Part shown: positions 1-64,000 of the stretch, in pieces
Layout: the number at the start of each line of letters is the position of its first letter
How positions within the stretch are numbered: position 1 is the first letter of the stretch
Assembly: GCF_964213995.1 (NCBI RefSeq)
Contig: NC_135830.1
Location: forward strand, 682,001-746,000
From: Mustelus asterias
Taxonomy: Eukaryota
Direction: 5' to 3'
Length of the DNA stretch: 64,000 nt
Made by a program: the position numbers and the translations under genes
The notes under the pieces: model-generated
What the model saw: the letters and a program-made list of their open reading frames with translations, nothing else
Databases searched by the model: none
What the model was told of the DNA's origin: nothing

Positions 1-540
1 TAAAATCTATTTCCTTCACCATTTGGAATACTGCACCCAGTTCTGGTCGCCACACTACCAGAAGGATGTGGAGGCTTTAGAGAGAGTGCAGAGGAGGTTT
101 ACCAGGATGTTGTCTGGTATGGCAGGGCTTAGTTATGAGGAGAGATTGGGTAAACTGGGGTTGTTCTCACTGGAAAGACGGAGGATGAGGGGTGACCTAA
201 TAGAGGTGTATAAAATTATGAAAGGCATAGATAGGGTGAACGGTGGGAAGCTTTTTCCCAGATCGGTGGTGACGTTCACGAGGGGTCATAGGGGGGGGGG
301 AGAGGCAGAAGGTTCAACACGGATATCAGAAGGACGTATTTTACACAGAGGGTGGTGGGGGCCTGGAATGCACTGCTCGGCAAGGTGGTGGAGGCGGACA
401 CACTGGGAACGTTTAAGACTTATCTAGATAGCCATATGAACGGAGGGATACAAAAGAATGGTCTAGTTTGGACCAGGAGCGGCGCGGGCTTGGAGGGCTG
501 AAGGGTCTGTTCCTGTGCTGTATTGTTCTTTTGTACTCTG
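1..540 (+). mobile_element. CR1 LINE 3' fragment (RT C-terminal region and 3' UTR)
   Basis: ORF 23..427 contains LEYCxQFWSPHY, LERVQRRFTRML and LFSLERRRMRGDLIEVYK, all typical CR1 ORF2 C-terminal motifs; frameshifted. Confidence 0.9.
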
Positions 541-1003
541 CCCAATTGTGTGTCTCTCTCTCCCTCTCCACCCATAGAGGTCTTGTGACGGTCCAGGCTG
601 CGAGGCAGGTTCTCTTCCCTGAAGCACATTCATGATTCAGTTGGATTTGTGACCTGAAAATCATCTGATTTTGAGTATGAAAGAAACAAACATTGTTTGT
701 TGAGGGAGGTTCTGTTAAATTTCTTGTTGAATTGCAGATACCTCCATAACTGACTTTTCTTCCTCCTTCCATAGAAACCAGAGTCTTGAGGATGGGTTCA
801 GACTGGGTGACAGGTTCCCTTTTCTGATGGACATTCGTGAACCAGTTGTGTTTTGACAACAACCCAGCAGTTTTCATAGTCGCTTCTTCCCAGTGCCGGC
901 TCCACAAGTTACCAGATTCATTTATCTCAATTTCACAATCTGCCTTTGTGCTTTTCTGGCTTCTCTCTCACTTGCTTTTTTCTGTTTTAAACCTATTTCA
1001 CAG

Positions 1004-1596
1004 GGTGTTAGAAGGGGATGATTCGCAGTAGGGGAACTGAAATCAAACATTACATCCGGATCTGACAGAGTCACCCAATTTATCATGATCTGAATATCAT
1101 CCGATTTTGAACTTGGAAAGAACAAGCACCGTTCACAGTGGGGAGAAACCGTACATGTGTTCTGTGTGTAGACGAGGATTCAGCCGATCTTTGGGCTGTC
1201 AAAGCATCAATGCAGTCAGAGTGTGGAAAACTGTGGCATTGTGGAGACTGTGGGAAGGGATTTAGTTATCCAGTTCAACTAGAGACTCATCGGCGCACCC
1301 ACACTGGGGAGGGACCATTCACCTGCTCCAAGTGTGAGAAGAGATTCACTCAGTCTGTCCACCTGCAGACACACCTGTGAATTCACACTGGAGAGAAGCC
1401 ATTCACCTGCTCCCAGTGTGGGAAGGGATTCATTAATTCAACTGACCTGCTCACACATAAACGAGGTCACACCAGGGAGAGACTGTTTCCCTCCCCTGAG
1501 TGCGGCAAGAGATTCAACAATTCATTCAACCTGCTGAATCACAAGTGGGTTCACACTGGGAAGAGGCTGTACGACTGCTCCATGTGTGGGAAATAG
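1004..1596 (+). pseudogene. C2H2 zinc-finger gene exon, pseudogenised
   Basis: Acceptor TTTCACAG ends 1003. Repeated CxxC..H..H fingers with HTGEKP linkers (CGDCGKGFSYPVQLETHRRTHTGEGPFTCSKC). In-frame TGA at 1378-1380 within HL*IHTGEKP, and degenerate later fingers. Confidence 0.85.
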
Positions 1597-2050
1597 GGGG
1601 GAGGGGGAAGGATCAGGGGAGAAATACGGGGGAGGGGGAAGGAGCTTACATTCATACAGACTCACTCACTCAGTGAGTGATCAGATCTCTCTGAACTATG
1701 ACACAAGTCTTAGTTACTTACTATGAATAAGAATTAAATCCATTTGCTGATCTCTCAGTAATGGACTTGCTGCCGCCTCAAACAAAACTGTTTTCACCAC
1801 TAGGGCTCTGCTGTGATTGGATAGTCTCCATGACTGGGGACAGGGTGACATCATCAGAGTCCATTGTTTCTGAATGATCCACATCAATAACAAGAGGAAA
1901 TATTCATCAAGCTGAGCACATTATCTGGACTGGCTCTCCAGTCTGACATTGAGGGACTGCTGCACTGGGACACACACCATCCTTCAGATGGAGCTTGTGC
2001 TCTGGCCACAATCTTCCAATCCTCCTTCTACAGCAGTGGTGTGAAAGGGG

Positions 2051-2150
2051 GAAACCCACACAGACACGGGGAGAATGTGCAAACTCCGCACAGACATTGA
2101 CCCAAGCCGGGAATCGAACCCGGGTCCCTGGCGCTGTGAGGCAGCAGTGC
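2051..2150 (-). mobile_element. HE1-like tRNA-derived SINE fragment
   Basis: Reverse complement of the SINE head seen at 10139 and 41133. Confidence 0.75.
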
Positions 2151-2512
2151 AGACAACATTGTATGTTTTCAAGAACATGTTAGATATTGCTCTTCGGAAT
2201 CAATGGATATTGGGTGGAGGGGGAAGGATAAATAGGTTACTAAATTGGATGATCAGCCATGAACCTAATTAATGTCTTATTTCTATTTTCTATGTTAACT
2301 TGTATTACAGATATTAAAAAGACTTGACACAGAGTGTATCAAACACCAAGCTGACTTATTTGAACTTTGACTAGGATATCAATATCTATAACTGATTGGA
2401 GTTTATTAACATCAGCATTAAGTTGATTTTTCTCTTCACCCCACCAGTAACTGCAACACTCTACTCTGCACCTTGTCATTTTCCCCTATGTACTTCATGA
2501 ACGTTATGTTTT

Positions 2513-4148
2513 TGGTGTCACAGGCTGATAGGCTGGAGGAAGTACATGTTCGGAGGGAAGATGTACTCGCAAGTTTGAATAAACTGAAAGTTGATAAGTC
2601 CCCTGGGCCTGATGAATTATATCCTAGGAGTCTTTGGGAGGCAAGGGATGAGATTGCAGAGCCTTAGGCATTGATCTTTGCGTCCTCACTGTCCACGGGG
2701 GTGGTGCCAGAGGACTGGAGAGTGGCGAATGTGGTTCCTCTGTTTAAGAAAGGGAATAGAAATGACCCTGATAATTATAGGCCGGTTAGTCTTACTTCGG
2801 TGGTCGGTAAGTTGATGGAAAATGTCCTCAGGGATAGGATTTACGACCATTTCGAAAGATGCAGCTTAATCCGGGATAGTCAGCACGGATTTGTGAAGGG
2901 CAAGTCTTGCCTCACAAATTTGATAGAATTTTTTGAGGAGGTAACTAAGTATGTAGATGAAGGTAGTGCAGTTGATGTCATATACATGGATTTTAGTAAG
3001 GCATTTGATAAAGTCCCCCATGGTCGGCTTATGAAGAAAGTAAGGATGTGTGGGATAGAGGGAAGTTTGACTGATTGGATAGGTAACTGGCTATCTAACA
3101 GAAGACAGGGGGTGGTGGTGGATGGAAAATTTTCGGACTGGAAACTGGTTACCAGCGGAGTGCCACAGGGATCAGTGCTTGGTCCTCTGCTATTTGTCAT
3201 TTTTATAAATGACTTGGAGGAGGGGGCTGAAGGGTGGATCAGTAAATTTGCTGAGACACCAAGATTGGTGGAGTAGTGGATGAGGTGGAGGGCTGTTGTA
3301 GGCTGCAAAGAGATATAGATAGGATGCAGAGCTGGGCTGAAAAATGGCAAATGGAGTTTAACCCTGACAAATGCGAGGTGATTCATTTTGGGAGGACAAA
3401 TTTAAATGTGGATTACAGGGTCAAAGGTAGGGTTCTGAAGAATGTGGAGGAACAGAGAGATCTTGGGGTTCATATCCATAGATCTCTGAAGGTTGTCACT
3501 CAAGTGGATAGAGCCGTGAAGAAGGCCTATAGTGTGTTGGCGTTCATTAACAGGGGATTTGAGTTTAAGAGCCGTGAGGTTATGCTGCAACTGTACAGGA
3601 CCTTGGTGAGACCACATTTGGAATATTGTGTGCAGTTCTGGTCACCTCACTATAAGAAGGATGTGGAGACACTGGAAAGAGTGCAAAGGAGATTTACCAG
3701 GATGCTGCCTGGTTTGGAGGGTAGGTCTTATGAGGAAAGGTTGAGGGAACTTGGGCTTTTCTCTTTGGAGCGGAGGAGGTTGAGAGGAGACTTGATAGAT
3801 GTCTATAAGATGATGAGGGGGATAGATAGAGAGAACGTTCAAAGACTATTTCCTCAGGTGAATGGAGTGGTAACTAGGGGGCATAACTATAGGGTTCATG
3901 GTGGGAGATATAGGAAGGATGTCCCAGGTAGGTGTTTTACTCAGAGAGTGGTTGGGGTGTGGAATGGACTGCCTGCAGTGATAGTGGAGTCAGAAACTTT
4001 AGGAACATTTAAGAAGCTATTGGATAGGCACATGGAGCACACCAGGATGATAGGGAGTGGGATAGCTTGATCTTGGTTTCAGACAAAGCTCGGCACAACA
4101 ACGTGGGCCGAAGGGCCTGTTCTGTGCTGTACTGTTCTATGTTTTATC
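2513..4148 (+). mobile_element. CR1 LINE, 5'-truncated (RT domain and 3' UTR)
   Basis: ORFs 2671..3276 and 3276..4070 contain [17 protein letters not shown] and [13 protein letters not shown], with a frameshift at the FADD site; 3' tail GTTCTAT. Confidence 0.95.
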
Positions 4149-4285
4149 TGTAAAGCACACATGAAACAATATTTTACACTGTATCCCAGTACGTGACAAT
4201 AAATCAAATCAAAAGATCCCAATGATCAATGTTAATTCTGCATTTGATCAGCAGCAAAATCCAATCATTGCAGTTACTCCTGATT

Positions 4286-5170
4286 TCACTGGTGTGTCAC
4301 TTGGTCAGATGAATTAGTGAAATCCTTCCCAAATGCGGAGCAGATGAATGGTCTCTTCTCATTATGAACTCGTTGGTGTCGAGTGAGGTGAGATGATTCC
4401 CTGAACCCAGTCCCACAGTGAGAGCATCTGAACGGTCTCTCGTCAATGTGAACACGTTGATGGGACATGAGTTCCTGGGAACTTTTAAAACACTTCCCAC
4501 AGTCTGAGCATTTAAAAAGCCTCTCATCAGTGTGGACACGTTGGTGTTGTCTCAACAGAGTGAATGAGTCTCTGAATCCCTACCCACACTCCGAGCAGGT
4601 GAATAGTTTTTCCCCAATGTGAATGTGCTGATGTTTACTGAAATTAGATGATGTCTTGAACCCAGTCCCGCATTGAGAGCACCTGAACAATCTCTCATCA
4701 GAGTGAACAAGTTGATGATGCAACAGGTCTCTGGAACTTTTAAAGCACTTTCCACAGTCTGAGCATTTAAACGATCTCTCATCAGTGTGAATTCGCTGGT
4801 GTCTCCAAAGGCTGGATGATCGAGTGAATTCCTTCCCACACTCGGAGCAGGTGAGTGGATACTCCCCAGTGTGACTGCGTTGATATCTTTCCAGGTCAGG
4901 TGGGCAATTGAATTGCTTCCGACAATCCCTAAATTTCAACAACTTTTCCCCATTATCACTACATTTATGTTCTGACAGGTCAGGTGATTGGCTGAAGCCT
5001 CGTCCACACACAGAATACATATACATCCTTCTCCCCACTGTGAACTGTGCTTTTTCCTTCCATGTTCAAAATCCAATGATATTCAGGTCACGGTAAATTG
5101 AGCGACTGTCAGATCCTGAAATGAGATTTGGTTTCAGTTTCTCGGCTGCAAATCCTCCCTCTCTGACACC
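4286..5170 (-). pseudogene. C2H2 zinc-finger gene exon, pseudogenised (paralogue of 1004-1596)
   Basis: ORFs 4580..5038 and 4286..4555 carry tandem C2H2 fingers ([16 protein letters not shown]). ATG at 5063-5061 is followed by a frameshift, and there is an in-frame TAG at 4582-4580; acceptor TTTCGCAG at 5171. Confidence 0.85.
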
Positions 5171-6544
5171 CTGCGAAATTGATTTAAAACAGGAAAACAA
5201 GGGAGTGAGAGAGAACACACAAAAGGCAGGTTGTGATATTGAGCTGAATGAATCTGGTAATTTGTGGAGCCAGCAGAAGGAAAAGTGACCATGAAAACTG
5301 CTGGAAACCCAACAGGTTCTCAATATCATTAATAAAGTAATTTATTACATGAACTGAGCAGATTAAACACCCTGGTTCCATCACAGGAGAAAGAGAACCA
5401 GAGAAAGAAAGAGATTACAGAGAGATACATTGATGGCGAAGGGAACGATTTCATGGATTTACAACACAATCAAATTCTTGATGAGATTTACCAAACCACC
5501 ACCCCAAAGGACCAGGTTAGCAGCTCTATGTTAGGCACACACTGATACCAGGTCCTGGATAAACAGAAAATTCCTCCGCTAATATATCAGGAAGACTGAA
5601 AAGATTTGTTTTCAGTCCCCACTACAAATTCTCCTCCCGAGCCACCAACTCCATCCCTCTCGGGGGATGCAAGCAAACTGTTCACAATCTTGGTGTCACT
5701 ATTTAGTACAAGATGAACTTCCAACTACATATCCACATCATCACCAAGCCCGTCTGTTTCCAACTCAGCAATATCGCTTGACTCCATCCCAGTCTCAGCT
5801 CAGCTTCTACAGAAGCTCTGATCAATTTCTTTGTTACTGCTCGACTTAACTGTCCGAAACACCTCCAGCCATCTTCCCTCAATCAACAATCCTCTAATCT
5901 TGAGGTTATTCAAAATTCCCCTGCATTCACTGACCTACAAAGTGCTGCGTGTTAAGGAACATCAGTACACCAATTTAAAAAAATTTATCATCCTTTATTT
6001 GCTCCGTGGTTGTAACCATTCAGATCTCTGAAATCTGCTCCAGACACACACCCTTCCAGATCTCGACACTCATCTCATTTTGGCCTCTTGAACATTCCTC
6101 ATTTTAATTGCTCCAAAATTGGTGACCATTTTTTCATTCCCCTGGGCCACAAGTTCTGGAATTTCAACCTTAAACCTCTCCACCTCACTTTCCTCCTTCA
6201 AGACTCTCCTCAACACCTCCCTCTTTGACCAAGCTTTTGGTCACCTGCCCTGAGGATTTTCACAGTCACTGCTTTACAGTATTAATGTAAGCCTATTTCT
6301 GACACCAATGACTAAATATATATGTGGCTCAGTGTCTAATGCTTCTTTGTGAGATTTTGGTGAAATTACTTGGAAAGTTTAATTATGTTAAAAGCAAAAT
6401 AAAGTGCATATTATTGTCACTGCCTTGAACATAGATCGTTGTTCTGCCTCATAAATAAGACATTGTAACACAAAGTGTGAATGAGTTTGATGGACATGTT
6501 GTTCCCCTGCTGTCATTGAACAAAATTAAACATTGCAGCTCATC

Positions 6545-6940
6545 AACGTGGCGACTGCGCATGCGTGGTATTGCAAATTGCTCCTCACAAAGATGACCGC
6601 GCATTGCCCGCAAGGAACATGGCGGCCGTGAACTCGGGTCTGCAACTGTGAAAAAACACGGACCTGCTCGATGCAAACGCGGGGACCAGAATTTCCGTTT
6701 CAGGGTTTATACAACATGTTTACGAAGCCTTTCTGCCCACCTGCCGGATCCATCGCTCACCACAAGCCGCCTTTCTACCCACTTACCAATTGGACATCAC
6801 CATTACTCACACTGCGCATGCTCCACACCAAGCCCCGCCCCTCATTGGCTCCGAATTGTTGGAGGACCAGCCACTCCCGCTCGGTCCTCCAGTCCCGCCC
6901 CTCTCTTCCTATTGGTCCGGAGCTGCCGTCAATCAGCCGG
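6545..6940. promoter_or_regulatory. CpG-rich housekeeping-type promoter
   Basis: NRF1-like TGCGCATGCG (6556), YY1-like AACATGGCGGC (6616), CCAATTGG (6786), and two GC-box + ATTGG modules (6833-6848, 6893-6915). Confidence 0.6.
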
Positions 6941-7000
6941 TTATTGTGATGGTTTCAGATGGTGAGAGCGGCCACAGACTCAGGCTGACTTGCTGATTAT

Positions 7001-7480
7001 TGATGTGGAGGTGCCGGCGTTGGACTGGGGTAAACACAGTAAGAAGTCTCACAACACCAGGTTAAAGTCCAACAGGTTTATTTGGTAGCACAAGCGTTCG
7101 GAGCGCTGCTCCTTCATCAGGTGAGTGGGATTTCTGTTCACAAACAGGGTCTACATAGACACAAACTCAATTTACAAGATAATGGTTGGAATGCGAGTCT
7201 TTACAGGTAATTAAGTCTTAAAGGTACAGACAATGTGAGTGGAGAGAGGGTTAAGCACAGGTTAAAGAGATGTGTATTGTCTCAAGCCAGGACAGTTAGT
7301 GAGATTTTTCAAGCCCAAGCAAGTCTTGGGGGTTAGAGATAGTGTGACATGAACCCAAGATCCCGGTTGAAGCCGAAACTTGGCTATCAGTCTCTGCTCA
7401 GTGACTCTGCGTTGTCGTGTGTCGTGAAGGCCGCCTTGGAGAACGCTTACCCGAAGATCAGAGGCCGAATGCCCGAGACC
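7001..7480 (-). mobile_element. Penelope-like element fragment (pseudo-LTR plus end of GIY-YIG ORF)
   Basis: Same terminus (TGATGTGGAG.TGCCGGCGTTGGACTGGGG) as the GIY-YIG-encoding copy at 30010; 12-bp TSD GCTGATTATTGA at 6992-7003 and 7481-7492. Confidence 0.85.
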
Positions 7481-7659
7481 GCTGATTATTGACAGCATTT
7501 TGTGTTTGGGAACTAGAGCTGGAGATGGATGGTCAGTTCCCCTCTGTCCGGGGCTGGGGGATTCACACTCATTTCCCCAGGACACTCATTATCACCGCAA
7601 CATTACAGGTGAACGTCCCTGCTTCAATCGCGCCTCCAGATTTTGTACTTAATTGTCCA

Positions 7660-8425
7660 AATTTAATGGGAGACAACAGAGAATATTCAATGCGGCAAAA
7701 ATGAGGTGATGCGTTTCATTGGTTAAAAAGCTAAATCATGCACTAAGTGTTGAAGGTTTACAAGTTGCAAAAGAACAGAAAACGATGGCGGAAAGGCAGA
7801 TAAATAGGGTGGTGAAAAAGCCATATTGCACACTCGCCTTTATCAATCAGGGTATAGATTACAAAAATAGAGAAGTCATGATGGAGTTGTCTCGAACTGG
7901 AGTACTGTGCGCAGTTCTGGTCGTGACATTATAGGAAGGACATGAACACACTGGAAGGAGTGCAGAGGGGATTCACCAGGATGCTGCCTGGGATGGAACG
8001 TTTAAGTTATGAAGAGAGGTTGAAGAGGCTTGGGTTGTTTTCCCTGGAGCAGAGAAGACTGAGGGAATGACCTGATTGAGGTGTTCAAGATTATGAGGGG
8101 CATAGACAGGGTGGATAGGGAGCAGCGGTTCCCCTTAGTTGAAGGGTCAGTTACGAGGGGACACAAATTAAAAGTGAGGGGTCAGAGGTTTAAGGGGGAT
8201 GTGAGGAAAAACGTTTTTACTCAAGAGGGTGGTGACGGTGTGGAGGGTGGTGGAGGTGGGATGCCTCACATCCTTTGACATGTACTTGGATGAGTACTTG
8301 GTTCACCATAACATTCAAGGTTCTGGGCCAAGTGCTGGCAAGTGGGATCAGATGGGCAGTTCAGGGCATTTCATGCGTCAGTGCAGTCTCAATGGGCCTC
8401 TTCTGCACTGAAGTATTCTGTGATT
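7660..8425 (+). mobile_element. Degenerate CR1 LINE 3' fragment
   Basis: Partial ORFs with LAFINQGIDYK and FKIMRGIDRVD..FPLVEGSVTRGHKLK. Confidence 0.8.
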
Positions 8426-8623
8426 TTGTGATGGAAAATTCTAGTTTGCAACTTGTCCTATTAATTAGCAGGTTCAAGATTCCAGTACCAGCAACTTGAA
8501 AACTTTATTAAGAAATATATACTGAGCAGGTAGGATGGTTGCGAGGCGCTGCAGAAATCAGTGTCATCCAGCCCAGCTGGTCCTCTCCTTGTCTCTTAAA
8601 TGGTGGAGAACTGGGACATCCTG

Positions 8624-9721
8624 GCCCAGATTCTCTCATTGCCCCCCCCCCCCCCCCAATTTTCTGGCGGGTCCGGCCGGAAGATACGTGTCTGCGGTCT
8701 TGAACGGGGATTTGTGCATGCACCGGGAACGCATGCGCATCTCCCAGAGCCGACGAACAGTCACCGGTCCGACCACGCTGGAAACTGGCAGGAAGGCAGG
8801 TAAATCATTTAAATCTGTTTTTAATCTATTTTAAATATGTATATTTGTTAAATATCAGGACCTTTCAGGTCCCGATCAAATCTCCCACCCCGCCAGGAGG
8901 ACTGTATTCCGGCGGGGTTCAGACTAGATCCCCACGTTCGGGGAACGAGTGGGAGACCCCATGGGGGGGAAGGGGGGCAGGTGGGGCCCACCAGGGAGTA
9001 GGGCGGTGGGGTTGGTGCCCCCTGGTCATGCGCACATTGGGAGTGCCAGCCTGCACCCCCTGGCACTGCCCAAGGAGCAAAGTGCCCATGCCCAGGGCAC
9101 ACTGTGGCACAGCCCACCGGGTATCGGGCAGTGCCAAGTGGGTGGGGCCTACTGTGGGTGGGGCCTGAGGGCGATCTGTGGGGGTGAGGGGTCCTGCTGC
9201 CACTCTGCATTGGGATCAGTCTGGGATGGAGAGAGGGCAGCGATTTGGGCGGGCTGGGGGCATGGTCTGCCGGGGGGGGGCCTGCCTCCGGGGGTGTCTG
9301 ACCCTGAGAGGGGGTCAGCGGGGGGATCTGCGGGGGTGAGGGGGTTGGGGGAATTGCCACTGCTGAGGGTAGGGCCTGGACATCGGGGTGCTCCGGGGCA
9401 GAGGGGGTCGGGGCTGGCCCAGGAATTGTCATTGGGGCTGGAGGGGCAGCACTGTGGGGGGGCCCGAGGCTGCCCAGTGATCGGGCTGACCAGCAATGGG
9501 AGGTTGACAGCTTGGGGTCACTGCGCATGTGCTGAGCTCCGGAACTGTCAAACTCTGGGGTGAATAGGCCCCGCCCCCTGGGTTTATAATGAGATTCACG
9601 ACTGGGGCCTCTTCAGTGCACAGAGTGCGGAGATTCAGGTGAGAAGCTGAACTGACAGAACAGTCCCGGGATTTAGAACAGTTTTCCCGCCAATTCAGTA
9701 CTTTTGGAAGAATCGCTACCC
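8624..9721. mobile_element. GC-rich non-autonomous DNA transposon (PIF/Harbinger-like MITE)
   Basis: Imperfect terminal inverted repeats (GCCCAGATTCT.. / ..AGAATCGCTACCC) flanked by CTG on both sides (CWG-type TSD); G-rich non-coding interior. Confidence 0.5.
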
Positions 9722-10004
9722 CTGTGTCCAAACACATCCCACTCTGTCCACACTGAGAATCCCAGGATGGAAATCTGATGCATTCTGTCTCCAAACACAT
9801 CCCATCCTGTTCACACTGGAGCAGGAGGTGGGTCACGTAGACAAGATGAGCACAGGGTGCATGATCAGAGACGGGAGAGAAACTGGAGAAAGATGTGGGT
9901 TCAGGGCTCAGACAAGGGCGAGTTTTAGAGACAGTTTGTCTTGCTGGGTTAGTGGCAGTGAGGGAAGCAGCAAAGGCAGCTAATCGGATTATTTCAATCA
10001 GGGA

Positions 10005-10695
10005 GGCGGTGGTATGGCGGTATTATAAATGGATTAGTAATCCAGAGACCCAGGGCTCAGGCTTTGGGGGCCAGGTTCAAATCCCACCACATGGAGAAAT
10101 TTGAATTCAATAAAAATCTGGAATAAAATAGCTAATATGCGTGGCACAGTAGCACAGTGGTTAGCACTGCTGCTTCACAGCTCCAGGGACCTGGGTTCGA
10201 TTCCCGGCTTGGGTCACTGTCTGTGTGGAGTTTGCACATTCTCCTCGTGCCTGCGTGGGTTTCCTCCGGGTGCTCCGGTTTCCTCCCACAGTCCAAAGAT
10301 GTGTGGGTTAGGTTGATTGGCCATGCTAAAATTGTCCTTAGTGTCCTGGGATGCATAGGTTAGAGGGATTAGTGGGTAAATATGTAGGGATGTGGGGGTA
10401 GGGCCTGGGTGGGATTGTGGTCGATGCAGACTCGATGAGCCGAATGGCCTCTTTCTGTACTGTAGGGTTTCTAAAATTCTATGAATAATGACCATGATCC
10501 ATGGTCGATTCTTGTAAATGAGCCATCTGGTTCACTGATGCCCATTAGGGAAGGAAATCTGTCATCTTCATCTGGTCTAGCTTGGATGGGATTACAGATC
10601 CAAAGCAATGTGGTTGACCCTTAAATGCCCCCTGGAATGGGCAATGAATGCTGGCTTCAGCCAGCAACAGACACACCACATGAACAAATAAAAAA
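10005..10695 (+). mobile_element. Older SINE (SacSINE1/DeuSINE-like) interrupted by a younger HE1-like SINE
   Basis: tRNA-like head with GGTTCAAATCC box, conserved core CCATCTGGTTCACT..AGGGAAGGAAATCTG, and A-rich tail; related copy at 12840-13175. Confidence 0.55.
10139..10483 (+). mobile_element. HE1-like tRNA-derived SINE, full length
   Basis: A box (TAGCACAGTGGTT), B box (GGTTCGATTCC), central GTGGAGTTTGCACATTCTCC domain, and CR1-like 3' tail (GGCCTCTTTCTG..TTCTATG). Confidence 0.9.
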
Positions 10696-12839
10696 TCAAT
10701 CTCAGTGACACTCGCATTGGGTGCCAGTGACACTGATATCAATCTTGACACATCTTTTGTGTCTTTAACATTCCCACTCCCTTTGATCTTGCTCCATGAA
10801 ATCTTTTGTCAGTGAATCTCTCCCGTCCTGCGGCCTTTCAGACTTTTCCTTCTGTTCTTCCCCCCTTCCCCACCCCCACTCCCACTCCACTGACTCACTG
10901 ACCTGAAAACCTTCTGTTTCTCCTTCCATAGTTCCTTCCAGAACTTGCTGAGTATTTCCAGCTTTCCCATTTTTATATTAGATTTTATACATTCGGGTAT
11001 TTTATTTTGTACAAACCCGAAGTTTATCTGATCTATGTACACAATTTAATTCATGTATTCAGTTGGAGCAGAATATGGTGCTCAACCCTGCTAAAGGCTG
11101 CAGACAGGTCGAGAGGGGATATCTGTGCAAATTCCACATGGACAGTGACCCAGGGCTGGAATGGAACCCACTCCCTGGCGCTGTGAGGCAGCAGTACTAA
11201 CCACTGTGCCATCATGCAGCCCTTTTTTAAAAGAAACTTGCAGAATTTTTTTGATAATGTAACTAAGAATCCAATATTGTCAATGAGCAAGAGAACATCC
11301 AATTGGCATTGCATTCCCACAGTTCACTGTTTAACAATAAGGTGTCATCCATTGAGGACAGAGGTGAGGGGAACATTTTTCTTTCTCTCAGAGAGTCTGG
11401 AATTTATTCCTCAAATGCTGTGGAATACATAGAATCCCGATACTGCAGAGGTGGATTCAGCCCATCGAGTCTGCATCGATCCTCTGAAATGTAACTCTAT
11501 GTTGGCCTATTTGACTGTCTTATCACCATAACCACATGCATTGATTAGAGCCAATCCAACGAGCCTACACGTCTTCAGATGACGGAAGGGCCCAGAGGAA
11601 ACCAACACTGATATGGGTTGAACGTGCAAAATCCACACAGGCAGGCACTCAAGACCCTAACCGATGGCTCTGAGTGAGCAATGCTGAGAGTATGGAGAGA
11701 AAGCAGGAGCGGGATACTGAAAGTGCATGATCAGCCATGATCATATGAATGGTGGTGCTCGAAAGGCAGAATGGCCTACTCCTGCACCTATTTTCTAAGT
11801 TTCTATGCTTCTAGCTACTGAGGGTGTACCACTCCAAGGAAGCCCTGCACTGTCAGAAGTCCCGTCTTTCAGATGTGACCTTTAACTGTGGCCCCATCTG
11901 CCCTCTTAGTTGGGTGTAAAAATTCTCATGATGTTATTCTCAAGAGTATGGGGTTTCTCTCTGGTTTTACTGTTTAATATTTATCACTCAACAAACATCA
12001 TTGAACAGATTATCAGCTCAGAATCACATTTCTCTTTGTCGTATCTTGCTGTTTACAATTGGACTACTCCATTTCCAACATTACAACAGTGACTACGCTT
12101 CCACAGAACTTTATTGTCTGTGACACAGCATGGAACATGCTGAAGTTGTGAAAGGTGCTATGTAAATACAAACCTTCCTTTAACAAACCTCAGTCTGGCT
12201 CACCACAAACTGCTGAGTGAGTGAATTAAACCTTTCTTCACAATTCATAGAGACACCAGGCTACAATTCATATCATAAACATTGCCTATTAGTTACAAAT
12301 CACAACTTACAGTTAAATCTGGACATATTCTTTCCAGACATCTCTAAATATAAGCAGTTATCAAGCTGATAGGAGAGATATTTCACGGAACAAGCAGCAT
12401 AGATTCCAAAGACAGTGATTCACTGTCAATCAGCACTAATTTAATGCTGAGTGTTAAATACAGCACCAACAAGTATCTGAGGTGAGTTGGTGAGTTTACT
12501 TTCAGAGGAATTCCTTCAATATGTGACAAGTTAACAGCTTTGAACAGCCTGTGTATCAAATAACTCAAGCCAATTTCTGATTAAAGCGGTTAGAGTTCAT
12601 ACAGCCTCATCCTCAAGTTACAGAGCGGACTTTCTCCTGTCAATGTAAGGCTGCAGGATTGGACTGTGATCTGTGATCATCTTCAGTTTAATATAGAACG
12701 AGTGATGTGAAGTCAATTCCTGTATATCCAGGATGTCCTATGCTGATTTCCACAGTGCACTGATCAGAATGGTTGTTTTCAATGTGAAATTACCTGGTTT
12801 GATTCCTCATGGAGGATTTTCACTTCCATTCTTCTGGAA

Positions 12840-13175
12840 AGATGGTGACATTGTGGTAAAATCAGAGGAGTATGAATTCCAGGGCCCAGGAAGACAGGTC
12901 CAGATCAAACCATAGCCTAGAACTGAAACTGAAGTGAAAGCTCGTCTCATTAATGAAGATTTTTTCCGTTTGTAATGGAAACACATCTGGACCTTTACAG
13001 AAGGAAATCTGCCATCTTTACCCAGTCTGGTCTACGTGGGACTCGAGACCCACAGCAATGGGATTGACTCTTCACTGTCCATATGAAATGGCCCAGCAAA
13101 ATACTTCGTTCAAGGGAGAAAAGGGATGGCCAACAAATGCTGGCCTTGACAATGAAACACATATTCCATAATTAA
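12840..13175 (+). mobile_element. Degenerate SacSINE1/DeuSINE-like SINE
   Basis: Similar to the 10005-10695 flanking element (CATCTGG..AAGGAAATCTGCC..ACCCACAGCAATG). Confidence 0.5.
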
Positions 13176-13613
13176 TATTTTTATCAAATGACTAATGCTC
13201 ATTTATTTCATTTCATATCATACAGGGTGACATATTCTGATGGCTTATCATTTAAAACCTCAGACCTTTAGCTATGTAAACAGGTAAGGTTCAGTCAGAG
13301 AAAACTGATCCACTGTGACCCAAAAACAGGATACTGCAGTTGCTGCAAATCCTCCCTCAAAACAGAAAATATTGGAAACACTCAGGGTAAACAACTTCTC
13401 TGGAGAGATAAAGTGAATGTTTCAAGTTGGTGAATTTTTATCCAAACGGGAAGAAATTAGAGCTCAATCGTTTGCAACCAAGTTCAGAGTCAGGAAAAAA
13501 AGAGAGGGAGAAGAAAAAAGAGTAAACAGTTTTGTGATTGGATGCAAGGCTGGAGTGATTATATGACAAATGGGATGATGCCAAGCAACAAAATGGTTGT
13601 ATTCTGCATATTA

Positions 13614-13685
13614 GGGGGCATAGCTCAGTGGTAGAGGATTTGACTGCAGGTGTCAGACATCTGTGGATCAAATCCACGTGTCTTT
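13614..13685 (+). pseudogene. tRNA-Cys(GCA) pseudogene
   Basis: GGGGGCATAGCTCAGTGGTAGAGGATTTGACTGCAG matches the vertebrate tRNA-Cys 5' half; T-arm and acceptor stem mutated; T-tract downstream. Confidence 0.8.
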
Positions 13686-14256
13686 AGTGATTGTTTTTTT
13701 ATTATTGTTTCCATGTTATAAAAGTGGCTGCACTACAGAAAGCCCATGTTTGGCTTAAAAGTGGCATGTGCTGGGCTGGTCGGGAACGGCGCTATTTCAA
13801 TGAAAATATGTGTTTCTTTAATTATCTTCAATCCCAGTCCCCTGGTTACTGACACTCATCAGTGGAAACAGTTTCTCCCAATCTGTTCTATCACATCACC
13901 CGTCCACACCCCAAAATATTGAAAGCTCCGTTTCACCTTCTTTGCTCTAATGAGAGCAATCCACATTACTATAATCCCTCCACAAAACTGCATTTCCTCA
14001 TCACTGAACATGATGCATGGCGGAGGATTGAGAGGAGATGTTGAAAAATATCGTCATTTGGCAGGCGGGGGAAATTGAGAAGGAACCAGACCAGAAAATC
14101 CAGTCTGCACCTTTGTGAATCTTTAGAAACTCATTGGGAACTGGAATCAGAGGAGAATGAAGGTTGAACTGTCTGACTGAGCAAAGACAATCAAGGCACC
14201 TTCCACTTCTTTAAGAGACTGGACCATTGACTCTGATTTTGTCAGTGAAATTAACT

Positions 14257-15272
14257 AGAACATTGAACATGGAACAGTACAGCACAGAACAGGCCCTTCG
14301 GCCCACAATGTTGTGCCGAGCTTTATCTGAAACCAAGATCAAGCTATCCCACTCCCTATCATCCTGGTGTGCTCCATGTGCCTATCCAATAACCGCTTAA
14401 ATGTTCCTAAAGTGTCTGACTCCATTATCACTGCAGGCAGTCCATTCCACACCCAAACCACTCTCTGCGTAAAGAACCTACCTCTGATATCCTTCCTATA
14501 TCTCCCACCATGAACCCTATAGTTATGCCCCCTTGTAATAGCTCCATCCACCCGAGGAAATAGTCTTTGAACGTTCACTCTTTCTATCCCCTTCATCATT
14601 TTACAAACCTCTATTAAGTCTCCCCTCAGCCTCCTCCGCTCCAGAGAGAACAGCCCTAGCTCCCTCAACCTTTCCTCATAAGACCTACCCTCCAAACCAG
14701 GCAGCATCCTAGCAAATCTCCTCTGCACTCTTTCCAGTGGTTCCACATCCTTCTTATAGTGAGGTGACCAGAACTGCAGACAATATTCCAAATGTGGTCT
14801 CACCAAGGTCCTGTGCAGTTGCAGCATAACACCACGGCTCTTAAACTCCAACACCCTGTTAATAAAAGCTAACACATTATAGGCCTTCTTCACAGCTCTA
14901 TCCATTTGAGTGGCAACCTTCAGAGATCGGTGGATATGGACCCCAATATCTCTCTGTTCCTCCACAGTCTTCCGAACCCTACCTTTGACCCTGTAATCCA
15001 CATTTAAATTAGTCCTACCAAAATGAATCACCTCACATTTATCAGGGTTAAACTCCATTTGCCATTTTTCAGCCCAGCTTTGCATCCTATCTATGTCTCT
15101 TTGCAGCCTACAACAGCCCTCCACCTCATCCACTACTCCACCAATCTTGGTGTCATCAGCAAATTTACTGATCCACCCTTCAGCCCCCTCCTCTAAGTCA
15201 TTAATAAAAATCACAAAGAGCAGAGGACCAAGCACTGATCCCTGTGGCACTCCGCTAGCAACCTGCCTCCAA
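14257..15272 (-). mobile_element. CR1 LINE, 5'-truncated
   Basis: ORF 14339..15250 runs [31 protein letters not shown]; same subfamily as 2513-4148. Confidence 0.95.
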
Positions 15273-16301
15273 CTGATCGGAGATATTGGAAGTATTCTCG
15301 TTACTGCACATCAGGAATTCAAACCTAATATCAGCTTCGGGACAATCAGAATATTTGGTTGCAGATAAGACACTGAAAGGTTTGAAGGCAGATGGCACCG
15401 GTTGTAGGAGAGCTGTTTCCTGGTGACATGGATGTGTTTGCAATGGGTGGGCTCCGACTATTAGACTTAACTTGTGTCTACATCTAACCCATTAGAAATT
15501 AATTAAATTATTCCATTCTAACAACCTCATTAATTATTCTCTCTTCCTCAGTTTTACAGCGAGTGAGACAGAGAAAAGCAGCAATATTCCAGCCCCCCAC
15601 TCTCCAAACACTGCCTGCCAGCAGAAAGCACTGGCGATTTTGATCGGTGTATTTTCTAAATGGCGATGAGTAAATATTCCATATTTTGATTGATACCCAA
15701 TTCAGTTCACATTCAACAATTAACTTGAATTCAGAAACTTCAGAACAGTGACATTTGATAATTTTTCTGCCCCGTTTAGCACCTGGGACCTGCGCAAATA
15801 TGAACTGAATGTGATAACCCCTTCAATACAGAATAGTCGCTCAGGCTGAAAGCGACTGGTCCAGAAGGTCAAACTGTGCGGTCTGATTGAACTTCAGAAG
15901 CTGTTTGGTGGAATTACAATTCGGCTGAAAACCTTATTCATGCAGCAGATAAATTGATCTAACATTAGAACCATGAAATGAAATTTTGCCAATTTTTGTC
16001 TGTTTCGCCATACCTGAGCATTTTGCAGAATATTATTTCATACTTGGGGAAGAGCAACTGCAGTGAGGCTGTTAGATAATGTTTTCTCTCAATTTTTAAC
16101 AACAAACGGAGATGAGGTAACTTTTCCTCACACTGAGTGATGAGTAAGTTTGAACAATTGTGCTATTTCAAATAGGGAATCTTTCACATGTTAGGTGAAT
16201 GCATTAAACACTACACTTCAGAAACAGAGAATACATGGTTCTGAAGTACAGTCAGACTGCATAGTTTGACGTTCTAGCCGGTTGCAGTGTTGTAATGCAT
16301 C

Positions 16302-16370
16302 GTTTCTGTAGTGTAGTGATTATCACATTCACCTAATGAAAGATTCCCGGTTCGAAAGTGGGCGGAAACA
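16302..16370 (+). pseudogene. tRNA-Val pseudogene (probably AAC-derived)
   Basis: GTTTCTGTAGTGTAGTGATTATCAC...CCCGGTTCGAAAGTGGGCGGAAACA matches tRNA-Val, with a deletion in the anticodon arm. Confidence 0.8.
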
Positions 16371-17300
16371 TTTGTACATACTTTTAACCTCAGAGTGAGG
16401 AAAAGAGTAATAACTCAAGTTTATTGTTGAATATTAACTGAATGCTGTACTTCACACTGTGTTACATTTATCCTTCCCTTTCACAGTTCAGTAAACATTC
16501 AAACCCAACAGATTATATTTCACTGACTCTCCTTTCCAGCTCTGATGGTTCAGAAAGCTTCTCTCCAATCTGCACATTCCGGCTGATTGCTGTTGATTTG
16601 TGTCAGATTATTAAAGGCTCCTGCAGCCGTTAATAACAGTCTCTGGAAATCACATTTCAGACGGTGAAACAAACACATCAATGATTCTCTCTTCCCCTGA
16701 TCCACAGTGAGTGAGACAGGGACAAGCAGCAGGATTTTACCCCGCACTCTCCAATCACCTGCTGTCAGCAGAAATTCGCGACTGCAGGAGCATCTGTACA
16801 TTGTTTTAAACTCAGAGTGTGGATCAGTAATTTATTGCTAAAAATTATTTTACATTGTATTTTACTTTTCCCCATCCCTCTACAGTTCTGTACAAGCTCA
16901 AAACCAATATTTTTCCCTGACTCCCGTTTCCAGCTCTGACGATTCAGAAAGCTTCTCTCAAGCTTGCACAATCGTGCTTTTTTGTTTTGTTCGCTTGTGG
17001 AACTTGGGCGTCGCTGACCAGAAGACCCCTAGTTGAGATACAACCACATTACTGTGGCTCTGGAGTCACATGTGGGACAGACCAGGTAAGAACAGCAGAT
17101 TTGTTTCCCTAAAGAACATCAGTGAGTCATGGGTTTTTTCCAACAATGGACTGCGGTTTCATGGTCATCAGTGGATTTTTCCTTCCAGATTTTTTTTTTT
17201 TGGTTGAATTCAAATACCACCAGCTGTCGTGGCGGGTGCCCAGAACATGAGCTGGTCTAGCGATAATACCACTTGGCCATCATCTCACTGAAAATACATT

Positions 17301-17395
17301 TGCTGCAGGTGAGACTTGAACTCACAACCTGGACATAGCCCACTGGTTGCACTGCTGTATAAGTACCACACACTAACCAATAGCGCCACTGGAGC
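17301..17395 (-). pseudogene. Intron-containing tRNA-Ile(TAT) pseudogene
   Basis: Reverse complement reads GCTCCAGTGGCGCTATTGGTTAGTGTGTGGTACTTATA-[~20 nt intron]-ATGTCCAGGTTGTGAGTTCAAGTCTCACCTGCAGCA, followed by a TTTT terminator. Confidence 0.85.
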
Positions 17396-18354
17396 ACTGC
17401 TGCCTACATATTTGTGTCAGATTATTAAAGGCTTCAGCAGCGTTCCCTCCATGAACAGCAGTGGTTCGAAGCCACATTTCAGATGGGTAAACAACCCTAT
17501 CAATGATTCTCTTTCCCCCGGCTCCACAGTGAGTGAGACAGGGACAAGCAGCAGGATTTTATCCAGCACTCTTCAGTCACCCGCTGCCAGCAGAAAGCAG
17601 CGACTGCAGCTTCAATCAGCGGGTCTCTGTCCATCCCTGGGACCCAAGGTCCTCCAACCCGGGCTAAGCCTCCCAATACACTGAGCACAAGCTCAGAAAA
17701 GTGTAGATAGATTATATGCCGCTCATTGAACCTTCGACCAGCATTTGCACAATACCCGAGTGAGTCACAAACAATATTCACACCAACTTTCTAAAACTTT
17801 TCAGTAATTAAAGTTCCTTCATTTGATTGAAAAGCTGAATGTTTTGTGAATCTGAAAATGAGCACCATGTGATTAGTATTTCCCAAAGACTTGTTCCCCA
17901 GTGTTTGTCCGTCAGGTTTGCAATTCCATTTGTGTTGGATATTGAAGCGCGAATCTCATTCCAAAATGAGGACAAAACCAGGAAAATATTAACTCCTGGA
18001 ACAAACCTTGAGGGAAATGGTTCACAATGTTTGGAAGGAGGTGCAGCTGTGAATGGTTTTAGTGGTGATTGAGTGGAAAGTGTTGGAGACTTGGGCTTCT
18101 GCTGGTCAATTCCCTTCCCTCGAATTGAATTCCTTTTTTGTAATAAGAGGCATGGATTATTTTGCCTGCTCATCCGTAGGGGAAAGGGAATAACAAACAT
18201 ACCACAGCAATACTGCCAGATCAAAATAACCAAAGAGACTGGTAGAAAATTTTAAACGGTCCGACCACGCTGTAGTTCTGGATCAGGTTTTGCAGAAATA
18301 GAATTGTGGTCATTGGCACACTGGTTTACAATATCTTTAGCAGGCGCTGGTGCA

Positions 18355-18428
18355 GCTTCTGAGGCGTAATTGGTCAGCACATTCGGCTGTTAACTGAAAG
18401 GTTGGCGGTTCAAAACCACACGGGAACA
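18355..18428 (+). pseudogene. tRNA-Asn(GTT) pseudogene
   Basis: GGCGTAATTGGTCAGCACATTCGGCTGTTAACTGAAAGGTTGGCGGTTCAAAACCAC matches tRNA-Asn; stems partly broken. Confidence 0.8.
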
Positions 18429-18659
18429 GAGCTCTTGCAGTTTTCTCCCCATGAGCATTCATAGGCAAACAGTTGCAGATTGGCAGTGGGCCTGTGGCGT
18501 CGACAAAATTATCTCCCAGGTGTTACCAGCTGTACAGTTATCTGGTGTTACCAACATTATTTAATTAATGTTGAGTTCAAACATATTTCATCTATATATA
18601 TACCATTAAATGTAAAAATTAGAAGCAAAACATTAATTTGTGGGTGAGCATTTGTTCCA

Positions 18660-19580
18660 ATTCCATATTCCTGCTCCCTTTCATTCCTGGACAGATCAGA
18701 AATCTGTCTAACCCAGGCTGAAATGTGTTTACGATGGAGTGTCTACGACCCTCTGGGATAGAGAATTCAGAAGATTCACAATCACTTTGAGTGAAGCAAT
18801 GTCTTCTCATCTCGGTCATAAATAATTGGTGCCTTACCCTGAGATTGTGCCCTCGTGTTTTGGATTCTCCAAACAGGGAAAATAATCTCTCAGCATCCAC
18901 TCTATCAAACACATGGAATCATAGGATCCCTGCAGTACAGAAGAAAGCCATTCGGCCCACCGAGCCAGCAGTGACAACAATCCCACTGACGCCATATCCC
19001 CGTAACACCTTGCATTTAAATGCTAATCCCTCTGACACTGAAGGACCAGTTAGCATGGCCAACCCATTGAACCCACACATCTTTGGACTGTGGGAGGAAA
19101 GAGAATCGCCAGGAAGGAAAGCCACGTCGACACAGGGAGAACAAACAAACTCCACACAGTCCCGAGGCCAGAATTGAACCTGTCTCCCTGACACTGTGAG
19201 GCAGCATTGCTGCACTCAGTCAGTAGTGCTTAGGTTTCCTTGAGATCTCCTCTCATTCCGCTAAACCACCAGAGAATTTCCGTCAAATTTAGTCAGCCAG
19301 GCATCACAGGACAACGCCCTCATCCCAGAGAAGTATCGAGTGAACCTTTGTTGTACTGTCTCCAATACAAGTATAGCCTGCTCTGACGAAGAGTCATCCT
19401 GACACAAAGTGTTGACTCCATCCTCTCTCCACTGATGCTGTCAGACCTGTTATGATTTTGCAGCATTTGATTCAGATTCCAGCAAACTCAGTATTTTGCT
19501 TTTATTCTGTCTTAAATGTGGAGATGCAAACTACACTCACTGTTTCAGATGTTTCTCAACAAAACCCTGAACAACTGTCG
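18660..19580 (-). mobile_element. Old CR1 fragment interrupted by an HE1-like SINE (18913-19213)
   Basis: ORF 18619..18912 contains DRVDAERLF..GESKTRGHNLRVR; SINE central domain present on the minus strand. Confidence 0.7.
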
Positions 19581-19723
19581 CGAGACGTAGAACACTTGAA
19601 TGGAAACTTAACTCCATGCTGAAGGCTGGAAGGAGAGTGTGACTGTAGATAATTGGCACTGTGTACATTCCTGTAATCAGTAACTAGGAAGATCAGGAAG
19701 ATGAGATATCTGTGTCTCTTTAT

Positions 19724-20078
19724 ACAGTAAGAAGTCTCACAACACCAGGTTAAAGTCCAACAGGTTTATTTGGTAGCAAAAGCCATTAGCTTTCGGAGCG
19801 CTGCTCCTTCATCAGGTAAGTGGGAGTTCTGTTCACAAACCGGGCATTTAAAGACACAAACTCAATTTACAAAATAATGGTTGGAATGCGAGTCTTTACA
19901 GGTAATCAAGTCTTGACAGGTATGCCCTGTTTGTGAACAGAACTCCCACTTATCTGATGAAGGAGCAACGCTCCGAAAGCTAGTGGCTTTTGCTACCAAA
20001 TAAACCTGTTGGACTTTAACCTGGTGTTGTGAGACTTCTTACTGTGTTTATCCGAGTCCAACGCCGGCATCTCCACAT
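19724..20078. mobile_element. Penelope-like pseudo-LTR pair in inverted orientation
   Basis: Arms ~19724-19848 and ~19922-20045 are reverse complements; 11-bp TSD TCTCTTTATAC at 19715-19725 and 20078-20088. Confidence 0.85.
19946..19986 (+). ncRNA. Minimal type I hammerhead ribozyme motif in Penelope pseudo-LTR
   Basis: CCACTTAT-CTGATGA-A-GGAGC-AAC-GCTCC-GAAA-GC-TA-GTGG has the intact core, stem II, a palindromic AGCT stem III, and stem I pairing CCAC/GTGG. Confidence 0.75.
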
Positions 20079-20574
20079 CTCTTTATACTGTCATCTCTAA
20101 ATTTCATCTCCTCTAAGTACCGTGTGTCTTGCACTCCCTTGCCCTGCTTTCCAGGTAAAGCTCGGGTTCACCAACTGCCTGTGTCTCCATCAAGCAGCCA
20201 GTTTGACCCTGGGAGCTGGACGGCCAGAGGGAGCAGGACGACAGGCAGTGACAGAAACAGGAAGAGATCTGACATGATCATGTTTAGTAAATGATTTGTG
20301 TCAGTTGTTCTCAGTGATGAATGTCTGCCATGTGTTACATTGTAAGTTTCACAGGAGCCACAGTGATGAGGTTGGTGGGTTTTGGAAATTGAAAGTTACA
20401 CAGGAGCAGCTTGCGGGATTATTTCACCATACTGCTGATTCCATATTTCCGACAACAACAATTGCTTTTATCATTGGCTGAAGCAGTCACTTATGTTCAA
20501 TCTAAACATGACAATTTGAAGGAGAAACTTGTTTTTGGTGGATAAGTTAGGCTTTCAAATAACTCCCATCAACT

Positions 20575-20614
20575 TCACTGATGGTCTACTGGTTAGGATT
20601 CAGTGCTCTCACCG
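20575..20614 (+). pseudogene. tRNA-Glu(CTC) 5'-half remnant
   Basis: TCACTGATGGTCTACTGGTTAGGATTCAGTGCTCTCACCG matches tRNA-Glu(CTC) up to the anticodon arm, then breaks off. Confidence 0.7.
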
Positions 20615-20929
20615 AATCTGACAGGGTGGAAGTCAGGAGTGATTCATTGGGAAAAGCCTCTCGGCTCATGGCCTCAGTATGAGGGAAACAAAGAATCACA
20701 GTAAGATAACACCGCAGAATGAGGCCATTGCAAAGTACATTGCAGGACTCACAAGAGCTGTGGATAAAGGGGAACCAATGGCTGTGCTGTACCTAGATTT
20801 CTAGAAGGCATTTGGTATGTTGTCACATTAAAGGTTATTGCAGAAATTAAAATCACATTGCGCAGAGTGTGAAATTGGCTTGGATAGGAGATTGGAGAGC
20901 TAACAGGGAAGAGAGCTGCTCTCACTGAG

Positions 20930-22333
20930 GAACAAAGAACAATACAGCACAGGAACTGGCCCTTCGGCCCTCGAAGCCCGCGCCGCTCCCTGATCCAACC
21001 TAGACCATTCCTTTGTATCCTTCCATTCCCACTCCGTTCATATGGCTGTCTAGATGAGTCTTAAGCGTTCCCAGTGTGTCTGCCTCCACCACCTTGCCTG
21101 GCAGCGCATTGCAGGCCCCCATTACCCTCTGTGTAAAATATGTCCTTCTGATATCGGTGTTAAACCTCCCCCGCTTCACCTTGAACCTATGACCCCACGT
21201 GAACGTCACCACCGACCTGGGTAAAAGCTTCCCACCGTTCACCTTATCGATGCCTTTCATAATTTTATACACATCTATTAAGTCTCCCCTCATCCTCTGT
21301 CTTTCCAGGGAGAACAACCCCAGTTTACCCAATCTCTCCTCATAACTAAGCCCCTCCATACCAGGCAACATCCTGGTAAACCACCTCTGTACTCTCTCCA
21401 AAGCCTCCACGTCCTTCTGGTAGTGTGGCGACCAGCATTGGATGCAGTATTCCAAATGTTGCCGAACCAACATTCTATACATCTGCAACATCAGACCCCA
21501 ACGTTTATACTCTATGCCCCGTCCTATAAAGGCAAACATGCCATATGCCTTCTTCACCACCTTCTCCACCTGTGACGTCACCTTCAAGGATCTGTGGACT
21601 TGCACACCCAGGTCCCTCTGCGTATCTACACCCTTTATGGTTCTGCCATTTATCGTATAGCTCCTCCCTACATTAGTTCTCCCAAAATGCATCACTTCGC
21701 ATTCATCAGGATTGAACTCCATCTGCCATTTCTTTGCCCAAATTTCCAGCCTATCTATATCCTTCTGTAGCCTCTGACAATGCTCCTCACTATCTGCAAG
21801 TCCTGCCAATTTTGTGTCGTCCGCAAACTTACTGATCACCCCAGTTACACCTTCTTCCAGATCGTTTATATAAATCACAAACAGCAGAGGTCCCAATACA
21901 GAGCCCTGCGGAACACAACTAGTCACAGGCCTCCAGCCGGAAAAAGACCCTTCCACTACCACCCTCTGTCTTCTGTGACCAAGCCGGTTCTCCACCCATC
22001 TAGCCACCTCCCCCTTTATCCCATGAGATCCAACCATTTTCACCAGCCTACCATGAGGGACTTTGTCAAACGCTTTACTAAAGTCCATATAGACGACATC
22101 CACGGCCTTTCCCTCGTCAACCATTCTAATCACTTCTTCAAAAAACTCCACCAGGTTAGTGAGGCATGACCTCCCTCTCACAAAACCATGCTGACTATCG
22201 TTAATGAGTTTATTCCTTTCTAAATGCGCATACATCCTATCTCTAAGAATCTTCTCCAACAACTTCCCCACCACGGACGTCAAGTTCACCAGCCTACAAT
22301 TACCCGGGTTATCCTTCCTACCCTTCTTAATAA
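20930..22333 (-). mobile_element. CR1 LINE, 5'-truncated, inserted into an older + strand CR1 (20730-20910 and 22334-22640)
   Basis: ORF 21000..22289 (429 aa) is an uninterrupted RT domain with FADD. Confidence 0.95.
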
Positions 22334-22952
22334 TCTGGTTGGTAGGAAGTGACGAGTGGTCCGCCAGAAGGATTGGTGCTGGGGCCTCAACTGTTTATAA
22401 CTTATGTAAAAGACTGAAAGTCTGGTTACTGAATTTGCTGATGACACAAAGATAGGTATGAAAGCACATTATGAAGAGGATGTGATTCGGCTACAATTGG
22501 GACATTGATAAATTAATTTAAAGGGCAAATATCTGGCAAACGGATTATAATTTCAGGAAAAGTGAAATTGTCCATTTCAGCTGGAAGAACAATATAAATC
22601 TGCTCATTAACTGAATGATGAGAGATTGCAGAGCTCTGAGGTGCAGCACCCGGAGGAAACCCGCAGGAGAATGTGCAACCTCCACACAGAGAATGACCAG
22701 AGCGGGGAATCAAACCCAGCTCCCTAGCGGTGTGAGGGAGCAGTGTTAACCACTGTGCCATCATGCTGCTTGCTGTGGCTGATCTTGTATGTGTCATTGG
22801 ACCCGCGGTCAATAATTTGATGGGTTCACTTCATGTTCCGGCCAAAGAAACAATCATTGTTTCATTGGCTGAACAAATAATTTGTGTTCGAGCTAAACAT
22901 GTTATTTTGTCGGAGGAATTTGGAATATGAAATATTTTTTGCCACCACAGCT

Positions 22953-23022
22953 GCACCGCTCGCTCAGTTTAAAGAGCATCAGACTCAATCCCAGGTCGTG
23001 GGTTCAAGCCCCAGGTTGGGGG
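22953..23022 (+). pseudogene. tRNA-Lys(CTT)-derived pseudogene
   Basis: GCTCAGTTTAAAGAGCATCAGACTC--AATCCCAGGTCGTGGGTTCAAGCCCCAGGTTGGG matches tRNA-Lys(CTT) with an anticodon-loop deletion; TTTTT downstream. Confidence 0.8.
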
Positions 23023-25109
23023 GCACCGTTATTTTTATACTTTGCCCCTTTCCTGGGTGAACTCCAGCTCCCCATTCCTCCGGCAGTGTCACCGCTCAAA
23101 CTGAGTCATTCTCCATCCCACTTTATTAACCTCACAATTATTAGCTTCTGATTCAAAACTGCCCCCACGTAACCGGAATCAGAGAGTTTGTTGTTTTATT
23201 CAAAGAAAGGCCGTCTTTTGATTTAGCCCGAGACATGCATCCAGATCTGGACGATGTTTCTGCCAGTGTAAACGATGAAATCTGACCAATTTCCAGGCAG
23301 ATGTATTGCCTTGAATCATCATCTCTACCATCAGCGCTTTGCAGCCAATCACTGCCCTTCTCATGTTTTTGAACTGTGGCCGATGTGAAAAATTTAACCC
23401 GGACGCGCAAAACTTTAAACCTCACTCCACTGATTCTGACAAAGCTGTTTTCAATCAGGAAGCAATTAAACAGATGATTAAAAACAATGAATCTTCATAT
23501 ATCGAATATATTATAGCCCAGCTATGGTGGTGAATGTGCCAAATCTGAAAAACTGGACCACCAGGATCTCATCCTGCTAGTTTCCCAGATGTTGATAACA
23601 GGAATGGGCACAGTGCTAATGATCCAAAATCACACTCTCCTTCCAGTCTTGTGCATGTTGTTAAGATTTGATTTTTTTTGTCATATTTTTACACTGGTTT
23701 CCGTTGTGACGAAAGCAGAGCTGTGATGAGATAATATTGTTCAGCAAATGTACCACAGTAATGTTTATAACAGCTTGATGTGAACATTGCTCTTCGAAAA
23801 TGCAAGAAAAACTCAAGAAGTCAGAGGCAGCATCTTTTCACTTGTTCCTTGCTGGGCAGAGCATGTGCTTCAACGAGCATGTTTTCATAATATTTTGATT
23901 TCTTTTCGAATAGAAGAGTTCCTCTGTGCAAAGAGACCATGCTTGTTACTACCCTACTGAAAGTCTGCACTTTGAGAACCGAGTGCAACTGTCTAGAATG
24001 CCACACCGCTTTGTCAAGCTTCGACACTTTGGGTCTATACGTTGCAGAAATTGAATTCCACTGTTCACAGTGGGAATAGTGCAGACAGACTGATGGAATG
24101 ATGTCATCATCAAATGGCACAACACTAAGAGAGGACCTTCGACCATCATGTCCATAGAATTTGAGGAGCAGAGATTCCACAGAAAATCATGCTGTACGAG
24201 GAGATCGAGAGATTGGGAGGAAAAATACTACCGAGTAATTTACACAGGAGGATCAGAAACTTAAAATTGCTCCAATCTTTTAACAGGAAGCTATGTAGGT
24301 CAGCGAGCAGCAGCTGACTGCGCGAATCAGACGTTCTGTGAGTTAACATAGGGGTAGTTTGTGAGGATCTTAATGAAGAATATCCATTTGCATCCCAGAA
24401 CTGACATTCAGCTGGATCAGCACTGCCCTGTTTCCAAAACCAATGTTGATCCTTGAAAATGTACAGAATCAATTACATAAATGAATATAAATATGAAGTC
24501 TTAATAGTTGAATGGTTTCAAGAGGGAGATCGGCATATTTCTGATATAAAAGGGAAATAGGGTCATGGGGAGCAGGTGGGGAGTTGGATGTGAGACCAAA
24601 GAGAGGTCAGACATGATCTTATTGAATGGCGGAGCAGAGAGGGGTGATTTTGACTATTCTGCTCTTAATTCCGATGTTCCTATGTTCTTAGTTCCAAAAT
24701 TGTATAAGAATTCCTGTTAATTATTCATGTCATTGGATCAGGAGAATGTTGTTAATATTCACACACTGTGCATGGGCACCGCAGAAGCTGACGCACCTCT
24801 TTTAATATTGATTTTTGTTTGAACTCAGAGTTTTCAAAAAGAGAATTGGAAAAATCATTTGAAATGAAGACAATGCAGGGCATTGATGAAAGCCAAAGAC
24901 ATTGGAACTAACAGGTTAGGTTTCTGAAAACAAACTGCCATAGACATGAAGGGTCGAATGGTCTCATGCTGTGTTGTAATTTTACGATTTTATTGTTCAA
25001 TTAATTTCTCTATAACATTCCGAAATAACCTGTCCAATTTCTATCTCTGCAAAATAAGCTCTAGAATCACAGCATAACTGCACAGTCTGAAATGCAGCAT
25101 TGCTTACAT

Positions 25110-25182
25110 GTTTCTGTAGTGTGGTGGTTATCACACTCGCCCTGCACACAAAGAATTCTCCGGTCAAACCCGGCAGTAATGT
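25110..25182 (+). pseudogene. tRNA-Val pseudogene
   Basis: GTTTCTGTAGTGTGGTGGTTATCACACTCGCC..CCGGTCAAACCCGGCAG matches tRNA-Val; degenerate. Confidence 0.75.
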
Positions 25183-25593
25183 TGTCAAATTATTTTAATT
25201 TCATAATGAGGAAAAGTTCAATAATTTGTAGATTTACCATGAACTATTAACTGGCTGTTGAGTAATTCCATATTTTATGATTGTAAGTCAGGAGGCGAAT
25301 GGTTAAAATGAAAAGAATGAAAAGAAAAGGGAAAAAGTTGTGACGGAGAGCAAGGCAGAATGCTTAAATAACACAAGGGATGAGGACAAGGCAACATTGA
25401 CCTGTGATAGTGGAGCCCGGGTGGTGCATTGGTTCAGCGTTAATGCTTTTACCAGCACATCTCGGGCTCCATTTAAGGTGAATAATCTTTTCGTAAACAG
25501 ATTATTTTATCTGAGAAACGTGTTTATTGTGTAAGGGACCACTAGGAAGGCAATAGGTAAACTGATCATTCTCAGTTAATTGGGAAGGACACG

Positions 25594-25653
25594 ACCAGCT
25601 TGTCTATGGTTAGGATTCGGAGCTTTCACAGCTGTTCCATTCCCGGCTATGGA
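25594..25653 (+). pseudogene. tRNA-Glu(TTC) pseudogene remnant
   Basis: GTCTATGGTTAGGATTCGGAGCTTTCACAGC..TTCCATTCCCGG matches tRNA-Glu(TTC) with an internal deletion. Confidence 0.65.
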
Positions 25654-25876
25654 TGAATTCGATTTCACCGCTATGTGAACTGTTACAATGAAGAGGAATT
25701 CCTCATTGAATGAAACAGCGATCTGAGCGTTTGTTATACAGAGTTAATCCTCCATCAAACAGACGGTAAATAAATCCTTAGCGACAATTACAAGAACCTT
25801 CCGGGATAGTGTTCTATTCCTGTTGTCATGTATTACATTCTAACTCAGTGTCGATAGTGAGCTTGAGAGTCTAAGT

Positions 25877-25957
25877 GGTAATACGGTTCAATGGTTTAAG
25901 GTGCTGGCTTTCGGATCAAGTTGGAAGGGACACTGGGTTTGAATCCCATCACTGACA
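25877..25957 (+). pseudogene. tRNA-Leu-derived pseudogene
   Basis: GGTAATACGG..GGTTTAAGGTGCTGG..long variable arm..GGGTTTGAATCCCATCACTGACA resembles tRNA-Leu. Confidence 0.6.
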
Positions 25958-26050
25958 AAATAATTTGTCAGCCTGGCCAGTTCAGCGAATACCTCTTGAA
26001 GTAAGTTAATGTCGACAGTGCTGAGAAGAATTCGATAATTTCACATGGGT

Positions 26051-26336
26051 CATAGAACCATAGAATCCTACAGTGCAGAAGGCCACTCGGCCCATCCCAC
26101 CCAAGCCCTATTCCAGCAACCCCACACATTTACACCACTGACACTCGGGTGAATTTAGCATGGCCAATTCACCGAACCCGCACATCTTTAGACTGTGAGA
26201 GGAAACCGGAGCAAACCCACGCCGACAAGGGGAGAAAGTGCAGACTCCACACAGACAGTGACCAAGGCTGGAATCGAACCCGGGTCCCTGGCACTGTGAG
26301 GCAGCAATGCTAACCACTGTGCCACCGTGCCGCCCC
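26051..26336 (-). mobile_element. HE1-like SINE
   Basis: Full head (GGGCGGCACGGTGGCACAGTGGTTAGC) through tail on the minus strand. Confidence 0.85.
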
Positions 26337-26689
26337 AGTCAAAAATAAACTCCTGGCTCTTGTCAGCTGAAGGAACACTGAGCCAATCTTATCTTTACAA
26401 ATAATAAATTGCTAACTGCCCGATGTTGTGAAGTATGAAATGAAACACCGTTGCTGTTGTGTCATCAAATAATATATGTGAACAATGTGAGGGGAACTAC
26501 CTTCTTTTATTTGGTCCAGATCTGTGATTATTTTTTGCTGAATAGCAGCAGTGTGATATTTGTAATCATCCTGCTTCTGGCACATCTCGTATCAATAGAA
26601 GGATCATTAATATTCCCTGAATCTCCAATAAATTCCCCATGACAAGTTGATTGAAATTATGAAATTGTAGTCTGAATTTATGTCATAGA

Positions 26690-27205
26690 CTCGAGTCAGA
26701 GAAGTTTACAGCATAGAAACACACCCATCATCCCAAATTGTCCATGTTGCCAAGTTGTTACCATTAAGATAGTCGCAATTGCCCACGTTTAGCCCATATC
26801 CGTCTATGTTAACCTTACCCACGTAACTGTCTAAATGCTTTATAATGGAGAAAATTGTACACGATGCTGCTCCTACCTCTGGCAGCTCGTTCCAGACACT
26901 CATCACATTTTGAGTGAGAAAAGAAAATGCCCTTCTGCACCCTTTTGTATCTCTCCCCTATCACTTAAAACCTATACCCCCTACTTTTGGACACCCCTAC
27001 CTTTGGAAAATGTGTGAACGATCTACTTTACCTACGCTCTTATTATTTCATAAACCTGTATAAGATCACCATTAAGCTTCCAACGCTCCAGGGAATAAGT
27101 CCCAGCCTGTCCAGCCTCTCCTTATAATTAAAAATTTTAAGTCCTGGTAGCATCCTGGTAAATATTTTCTGCACTACTTGCAGTTTAATAATATCCTTTC
27201 TATAA
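26690..27205 (-). mobile_element. Degenerate CR1 3' fragment
   Basis: SVWNELPEV..KHLDSY motifs on the minus strand. Confidence 0.7.
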
Positions 27206-27982
27206 GCAATCATTGAATCTCAGAGACAGTTCAACTTGAGCTTTGTATTTCTTGGGTACTTCAAGGCATCCAAAGAATTACTACCTGCTCCTCACTGCAG
27301 TTGGTGTATCCGGTGAGTCATATTTCACTGTATTTGTTGCCTTCGAACACGAAACCCGGCTATTAACATAATTCTGTGAAAATGTCCTGGTTTGTACCTC
27401 CTAATGAATTGGGAACACAACTCCCTCCCGTCTGCCAGCCTCTCTCCACTCCCCACCACTGGGAAACGTGCTCCTCTTCCCCCTCTGCTGAAGCCACCCT
27501 CTCCACCCCCACCCCACCACCTCTTCCCTCCCACACACTCCCAGCCGCTTTGATGCTTCCCGCCTTAGTGACTTCAGAATCTTACCTAAGTCAATAATAA
27601 AATAAAAATAAAACTTTTCAGACTCAGTGAATTCCAAATCTGCTCATCCAACATCTACAAATGTCGTCTGCAAAACAGACACTGCATAGTAATCCAGACA
27701 AGAAACCTTAGGTTCAAAAGCTTTGGCAACATTACATCTACCAAATATAAATCTGGAGAAGGGATAAAATTAGAGCTCTGACCTGTTGCTGAATTTGGAT
27801 TCTTGCTACAACAGTGCGGTGTTTTTCTACTTTAAACCCTGTCTCAAACGGAACAGGTGAAGCCATTCTATTCTGTGTCTGGATTCATTAAAAGTGCTGC
27901 ATCTGTTTCCCAGAATCCTGACTGACCGTTTCTCATGGTCTCAGTCTGAAATCTGAGTTAATTGTGTCCCTCTTCCTTCCAG

Positions 27983-28872
27983 TCAACTAATTGAAGCTTC
28001 TTATTCTATCTCTAGGAAGGTGCGGACAAATGTATCTCACATTATCTAATTTCCATGTCAGTGGCAAATCTACTGATCATCATCATCGATCTCATTTTGA
28101 GGCAAATATCTATTAGTTTGAGTGATCAATTTCAGTTCAGGAATAATATTCAAGTGTGCAACATCCATGCTGTCCTGCTTTTTTCAGTCGCTGGTTGTTC
28201 TGTCTGGTTCACTGTCACTTTCACCTTTGATCGATTCATGGTCATTACTTGTAAGAAACTGCTAATGAAATACTGCACTGAGAAAACTGCAGCTGTGGTT
28301 CTCGGAACAGTGAATGCGCTGTTCAGTCTAAAGAAAACTTTCTGGAACTTCACTTGTGAATATTGGCTTTCCAACAACTCCCCATTTATGTGTTGTAGAT
28401 GTTGATATCATTACTCACCAGCGTGGGGAGCAGTTGAACCTTACATTATATTTTAACCCCATTTCTTTCTTTACTGTTGATTCTGCTGCTCAATGTGTTA
28501 ACCGTTCAACACAGTCTAGTGTCGAGCAAAATCCGCAGGAGACTTCGGAGACACAGGACTGGGGAGAGTCCAACTGTCCCAGAGATAGAGAAGTGAAGAG
28601 AATCCATCAAATTACTGTTTGCTCTGTCGGGAAATCTTAGCCTGTTATGATCAGTGTTCATGTTTTATTGTTTATAAGACTGATTGTATCTTTTAAATTT
28701 AATTCGATTGAATCTAACAATTTTTGTCCAGGACCTGGGATTTATGTTCCAACTCCTGATCTGCTGCAACAACGCATGTATTTATGCAATGACCCAGTTA
28801 CAATTTAGCAATGATCTGAAGAATGTGGTGTAATTTCCATTTACTGGAATTATGAAATTCATTAAACAGTGA
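27983..28872 (+). pseudogene. GPR139-like class A GPCR pseudogene (main exon)
   Basis: Acceptor TTCCTTCCAG ends 27982. Translation gives YLISMSVANLL (TM2), VCNIHAVLLF..CSVWFTVTFTFDRF (TM3, DRY-like), KYCTEKTAAVVLGTV (TM4) and NACIYAMTQ (NPxxY-like); several stops and frameshifts. Confidence 0.8.
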
Positions 28873-30009
28873 ATGGATATTGCATTATCACAATGTGTTG
28901 ATCTGATATTATGCACAAAACCTCGTCTCAGTCAGACACACACAATGAGGTCTGTTGCTTTATTCATCCTGGTAAATCCATGCCGAATAATTGTAGAAAT
29001 AGGAAATTAAACATTTTCAGTTCCGAGGGATACTGGATCTGAAACAGTTAATTTGTCTAATTCAGTATGGACTGGGCAGATTGTGCTCCAGAGTAGAGTA
29101 TCCTCATGTTAACTTGCGAGTGTGGTTAGCGACTGTAGCATTTTACTCCAGTTCGAACAGAGATCCCCCAACGAAACATCCGCCACTTCAGCCTCCCACC
29201 CAACCCTCAAGTCACCTCTTTTTCTCATGCTCACCATAATCCCGCTTCTCTCTCCACCCTCCTGCGCTCCCCCATTGGTGTATATTCACTATTGAATCGA
29301 GTGATGATGAATTGACGGAGTGAATACCAGATTAATGAATGCCGCATGGTGTGTGTGAATGTGTGCGGTGTGAGGGAGGAATAATGGAGCAACAGTGGCC
29401 ATTAAATATTTGCCCTAAACTTCCATGGAGTTAAAGTCAGAGTCAGACTGTAGGTCGGGACGGGATATTTGAAGTCTGTGACCACATTTAACATAATTCC
29501 GTGTAAGCATTCGACAATGCAGTCAATTCTAATTGCTAATAACTCAAATAAGTTGACAGTAATTTATTCCCCATGTGCTTTTCACTGTGTGTTATAGGTC
29601 AGAGTGAGATAGTGCCTTAAATGTTCTGGAAAGGGAAGTTCAAATAAACAAATACATTTTGAATACACATGACACAGAATATAGGCAGGAATGTGCAGAT
29701 TTGTGAAGGGACCATGAACCAAATCGAAGCTGAAGAATGGAAAATTTAGAGAAAAGTATAAATTTCTTCAAATAATTAAATAATATAAAGTCTGGATGAA
29801 AAATAAATGAACATCTGTTGAAAACAATGGGAGAGTTTTTCGAGGAAGTGACGAAGATTATTGACCAGGGTAGGGCAGTGATGTTGTCTACATGGACATC
29901 AGTCAGGCTTTTGATAAGTTCCCTCATGGCAGATTGGTTCAGAATGTGAAGTTGCACGGGATCAGAGTTGAGCTGGCAAAATGGATACAGAACTGGCTCA
30001 GTGACAGAA

Positions 30010-31063
30010 TAATGGTGCTTGACTCATCGATCGACACTTCCGACGCGCCACAGCGAAAAACCGCACTGACCTCCTCAGAAGACAAACACCGGACACGGTG
30101 GACAGAGTACCCTTCGTCGTCCAGTACTTCCCCGGAGCGGAGAAGCTACGGCATCTCCTCCGGAGCCTTCAACATGTCATTGATGAAGACGAACATCTCG
30201 CCAAGGCCATCCCCACACCCCACTTCTTGCCTTCAAACAACCGCACAACCTCAAACAGACCATTGTCCGCAGCAAACTACCCAGCCTTCAGAGGAACAGT
30301 GACCACGACACCACACAACCCTGCCACTGCAACCTCTGCAAGACGTGCCGGATCATCGACACAGATGCCATCATCTCACGTGAGAACACCATCTGCCAGG
30401 TACACGGTACCTACTCTTGCAACTCGGCCAACGTTGTCAACCTGATACGCTGCAGGAAAGGATGTCCCGAGGCATGGTACATTGGGGAAACCATGCAGAT
30501 GCTACGACAACGGATGAATGAACACCGCTCGACAATCACCAGGCAAGACTGTTCTCTTCCTGTGGGGGAGCACTTCAGCGGTCACGGGCATTCAGCCTCT
30601 GATCTTCGGGTAAGCGTTCTCCAAGGTGGCCTTCACGACACATGACAGCGCAGAATCGCTGAGCAGAAACTGACAGCCAAGTTCTGCAGACATGAGGATC
30701 ACCGAGACCGGGATCTTGGGTTCATGTCACACTATCAGTAACCCCCACAGAATCTCACTGGCTGTCCTGTCTGGAGACAGTACACGTCTCTTTAACCTGT
30801 GCTGAATGCTCCCTCCACTCACATTGTCTGTATCTTTAAGTCCTGGTTGGCTGTAGAGATTCGCATTCTAATCAGTATTCTGTAAATTGATTTTGTGTCT
30901 TTGTATGCCTTGTTTGAGAGCAGATTTCCACTCCATCTGACGAAGGAGCAGCGCTCTGAAAGCTACTGGCATTTGCTACCAAATAAACCTGTTGGTCTTT
31001 AACCTGGTGTTGTTAAAACTCTTACTGTGTTTACCCCGGTCCAACGTCGGCATCTCCACATCA
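30010..31063 (+). mobile_element. Penelope-like retroelement, 5'-truncated, with GIY-YIG endonuclease and pseudo-LTR
   Basis: Translation gives RVPFVVQYFPG..PCHCNLCKTC..CNSANVVNLIRCRKGCPEAWYIGETMQMLRQRMNEHR (GIY-YIG); 12-bp TSD TCAGTGA(C/T)AGAA at 29998-30009 and 31061-31072. Confidence 0.9.
30928..30969 (+). ncRNA. Minimal hammerhead ribozyme motif in Penelope pseudo-LTR
   Basis: CCACTCCAT-CTGACGA-A-GGAGC-AGC-GCTCT-GAAA-GC-TA-CTGG; stem I partly mismatched. Confidence 0.65.
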
Positions 31064-32351
31064 GTGATAGAAGGCAGAGGGTAGCAGTGGAAGGGTGCAT
31101 TTCTGAATGGAGGGCTGTGACTCGTGGCGTTCCTCAGGGATCAGTGCTGGGACCTTTTCTGTTTGTAATATATACAAATGATTTGGAGGAAAATGTAATT
31201 GGTTTGATTCGTAAGTTTGTGGATGACACAAAAGTTGGCTGAATTGCAGATAGAGATAAGGACCGTCAAAGGATACAGCTGGATATCGATCAGTTGTAGA
31301 CTTGAGCAGATAAATGGCAAATGGAGTTTCATCCGGACAAATGTGAGGTAATGAATTTTGGAAGATCTAATACACATGCAAAATATACCATAAATGACAA
31401 AATCCTTAAGATAATTGATAGGCAGAGGAATCTGGGTGTACAGATACACACGTCACTGAGACTGGCATGCAGATGGAGAAGGTAGTCAAGCGTCTGGCAT
31501 GCTTGCCTTCGTCGGCCTGGGCATTGAATTAAAATATTGGCAAGCCACGTTGCAGCTTTATATCACAGTAGTTAGGCCACACTTGGAAGATAGTGTGATG
31601 ACCAGAACTGAACAATGTCAGAAGGATGTGGAGGCTTTGGAGAGGGCACAGAAAAGATTTACCATGATGTTGCCTGGTATGGAGGGCAATAGCTATGAGG
31701 AGAGGTTGGAGAAACTTGATTTGTACTCACTGGGACGACAGAGGTTGAAGGGTGACCTAATAGAAGCCTCCAAGATTATGAGGGGCATGGACAGAGTGGA
31801 TAGTCAGAATCTTTTTCTCAGGGTGGAAGAGTCAATTACTAGGGGGGCGAGGCTTAAGGTGCGACAGGCAAGGTTTAAAGCATATGTACGAGGTAAGTCT
31901 TTTACACAGAGGGTGGTGAGTGCCTGGAACTCACTGCCGGGGAAGTGGAAGCAGATACGATGGTGACTTTTAAGGGGCATCTCGACAAATAGATGAATAG
32001 GATGGAAATAGATGGATATAGTCCCCGGGAGGGTAGAGAGTATCAGTTCAGCACAGGAGAATGGTCGGTGCAGGCTTGGAGAGCCGAAGGGCCTGATCCT
32101 GTGCTGTAATTTTCTTTGTTCTTTGTGCTCTATTAGAAGAGAATGGAATGGAGTAATTTGCTGGAAACTGACACATTTATTAGCAGGAGGACAAATATCA
32201 ATGCAAGTATTAAATTCACAATCCTCGGGAAAGATCTTTCTGTGAATACAACGGATGCCATTGTTTAACTCATTCATTCCTGCCTTGGGAAATATAGAAT
32301 TAAATTTAACCCCGATCTCCTCGAAGCTCTTTCAGAGTCTTATGATGCCGT

Positions 32352-32668
32352 GGGCGGCACACTGACAGAGTGGTTGGCACTGCTGCCTCACAGCGCCAGG
32401 GACCAAGTTTCAATTTCAGCCTTGGTCACTGTCTGTGTCGATTTTGCACCTTTTCCCTGTGTCTGCATGGGTTTCCTGCGGGTGCTCCAGTTTCCTCCCA
32501 CAGTGCAACAACGTGCGGGTTAGAATGATTGGCCATGCTCAGTTGAACCTAGTGCCAGGGTGATTAATGGGGTAAATGTTTTTGGGAATGAGTCCTGGGT
32601 GGCATTGTGGTTGGCGCAGACTTGTGGGGCCGAATGGCCTCCTTCTGAACTGTAGCGATTCTATGATG
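32352..32668 (+). mobile_element. HE1-like SINE (diverged)
   Basis: GGGCGGCAC head through GGCCGAATGGCCTCCTTCTG..ATTCTATG tail. Confidence 0.8.
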
Positions 32669-32964
32669 TAAGAGATCACCATCTGCTAGGGGCTCATAGC
32701 TACTGCAGGTATTGGCCTTTGTGAGTTTCTGAGAAGTTCTGCGACTTGCTGGTTGCATCGGGAACCTGTTGCTAACATATGAACAACGAATAATATTGTC
32801 AAGAATTCAAGTTTTCAGTAGGACTTCACCTGGTGCACTCGCCTGTTTATAACCAGACATTGCACATGAACTCTGTTCTGCTTTACACACAGGGAGTTAT
32901 TGCTTATTGTATTCGTGATTATTTCAGGCTGCAATGTGTACATTCAATGCACTGATCAGAAAGA

Positions 32965-33425
32965 AACATCGGAAATAGAAGCAGGAGTAGGCCATTCAGC
33001 TGTTCTAGTCTGCTCCACCATTCATTTTGATTATGGCTGGTAATCAAAATCAACATCCTGATCCACTTTCCCCAAATCCCTTGATCGCTTTAACCCCATG
33101 AGCTGTTTTCAATTTCTTCTTGAAATCACACAATGTTTTGTCCTCAGCTACTTTCTGTGGCAGTGAATTCTGCGGATTCACCACTCTTTGGGTGAATAAA
33201 TTCCTCCTTACCTCAGTCAAGTAAGGTTTACCCCTTATCTTCAAAATATGACCTCAAGTTCTGGACTCTCCCACCATTGGGAACATTTTTTCCTGAATCA
33301 AACCTGTCTAATCCTTTTAGAATTTTATAAGTTTTATTTGAGATCCCCTCTCACTCTTCTCAACTCCGCTGAATATGATCCTAACTGACTTAATCTCTTC
33401 TCATATTACAGACCTGCCATCAGTA
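32965..33425 (-). mobile_element. Old CR1 3' fragment
   Basis: ORF 33050..33244 contains TEVRRNLFTQRVVN..SLPQKVAE. Confidence 0.75.
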
Positions 33426-33829
33426 CCATCAACTTGTGGAATCAGGAACTGACTAAATGTCCATCACCAACCCAGATGGGATAATTAGATGTGGGAAGCC
33501 CAAAGAGATATTGCATGATAATACACTCGATGTGACTTACAAATTGGCCAACTTTATCCTGATCTGTTGATTGATTGGACAATGCAGACGTTATTGCACT
33601 TATGTCTCCTCGCTGGCAAAGCGGACAACGGGATGATTGCATTTCACTGCGAAGAGCATTAAAAAAATCAACAAAAGAAGATCAGGAGGAAGATTTACCA
33701 AACGGTTAAAAATCATCATTATGACTGATTCACATTCTAGGGGTAGGGTTTGTGGCAGGTTGGCTTGGGAGATGATATATAATGTTAGGTCATGGGAGGA
33801 ATCTCAAGGAGTTGGTTAGGAATCTCAAG

Positions 33830-34502
33830 GAGTTGGTTTGCAAGTGCAGCAGGTAATTAAGAAGTTAAATGGAATTTTGTCCTTCATTGCTAGAGGGATA
33901 GAGTTTAATAACAGAGAGATTATTTTACAGCTGTGTAAGGTGCTGGTGAGGCCACACCTGGAGTACTGTGTGCAGTTTTGGTCTCCTGACTTGAGAAAGG
34001 ATATACTGGCACTGGAGGGGGTGCAGAGGAGATTCACTAGGTTGATTCCAGAGTTGAGAGGGTTGGCTTATGAGGAGAGACTGAGTAGACTGGGGCTATA
34101 CTCATTGGAATTCAGAAGAATGAGGGAAGATCTTATAGAAACATGTAAGATTCTGAAGGGAATAGAAGCAGGGAAATTGTTTCCACTGGCGGGTGAAACT
34201 AGAACTCGGGGGCATACCCTCAAAATAAGGGGAAGCACATTCAGGACTGAGTTGAGGAGGTACTTCTTCACACAAGGGGTTGTAAATCTGTGGAATTCCC
34301 TGCCCAGTGAAGCTCCCTCATTGAATGTTTTTAAAGCAAGGATAGAAAAATTTTTGAACAGTAAAGGAATTCAGGTTTATGGTGAGCAGGCGATAAGTGG
34401 AGCTGAGAAAACAAAAAGATCAGCCATGATCTTATTGAATGGCAGAACAGGCTCGAGGGGTTAGATGGCCTACTTCTGCTCCTAGTTCTTATGTTCTTAT
34501 GT
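33830..34502 (+). mobile_element. CR1 3' fragment
   Basis: ORF 33838..34464 contains LVRPHLEYCVQFWSP..RRFTRLIPEL; tail (GTTCTTAT)n. Confidence 0.9.
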
Positions 34503-37500
34503 CAGACACTAAAGACGTAAGATTGATTGTTGAAGATGTAAGATTTGTTACCGCAGCTCAACACATTGTCGGCTGTGGAGAAATTTGACCTTATCCATTT
34601 ACAGAAGAGCATCAGGTATTAGCATCTGTGCAGCATGCAAGAGAATATTTGGGAAATTAAATATTTTTCTGATGAGTATACCAAAGGAAAATGATAAATG
34701 AACATATAAGGGTGGATGGAAAATCCAATTCCCGGCAAAGGGATGGAATGGGTGGGTCTACAGGAACCTGGGTGTTTTACTCAACATTACATCATCTGCT
34801 CATGCAAAGCGCTGAAACACATCCGTAACGATTCTGCCATTGTGATGTTGATTAACCCTCTTGAAGATGCCTTTAGGCATTCAAAACGTCCCCTGCACTG
34901 TCATTATTTCTGACAGACAGGACAAGGTTCCTCTGTGGAGTGTATGAGGGTGATCGTAGCCACAGTCTTGTTTGCCAATCACTGAATAATTTTTTGGACG
35001 TCATTTATCTTATGGCTACGTCCTCCATTGGATCAGAAATGCGTCCATGTTGAAAACGTACATTAAACAATTAGCTTGGCTAGCGGTGGAGTGGACCATG
35101 ACCACAACAGCGTCGATGGTACATAATTTTTATTTAATTATTATTAGTCACAAGTAGGCTGAGATTAACACTGTAATAAAGTTACGAGCAATCACGAGGG
35201 GAAGGGTGCAAGTAAATATTGCCACAGCTAAGGCCAGGGAATTAGAATGCTCAAAGAGAAATCGAGTCAAGGTGGCGAAATGTAGTTTTGCTGTTGAGAA
35301 GCAAGAATGATGGCAGTGATAGCTGCGTCTATTATAATCCTGTATTACATTCTCTGTGTTTGCTGTTACAAAAGTCTGATTTAAGCCAACCGATGGAGAT
35401 GGCAATGGCAGTGAAGAAAGGATATACAATGATTTTTGCCATGACAGAAGGACCTCTCCCAGTGAGTAGAAACAATTGGAAAAAAATGCCAATTTTTCAC
35501 ATTAATATAATTTTGATTCGTGGCCGCGGAAACATCCTTTTGACTTGGGAAAATCGTGGGAGAAAAGTAGAGCAACAGATCCGAAGCCCGTTGGATTCCA
35601 CTGTGATCCCTCAAGCCACTGGTGTGTATAATGTCTGCGAATGTCCCCGCTGGGACAGATAGCACCTGATCAAGAGTCCAGAAGGAGGACTGAAGCAGGA
35701 TAACATTTTAAAAATACTGAAGATTAATGTTAAATGTTGCATTAATGACTTCAGAATGGACAAACGCAGTTGTGAGAGTTCCATCTTGGCACCATGGGAA
35801 ATTAACCCAATTCTACTCGGGTAATTGAAACCTTGACCAATGATATCTCCAGAAGCGGCTGACCCAGCAGATATAACAATAACAATAACACACACATCAA
35901 TCGGTGAACAGGACAAAGCAGGCGATTGGGGGAAACTGGAGGGCCATAACCAAGACTGGGCGATGAGATAAGGGGAATATGCACTGACTGAACAGTATGG
36001 TTAGTTAAAGAAATTATTGAGAAAATCATTGTGAATAGAAGGGGGACAAGAGCTATAAATGTTTAACAAGCTCTGTGCAATGGAAAGGCATTATAACAGG
36101 TTGTACGTTTATCTCTCTCTCTCTCTCTCTCGCATTTGTGTGCCTGATAGACGTTGCTGTCTGAAACTGACAGGCTTGAGTGGTCCCAGCTTTTACCACA
36201 ACAATTCAAAACCATGGCCAATTCATTTTGAACGCATCTTGAATTCTACTTGCCTTAATTTTTATAAGAACAGTCTTTTTTTCACATTCTCTCAACAGAA
36301 CTGATATCCACAGTCCCTTCTAAATATCACTTTCAAGAACGTGACCTTCTTCCTAAAGTGTGGTACCTGGGCCTGAACACAATACTCAAGTGGATACATT
36401 ATCATGTATTAATAAAGGTTTGGTCGAACGTTCTTGAGTTTTGTAGTCGATGCCTTTATTAATAAAACTAAAGTTTGCGCTTGTTTTATGAAAACACTTC
36501 TCAATTTATCACGAGAATTTGCTTTTAACTGTGAGAATCCCGAGGCTGCGTGTCCTTGCTCCCTCTTTAAACGGTATATTTTCACGATATCCACGGTTTT
36601 CTCGCACATCATTCGCCAAAGCAACTCCTCAGTAGAAATTAACAGAGTTTACATCATTAGCCGTTTAGCCATTATTATTCATCTGCCAATTCTTGGGTAT
36701 GTCAGTCGTGATATCATTGCATTGCATGTTTCTTTATTTCCTGCTTGCTATCCATCTGTGCGAACCCCAGCCCCCTCCTCCGCCTCCCAAATTACATGGC
36801 TCACCGGAAATATCAGTCTAAGTTGCAGGTGTTAAAACAAATGAACATCGGGCGGTTTCGCCCCCAATTTACATATTTTATGTTCCATTTCATGTGAGCT
36901 GAAAATTACGATTATGAAATGATTCATAAATTCTGCATCGCTACTTATTCATAATCGTAAGTCAATCAATTTTGCTGAATTGAGGTTAGTTGATGGACAA
37001 ACAATAATAGTGTTTAATAATCATATTTATCAGTGACTCGTTAAGCAAAGACACTCGTTTGTGATCTAACCTTTAGGGAAAAAACTGTAAGTAACTGTAT
37101 CAGCAACTGATAATTAGCGCTCAGTTCCCAGAATGCAAGTTACTTACACATAACTGAGCATGGGTGAGCAGCCACCTGCCTCGTGTCCGTAGATATCAGA
37201 ATCATACAACTGATGGAATTGAAAACAAATTGAATTGATATTGCCTGATTCTACGGTGATGCATTATTTCCAATTCTTTGATTAATTTTCTAGATGCAAA
37301 TATTTAAACACTCATTAATCTATACGTCCGACTAACCCACTTTTAGACCCTTGCTGACTATTTGTTTCAGTTAAGATGTGAAGTACATTATACACTATTA
37401 TCAACAAAAGAACAAAATGCGGAACTGAGATGTTTACAAAGGGGTATTTTCACTTCCCTGCCCCATAATTTCTTCTTAACGGTCACTCGCTTTTACAGCA

Positions 37501-37877
37501 ATTTCTGTCTGAGAAATTGAAGAGGAACTGAATTATTATTTGGGCGCGCCCTGCAATGTAGCTGAGATAACACCATCTGCGTGACACAGACAGAAAATAG
37601 AATAGACTGAGTTCCATGACATTGGTTCACTCTGTATCTATCGAAAGCAAACTGTTTTTTTCATAAAGATAATTTGGGCTGTGACTAAAATGGAGGCACA
37701 TGTTTTCTATCGGTTGGTGACATGGAAGCAGAGATAAGCGCATCTACTTGGAAGGAGAGAATCAGTTCCTGGTTTTAGTTCCTTATGATACCGGAACCGC
37801 AGGTTATTAGTGACATCGGGGCGAAATCCCCCTGCATATTGCGGTGAATATCACTGACACGGAATGGTTGTTTTATG

Positions 37878-37923
37878 TATATATATACTATATATATATA
37901 TATATATATATACATATATATAT
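37878..37923. repeat. (TA)n microsatellite
   Basis: Imperfect TA dinucleotide run. Confidence 0.9.
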
Positions 37924-38159
37924 CTGGCATCTTTTACTGTCGCATGAGATTTCGCACCACATCACCAGCGATCAGTATTTTAAAAAAATAAAATAAATAA
38001 CAGCTGAAGAATAAGAAATACCTGTAGAGAAAATATTCAAGTCAACGCATTTGCGCTCAGAGATAAGGCCATCTTTCACCTGACTTCCATTCATTGACTC
38101 ACGTTCCTGAAACAACACTCAATCAAAAATAAAAATCTCTGAAACTTGAGAACTGTATT

Positions 38160-39280
38160 ATAGAAACATAGAACATAGAAAAACTCCAGCACAAACAGGC
38201 CCTTCGGCCCACAATTTGTGCCGAACACATCCCTATCTTCTAGACCTACCTATAACCGTCCATCCTATGATGCTCCATGTACGCATCCAGGAGTCTCTTA
38301 AAAGACCCTATTGAGTTCGCCTCCACCACCACTGACGGCAGCCGATTTCACTCGCCCACCACCCTCTGTGTGAAAACGTTACCCCTAATATCTCCCCTGT
38401 ACCTACACCCCCAGCACCTTAAACCTGTGTCCTCTCTTAGCAGACATTTCCACCCTGGGAAAAAGCCTCTGAGGGTCCACTCGATCGATGCCTCTCAACA
38501 TCTTATATACCTCTATTAGGTCTCCTCTCATCCTACGTCTCTCCAAGGAGAAAAGACCGAGCTCCCTCAGCCTATCCTCATAAGGCATGCCACTCAATCC
38601 AGGCAACATCCTTGTAAATCTCCTCTGCACCCTTTCAATCTTTTCCACATCCTTCCGATAGTGAGGTGACCAGAACTGAGCACAGTACTCCAAGTGGGGT
38701 CTGACGAGGGTCTAATATAGCTGCATCATTATCCCCGGACTCCTCTACCCAATCCTTCGATTGATAAAGGCCAGCACACCATAGGCCTTCTTAACCACCT
38801 CCTCCACCTGCGGGGCCGATTTCAGAGTCCTATGGACCCGGACCCCAAGGTCCATCTGATCCTCTACAGTACTAAGAGTCTTTCCATTTATATTGTACTC
38901 CTTCATCCCATTTGACCTACCAAAATGGACCACGATGCATTTATCTGGGTTGAAGTCCATCTGCCAATTGTCCGCCCATTCTTGCATCCTATGTATGTCC
39001 CTCTGTAGCTTCTGACATCCCTCCAGAATATCCACAACCCCACCAACCTTCGTGTCGCCAGCAAACTTACCAAACCATCCCTCCGCTTCCTCATGCAGGT
39101 TATTTATGAAAATGACAAACAGCAAGGGTCCCAGAACAGATCCCTGGGGCACAGCACTGGTGACCGACCTCCATTTAGAAAAAGATCCATCTACACCCAC
39201 TCTCTGCCTCCTTTGGGCAAGCCAGTTCTGGATGCACCGGGCAGCAGACCATTGGATCCCATGCCCTCTCACTTTTTCTC
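38160..39280 (-). mobile_element. CR1 LINE, 5'-truncated
   Basis: ORFs 38745..39272 and 38403..38693 carry RT motifs; tail (TTCTATG)n at 38160-38180. Confidence 0.9.
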
Positions 39281-39904
39281 GAAGCTGGTTTTTCTAGAAG
39301 ATGGTTAATGAGCAACCTGTGGTGCGAGATCTTTGGGAAAGAGTGACCACAATATGATAGAATGCTTCATTAAGATGGCGAGCGGAACTATTAAGTCTGA
39401 GACTGGGGTCCTGAAATTCAGGAAAGCTAACATTCATGGTATGAGACGTTCATTGGCTTGGATAAGCTTGCAAAGGGTACTGAAGGGGTTAATAGTGGAC
39501 AGGAAATGACAGAGATTTTAATAACACAGGAATGACCTTCAACAACTGTACATCCTTCTCTGGCGTATGAGGAAAACGAGGAAGGTGGTTCAACCATGGA
39601 TAACAAGGGAAATCAGAGGTAGTCTTAAAGCGAAAGAAGAGGCATAATAATTGGCCAGCCAAAACAGCAAACCTGAGCACTGGGAGAACTTAAAAATTCA
39701 GCAGAGCAGGACAAAAGATTTAATTCAGAAGGAGAAAATAGAAGAGGAAAGCATGCTTGCGGAAAAGTAAAAACTGACTGCAGTAGTTTCTATAGATATG
39801 TGAAGAGAAAAAACTAGGCTGCTGGAGACAAACGTGGTTCCTTAGTTAGAATCAAGTGAATTCACAATGGGCAACAGAGAGATGACAGAACATCTAAACA
39901 AATC

Positions 39905-42900
39905 TAATCAAGGGTGGGTGCCAGTCGACAGGAAGGTGGGTTGAAGTGTGTCTACTTCAATGCAAGGAGCATCCGGAACAAGGTAGATGAACTTGGGGCG
40001 TGGATTGGTACTTGGGACTACGATGTTGTGGCCATTACGGAGACATGGGTAGAACAAGCACAGGAATGGTTGTTGGACCTTCCGGGGTATAGATGTTTCA
40101 GTAAGTGTAGGGAAGCTGGTAAAAGAGGTGGAGGAGTAGCATTGTTAATCAAGGATAGTTTAACGGCTGCGGAAAGGCACTTCAAGGGGGATCTGCATAC
40201 TGAGGTAATATGGCTGAAGTTAGAAATAGGAAAGGAGCGGCCACGTTGTTAGGAGTTTACTATAGGCCCCCAAATAGTAATAGAGAAGTGGAGGAAGAAA
40301 TTGCTAAGCAGATTATGGATAGGTGTGGGGGTCACAGGTAGTTGTCATGGGGGACTTTAATTTTCCAAATATTGATTGGAACCTTTGTAGGTCGAATAGT
40401 TCGGATGGGGCAGTTTTTGTGCAGTGTGTGCAGGAGGGTTTCCTGACACAATATGTGGATAGGCTGACAAGAGGTGGGGCCACATTGGATTTGGTACTGG
40501 GAAATGAACCGGGCCAAGTGTTAGAATTGGTTGTGGGAGAACACTTTGGAGATAGTGACCACAATTCGGTGTCTTTTGTTATTGCAATGGAGAGGGATAG
40601 GGCTCTACGACAGGGCAAGGTTAATTGGGGGAGAGGTAATTATGGTGAGATTAGGCAAGAATTAGGTGGCATAAAATGGGAACAGAAACTGTCAGGGAAA
40701 GGCACTGATGAAAAGTGGAACTTTTTCAAGGAACAAATACTGTGTGTCCTTGATTTGTATGTCCCTGTCAGGCAGGGAGGAAATAGCCGAGTGAGGGAAC
40801 CATGGTTCACAAAAGAGGTGGAATGTCTTGCAAAAAGGAAGAGGGAAGCTTATGTAGGGATGAGGACTCAAGGTTCAGATGGCTTGATTGAGGGTTACAA
40901 GTTAACAAGGAATGAGCTGAAAAAGGAGCTTAGGAGAGCTAGGAGGGGGCATGAGAAGTCCTTGGTGGGTCGGATCAAGGAAAACCCCAAGGCTTTTTAC
41001 TCCTATGTGACGAATAAAAGAATGACCAGGGTGAGGTTAGGGCCGGTCAAGGAAAGTAGTGGGAATTTGTGTATGGAGTCAGTAGAGATAGGAGAGGTGA
41101 CAAATGAATACTTTTCTTCAGTGTTCACTAAGGGGCGGCACGATAGCACAGTGGTTAGCACTGCTTCTTCACAGCTCCAGGGACCTGGGTTCGATTCCCG
41201 GCTTGGGTCACTGTCTGTGTGGAGTTTGCACATTCTCCTCGTGTCTGCGTGGGTTTCCTCCGGGTGCTCCGGTTTCCTCCCACAGTCCAAAGATGTGCGG
41301 GTTAGGTTGATTGGCCATGCTAAAATTGCCCCTTAGTGTCCTGAGATACGTAGGTTAGAGGGATTAGCAGGTAAATATGTAGGGATAAGGGGGTAGGGCC
41401 TGGGTGGGATTGTGGTCGGTGCAGACTCGATGGGCCGAATGGCCTCTTTCTGCACTGTAGGGTTTCTATGATTCTATGAGAGGGGCCATGTTTTTGAGGA
41501 AGAGAAGGTGTTACAGGCTAATAGGCTGGAGGAAGTAGATGTTCGGAGGGAGGATGTCCTGGCAGTTTTGAACAAACTGAAGGTCGATAAGTCCCCTGGG
41601 CCTGATAAAATATATCCTAGGATTCTTTGGGAGGCAAGAGATGAGATTGCAGAGCCTTTGGCTTTGATCTTTGGGTCCTCACTGTCCACGGGGATGGTGG
41701 CAGAGGACTGGAGAGTGGCGAATGTTGTTCCTCTGTTTAAGAAAGGGAATAGCAATGACCCTGGTAATTATAGGCCGGTTAGTCTTACTTCGGTGGTTGG
41801 AAAGTTGATGGAAAAGGTCTTAGGGTGGGGATTTACAACCATTTGGAAAGATGCGGATTAATCCGGGATAGTCAGCATGGATTCGTGAAGGGCAAGTTGT
41901 GCCTCACAAATCTAATAGAATTTTTTGAGTAGGTAACTAAGTGTGTTGATGGGGGTAGGGAAGTTGATGTCATATTCATGGAATTTAGTAAGGCGTTTGA
42001 TAAGGTCCCCCATGGTCGGCTTATGATGAAAGTGAGGAGGTGTGGGATAGAGGGAAAGTTGGCCGATTGGATAGGTAACTGGCTGTCTGATCGAAGACAG
42101 AGGGTGGTGGTCGATGGAAAATTTTCGGACTGGAGGCAGGTTGCTCGCGGAGTGCCACAGGGATCAGTGCTTGGTCCTCTGCTATTTGTAATTTTTATTC
42201 ATGACCTAGAGGAGGGGGCTGAAGGGTGGATCAGTAAATTTGCAGATGACACCAAGATTGGTGGCATAGTGGATGAGGTGGAGGGCTGTTGTAGACTGCA
42301 AAGGGACATAGATAGGATGCAAAGTTGGGCTGAAAAATGGCAGATGGAGTTTAACCCTGATAAACGTGAGTTGATTCATTTTGGTAGGACAAATTGAAAT
42401 GTGGTAGGGTTCTGAAGACTGTGGAGGAACAGAGAGATCTTGGGGTCCATATCCACAGATCTCTGAAGGTTGCCACTCAAGTGGATAGAGCTGTGAAGAA
42501 GGCCTATAGTGTGCTAGCTTTTATTAACAGGGGGTTGGGGTTTAAGAGTCGTGGGTTTATGCTGCAACTGTACAGGACCTTGGTGAGACCACATTTGGAA
42601 TATTGTCTGCAGTTCTGGTCACCTCACTATAAGAAGGATGTGGAAACACTGGAAAGAGTGCAAAGGAGATTGACCATGATGCTGCCTGGTTTGGAGGATA
42701 GGTCTTATGAGGAAAGGTTGAGGGAACTAGGGCTGTTCTCTCTGGAGCGGAGGAGGTTGAGTGGAGACTTAATAGAGGTTTATAAAATGATGAAGGGGAT
42801 AGATAGAGTGAAAGTTCAAAGACTATTTCCTCGGGTGGAGGGAGCTATTACAAGGGGGCATAACTATAGGGTTCATGGTGGGAGATATAGGAAGGATGTC

Positions 42901-43126
42901 CGAGGTAGGTTCTTTACTCAAGAGAGTGGTTGGGGTGTGGAATGGACTGCCTGCAGTGATAGTGGAGTCGGACCCTTTAGGAACATTTAAGCGGTTATTG
43001 GATAGGCACATGGAGCACACCAGGATGATAGGGAGTGGGATAGCTTGATCTTGGTTTCAGATAAAACTCGGCACAACATCGTGGGCCGAAGGGCCTGTTC
43101 TGTGCTGTACTGTTCTATGTTCTATG
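39905..43126 (+). mobile_element. CR1 LINE with near-complete but disrupted ORF2 (APE + RT), containing an HE1-like SINE
   Basis: YFNARSIRNK, GDFN and SDHN (APE) plus YRPVSLTS and FADD (RT) spread over several frameshifted ORFs. Confidence 0.95.
41133..41478 (+). mobile_element. HE1-like SINE, young full-length copy inserted in CR1
   Basis: GGGCGGCACGATAGCACAGTGGTTAGC..GGTTCGATTCC..TTTCTATGATTCTATG; CR1 reading continues on both sides. Confidence 0.95.
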
Positions 43127-43579
43127 TATAACAGTCGCTGAAGGTTCGCATGCAGGTACAGCAGGCAGTGAGGAAAGCCAATGGCATGCTGGCTTTCATA
43201 GCAAGAGGATTTGAGTATAGGAATTGGAAGACTTGTTGCAGCTATACATGGCCTTGGTTTGGCCACATTTTGAGTATTGTGTGCAGTTTCAATCTCCTGT
43301 CTGAGGAAGGACATGCTTGATATTGAGGCAGTCCAGCGAATGTTCATCAGACCAATTCCCCAAATGGCAGGACTAACATAGGAAGAAAGTCTGGATCGAC
43401 TGCACTTGTACCTGGAATATAGGAGAATGAGAGGGGATCTAATAGAAACGTATCAAATCAAATGGGACTGGACAGGCTCGATGTGGGAAGAATGTTCCCG
43501 TGTTGGGAAGTCCAGAACTAGGAGACACAGCCTAAGAAAAAAAGATAGGGCATTCAGGATATGAGGAAGAACATCTTTC

Positions 43580-44460
43580 ATAGAATCATAGAGTCATAGA
43601 GGTTTACAGCATGGAAACAGGCCCTTTGACCCAACTTGTCCATGCCTCCCTTTTTTTTTAAACCCCTAAACTAATCCCAATTGCCCGCATTTTGCCCATA
43701 TCCCTGCAGACCCATCTTACCCATGTAACAGTCTAAATGCTTTTTGAAAGACAAAATTGTACCCGCCTCTACTATTACCTCTGGCAGCTTGTTCCAGACA
43801 CTAACCACCCGGTGTGTGAAAAAATAGCCCCTCTGGACACTTCTGTGTCTCTCCCCTCTCACCTTAAACCTATGCCCTCTAGCTTTAGACTCCCCTACCT
43901 TTGGGAAATAATATTGACTGTCTAGCTGATCTATGCCCCTCATTATTTTATAGACCTCTATAAGGTCACCCCTCAGCTTTCGATGCTCCAGAGAAAAAAG
44001 TCCCAGTCTATCCAGCCTCTCCTTGTAACTCAAACCATCAAGACCCGGTAGCATCCTAGTAAATCTTTCTGCACTCTTTCTAGTTTAATAATATCCTTTC
44101 TATAATAGCGTGACCAGAACTGTACACAGCACTCCAAGTGTTGCCTTACCAATGTCTTGCACAACTTCAACAAGACGTCCCAACTCCTATATTCAATGTT
44201 CTGACCAATGAAACCAAGCAAGCTGAATGTCTTCTTCACCACTCTGTCCACCTGTGACTCCACTTTCAAGGAGCTATGAACATGTGCCCCTAGATCTCTT
44301 TGTTCTGTAACTCTCCCCAACGCCCTACCATTAACTGAGTAAGTCCTGCCCTGGTTCAATCTACCAAAATGCATGAACTCGCATTTATGTAAATTAAAGT
44401 CCATCTGCCATTCGTCAGCCCACTGGCCCAATTGATCAATATCCCATTGCAATCGGAGAT
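43580..44460 (-). mobile_element. CR1 fragment inserted into an older + strand CR1 (43127-43579 and 44470-44712)
   Basis: ORFs 44030..44452 and 43671..44054 encode the CR1 RT C-terminus. Confidence 0.9.
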
Positions 44461-45605
44461 TATCGGAGATAAACTTTATTCAGAGTTATGAACCTGTGGA
44501 ATTATCTACCACAGATGCTGTTGGGGTCAGTTCGTTAGAAATATTCAAGATGGACTGGACGTGAACCTTCCTGCTGAAGGGATCAAGGGGTATGGAGAAA
44601 AAGCGGAAGTCAGATACTGAAAGTGCATGATCAGTCATGATTATATTGAAAGGTGGTGCAGGATCGAAGGGCCGAATGGCCTACTCCTGCAGTTATTTTC
44701 TATGTTTCTATGTGTAGTTAGAAACTGACTTCTTCCTCGGCAGTTCATTATACTTCAGCATTGAGAATATATATACGTTTACTATACTTGCAAGGAAAGC
44801 ATGTGACTTAATCTCTCTCGAATTTATCTGCATCTGCCATACTGTTGGATGCACATTTTAAAATCGTATATTTACCAATGACAAGTTATGCTCCCACCTG
44901 TACCACTTATAGTGATCCGTGCTTATTTCCCCTTCGGACATTGATATGCAAATTTAGAATCTGTCGTCCAAGTCATGAATAAATATGGTGGATATTTGAA
45001 ACACCAGTGCAGATTCCTGGCAAACCATCATTTGTAAGGTACTATAAATCTGAATCTATAACATTTATCCCAACTTCCTCTATCTTTCCTTCAGCTACTT
45101 ATTTTCTGAGTTTGGTTGTGGAAGATCGTGGAACGTTTGCAGATTCCCTTACAGTAAATATCACGGGACACACTAATTTCTACTTATTGGCATAATCCAC
45201 AAAAAAATCAAAGAGATGAGTAACATCTCGCATCACCTGAACAGAAAAATCTGGACACTCGATATCTGACGTATAATGAGACTGTGTAAACTCAGCCAAA
45301 CACATGTTACATCGTTGAGAGGAAAAAATAATAGAATTTGGGATAATGGAGCGTTAAATGCAGGAGGATAATTGTATTTGCATGCGATTCAAAGCCGAAT
45401 TATGGACGTAGGCTTTACTCGGAATGCATGCGACGATTTTCAAATACTTCAATGAATTTTTAAAAAATGTGCACATTTGAATCCTCGTCACGCAGCATGT
45501 TCATGGATAATGAAGCTCACCCAATCTTACATTGGCCTGGATTTTTCAGCTAAGCATTGGTGCCAAAACATTTAATTCTGCACAATTCCAAATTTCAGAG
45601 GGATC

Positions 45606-48538
45606 TAATTGATGCATGGATGGGGACTGCAATGCACGGCATTGCAGAGGTGGGGTGGAGCAGGGTTTGAAATGTGTATACTTCAATGCCAGGAGTATTC
45701 GCAATAAAGTGGGTGAACTTGCAGCGTGGATCAGTACCTGGGACTTCGATGTTGTGGCTATTTCAGAGACATGGATAGAGCAGGGGCAGGAATGGATGCT
45801 GCAGGTCCCGGGGTTCAAATGTTTTAGTCGAAGTAGGGAAGGAGGTAGAAGAGGGGGAGGGGTAGCATTATTGGTCAGAGATTGTATCACAGTGTCAGAG
45901 AGGAGGTTTGATGAGGACTTATCTGTTGAGGTAGTATGGGCGGAGATTAGAAATAGGAGAGGAGAGGTCACCCTGTTGGGAGTCTTTTATAGACCTCCTA
46001 AAAGTTCTAGAGAGGTTGAGGAAAGGATTGCGGAGTCAATCCTGCTTAGGAGTGAAAGTAATAGGGCAATTGTTATGGGGGATTTTAACTTGACTAATAT
46101 TGACTGGAATTGTTATAGCTCTAGCTCGTTAGAGGGGTCAGTTTTTGTTCAAAGCGTGCAGGAAGGTTTTTTGACTCAGTATGTAGACAGGCCAACTAGA
46201 GGTGAGGCTATATTGGATCTGGTGCTGGGAAATGAGCCAGACCAGGTGCTAGACTTGGAAGTTGGTGTGCATTTTGGTGATAGTGACCACAATTCGGTTA
46301 CGTTCACCTTAGTGATGGAAAGGGATAGGCATGAACCTCGGGCCAATGGTTTTAGCTGGGGGAAGGGTAATTATGAGGCTATTAGGAGAGAATTAGGAAA
46401 CATAGGTTGGACTAGGAGATTACAGGGACTGGGAACGTCCGACATGTGGAGTTTTTTCAAGGAGCAGCTACTGCGAGTCTGTGATAGGTATGTCCCTGTC
46501 AGGCAAGGAGGAATTGGTAGGGCTAGGGAACCGTGGTGCACCAAAAAAGTTTCTTTGTTGGTTAAAAAGAAAAAGGAGGCTTATGTTCGGATGAGACGTG
46601 AGCACTCGGGTAGTGCACTAGAAAGCTTTAGATTGGCTAAGAGGGAGTTGAAGAGCGAGCTTAGAAGGGCTAAAAGGGGACATGAGAAGACTTTGGCGGA
46701 TAGGGTTAAAGAGAATCCTAAGGCGTTCTATAGGTATGTCAAGAACAGAAGGTTGGTTAGGGCAAGTTTAGGGCCAGTTATAGATGGCAGAGGGAAGTTA
46801 TGTGTGGAACCGGAGGAGATTGGTGAAGCATTGAACCAATATTTCTCTTCGGTGTTCACGCAAGGGGACATGAATATAGCTGAGGAGGACACTGGGTTGC
46901 AAGGGAGTAGAATAGACAGTATTACAGTTGATAAGGAGGATGTGCAGGATATTCTGGAGGGTCTGAAAATAGATAAATCCCCTGGTCCGGATGGGATTTA
47001 TCCAAGGATTCTCTGGGAGGCAAGAGAAGTGATTGCAGAGCCTCTGGCTCTGATCTTCAGGTCGTCGTTGGCCTCTGGTATAGTACCAGAAGATTGGAGG
47101 TTAGCGAATGTTGTCCCATTGTTTAAGAAGGGGAACAGAGACTTCCCCGGGAATTATAGACCGGTGAGTCTCACTTCTGTTGTCGGCAAGATGTTGGAAA
47201 AAATTATAAGGGATAGGATTTATAGTTATTTGGAGAGTAATGAATTGATAGGTGATAGTCAGCATGGTTTTGTGGCAGGTAGGTCGTGCCTTACTAACCT
47301 TATTGAGTTTTTTGAGAAAGTGACCAAGGAGGTGGATGGGGGCAAGGCAGTGGACGTGGTATATATGGATTTTAGTAAGGCGTTTGATAAGGTTCACCAT
47401 GGTAGGCTTCTGCAGAAAATGCAGATGTATGGGATTGGGGGTGATCTAGGAAATTGGATCAGGAATTGGCTAGCGGATAGGAAACAGAGGGTGGTGGTTG
47501 ATAGTAAATATTCATCATGGAGTGCGGTTACAAGTGGTGTACCTCAGGGATCTGTTTTGGGGCCACTGCTGTTTGTAATATTTATTAATGATCTGGATGA
47601 GGGTATAGTTGGGTGGATTAGCAAATTTGCTGATGACACCAAAGTCGGTGGTGTGGTAGACAGTGAGGAAGGGTGTCGTAGTTTGCAGGAAGACTTAGAC
47701 AGGTTGCAAAGTTGGGCCGAGAGGTGGCGGATGGAGTTTAATGCGGAGAAGTGTGAGGTAATTCACTTTGGTAGGAATAACAGATGTGTTGAGTATAGGG
47801 CTAACGGGAGGACTTTGAATAGTGTGGAGGAGCAGAGGGATCTAGGTGTATGTGTGCATAGATCCCTGAAAGTTGGGAATCAAGTAGATAAGGTTGTTAA
47901 GAAGGCATATGGTGTCTTGGCGTTTATTGGTAAGGGGATTGAATTTAGGAGTCGTAGCGTTATGTTGCAACTGTACACAACTCTGGTGCGGCCGCACTTG
48001 GAGTACTGTGTGCAGTTCTGGTCCCCACATTACAGGAAGGATGTGGAGGCTTTGGAGAGGGTGCAGAGGAGGTTTACCAGGATGTTGCCTGGTATGGAGG
48101 GGAGATCCTATGAGGAGAGGCTGAGGGATTTGGGATTGTTTTCGCTGGAAAGGCGGCGGCTAAGAGGGGATCTTATTGAAACATATAAGATGATTAGAGG
48201 TTTAGATAGGGTGGATAGTGATAGCCTTTTTCCTCTGATGGAGAAATCCAGCACGAGGGGGCATGGCTTTAAATTGAGGGGGGGTAGTTATAGAACCGAT
48301 GTCAGGGGTAGGTTCTTTACCCAGAGGGTGGTGAGGGATTGGAATGCCCTGCCAGCATCAGTAGTAAATGCGCCTAGTTTGGGGGCGTTTAAGAGATCCG
48401 TAGATAGGTTCATGGACGAAAAGAAATTGGTTTAGGTTGGAGGGTCACAGTTTTTTTTTTAACTGGTCGGTGCAACATCGTGGGCCGAAGGGCCTGTTCT
48501 GCGCTGTAATGTTCTATGTTCTATGTTCTATGTTCTAT
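45606..48538 (+). mobile_element. Young CR1 LINE (ORF1 missing), inserted into an older CR1 fragment
   Basis: Intact ORF2, short 3' UTR and (GTTCTAT)n tail; ATCT at both junctions; decayed CR1 continues at 48540-49205. Confidence 0.9.
45616..48435 (+). CDS. Intact CR1 LINE ORF2 (APE endonuclease + reverse transcriptase), 939 aa
   Basis: Uninterrupted ORF with [50 protein letters not shown] and FADD. Confidence 0.95.
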   Translation: MDGDCNARHCRGGVEQGLKCVYFNARSIRNKVGELAAWISTWDFDVVAISETWIEQGQEWMLQVPGFKCFSRSREGGRRGGGVALLVRDCITVSERRFDEDLSVEVVWAEIRNRRGEVTLLGVFYRPPKSSREVEERIAESILLRSESNRAIVMGDFNLTNIDWNCYSSSSLEGSVFVQSVQEGFLTQYVDRPTRGEAILDLVLGNEPDQVLDLEVGVHFGDSDHNSVTFTLVMERDRHEPRANGFSWGKGNYEAIRRELGNIGWTRRLQGLGTSDMWSFFKEQLLRVCDRYVPVRQGGIGRAREPWCTKKVSLLVKKKKEAYVRMRREHSGSALESFRLAKRELKSELRRAKRGHEKTLADRVKENPKAFYRYVKNRRLVRASLGPVIDGRGKLCVEPEEIGEALNQYFSSVFTQGDMNIAEEDTGLQGSRIDSITVDKEDVQDILEGLKIDKSPGPDGIYPRILWEAREVIAEPLALIFRSSLASGIVPEDWRLANVVPLFKKGNRDFPGNYRPVSLTSVVGKMLEKIIRDRIYSYLESNELIGDSQHGFVAGRSCLTNLIEFFEKVTKEVDGGKAVDVVYMDFSKAFDKVHHGRLLQKMQMYGIGGDLGNWIRNWLADRKQRVVVDSKYSSWSAVTSGVPQGSVLGPLLFVIFINDLDEGIVGWISKFADDTKVGGVVDSEEGCRSLQEDLDRLQSWAERWRMEFNAEKCEVIHFGRNNRCVEYRANGRTLNSVEEQRDLGVCVHRSLKVGNQVDKVVKKAYGVLAFIGKGIEFRSRSVMLQLYTTLVRPHLEYCVQFWSPHYRKDVEALERVQRRFTRMLPGMEGRSYEERLRDLGLFSLERRRLRGDLIETYKMIRGLDRVDSDSLFPLMEKSSTRGHGFKLRGGSYRTDVRGRFFTQRVVRDWNALPASVVNAPSLGAFKRSVDRFMDEKKLV

Positions 48539-51500
48539 CTGGTGCATGAGCCCCAAAACCTATTAATTAAGAAGGCTAAAGTAAATGCATAATTTAACAA
48601 GAGAGGAAATTAATTCATAAATAACGATATTATGCTTCAGTTATACAAGGCATTGGTGAGACTGCATTTTAGATAATGTGAGCAGTTTTCATCTCCTTAC
48701 TTACACAAGGATATAAATGTGTTGGAACAGGTTTGCTGAATTTATTCCTGGAATGAGTGGGTTATCTTATGAGGCTAATGTCGAAATACGATGTGTGTTT
48801 CCAGTGGAGTTTCGAATTGTGGGCTGTGACTGGTTGAAGTATATACGATTCTAAATAGTATTCACACAGTAGACGTGGAAAAGATGACATTTTGAGTCTT
48901 GTGGGTGAACCCATAACTGGGGGGGGGGGGGGGGGTGCGGCGGTGGGAATCATTTTCAAATTAGTGCTCTGCTTTTTGGGACAGCAATGAAGTCATTATT
49001 TTTCTATTTGCAGCTTTGGAATTCTCTGCCTCAGAAAGGAGAGGAAGCCAGGTCATTGAAGCTGTTCAAGGCGGAAGTAGATAGATTATTGTTCAGAAAG
49101 AGGCCAAAAGTTATCGGAATGTAGCACTAAAACACAAAGAGATTAACCAGCATGTTGTCCAATGGCGGAACAGGCTCGAGGGATTGAATTGCCTACCTCT
49201 GTTCCCGTACTATAACGTACTTCAAGACTGTGATTTAACACCCATAGATATTAAAGATCAAAGATCTCCTGACGGCAGCAGTATTATCACAGTAAGAGTG
49301 CTAAAACAAAGTTAACAGAATAGCAGAGGAAATGCATCTTTCAACTCTTCCAGAAATTTCAATTAGCTATAGTAATTCACCCCAAAACTTCCCCTGTGCA
49401 CTGATCATCAACAAGAATGGAGGGCTGTAAAAGTATCCATCTCTACTCTCAATATGATATCGACCTGTGCATTCCAACAAAAGTATGTCCCAGCACTTGT
49501 CAGGAGGTAATGCATGTTTACTTCTGACAGCAGCAGTGAATTTAAGACGATTAGAAATAGGAACAGGAATAGACCGTTCAGTTCTTCATGTCTTCTCCGT
49601 CATTTAATAATATTAAAGCTGATTTACCACTCACACAATCCACGTTCCTGTTTTATCTCTATCACCCTTAATTCCCATACTTATTTAGAACCTATCAATC
49701 TAAGCCTTGAAAATGCTCAACTATTAGATTTCCGCAGCTTCTTGGGGTAAAGAATTACAAAGATTCACGAACCTTTGAGAGTAGAAATTCTTCCCCAACT
49801 CCGTCTTCCATGATCACAACTTTATCCTGCGACTATGTCCTCTGGTCCTCTACTCTCCCATGAGTGCAAATATTCTCTGAAAATCTACCCCACCCAACCC
49901 CCAAAGAATAATTTTGTTTCTTGAGTTCTGTTCAGGAGATCAAAGATTGCTGATGACTCCACACGCCTTCCATTCGCTAATCAACACAGGCTTAATGTGG
50001 ATGTTGACATGGTTCATGAACGAAACATTAAACATGTTGGTAAATTTCACAGATTCACAACTTTCATTCTGAAGACAATTCACTCGATAATTTTTCTAAA
50101 CTTAATAAAAAATTAACAATGTACCTCTGACACCTCCTTACAATTGAAAACTCATTTATTTTTCTTTTATCGAACCTTTCCTCCTTTTCAATATTTTAAA
50201 ACATTCTTATTGTATCGACCCATACTCAATTTTCTTTAGAAGGAAATTGAACAATTCACTTATTTGTTTATTCGTATTTATTTAGTCTCTTCCTTGTGAA
50301 ATCTCTGGTGAACCAGAGTGGCAGCAGTTTGACGAAGTTGCAGAACAAATACTTATACAGCTGGCCTAATAATAAAGAGAGGTCATTTCAAAAACCATCA
50401 CAGCAGCTTTCGAGTTAAGAAAAACTGTAAAATAATAAATGTGTAACTAAAATGATACGATCTACAATGCTGACCATGAAGATGCGCAATTGTCAAAAAT
50501 GACGCTTTTTACGGTATATTCTCCATTACAGAACAATATCTACTGTTCCGAACCGACATCACTTGGAAGAAACCCCAAAAACGCAACAATGTAATTTCCA
50601 CTTAAGTTCTATCTAAGAGCCATCCTGCTCAGAAAGAAGCTCATGACAATATTTCATGTGTAACGAGGGAAAGACAATTAATACTGGTTTTCCCAGAGAC
50701 ATGTGCACCTTTGAATGAATAAAACTACAAGTTATGTCTTGTGCAGTATTTGAAGCCTCAATCTCCATACCATATTAAAGGACCAAATATCACTTAATCC
50801 CTCTGCTCATTCCAAAAACCGAACAAAGTTCTATTCAGGGTTTCATTCCCAGGATATATTTTTTTGTTTACTCATCTCAAAGTTACTGATTGAATGACAT
50901 CTGTCACTCTTTAGCTCATTGTTCCATTTAAAAAATGGCTTTGGTCTTCTAATTATTAACAATATGCATTTGCTTTTAATTGCAGTGTCACACCCACCTT
51001 TTGGAACACTCTCCATAAGACCACCGCATAAAATAACTAATATGTATCCAGCGCCTTCAACATAATGAACATCCCAACAAGTATCACCAGTTCCTTATGA
51101 AAGAAATAATGGGACCGAGACAAATAAGGAAATATTATTTCAATTTATGAATCTCCTGATAAAGAGGCAACTTATAATAACTGTATTAAAATGGGAACGC
51201 AAGGTTATGCGGCAGACAGGTAGACGGCTTGTATCCCACAAGTGGTGGAGCAATTAAAACTGTGAGTGTACTGGAGACGACAATTAGAGGCATGTACATC
51301 ATCGATGGTTGAGCGTTTGGCGGAGATTACAGCGATACAAAAATCTGAAGCACAAGAGGGTTTTGTAAACAGGGATGACAATATTGAAATTACAGGTGTT
51401 GGAGGAAAATGGGACCTTATGCGTGTTACGATATGGACATTAGATGCTTACATCACCTTCAATTTACTGTGGGTATTGTGTGGGAGATAGGAATACGTTG

Positions 51501-52751
51501 AAATGACCGAATATAGAGGTAAGGGAGACAAAGATGAGGGGTCCACGCAAGGAAAGCTGAGATAGAGGTGAATTGGGCTGCTATAGGGTTGCAAATAGCG
51601 GGCCGTTGGTGATATTGCAAATATGAAGTGGCAAGCTCCTTCGTGAATCTCATTTATCATCGGAGTTGCAAAGAGACATTCTTAATGTAAGCTTGCTGCA
51701 TGGTAAAGGACGCAGTCTGACGGTAGATAAGGGATTTTTGGAGGAGGGCTGATTAAAACATATGAATACATTGAGTAGACGAACGTGGCCAAGAACAGAT
51801 TCCTGTGGAATATTTTATTTGCACATTTGTAATCGAACTGAGACCTCTGTTTGCCCTTTCGTAATGCATCTTCAGGGTCAAAAAGGCAATAGATGCAGCG
51901 ATAGCCAGCGAAGCAGACAGAACGGGAAGCAATTTGGAAAATCTCAGTAATTATGTTTTGCCTAATATCTTTGCCCATTCTGCAGTAGAAATCTATCAAA
52001 GGCGTTCGTACAATTCGCGTGCACAATGCAATATATAACTGAAGGTCAAACGATCACAGCAAAAATGAGCAAAGGTTTACTTCCAATAATGCATTTCGTG
52101 TCCAGTTAAAGAATTGCTACTTCATTCATATTGTTTGCGTGACATCTTTTTATTGCTCAAAGCTGACATTTAGGCTTTACTGATCTTACTTTAATGTATG
52201 GCCAGGTTGTTGAAGAGTGTAGAATAATTTTCAGAGACATCTTCGAAAGGACAATCCAAACACGAAACCTCAATTATTTTGAAGGAAAATACAAAAACGG
52301 ATCGGAAAAATACGACTTGACCATTTTCCTCCAAGCCACACAACACCCTGACGTGGAACCATATCATTGCTCTCTCGCAGTGCTTGAATACATATAATAT
52401 TATTAATTAGATCAATCAGAACTTTGTTCCTCGCAGCAGTTTATATACACCTGCATCAGTCGAACTGTACACGTTTAAATAGGCGAATCACGACCACTTT
52501 CACATTCATGAGGAATGCTTTTCCTGCTGACAACTGCCACACCTCAGGAAATAATATTGTTTTAAATAAAAATGAAAAAAAAAGCAGTGTGAATGGAAAC
52601 AAACCCAACATGTTGGCAGTATTGTCTATAACTCTACAGGATTGTCCAAGTTCATTGGATATAAATTCCAGTAGTGTGACTATGGATATTATAGTCACAT
52701 TGTAATCTATCTCACAGACTGAGCAATGCAGATTGATAATGTTTGATCACT

Positions 52752-52792
52752 CCGCCCTATGCAAATTCACCCTGTCTCTTGAGGTTTATAAA
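52752..52792 (+). promoter_or_regulatory. IgNAR promoter: GC box, octamer and TATA box
   Basis: CCGCCC (52752-52757), perfect ATGCAAAT (52759-52766) and TATAAA (52787-52792), ~95 nt upstream of the leader ATG. Confidence 0.8.
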
Positions 52793-52884
52793 GTCGGTGT
52801 TCAGCTGCCCACCGTTACACAGAGCACTCAGTGTTGAGGTCGAGCGATCGCCCTGTTGAGGTTTTCAGTGCTTGTGAAGAAACA

Positions 52885-52927
52885 ATGCATATTTTCTGGG
52901 CTGCGCTCCTTTTTACGTGGTTATCAA
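52885..52927 (+). CDS. IgNAR: IgNAR leader (signal peptide) exon, MHIFWAALLFTWLS
   Basis: ATG at 52885, hydrophobic peptide, phase-1 donor GTAAGT at 52928; splices in frame to the acceptor CATCCAG ending 53067. Confidence 0.92.
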
Positions 52928-53067
52928 GTAAGTTTCCTTCAGAAGAGAAAATATGTGTTAACTGGATAAAATTAGGTGGCTGCGCATACATTGTGGAAAA
53001 TTCTTTGCCTTCAAGTTCTTGTATTGTTTCAGACAAATAATTCATTTCGTATCTTTTCTCCATCCAG

Positions 53068-53342
53068 ATGCCTTCAGTACACATGTCGATCAAACACCAC
53101 GAATGGCAACTAAAGAAACAGGCGAATCTCTGACAATCAACTGCGTCCTAAGGGGTGCTAGCTGTGGCTTGTACGCAACAAGCTGGTTTCGGAAAAGTCC
53201 TGGTTCAACAGATTGGGAACGCATCACCATTGGCGGCCGATATGTTGAATCTGTCAACAAGGGAAGCAAGTCGTTTTCACTGCAGATCAAGGACTTAACA
53301 GTTGAAGACAGTGTCACATTTTACTGCAAAGCTCAAGATGCC
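53068..53342 (+). CDS. IgNAR: IgNAR variable (VNAR) gene segment, type II (CDR1 Cys), germline unrearranged
   Basis: (N)AFS-THVDQTPRMATKETGESLTINCVLRGASCGLYATSWFRKSPGSTDWERITIGGRYVESVNKGSKSFSLQIKDLTVEDSVTFYCKAQDA. Canonical Cys/Trp/Cys, CDR2 deletion typical of VNAR, extra Cys in CDR1, no stops. Confidence 0.97.
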
Positions 53343-53380
53343 CACAGCAATAAGATTGAACTGCGAGTCATACAAAAATA
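53343..53380 (+). other. V 3' recombination signal sequence (22-bp spacer)
   Basis: CACAGCA + 22 nt + ACAAAAATA. Confidence 0.9.
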
Positions 53381-53571
53381 TCTTCCGAACTCCCAATGAA
53401 GACAAGACAATTTTGTTCGCTCTTCTGGTTGAATCTGCATTTTAGCTGTGGAAACTATTTTGAAACGGAGACATTCGTAAATATCTGGTGACAGCTCCAG
53501 GATGATAAACCCCAGCATTTGAAATGTGAATGCGCAACAACTGTCTTCAACACCCAGGCAAACAGAGAAGC

Positions 53572-53648
53572 TGTTTTTGAACGGGGCTGGACCACTGTGT
53601 GGGTACAGCCACAGCAATCGAGAAGACGGTTCCTGTCATACACAAACT
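53572..53648 (+). other. IgNAR: IgNAR D1 segment (53600-53609, TGGGTACAGC) with 12/23 RSS
   Basis: TGTTTTTGA-12-CACTGTG | D | CACAGCA-23-ACACAAACT. Confidence 0.9.
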
Positions 53649-54040
53649 ATCGTCAGACTTGTTTTCTTTAACATTGGAACAATTTAACTGTTCCTCAGCA
53701 TGTCTTGCGGGAAGTTATTAATGAATAACCTGGAGGTTTAGCACGTTTACTCAAAAGAAAAAAAAATGAAAAAAGGAACATTGAGATGTTCTGCAAAGGT
53801 CGAGATTGCTCACAAGAATAAGATTGAACTTCCAGTTCAGCAAAAAATACCTTCCGATCTCCCAATGAATACAAGACAATTTTATTCGCTCTCCTGGCTG
53901 AAACTGCATTCTAGCTGTGGATACTATTCTGAAATGGGGACATTTATAATCATCTCGTGACAGTCCCAGGATCATAAACCCCAGCATTTGGAATGTGAAT
54001 GCGCAGCAAGTGTCTTCAACACCCAGACAAACAGAGAAGC

Positions 54041-54117
54041 TGTTTTTGAACGGGGCTGTACCACTGTGTGGGTACTGCCACAGTAATCACGAAGACGGTT
54101 CCTGTCATACACAAACC
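54041..54117 (+). other. IgNAR: IgNAR D2 segment (54069-54078, TGGGTACTGC) with 12/23 RSS
   Basis: TGTTTTTGA-12-CACTGTG | D | CACAGTA-23-ACACAAACC. Confidence 0.9.
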
Positions 54118-54313
54118 ACCTTCAGATTTGTTTTCTTTAACACTGGAACAAGTTAACTGTTCCTCAGCTGGTTTTGCGGGAAGTGATTAATGAATATTTT
54201 GGAAGGATAGCACATTCAGTTGAATGAAAACAATGAAAAAAAAGAACATTGTGATGTGAAGTCGCATTGGAGTATACGTCTCGAACTGAGAGCTTGGATG
54301 ACTATACATGACA

Positions 54314-54393
54314 CGTTTTTGCACTGATCTCTGCGGCTGTGTAGCTGTGATGGGCCACATCAATGAATCATAGATTCTCCTTATACAAAAACT
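54314..54393 (+). other. IgNAR: IgNAR D3 segment (54342-54355, TAGCTGTGATGGGC) with 12/22 RSS
   Basis: CGTTTTTGC-12-GGCTGTG | D | CACATCA-22-ACAAAAACT. Confidence 0.85.
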
Positions 54394-54710
54394 AGTCCTA
54401 TACTCCTGAAGACAAAACAAACAGATTTTACTTTCTGAGTGGCTCCGGTAGCTCATGGTCAAACAACTGCTGTCCTCCTCAGACACCGATTGATGCACTG
54501 AAACATTTTCTCTGTTTATTTTGACAATTATGTTTATAAATATTTGAATCGCATTTATAACATAGCACGGAGGTTTGTCCATGATTTGGACGAGTCCTTA
54601 GGAGCTATAGACAGCTGCTCGGATCCCATTATGAAGGGAACGTTTTGCGACAATTTCCAATCGATATTTTGGAATGATTGAAGCATTTTTTGTGAAGGTT
54701 TGAATGATGG

Positions 54711-54778
54711 ATTTATTGTGCTGGTGTGAAGTGATGTGCAGCTACGGTGACACGGTGATGTGGGCCACAACAAAAACC
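54711..54778 (+). other. IgNAR: IgNAR D4 segment (54739-54750, CAGCTACGGTGA) with 12/12 RSS
   Basis: ATTTATTGT-12-TGATGTG | D | CACGGTG-12-ACAAAAACC (perfect nonamer). Confidence 0.85.
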
Positions 54779-55093
54779 TCCACAACAGTTACTTCCTTTA
54801 CAACTGGCGAACCAGGCTGTATTGTACTGTTTCTTACACCTCTAATTGCACAGCATTAGAAATCCGTTCCCGATGGAAATGTTTTTTTTAATGCACCATT
54901 ATGGTCCTTAATATTGAATCACTGGATTGTCTTTCTTGTAAGGTATTACAAGTGTACACATCGCTCATGGAAAATATCTCCACAGGTGGAAACAGATCAA
55001 GAATTTAGATACATTGATAAATGCAACATTTGGAAAAGATCTTTGCCTCGATGTTGCTTCAGGACTATGATTAGAGGATTTTGCTTCATTGGC

Positions 55094-55132
55094 AGTTTGT
55101 GACATGGGCTGAATGGATGCTCAGTGACTGTG
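55094..55132 (-). other. J 5' recombination signal sequence (23-bp spacer)
   Basis: AGTTTGTGA + 23 nt + GACTGTG on the + strand. Confidence 0.8.
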
Positions 55133-55178
55133 TGTTACTACTATGATGGGGCTGGCACCGTGCTGACTGTGAACTCTG
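55133..55178 (+). CDS. IgNAR: IgNAR J segment, CYYYDGAGTVLTVNS
   Basis: GxGTxLTV FR4 motif of VNAR; phase-1 donor GTAAGT at 55179, compatible with the C1 acceptor. Confidence 0.95.
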
Positions 55179-57319
55179 GTAAGTGACGTTTCTTGCTACT
55201 TCTTCAATAAGATTTATTTTACATAAAGGTTAAGAAGAACTAATGCTTTCATTCATATTGCGTGAAGAGATGAAGTAACATTCACAGTTCTTTTTCAGAT
55301 CCCGACTTAATTGACTGTCTCATTTGATTTGGCTGGCATTTAGAACTATTTTAAACAGAACATTGTGACTGAAAATATTAGATTTTAGCTGTCAACAAAC
55401 ACTTTAAAGACTTGATTGGGAAGGTGATGCTGGTTTTTAGAGTTAAAACGGAACCAATCATACATTTTTCATCCTGACTGACCTGGTAGCTTGTAAAATG
55501 AATAGATAGTATTTCTAACCCAAAACAAATCTATGCAATATTGTGGTGAGGAGTGATCTCTACAATCATGTAATAAATGTAACGTATTGTTTCATAAAAT
55601 GCTGGTTATGGTTTTATATGACCCATAAAAACACTTCTCGCTATCCATGACATGGAAAGTAACATTAATGTCTGATCGGACCCAGAAAATATGTTGGTCA
55701 ATAACTTCTGTAAATTTCAGAATTTGGCTCAAAGGGAAATAGCAAATGATCGAGAATGGGACTGACTGGACATGGTATTAATCTATTCCTGTAGCGCCAG
55801 GAGTGCTCTAGTAATTCAGCAAACTATCTGACAAGTTTATTCCACCCTTCCCCGCCTCAACACCCCCAGCTCCTACTCCGTCTCCCATTGGCTTGGAATG
55901 CGGATTTAATTTCCAGCCAAAAGTAAGCGACAGCAGACCAGTCGAGTCTCAGTTTAGTGAATACCAGTGGAAAGCAGATTGACAGGAGATCAGTCATTGA
56001 AGAAATCTGACTTTCAATTCGCCATCTGCTGGTGTGGCACAACAAACCAGACAGATTTAACCACACGTTGTGTAATTCTGTGAGAATCCTGTTTACATCG
56101 AAACTTGTCTCCTTCAGCTAATATGGGCTCTCTGTGTGTAAAACTAGCTGATTGATCCAAAAAGTAGACACTGAAATTGAACACAATATTCAAAAGCTGT
56201 CTCTTTGTCCTTTTATATTCTTAACTCCATTAAGAATTGTTTTAAGTCTCAATGTGAATAGTGTTTTCTTACACTTCAGATGTTATGTTGTCTATTTCCT
56301 TACTTTATTTGAAGAAGCAATTTGTTGATTTGGAGTCTGAGGTCGGGAAATCCGTCCTCGCGTGGCAGTGCAAAACTTGGGCATGGGTTCGGCACGTTAT
56401 CTTCCACTGATTGCAATGAATGATTGTATGACAGCTGGCCCGTACCAATACGCCCGTTTTATGCCATCAGCACAGATGTATATTTTACCTTTTAATTTTC
56501 ACAGCAAACGGTGAGGTGCAGGTTGGATTAGAAACATCACTCATGTGTATTGTTTCACTGCAGAGGTGGAGCAGTCGTTCGAAACATCAAGGAAAGCTGT
56601 GGGGTGGGAAATTGAGTTTTGTCCCTTCAATAGTGTGTAACAAAATTCTAAAATAGTGTGTGTGCTGCGGCATATTAGTTAAGATCAATTTTAATTGTTC
56701 TGGTTATAACAGGGCATGTTAGCCAAGGTGGAGCAGGGGTGTTAATAACAAAGACGGCTTTGGCAGAGTAATTAAGGAGAAACCTTTGACTGGATCTAGA
56801 TTTTAAAAAGTGGGTATCACATGTGGGTTGAGGAGTAACTTGATGTCTTGATTTTTTATGATGAGAAATGAAGTGCCAGGAGGCCTGGTAGAAGTGGATG
56901 CTGAATTAATATCTCAAGATACATTTTACAACAATGTCGAGGCAGAATGCATACAAGTTTTATTTGAAAATGAGACAGCCAGACTCAATCTGTGGCTTTC
57001 AGTAAGACCCTGTGCATAGGCAGAATGACAGATTTGCCTCATTCTGTTCTCTACCATGAAATGATTGTACGATTTTTGCCGCTGTTTATTTTACAATGCT
57101 TCTTAGATGGCCGCAAATAGCAGAACAGTTGTAATTCGCAATATTCCAGAGGTCACGAGTGCATGAGAACAGTGAAGGTGGGAGGTTTGCCAGGGTGGGT
57201 GTGGGCATATTTTTATCATGGAATCTACAGGTAGCAATGCCGTGCAGTAAATGTTCAGTTGTATATGACCTTATCCAGGAACAGAGGCATGTGATTATTT
57301 AGTGAAAGGAATGGATGGT

Positions 57320-58630
57320 CTTGGGGATGTCGAGCATATAAGGTTGACGCTCAGACAAGGGGAGGTCATGTCTGACAAATCCTTTAGATTTCTTTGAGGA
57401 GGTAACAAGGAAGTTAGAAAAAGGAGGACCAGTGGACGCGATAAATTTAGATTTCCAGAAGGCCTTTGACAAGGTGCCACATAGGAGAATGTGAAATAAG
57501 TTAAGTGCTCATGGTGTTAAGGGCAAGATACTGGCATGGATAGAGGATTGGCTGACTTTCAGAAAACAGAGAGTGGGGATAAAGGGCTCTTTTTCAGAAT
57601 GGCAGCCGGTGACCAGTGGTGTGCGTCAGGGGTCGTTGCTGGACCACCATTTTCCACAATATGCATTAATGATTTGGAAGAAGAAACTGAAGGGACTGTT
57701 GCTAAGTTTGCAGATGATACAAAGGTATCTCGAGGGAAGGTGGTATTGTGGAAGCAGTGGGGTGGGGGGCGGGGGGGGGGGGGGATGCTGCAGAAGGAAT
57801 TGGACAAGCTAGGAGAATGGGCAAAGAAGTGGCAGATGGAAAACAACGTGGAAAAGTGTGAGGTTCTGCACTTTAGAAGCAGGAATGGAGGCATAGACTA
57901 TTCTCCAAATGGGGAAATGCTCAGGAAATCAGAAGCACAAAGGGACTTGGGAGTCCTTGTTCAACATTCTCTTCAGGTTAACGTGAATGTTCAGTCGGCA
58001 GTTAGGAAGGCAAATGCAATGTTAGTTTTCATTTCAAAAGGGCTAGAATACAAAAGCAGGGATGTACTTCTGAGGATGTACACGGCTCTGGGCAGGCCCC
58101 ATTTGGAGCATCGTGAGGAGTGTTGGGCCCCGTTTCTAAGGAAGGATGTGCTTGCCTTGGAAAGTGTCCAGAAAAGGTTCACAAGAATGATCCCTGGAAT
58201 GAAGAGCTTGTCGTATGAGGAACGGTTGAGGACTCTGGGTCTGCACTCGTTGGAGTTTAGAAGGATGAAGGGGATCTGATTGAAACCAAAAGGATACCGC
58301 GAGGCCTGGATAAAGTGGGTGTGGAGACAATGTTTCCACGAGCAGGAAAAACTAGAAACAGATGGCACAATCCCAGACTAAATGGACGATCCTTTCAAAC
58401 AGAGATGAGGAGGAATTTCTTCAGCCGGAGAGTGGTGAATCTGTGGAACTCTTTGCTGCAGAAGGCTGTGGAGGCCAGGTCATTGAGTGTCTTTAAGACA
58501 TAGATAGATATGTTCTTGATTAATAGGGGGCTCAGAGGCTATGGGGAAAAGGTAGGAGAATGGGGATGAGAAAAACATCAGGAATGATTGAATGGCGGAG
58601 CAGACTCGATGTGCTGAGTGGCCTAATTCT
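57320..58630 (+). mobile_element. Degenerate CR1 fragment in the IgNAR J-C1 intron
   Basis: ORF 57536..58279 contains FADDTK..WAKKWQM..RFTRMIPG. Confidence 0.9.
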
Positions 58631-59626
58631 GTTCCTATGTCTTATGGTCGTATAGGCAAGTGTAATGTGCAAGCTCGATGATGCGGACAGTCTAAATATG
58701 CCTCAGGCAATGGCCAGGGTAGAGAGTGAATTCAGCTATTTGACAAATTAACTTTGATCTCAGTAAATCAGAATAAAATTTTAGATTCTTTATAATCAAG
58801 AAGAGTTCTCATTAACTCACTGGGCAGAAACAATATTTGTATTGGTCGATGAATAAAAGGCACTATTGTAAAATCATTTCGTGAAGATAAATAGATGTAT
58901 TAAGCAGCAGTTTGTGTGAGTAATGAATGCCCTGCAAGAGGCAGTGGTGCCATCAGAATAATTTTAATCTTAGTCCTTCTGTGTTGGCATTGTGATTATT
59001 CTATCAGTTACTTACTTAACACTTAATGCATCGCTGTTTTATAACATCTGCCATACACACGCATTATTGCAATCTGGTATTAATCTCGGAATCCTTCTTT
59101 AAGAAAGCAACTTGCTTAATTATTATCAAAAAAATGTCGACAGTGTTAAGAACAGTGACAACGTGTATTCATATCGCAATTTTAGCGTAAAAATGCAAAC
59201 CCCAAAGCAGTTCATGGGATCATCAAACACTGAAGTCCAACAAGAGACACTGAAGGTGATATTGTCGCCAATTGACAAAAGTTTGATCAGAGGGGTAGTT
59301 TTTTTATTATTTATATTTTACTTGAATGAGTATCATAAAGGATAAAGGCCAGTGGAAGGGCGGTGAGGTTTCGGGAGAGAATTACAGAACGTTAGGAACA
59401 GCCGCTAATTGGAAGGCAACCAATGTTGGAGCAATTGAAATCAGACACAACTAACTGTGCACAGGTACTCTGTAGTTTGTGGAATAGCAGTTGTGTTCTA
59501 TGATCTAGGAGGAGTAGGTCATGGAAAGATTTGCAGAGAAGGACACAAATTTTAAAATAAATGTGTTGATTGTCCTGGGCACGGTGTAGGTCACCGAGCA
59601 TCAAAGTCATGGGACAAAGATACTTA

Positions 59627-60448
59627 TGATGTGGAGATGCCGGCGTTGGACTGGGGTAAATACAGTAAGAAGTTTAACAACACCAGGTTAAAGTCCAACA
59701 GGTTTATTTGGTAGCAAAAGCCACACAAGCTTTCGAAGCTCTAAGCCCCTTCTTCAGGTGAGTGGGAATTCTGTTCACAAACAGAACTTATAAAGACACA
59801 GACTCAATTTACATGACTAATGGTTGGAATGCGAATACTTACAACTAATCCAGTCTTTAAGAAACAAAACAATGGGAGTGGAGAGAGCATCAAGACAGGC
59901 TAAAACGATGTGTATTGTCTCCAGACAAGACAGCCAGTGAAACTCTGCAGGTCCACGCAACTGTGGGAGTTACAAATAGTGTGACATGAACCCAATATCC
60001 CGGTTGAGGCCGTCCTTGTGTGTGCGGAACTTGGCTATCAGTTTCTGCAGCTATCAGTTTCAATGCAGAAACTGATAGCCAAGTTCCGCACACACAAGGA
60101 CGGCCTCAACCGGGATATTGGGTTCATGTCACACTATTTGTAACTCCCACAGTTGCGTGGACCTGCAGAGTTTCACTGGCTGTCTTGTCTGGAGACAATA
60201 CACATCTTTTTATCCTGTCTTGATGCTCTCTCCACTCCCATTGTTTTGTTTCTTAAAGACTGGATTAGTTGTAAGTATTCGCATTCCAACCATTATTCAT
60301 GTAAATTGAGTCTGTGTCTTTATAAGTTCTGTTTGTGAACAGAATTCCCACTCACCTGAAGAAGGGGCTTAGAGCTTCGAAAGCTTGTGTGGCTTTTGCT
60401 ACCAAATAAACCTGTTGGACTTTAACCTGGTGTTGTTAAACTTCTTAC
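59627..60448. mobile_element. Palindromic (inverted pseudo-LTR) Penelope-like insertion in the J-C1 intron
   Basis: Arms 59665-60049 and 60064-60448 are near-exact reverse complements around a 14-bp spacer; 13-bp TSD ACAAAGATACTTA at 59614-59626 and 60447-60459. Confidence 0.92.
60348..60392 (+). ncRNA. Minimal hammerhead ribozyme motif (antisense twin at 59721-59765)
   Basis: CCACTCAC-CTGAAGA-A-GGGGCT-TAG-AGCTTC-GAAA-GC-TT-GTGTGG; palindromic AAGCTT stem III. Confidence 0.7.
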
Positions 60449-62264
60449 AAAGATACTTAGCATGGTTAAAAATCGGTCGATAGTTGCTCTGGTGGCTTTA
60501 AATTCACGGAAGGGAGAATGTAGTGTGACGATTTAGAATGGATTCGAATAGAGAACGGAAATTAATGAATGATGATTTCAGCAGCGCTTGTGCTCAGGTG
60601 AAAGTGAAGCTGGACGTTATATCTGTGGTGAAATCTAACGGTCTTGAGAAATGAAATGAATACTTGGTCAGAAGCCCGTCTTGTGGTCAAAACAATATTC
60701 CATTTTTGTCATCCGTCTAGTTCGGCCTCAGACAGAAAGTGGGTTCTATAGTGGGATCTGATGATCTTTGCATTCCGAAAGTTTATTTTAAGGAAACCGC
60801 TGCATTGCAGTGCTGGATGTTGGACTAACAATGGGTCAATTCAGTGACATTTGAGCAATCGCTATTTGCGGGAGTGTAGGGTTGTCAATTTACAGGTGCA
60901 TAGTCTCGTTTTGGTGTCAGATGATGTCGCCGAGGCGCACGTTGATATAAGAAGTAAAAACATATATGAGAGGAAAAAATGAATTCAACGTACATATAAT
61001 TTTAAACAACCACTTTGCGCCAAGTCAAAAAGAATGAAATGTTTGACACATTGAATTCACAATCATTTGGTTATCAATTTAAGTGATGACAAGCAAATTT
61101 AAATGTTAATTATCATCTCAATTCCTTTAACGCAATGTCCATCCCTGAATATTCTGCTGATAACTGGTGGCTGGGGGGTAGATATGGAGCTGACTACCCT
61201 AATGTTGACTTGATATTTTCTGAATTCTGTTACTAACCAGATTGTCAGTAGTTATCAAGAGATTATCAAAACATAGCTTTACAGTACGGGAACCAGCTCC
61301 CTATCTGTTCCCTCACAGCTATTCACCAGTAGATACATGTACACAGTAACTCTCCAGAGAGTTTCATACCTGTTACGATTATTTTTTTAAATGAAATTGA
61401 ACATCTTAGCAAACACCTTGGGAAACACTCAATACCCCGTTGCAATTTGCCAGAGAAAATTGAGATAAGTCTTAAAATAATACTCAAATTCAGATTGCCA
61501 ATGCGCAAGTTGAGTTGAACCTGTACCTGCTAGCATTGAACATAAATATGTAAAATACATTAAACAGCTTGGAAATTTCTGTGAACTCAATTAATGCTCT
61601 CGAAATGCAGGTCCACTAGTATCTGCAGCATGGAGTTTTTCTCAAGCTGTTGGAGCCAAAATGCAATTTCCTGACGACAGCATGAATTTACACCCTGTAA
61701 GATGCGCCTCAGTTGTGTCCCACAATAACGCTGAACTTTTCAATGGCAGGAAATTCCAGGCAAATGTAATGATGAATAGGAACGGGTCAGTGGGAATACA
61801 ATTGTAGTTGTTAGTGCAAGTATTCTGTGATGTGTCAAATATATCAACTTCCTCAACTCAGTGCCGAGAGTCAATCATGTCACCTTACACAAAAATATCT
61901 GGCCTGTATTTTTGAAAAGAATTCAAGTGTTGTCAAGTTTGTTAGGCTAACGATATAAATGACAAGTAATACACGACAATGGATTAAGTAGGTAAACGAA
62001 GAAAAAATAAAATATTTTAATCCGCTTTCACGTCCGCATAACGCCACAAATGTTATACTGACCACGAAATATCTTTCGAATATAGGCACTGATTCACTCA
62101 GACAGATGCTGCAGTTAATGTACTCTCACATACAGCAATTTGATACTGCCAGAATTATTTGATTTCGATTTCGATGTTGGTTCAGGAATAAATTTTGGCT
62201 AACTATGTTGTAAACGATTTAATTTTAGTCATATAAGCGACTAAGACCTGTTTTGTAATTTTAG

Positions 62265-62576
62265 GACTGATTCCCCCAGTCATCAGTCTCGTCTCTGAAA
62301 CTGATGAGTTGAGAGCAAAGGGGTTTGTGCAGCTGATTTGTTTGATCAGCGAGTACAAACCAGAAAGCATTGGAGTGAGCTGGGAGAAGAATGGAAACGC
62401 CCTACAGTCTGGCTTCACCACTACGTCTCCATGTAAAACAGCAAACGGAAAATCCCAATCCAGGAGCATCCTTAAGTTGCCACTTCAGGAATGGAACAGC
62501 GGTTCCACGTACAGCTGCCAAGTGACCCATTCTGCTACCAACAGCAACAAACGAAAAGAAATTAGATCAACATCAG
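62265..62576 (+). CDS. IgNAR: IgNAR constant domain 1 (C1) exon
   Basis: Acceptor TTTTAG ends 62264. Translation (G)LIPPVISLVSETDELRAKGFVQLICLISEYKPESIGVSWEKNG..LPLQEWNSGSTYSCQVTHSATNSNKRKEIRSTS is a C1-set Ig domain; phase-1 donor GTGAG at 62577. Confidence 0.95.
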
Positions 62577-62869
62577 GTGAGGAAATGGAACCAACTCACA
62601 AACTTCCAGATGTCATGCAATCTTATTTTATTTTCAGGATTCAATTCATTGGGAAGCTGGCACATAAACTATTCGATAAGCATTAAAAATCCGAGAAAGA
62701 AAACCCAGAAAATTTTGTGAAAACACAGCAATATCTTTGACGAGGGAAGCAGTAAGACTTTGGAATCATCTTTAGCAATTTCTGTTTTTTAAAAATTTCA
62801 TATTCACAGAATTTCACATATTTTGTTCTTGGAGATCCTGAAGCAGACCAATTGAATCATATATTCATA

Positions 62870-63705
62870 GCACATACATTGCAGAATAGGCCCTTCGGCC
62901 TCTGGAGTCTGTAAGGACACCAAAGAAGTACGAACTCCCGCTTTATCCCATTCACCAGCAGTTGTCCCCATAGCCTTGAATGTGATGACGTGACAAGTGC
63001 ACAGGCAGACACTTTTTAAAAGGATGTGAGACAAACCGCCTCTACCATCCTCTTAGGAAGTGCAGGCCAGACCATCATCACAATCTGGGAGTAAATCGTC
63101 TTTCCTCAAATCATCGTAAAATGCCAACCCTTCAGCTTGAACTTCTAACCCCTCCTGACGGATCCTTTAACTAAGGCACAACTTTCCTTATCCACGCTGC
63201 CCATGCCCCTCATAATCTTGTATGCCTCGATCAGGAAAGCCCTCGTTTCTCTCTGCTCCAAAGAAATCAACCTAAGCCTATCCATCCTCTCTTCGTAAAT
63301 TAAATGCTGCAAGCCAGGCAGCATCCTGGTGAATCTCCTCTGCATCCCTCCAGTTCAATCATATTCTTCCTACAATCTGGCCACCAGAACTGCACACACT
63401 GCACTAGCTATGGCCTCACCAAAGTTCGATACAAGTATAACATGATTTCCCTGATTTTGTAATCGATACCTCGATGGAGAAAGACAAGTATCCAAATGCC
63501 TTTTTTCACCACCTTGCTATCATGCCCTTCGGTCTTCAGGGATTTATAGACATATACCCCAAGGTTCCCTTGTTCAACATAACTTACAAGTGTCATGCCG
63601 TTCAATCAATACTTATTTGTCAAATGACTCCTTTCAACGTGTATCACGTCACACTTTTCATGGTTACATTCCATTTGCCACTAATCTGCCCATTGAACTT
63701 CCTGT
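62870..63705 (-). mobile_element. Degenerate CR1 3' fragment
   Basis: ORFs 63145..63345 and 63408..63605 contain QRRFTRMLPG and GIDYK..LYRTLVRP. Confidence 0.85.
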
Positions 63706-64000
63706 GAGTGTGGTCAGTTCGAGTCAATGTTGCAGTTAAACATTACAGAAAAATTGCTTGGAATTCATTCAGCAGTAATGGCCAAGCTGCTTAATAATGC
63801 TTTTCAGAAGAGACCGTGAGGTTTTGAAAGGCTGAACGTCCTCATTTTGCTGTCGATCTTTCTCTTTTTCAACTACGGTGTCTGAAGTGCCCAATGTTGA
63901 TTACAATTGGGAGAATGTTGCAAAAGACAATTCTCAGACGCCTTCTCACGAATGTTATGCTTTGGGTAAAGAATGTATTGAGTATAATCTATTTACAATA

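Follow-up and report, generated by a model that had tools for sequence, protein, structure and literature searches.

The window, a 64,000-nucleotide stretch of the Mustelus asterias genome, contains a shark IgNAR minicluster of about 2 kb with one V, four Ds and one J, carrying 12/23-compatible recombination signal sequences (RSSs). We consider it probable that a 468-bp tandem duplication changed an IgNAR cluster of the order V-D1-D2-D3-J to V-D1a-D1b-D2-D3-J before this cluster and its paralogue split, that the added segment, D1b, is used in rearrangement, and that the copied V signal left between the two D1 segments (the orphan V-RSS) is a weak, neutrally evolving relic.

Organization of the IgNAR cluster

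The features of the cluster were as follows.

52885-52927, + strand: IgNAR leader exon, from translation; GT..AG splice 52927>53068 in contigs of two of four runs
53068-53342, + strand: IgNAR V segment, a VNAR with a CDR1 cysteine, type II-like, from protein matches
53324-53789, + strand: duplication unit 1 (V end, V-RSS, spacer, D1a with its RSSs, spacer), from alignment and blastn
53343-53380, + strand: V 3' RSS with a 22-nt spacer, read from the sequence
53496-53673, no strand: D-centred block homogenized between the units, likely by gene conversion, with a counterpart in unit 2
53572-53648, + strand: D1a (53600-53609) with 5' 12-RSS and 3' 23-RSS; frames WVQ / GYS / GT
53789-53810, + strand: V stub, duplicating the final ~21 nt of V, from alignment
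53791-54257, + strand: duplication unit 2, from alignment and blastn
53811-53848, + strand: orphan V-RSS, retaining CAC and A-tract, with a 1-nt insertion that only the window cluster has
54041-54117, + strand: D1b (54069-54078) with 5' 12-RSS and 3' 23-RSS; frames WVL / GYC / GT
54314-54393, + strand: D2 (54342-54355) with 5' 12-RSS and 3' 22-RSS; one frame SCDG
54711-54778, + strand: D3 (54739-54750) with a 12-RSS on either side
55094-55178, + strand: J segment (55133-55178, YYDGAGTVLTVN) with 5' 23-RSS
62265-62590, + strand: first constant exon (C1) of IgNAR, its end placed approximately; contigs are spliced from J to C1

When the V protein was compared with candidate sequences, 15 of 16 passed an E-value of 1e-20, all of them named shark VNAR/NAR domains; the closest named match was VNAR 3B4 (78 % identity) and the top PDB matches were likewise VNARs. 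A cysteine in CDR1 is the type II VNAR pattern in the accessible text of PMC4622739. Beyond C1, a motif scan found four further C-type exons just past the end of the window, giving five constant exons counting C1, and loose contig ends at the J>C1 junction mapped to C1 in three of four runs.

Contigs in runs X1 and X4 crossed the unrearranged D region and J (54153-55179) and were spliced to C1 at 62265. The unrearranged D-J region is therefore transcribed, X1 and X4 themselves not being on record as RNA. Rearranged joints with D1b or the orphan did not appear among the listed contigs, which says little about their use because assembled contigs lose rare variants. The loose ends of one X1 contig at 53411-53460 corresponded to the V-D1 spacer of the paralogue with numerous A>G changes, a pattern, seen in this single contig, that A-to-I hyper-editing of germline RNA might leave.

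Many reverse transcriptase fragments, with one 940-codon open stretch, were present at 45613-48432 of the window and in other copies; from their translation we take those in the window to be CR1/LINE-like. An 84-bp repeat at 1300-1457 is presumably zinc-finger-like, again by translation.

The tandem duplication and the second cluster

The initial annotation had described diverged direct repeats of about 470 bp in which the V end was copied together with D, and had traced the extra D to tandem duplication of this V-end and D1 block, with the orphan as the copied V-RSS. The alignment bore out both points. Units 53324-53789 and 53791-54257 were 85.3 % identical over 469 nt (blastn, E 2e-148), were the sole non-self match within 53000-55300, and met at approximately 53789-53790. 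At the start of unit 2, 22 nt duplicate the V end and precede the copy of the V-RSS, whose heptamer (53811-53817), 22-nt spacer and nonamer (53840-53848) read as previously claimed against the V-RSS at 53343-53380, with the CAC intact. Low-stringency self-blast of 53000-55300 found no older duplications behind D2 or D3.

The left breakpoint fell within V, some 20 nt before its coding sequence ends, and the right about 140 nt beyond the 3' RSS of D1. Because these breakpoints lie away from heptamers and share at most 1-2 nt, we infer an ordinary non-homologous, non-RAG tandem event; a RAG-mediated origin was rejected given breakpoints without heptamer borders. Germline-joined shark Ig genes, attributed to RAG in germ cells in the accessible text of PMC2193156, are similar in showing an inherited change in segment number. 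There, however, segments are lost at heptamers, whereas here a segment was gained with breakpoints off heptamers, which makes RAG an unlikely cause.

A paralogous cluster was located at G000:C71:999145-1001284, 264 kb from the window cluster and on the opposite strand, 94 % identical to it from V to J and with both units present. Searches of the shark's own genome returned close Vs, IgNAR C1 exons and junction copies, two of each, these counts being lower bounds. Both of the two IgNAR clusters found in the assembly have four Ds, against three in published descriptions.

In spacer DNA the units differed by 13-16 % and the clusters by 7-8 %. Comparison of both clusters gave 33 fixed differences between units overall, unpolarized since the comparison held no three-D outgroup sequence. 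With the units more diverged than the clusters and these differences fixed, the tandem duplication therefore preceded the cluster split. No three-D IgNAR cluster to serve as outgroup was found among the V loci of the same genome; the third NAR-like V was germline-joined and the other V loci had at most one D.

A NAR-type V at G000:C71:2929533-2929793 (- strand), 57 % identical to the window V, showed an in-frame germline join to a J-like end, and no RSS was found downstream of it. A further 27 more distant NAR-like V loci were spread over many contigs, about half of them with a 22-RSS. Several had one 12/12 D and a J RSS, and others had no V-RSS and were possibly V-D joined, a layout that, we presume, recalls NAR-TCR V cassettes.

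Conservation of the D signals

It had been claimed that the D-RSSs are conserved in both units and the copied V-RSS decayed, with selection keeping the former and eroding the latter. In the four-way comparison, the D-RSSs indeed had no fixed differences between units (0/67 vs 24/329, p=0.02). The same was true of 67 nt of non-RSS DNA just upstream of them (0/67 vs 24/262, p=0.006), and the full 112-nt run without fixed differences had a chance probability of 0.0035. Conservation around D reached about 100 nt into non-RSS DNA: 101 nt of such DNA differed by 7.4 % between units and 8.4 % between clusters, while the flanks of the D-centred block differed by 17.6 and 7.2 %, respectively. Three sites grouped by cluster rather than by unit, and one the other way.

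Gene conversion between units over about 180 nt, with block borders picked after inspection, would be the simplest reading of this pattern; alternatively, the block may be a functional element. Since non-RSS DNA beside D is equally conserved, the similarity of the D-RSSs between units is not clean evidence of selection, and the conservation around D suggests that gene conversion between units has acted alongside selection. The count behind the earlier selection claim thus stands, but its interpretation is confounded by the homogenized non-RSS block.

Better evidence of selection is the identity of the D1a RSSs between clusters, with 0/67 differences compared to 27/329 in spacer (p=0.008). The D1b RSSs had 6/67 differences between clusters, changing no more slowly than spacer (p=0.61). 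Four of these were in RSS spacers and two in a heptamer or nonamer, the latter both toward consensus (chance 0.003-0.006, calculated post hoc). Constraint on D1b would therefore depend on the direction of those two changes. Conservation of the D-RSSs held between units and less so for D1b between clusters, and the decay described for the copied V-RSS was modest.

Divergence of the orphan V-RSS

Scored against the RSS consensus, the orphan had 6 mismatches, the V-RSS 4 and the 5' RSS of D3 6, the RSSs of the cluster spanning 1-6, so that the orphan falls within their range. Its divergence was compared with that of spacer DNA in the window (8/38 vs 51/331, p=0.36), in the paralogue (5/38 vs 43/329, p=1.0), for fixed differences (4/38 vs 24/329, p=0.51) and since the cluster split (2/38 vs 23/331, p=1.0). 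Faster decay of the orphan was found in none of the Fisher comparisons with spacer, the lowest p being 0.105 at the low power of a 38-nt element, a length at which a rate test is blind to selection confined to one or two inactivating changes. The claim that selection has been eroding the orphan was, within that power, not upheld, divergence no greater than in spacer being the result that the initial annotation had itself named as refuting it.

In both clusters the orphan carries the same changes at the fifth heptamer and first nonamer positions. The window cluster alone has a second heptamer change and the 1-nt insertion, and contigs of three other-organism runs showed another change in the nonamer (53847 A>G). 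The orphan likely drifts neutrally, changing like spacer DNA; on this sequence comparison it would have taken the two shared changes early and drifted thereafter.

We regard it as unlikely that selection actively eroded the orphan on account of dead-end joins while purifying selection alone kept both sets of D-RSSs. Fixed differences at 2/16 heptamer and nonamer sites of the orphan, against 0/32 in the D-RSSs, are in the direction that such erosion predicts. The cost predicted by the toy model below for an active orphan and the identity of the D1a RSSs in both clusters also speak for this reading. However, excess divergence of the orphan appeared in no comparison, its CAC and A-tract persist in both clusters after a long time, and purifying selection alone does not readily account for a conserved block that takes in 67 nt of non-RSS DNA. 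Neutral drift of the orphan is therefore the preferred reading.

Potential decoy activity of the orphan

We take the rules for a functional RSS to be a CAC, a 22/23 spacer and a nonamer A-tract. The orphan retains all three and would add a surplus 23-type signal to the cluster. In a toy model of random deletional joins, an orphan at full strength gave 22-77 % dead-end rearrangements, falling to 4-33 % when its strength was cut tenfold and to 0.4-5 % when it was cut a hundredfold, where the ranges depend on distance bias. The stretch retained after an orphan join had stops in all three frames. Low activity is the likeliest present state of the orphan, given how long it has persisted in both clusters.

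It is rather improbable that the orphan continues to function as a 22-RSS, whether tolerated or retained, and diverts a share of rearrangements to dead ends. Such activity would be compatible with the retained CAC and A-tract and with a mismatch count equal to that of the D3 5' RSS, a signal that no productive deletional join can bypass. A G-initial nonamer is in use at the 5' side of D2, the unrearranged region is transcribed according to the spliced contigs, and shark IgM miniloci rearrange without strict order in the accessible text of PMC2435157. Nevertheless, the orphan changes at the spacer rate with no sign of constraint, has gained the private insertion in the window cluster and the 53847 A>G change in three other-organism runs, and occurs in both clusters found, so that a high rate of decoy joining would tax the entire repertoire.

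Age of the duplication

In run X3 the junction was bridged by a short-read contig in the window form, with 0 differences and a depth of 20.6, and in the paralogue form at a depth of 21.5. The paralogue form was bridged in contigs of all four own-species runs, which belong to one study and are possibly the source of the assembly. Among the contigs listed, two of the four other-organism runs had junction contigs with at least 31 nt on both sides, namely X7 (53644-53871; 22 substitutions in 225 nt, 3 gaps) and X22, which bears no organism label (53649-53864; 27 substitutions in 212 nt, 4 gaps). The other-organism junction contigs were 87-90 % identical to the window. Also among the contigs listed, X12 reached only 22 nt beyond the junction and X10 had none bridging; the X12 joints were set aside, as their short sides fit both units.

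The duplication likely predates the split of several related shark species. At the epaulette shark mutation rate of 7e-10 per generation (accessible text of PMC10587355), a unit divergence of 16 % corresponds to about 110 million generations, or 57 million at the upper bound; 'very old' is all that this borrowed rate can say. The description of the locus as a snapshot of D-segment birth has to be abandoned, the event being older than the split of the two clusters and common to other organisms. The chance of an assembly artefact or a very recent duplication is negligible, and misassembly, for which the initial annotation had proposed looking for near-identical units, was rejected: nothing was found in its support beyond the single-study origin of the own-species runs, and the units are 15 % apart, with the junction recurring in the paralogue, in bridging short-read contigs and in other organisms.

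The fourth D segment

D1b is likely functional and used in rearrangement, judging from its intact signals and the change of both heptamer/nonamer sites toward consensus. Under the 12/23 rule, V would pair with any of the Ds, a 23-RSS with any D downstream of it, and J with D3. With four Ds there would then be up to five joins along 8 D paths, compared with four joins along 4 paths for three Ds. The order of IgNAR rearrangement is given as undetermined in the accessible text of PMC4622739.

At position 53607, T was read in all of the listed contig depth of X7, X12 and X22 and in 82/138 of X10. T is the D1b state and encodes Cys in one frame, while D1a encodes Ser in both clusters. Since the other organisms read T, the cysteine form of D1a is likely ancestral. 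D1a of the window (53600-53609) is 10 nt long and D1b-like, and D1a of the paralogue is 12 nt with a further change; conversion of the window D1a by D1b would fit these sequences. The V stub (53789-53810) reads Asp-Cys, the V end (53323-53342) is 1 nt shorter, and the paralogue V has Ser. Parsimony suggests that the ancestral V may have had a germline cysteine at its end, later lost from both Vs.

A broader scenario would derive the whole IgNAR repertoire of a shark lineage from four-D clusters grown by unequal exchange on the V-end and D1 module. In it, the active decoy of each module would trade dead-end joins for longer CDR3s, and the D1 copies would have split roles, D1b keeping the cysteine of the CDR1-CDR3 bond and D1a having lost it. 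We hold this combination to be improbable.

Comparison with known systems and significance

The window cluster resembles the IgNAR miniclusters of nurse shark and whitespotted bamboo shark (V-D1-D2-D3-J-C1-C5), as described in the accessible parts of four sources (PMC8692893, PMC4622739, PMC5192425, PMC4279169), in its VNAR V, leader intron, single J, five C exons and Ds between 12- and 22/23-spacer RSSs. The same sources also describe few clusters lying close together, as here, and clusters with three Ds, or fewer by germline joining. In contrast, both clusters here have four Ds, the extra one being a tandem D1 copy, and a V stub with an orphan V-RSS lies between the D1 copies. No four-D IgNAR or IgW layout was found in the literature searched, which consisted of main texts with little subscription coverage. 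The four-D cluster is a real, old, lineage-level variant of the IgNAR cluster, and it leaves the understanding of V(D)J recombination unchanged.

In mammalian IGH, D arrays grow by head-to-tail duplication of RSS-D-RSS blocks, and the number of Ds has similarly been raised here through tandem RSS-D-RSS copies. Unlike in mammals, the V end is part of the block, and the 12/23 arrangement allows serial joining of the new D, which could lengthen CDR3 beyond adding an alternative D. Nearly all IgNAR diversity sits in CDR3 and is attributed to four joins across three Ds. A fourth D in series would give up to five joins and a twofold number of D paths, and is relevant to germline references for VNAR repertoire analysis and to library design. 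The V-RSS and its orphan copy, with the same spacer length, form a natural pair for measuring what weakens a shark RSS, and the way in which a minicluster acquires a D can still be read in the locus.
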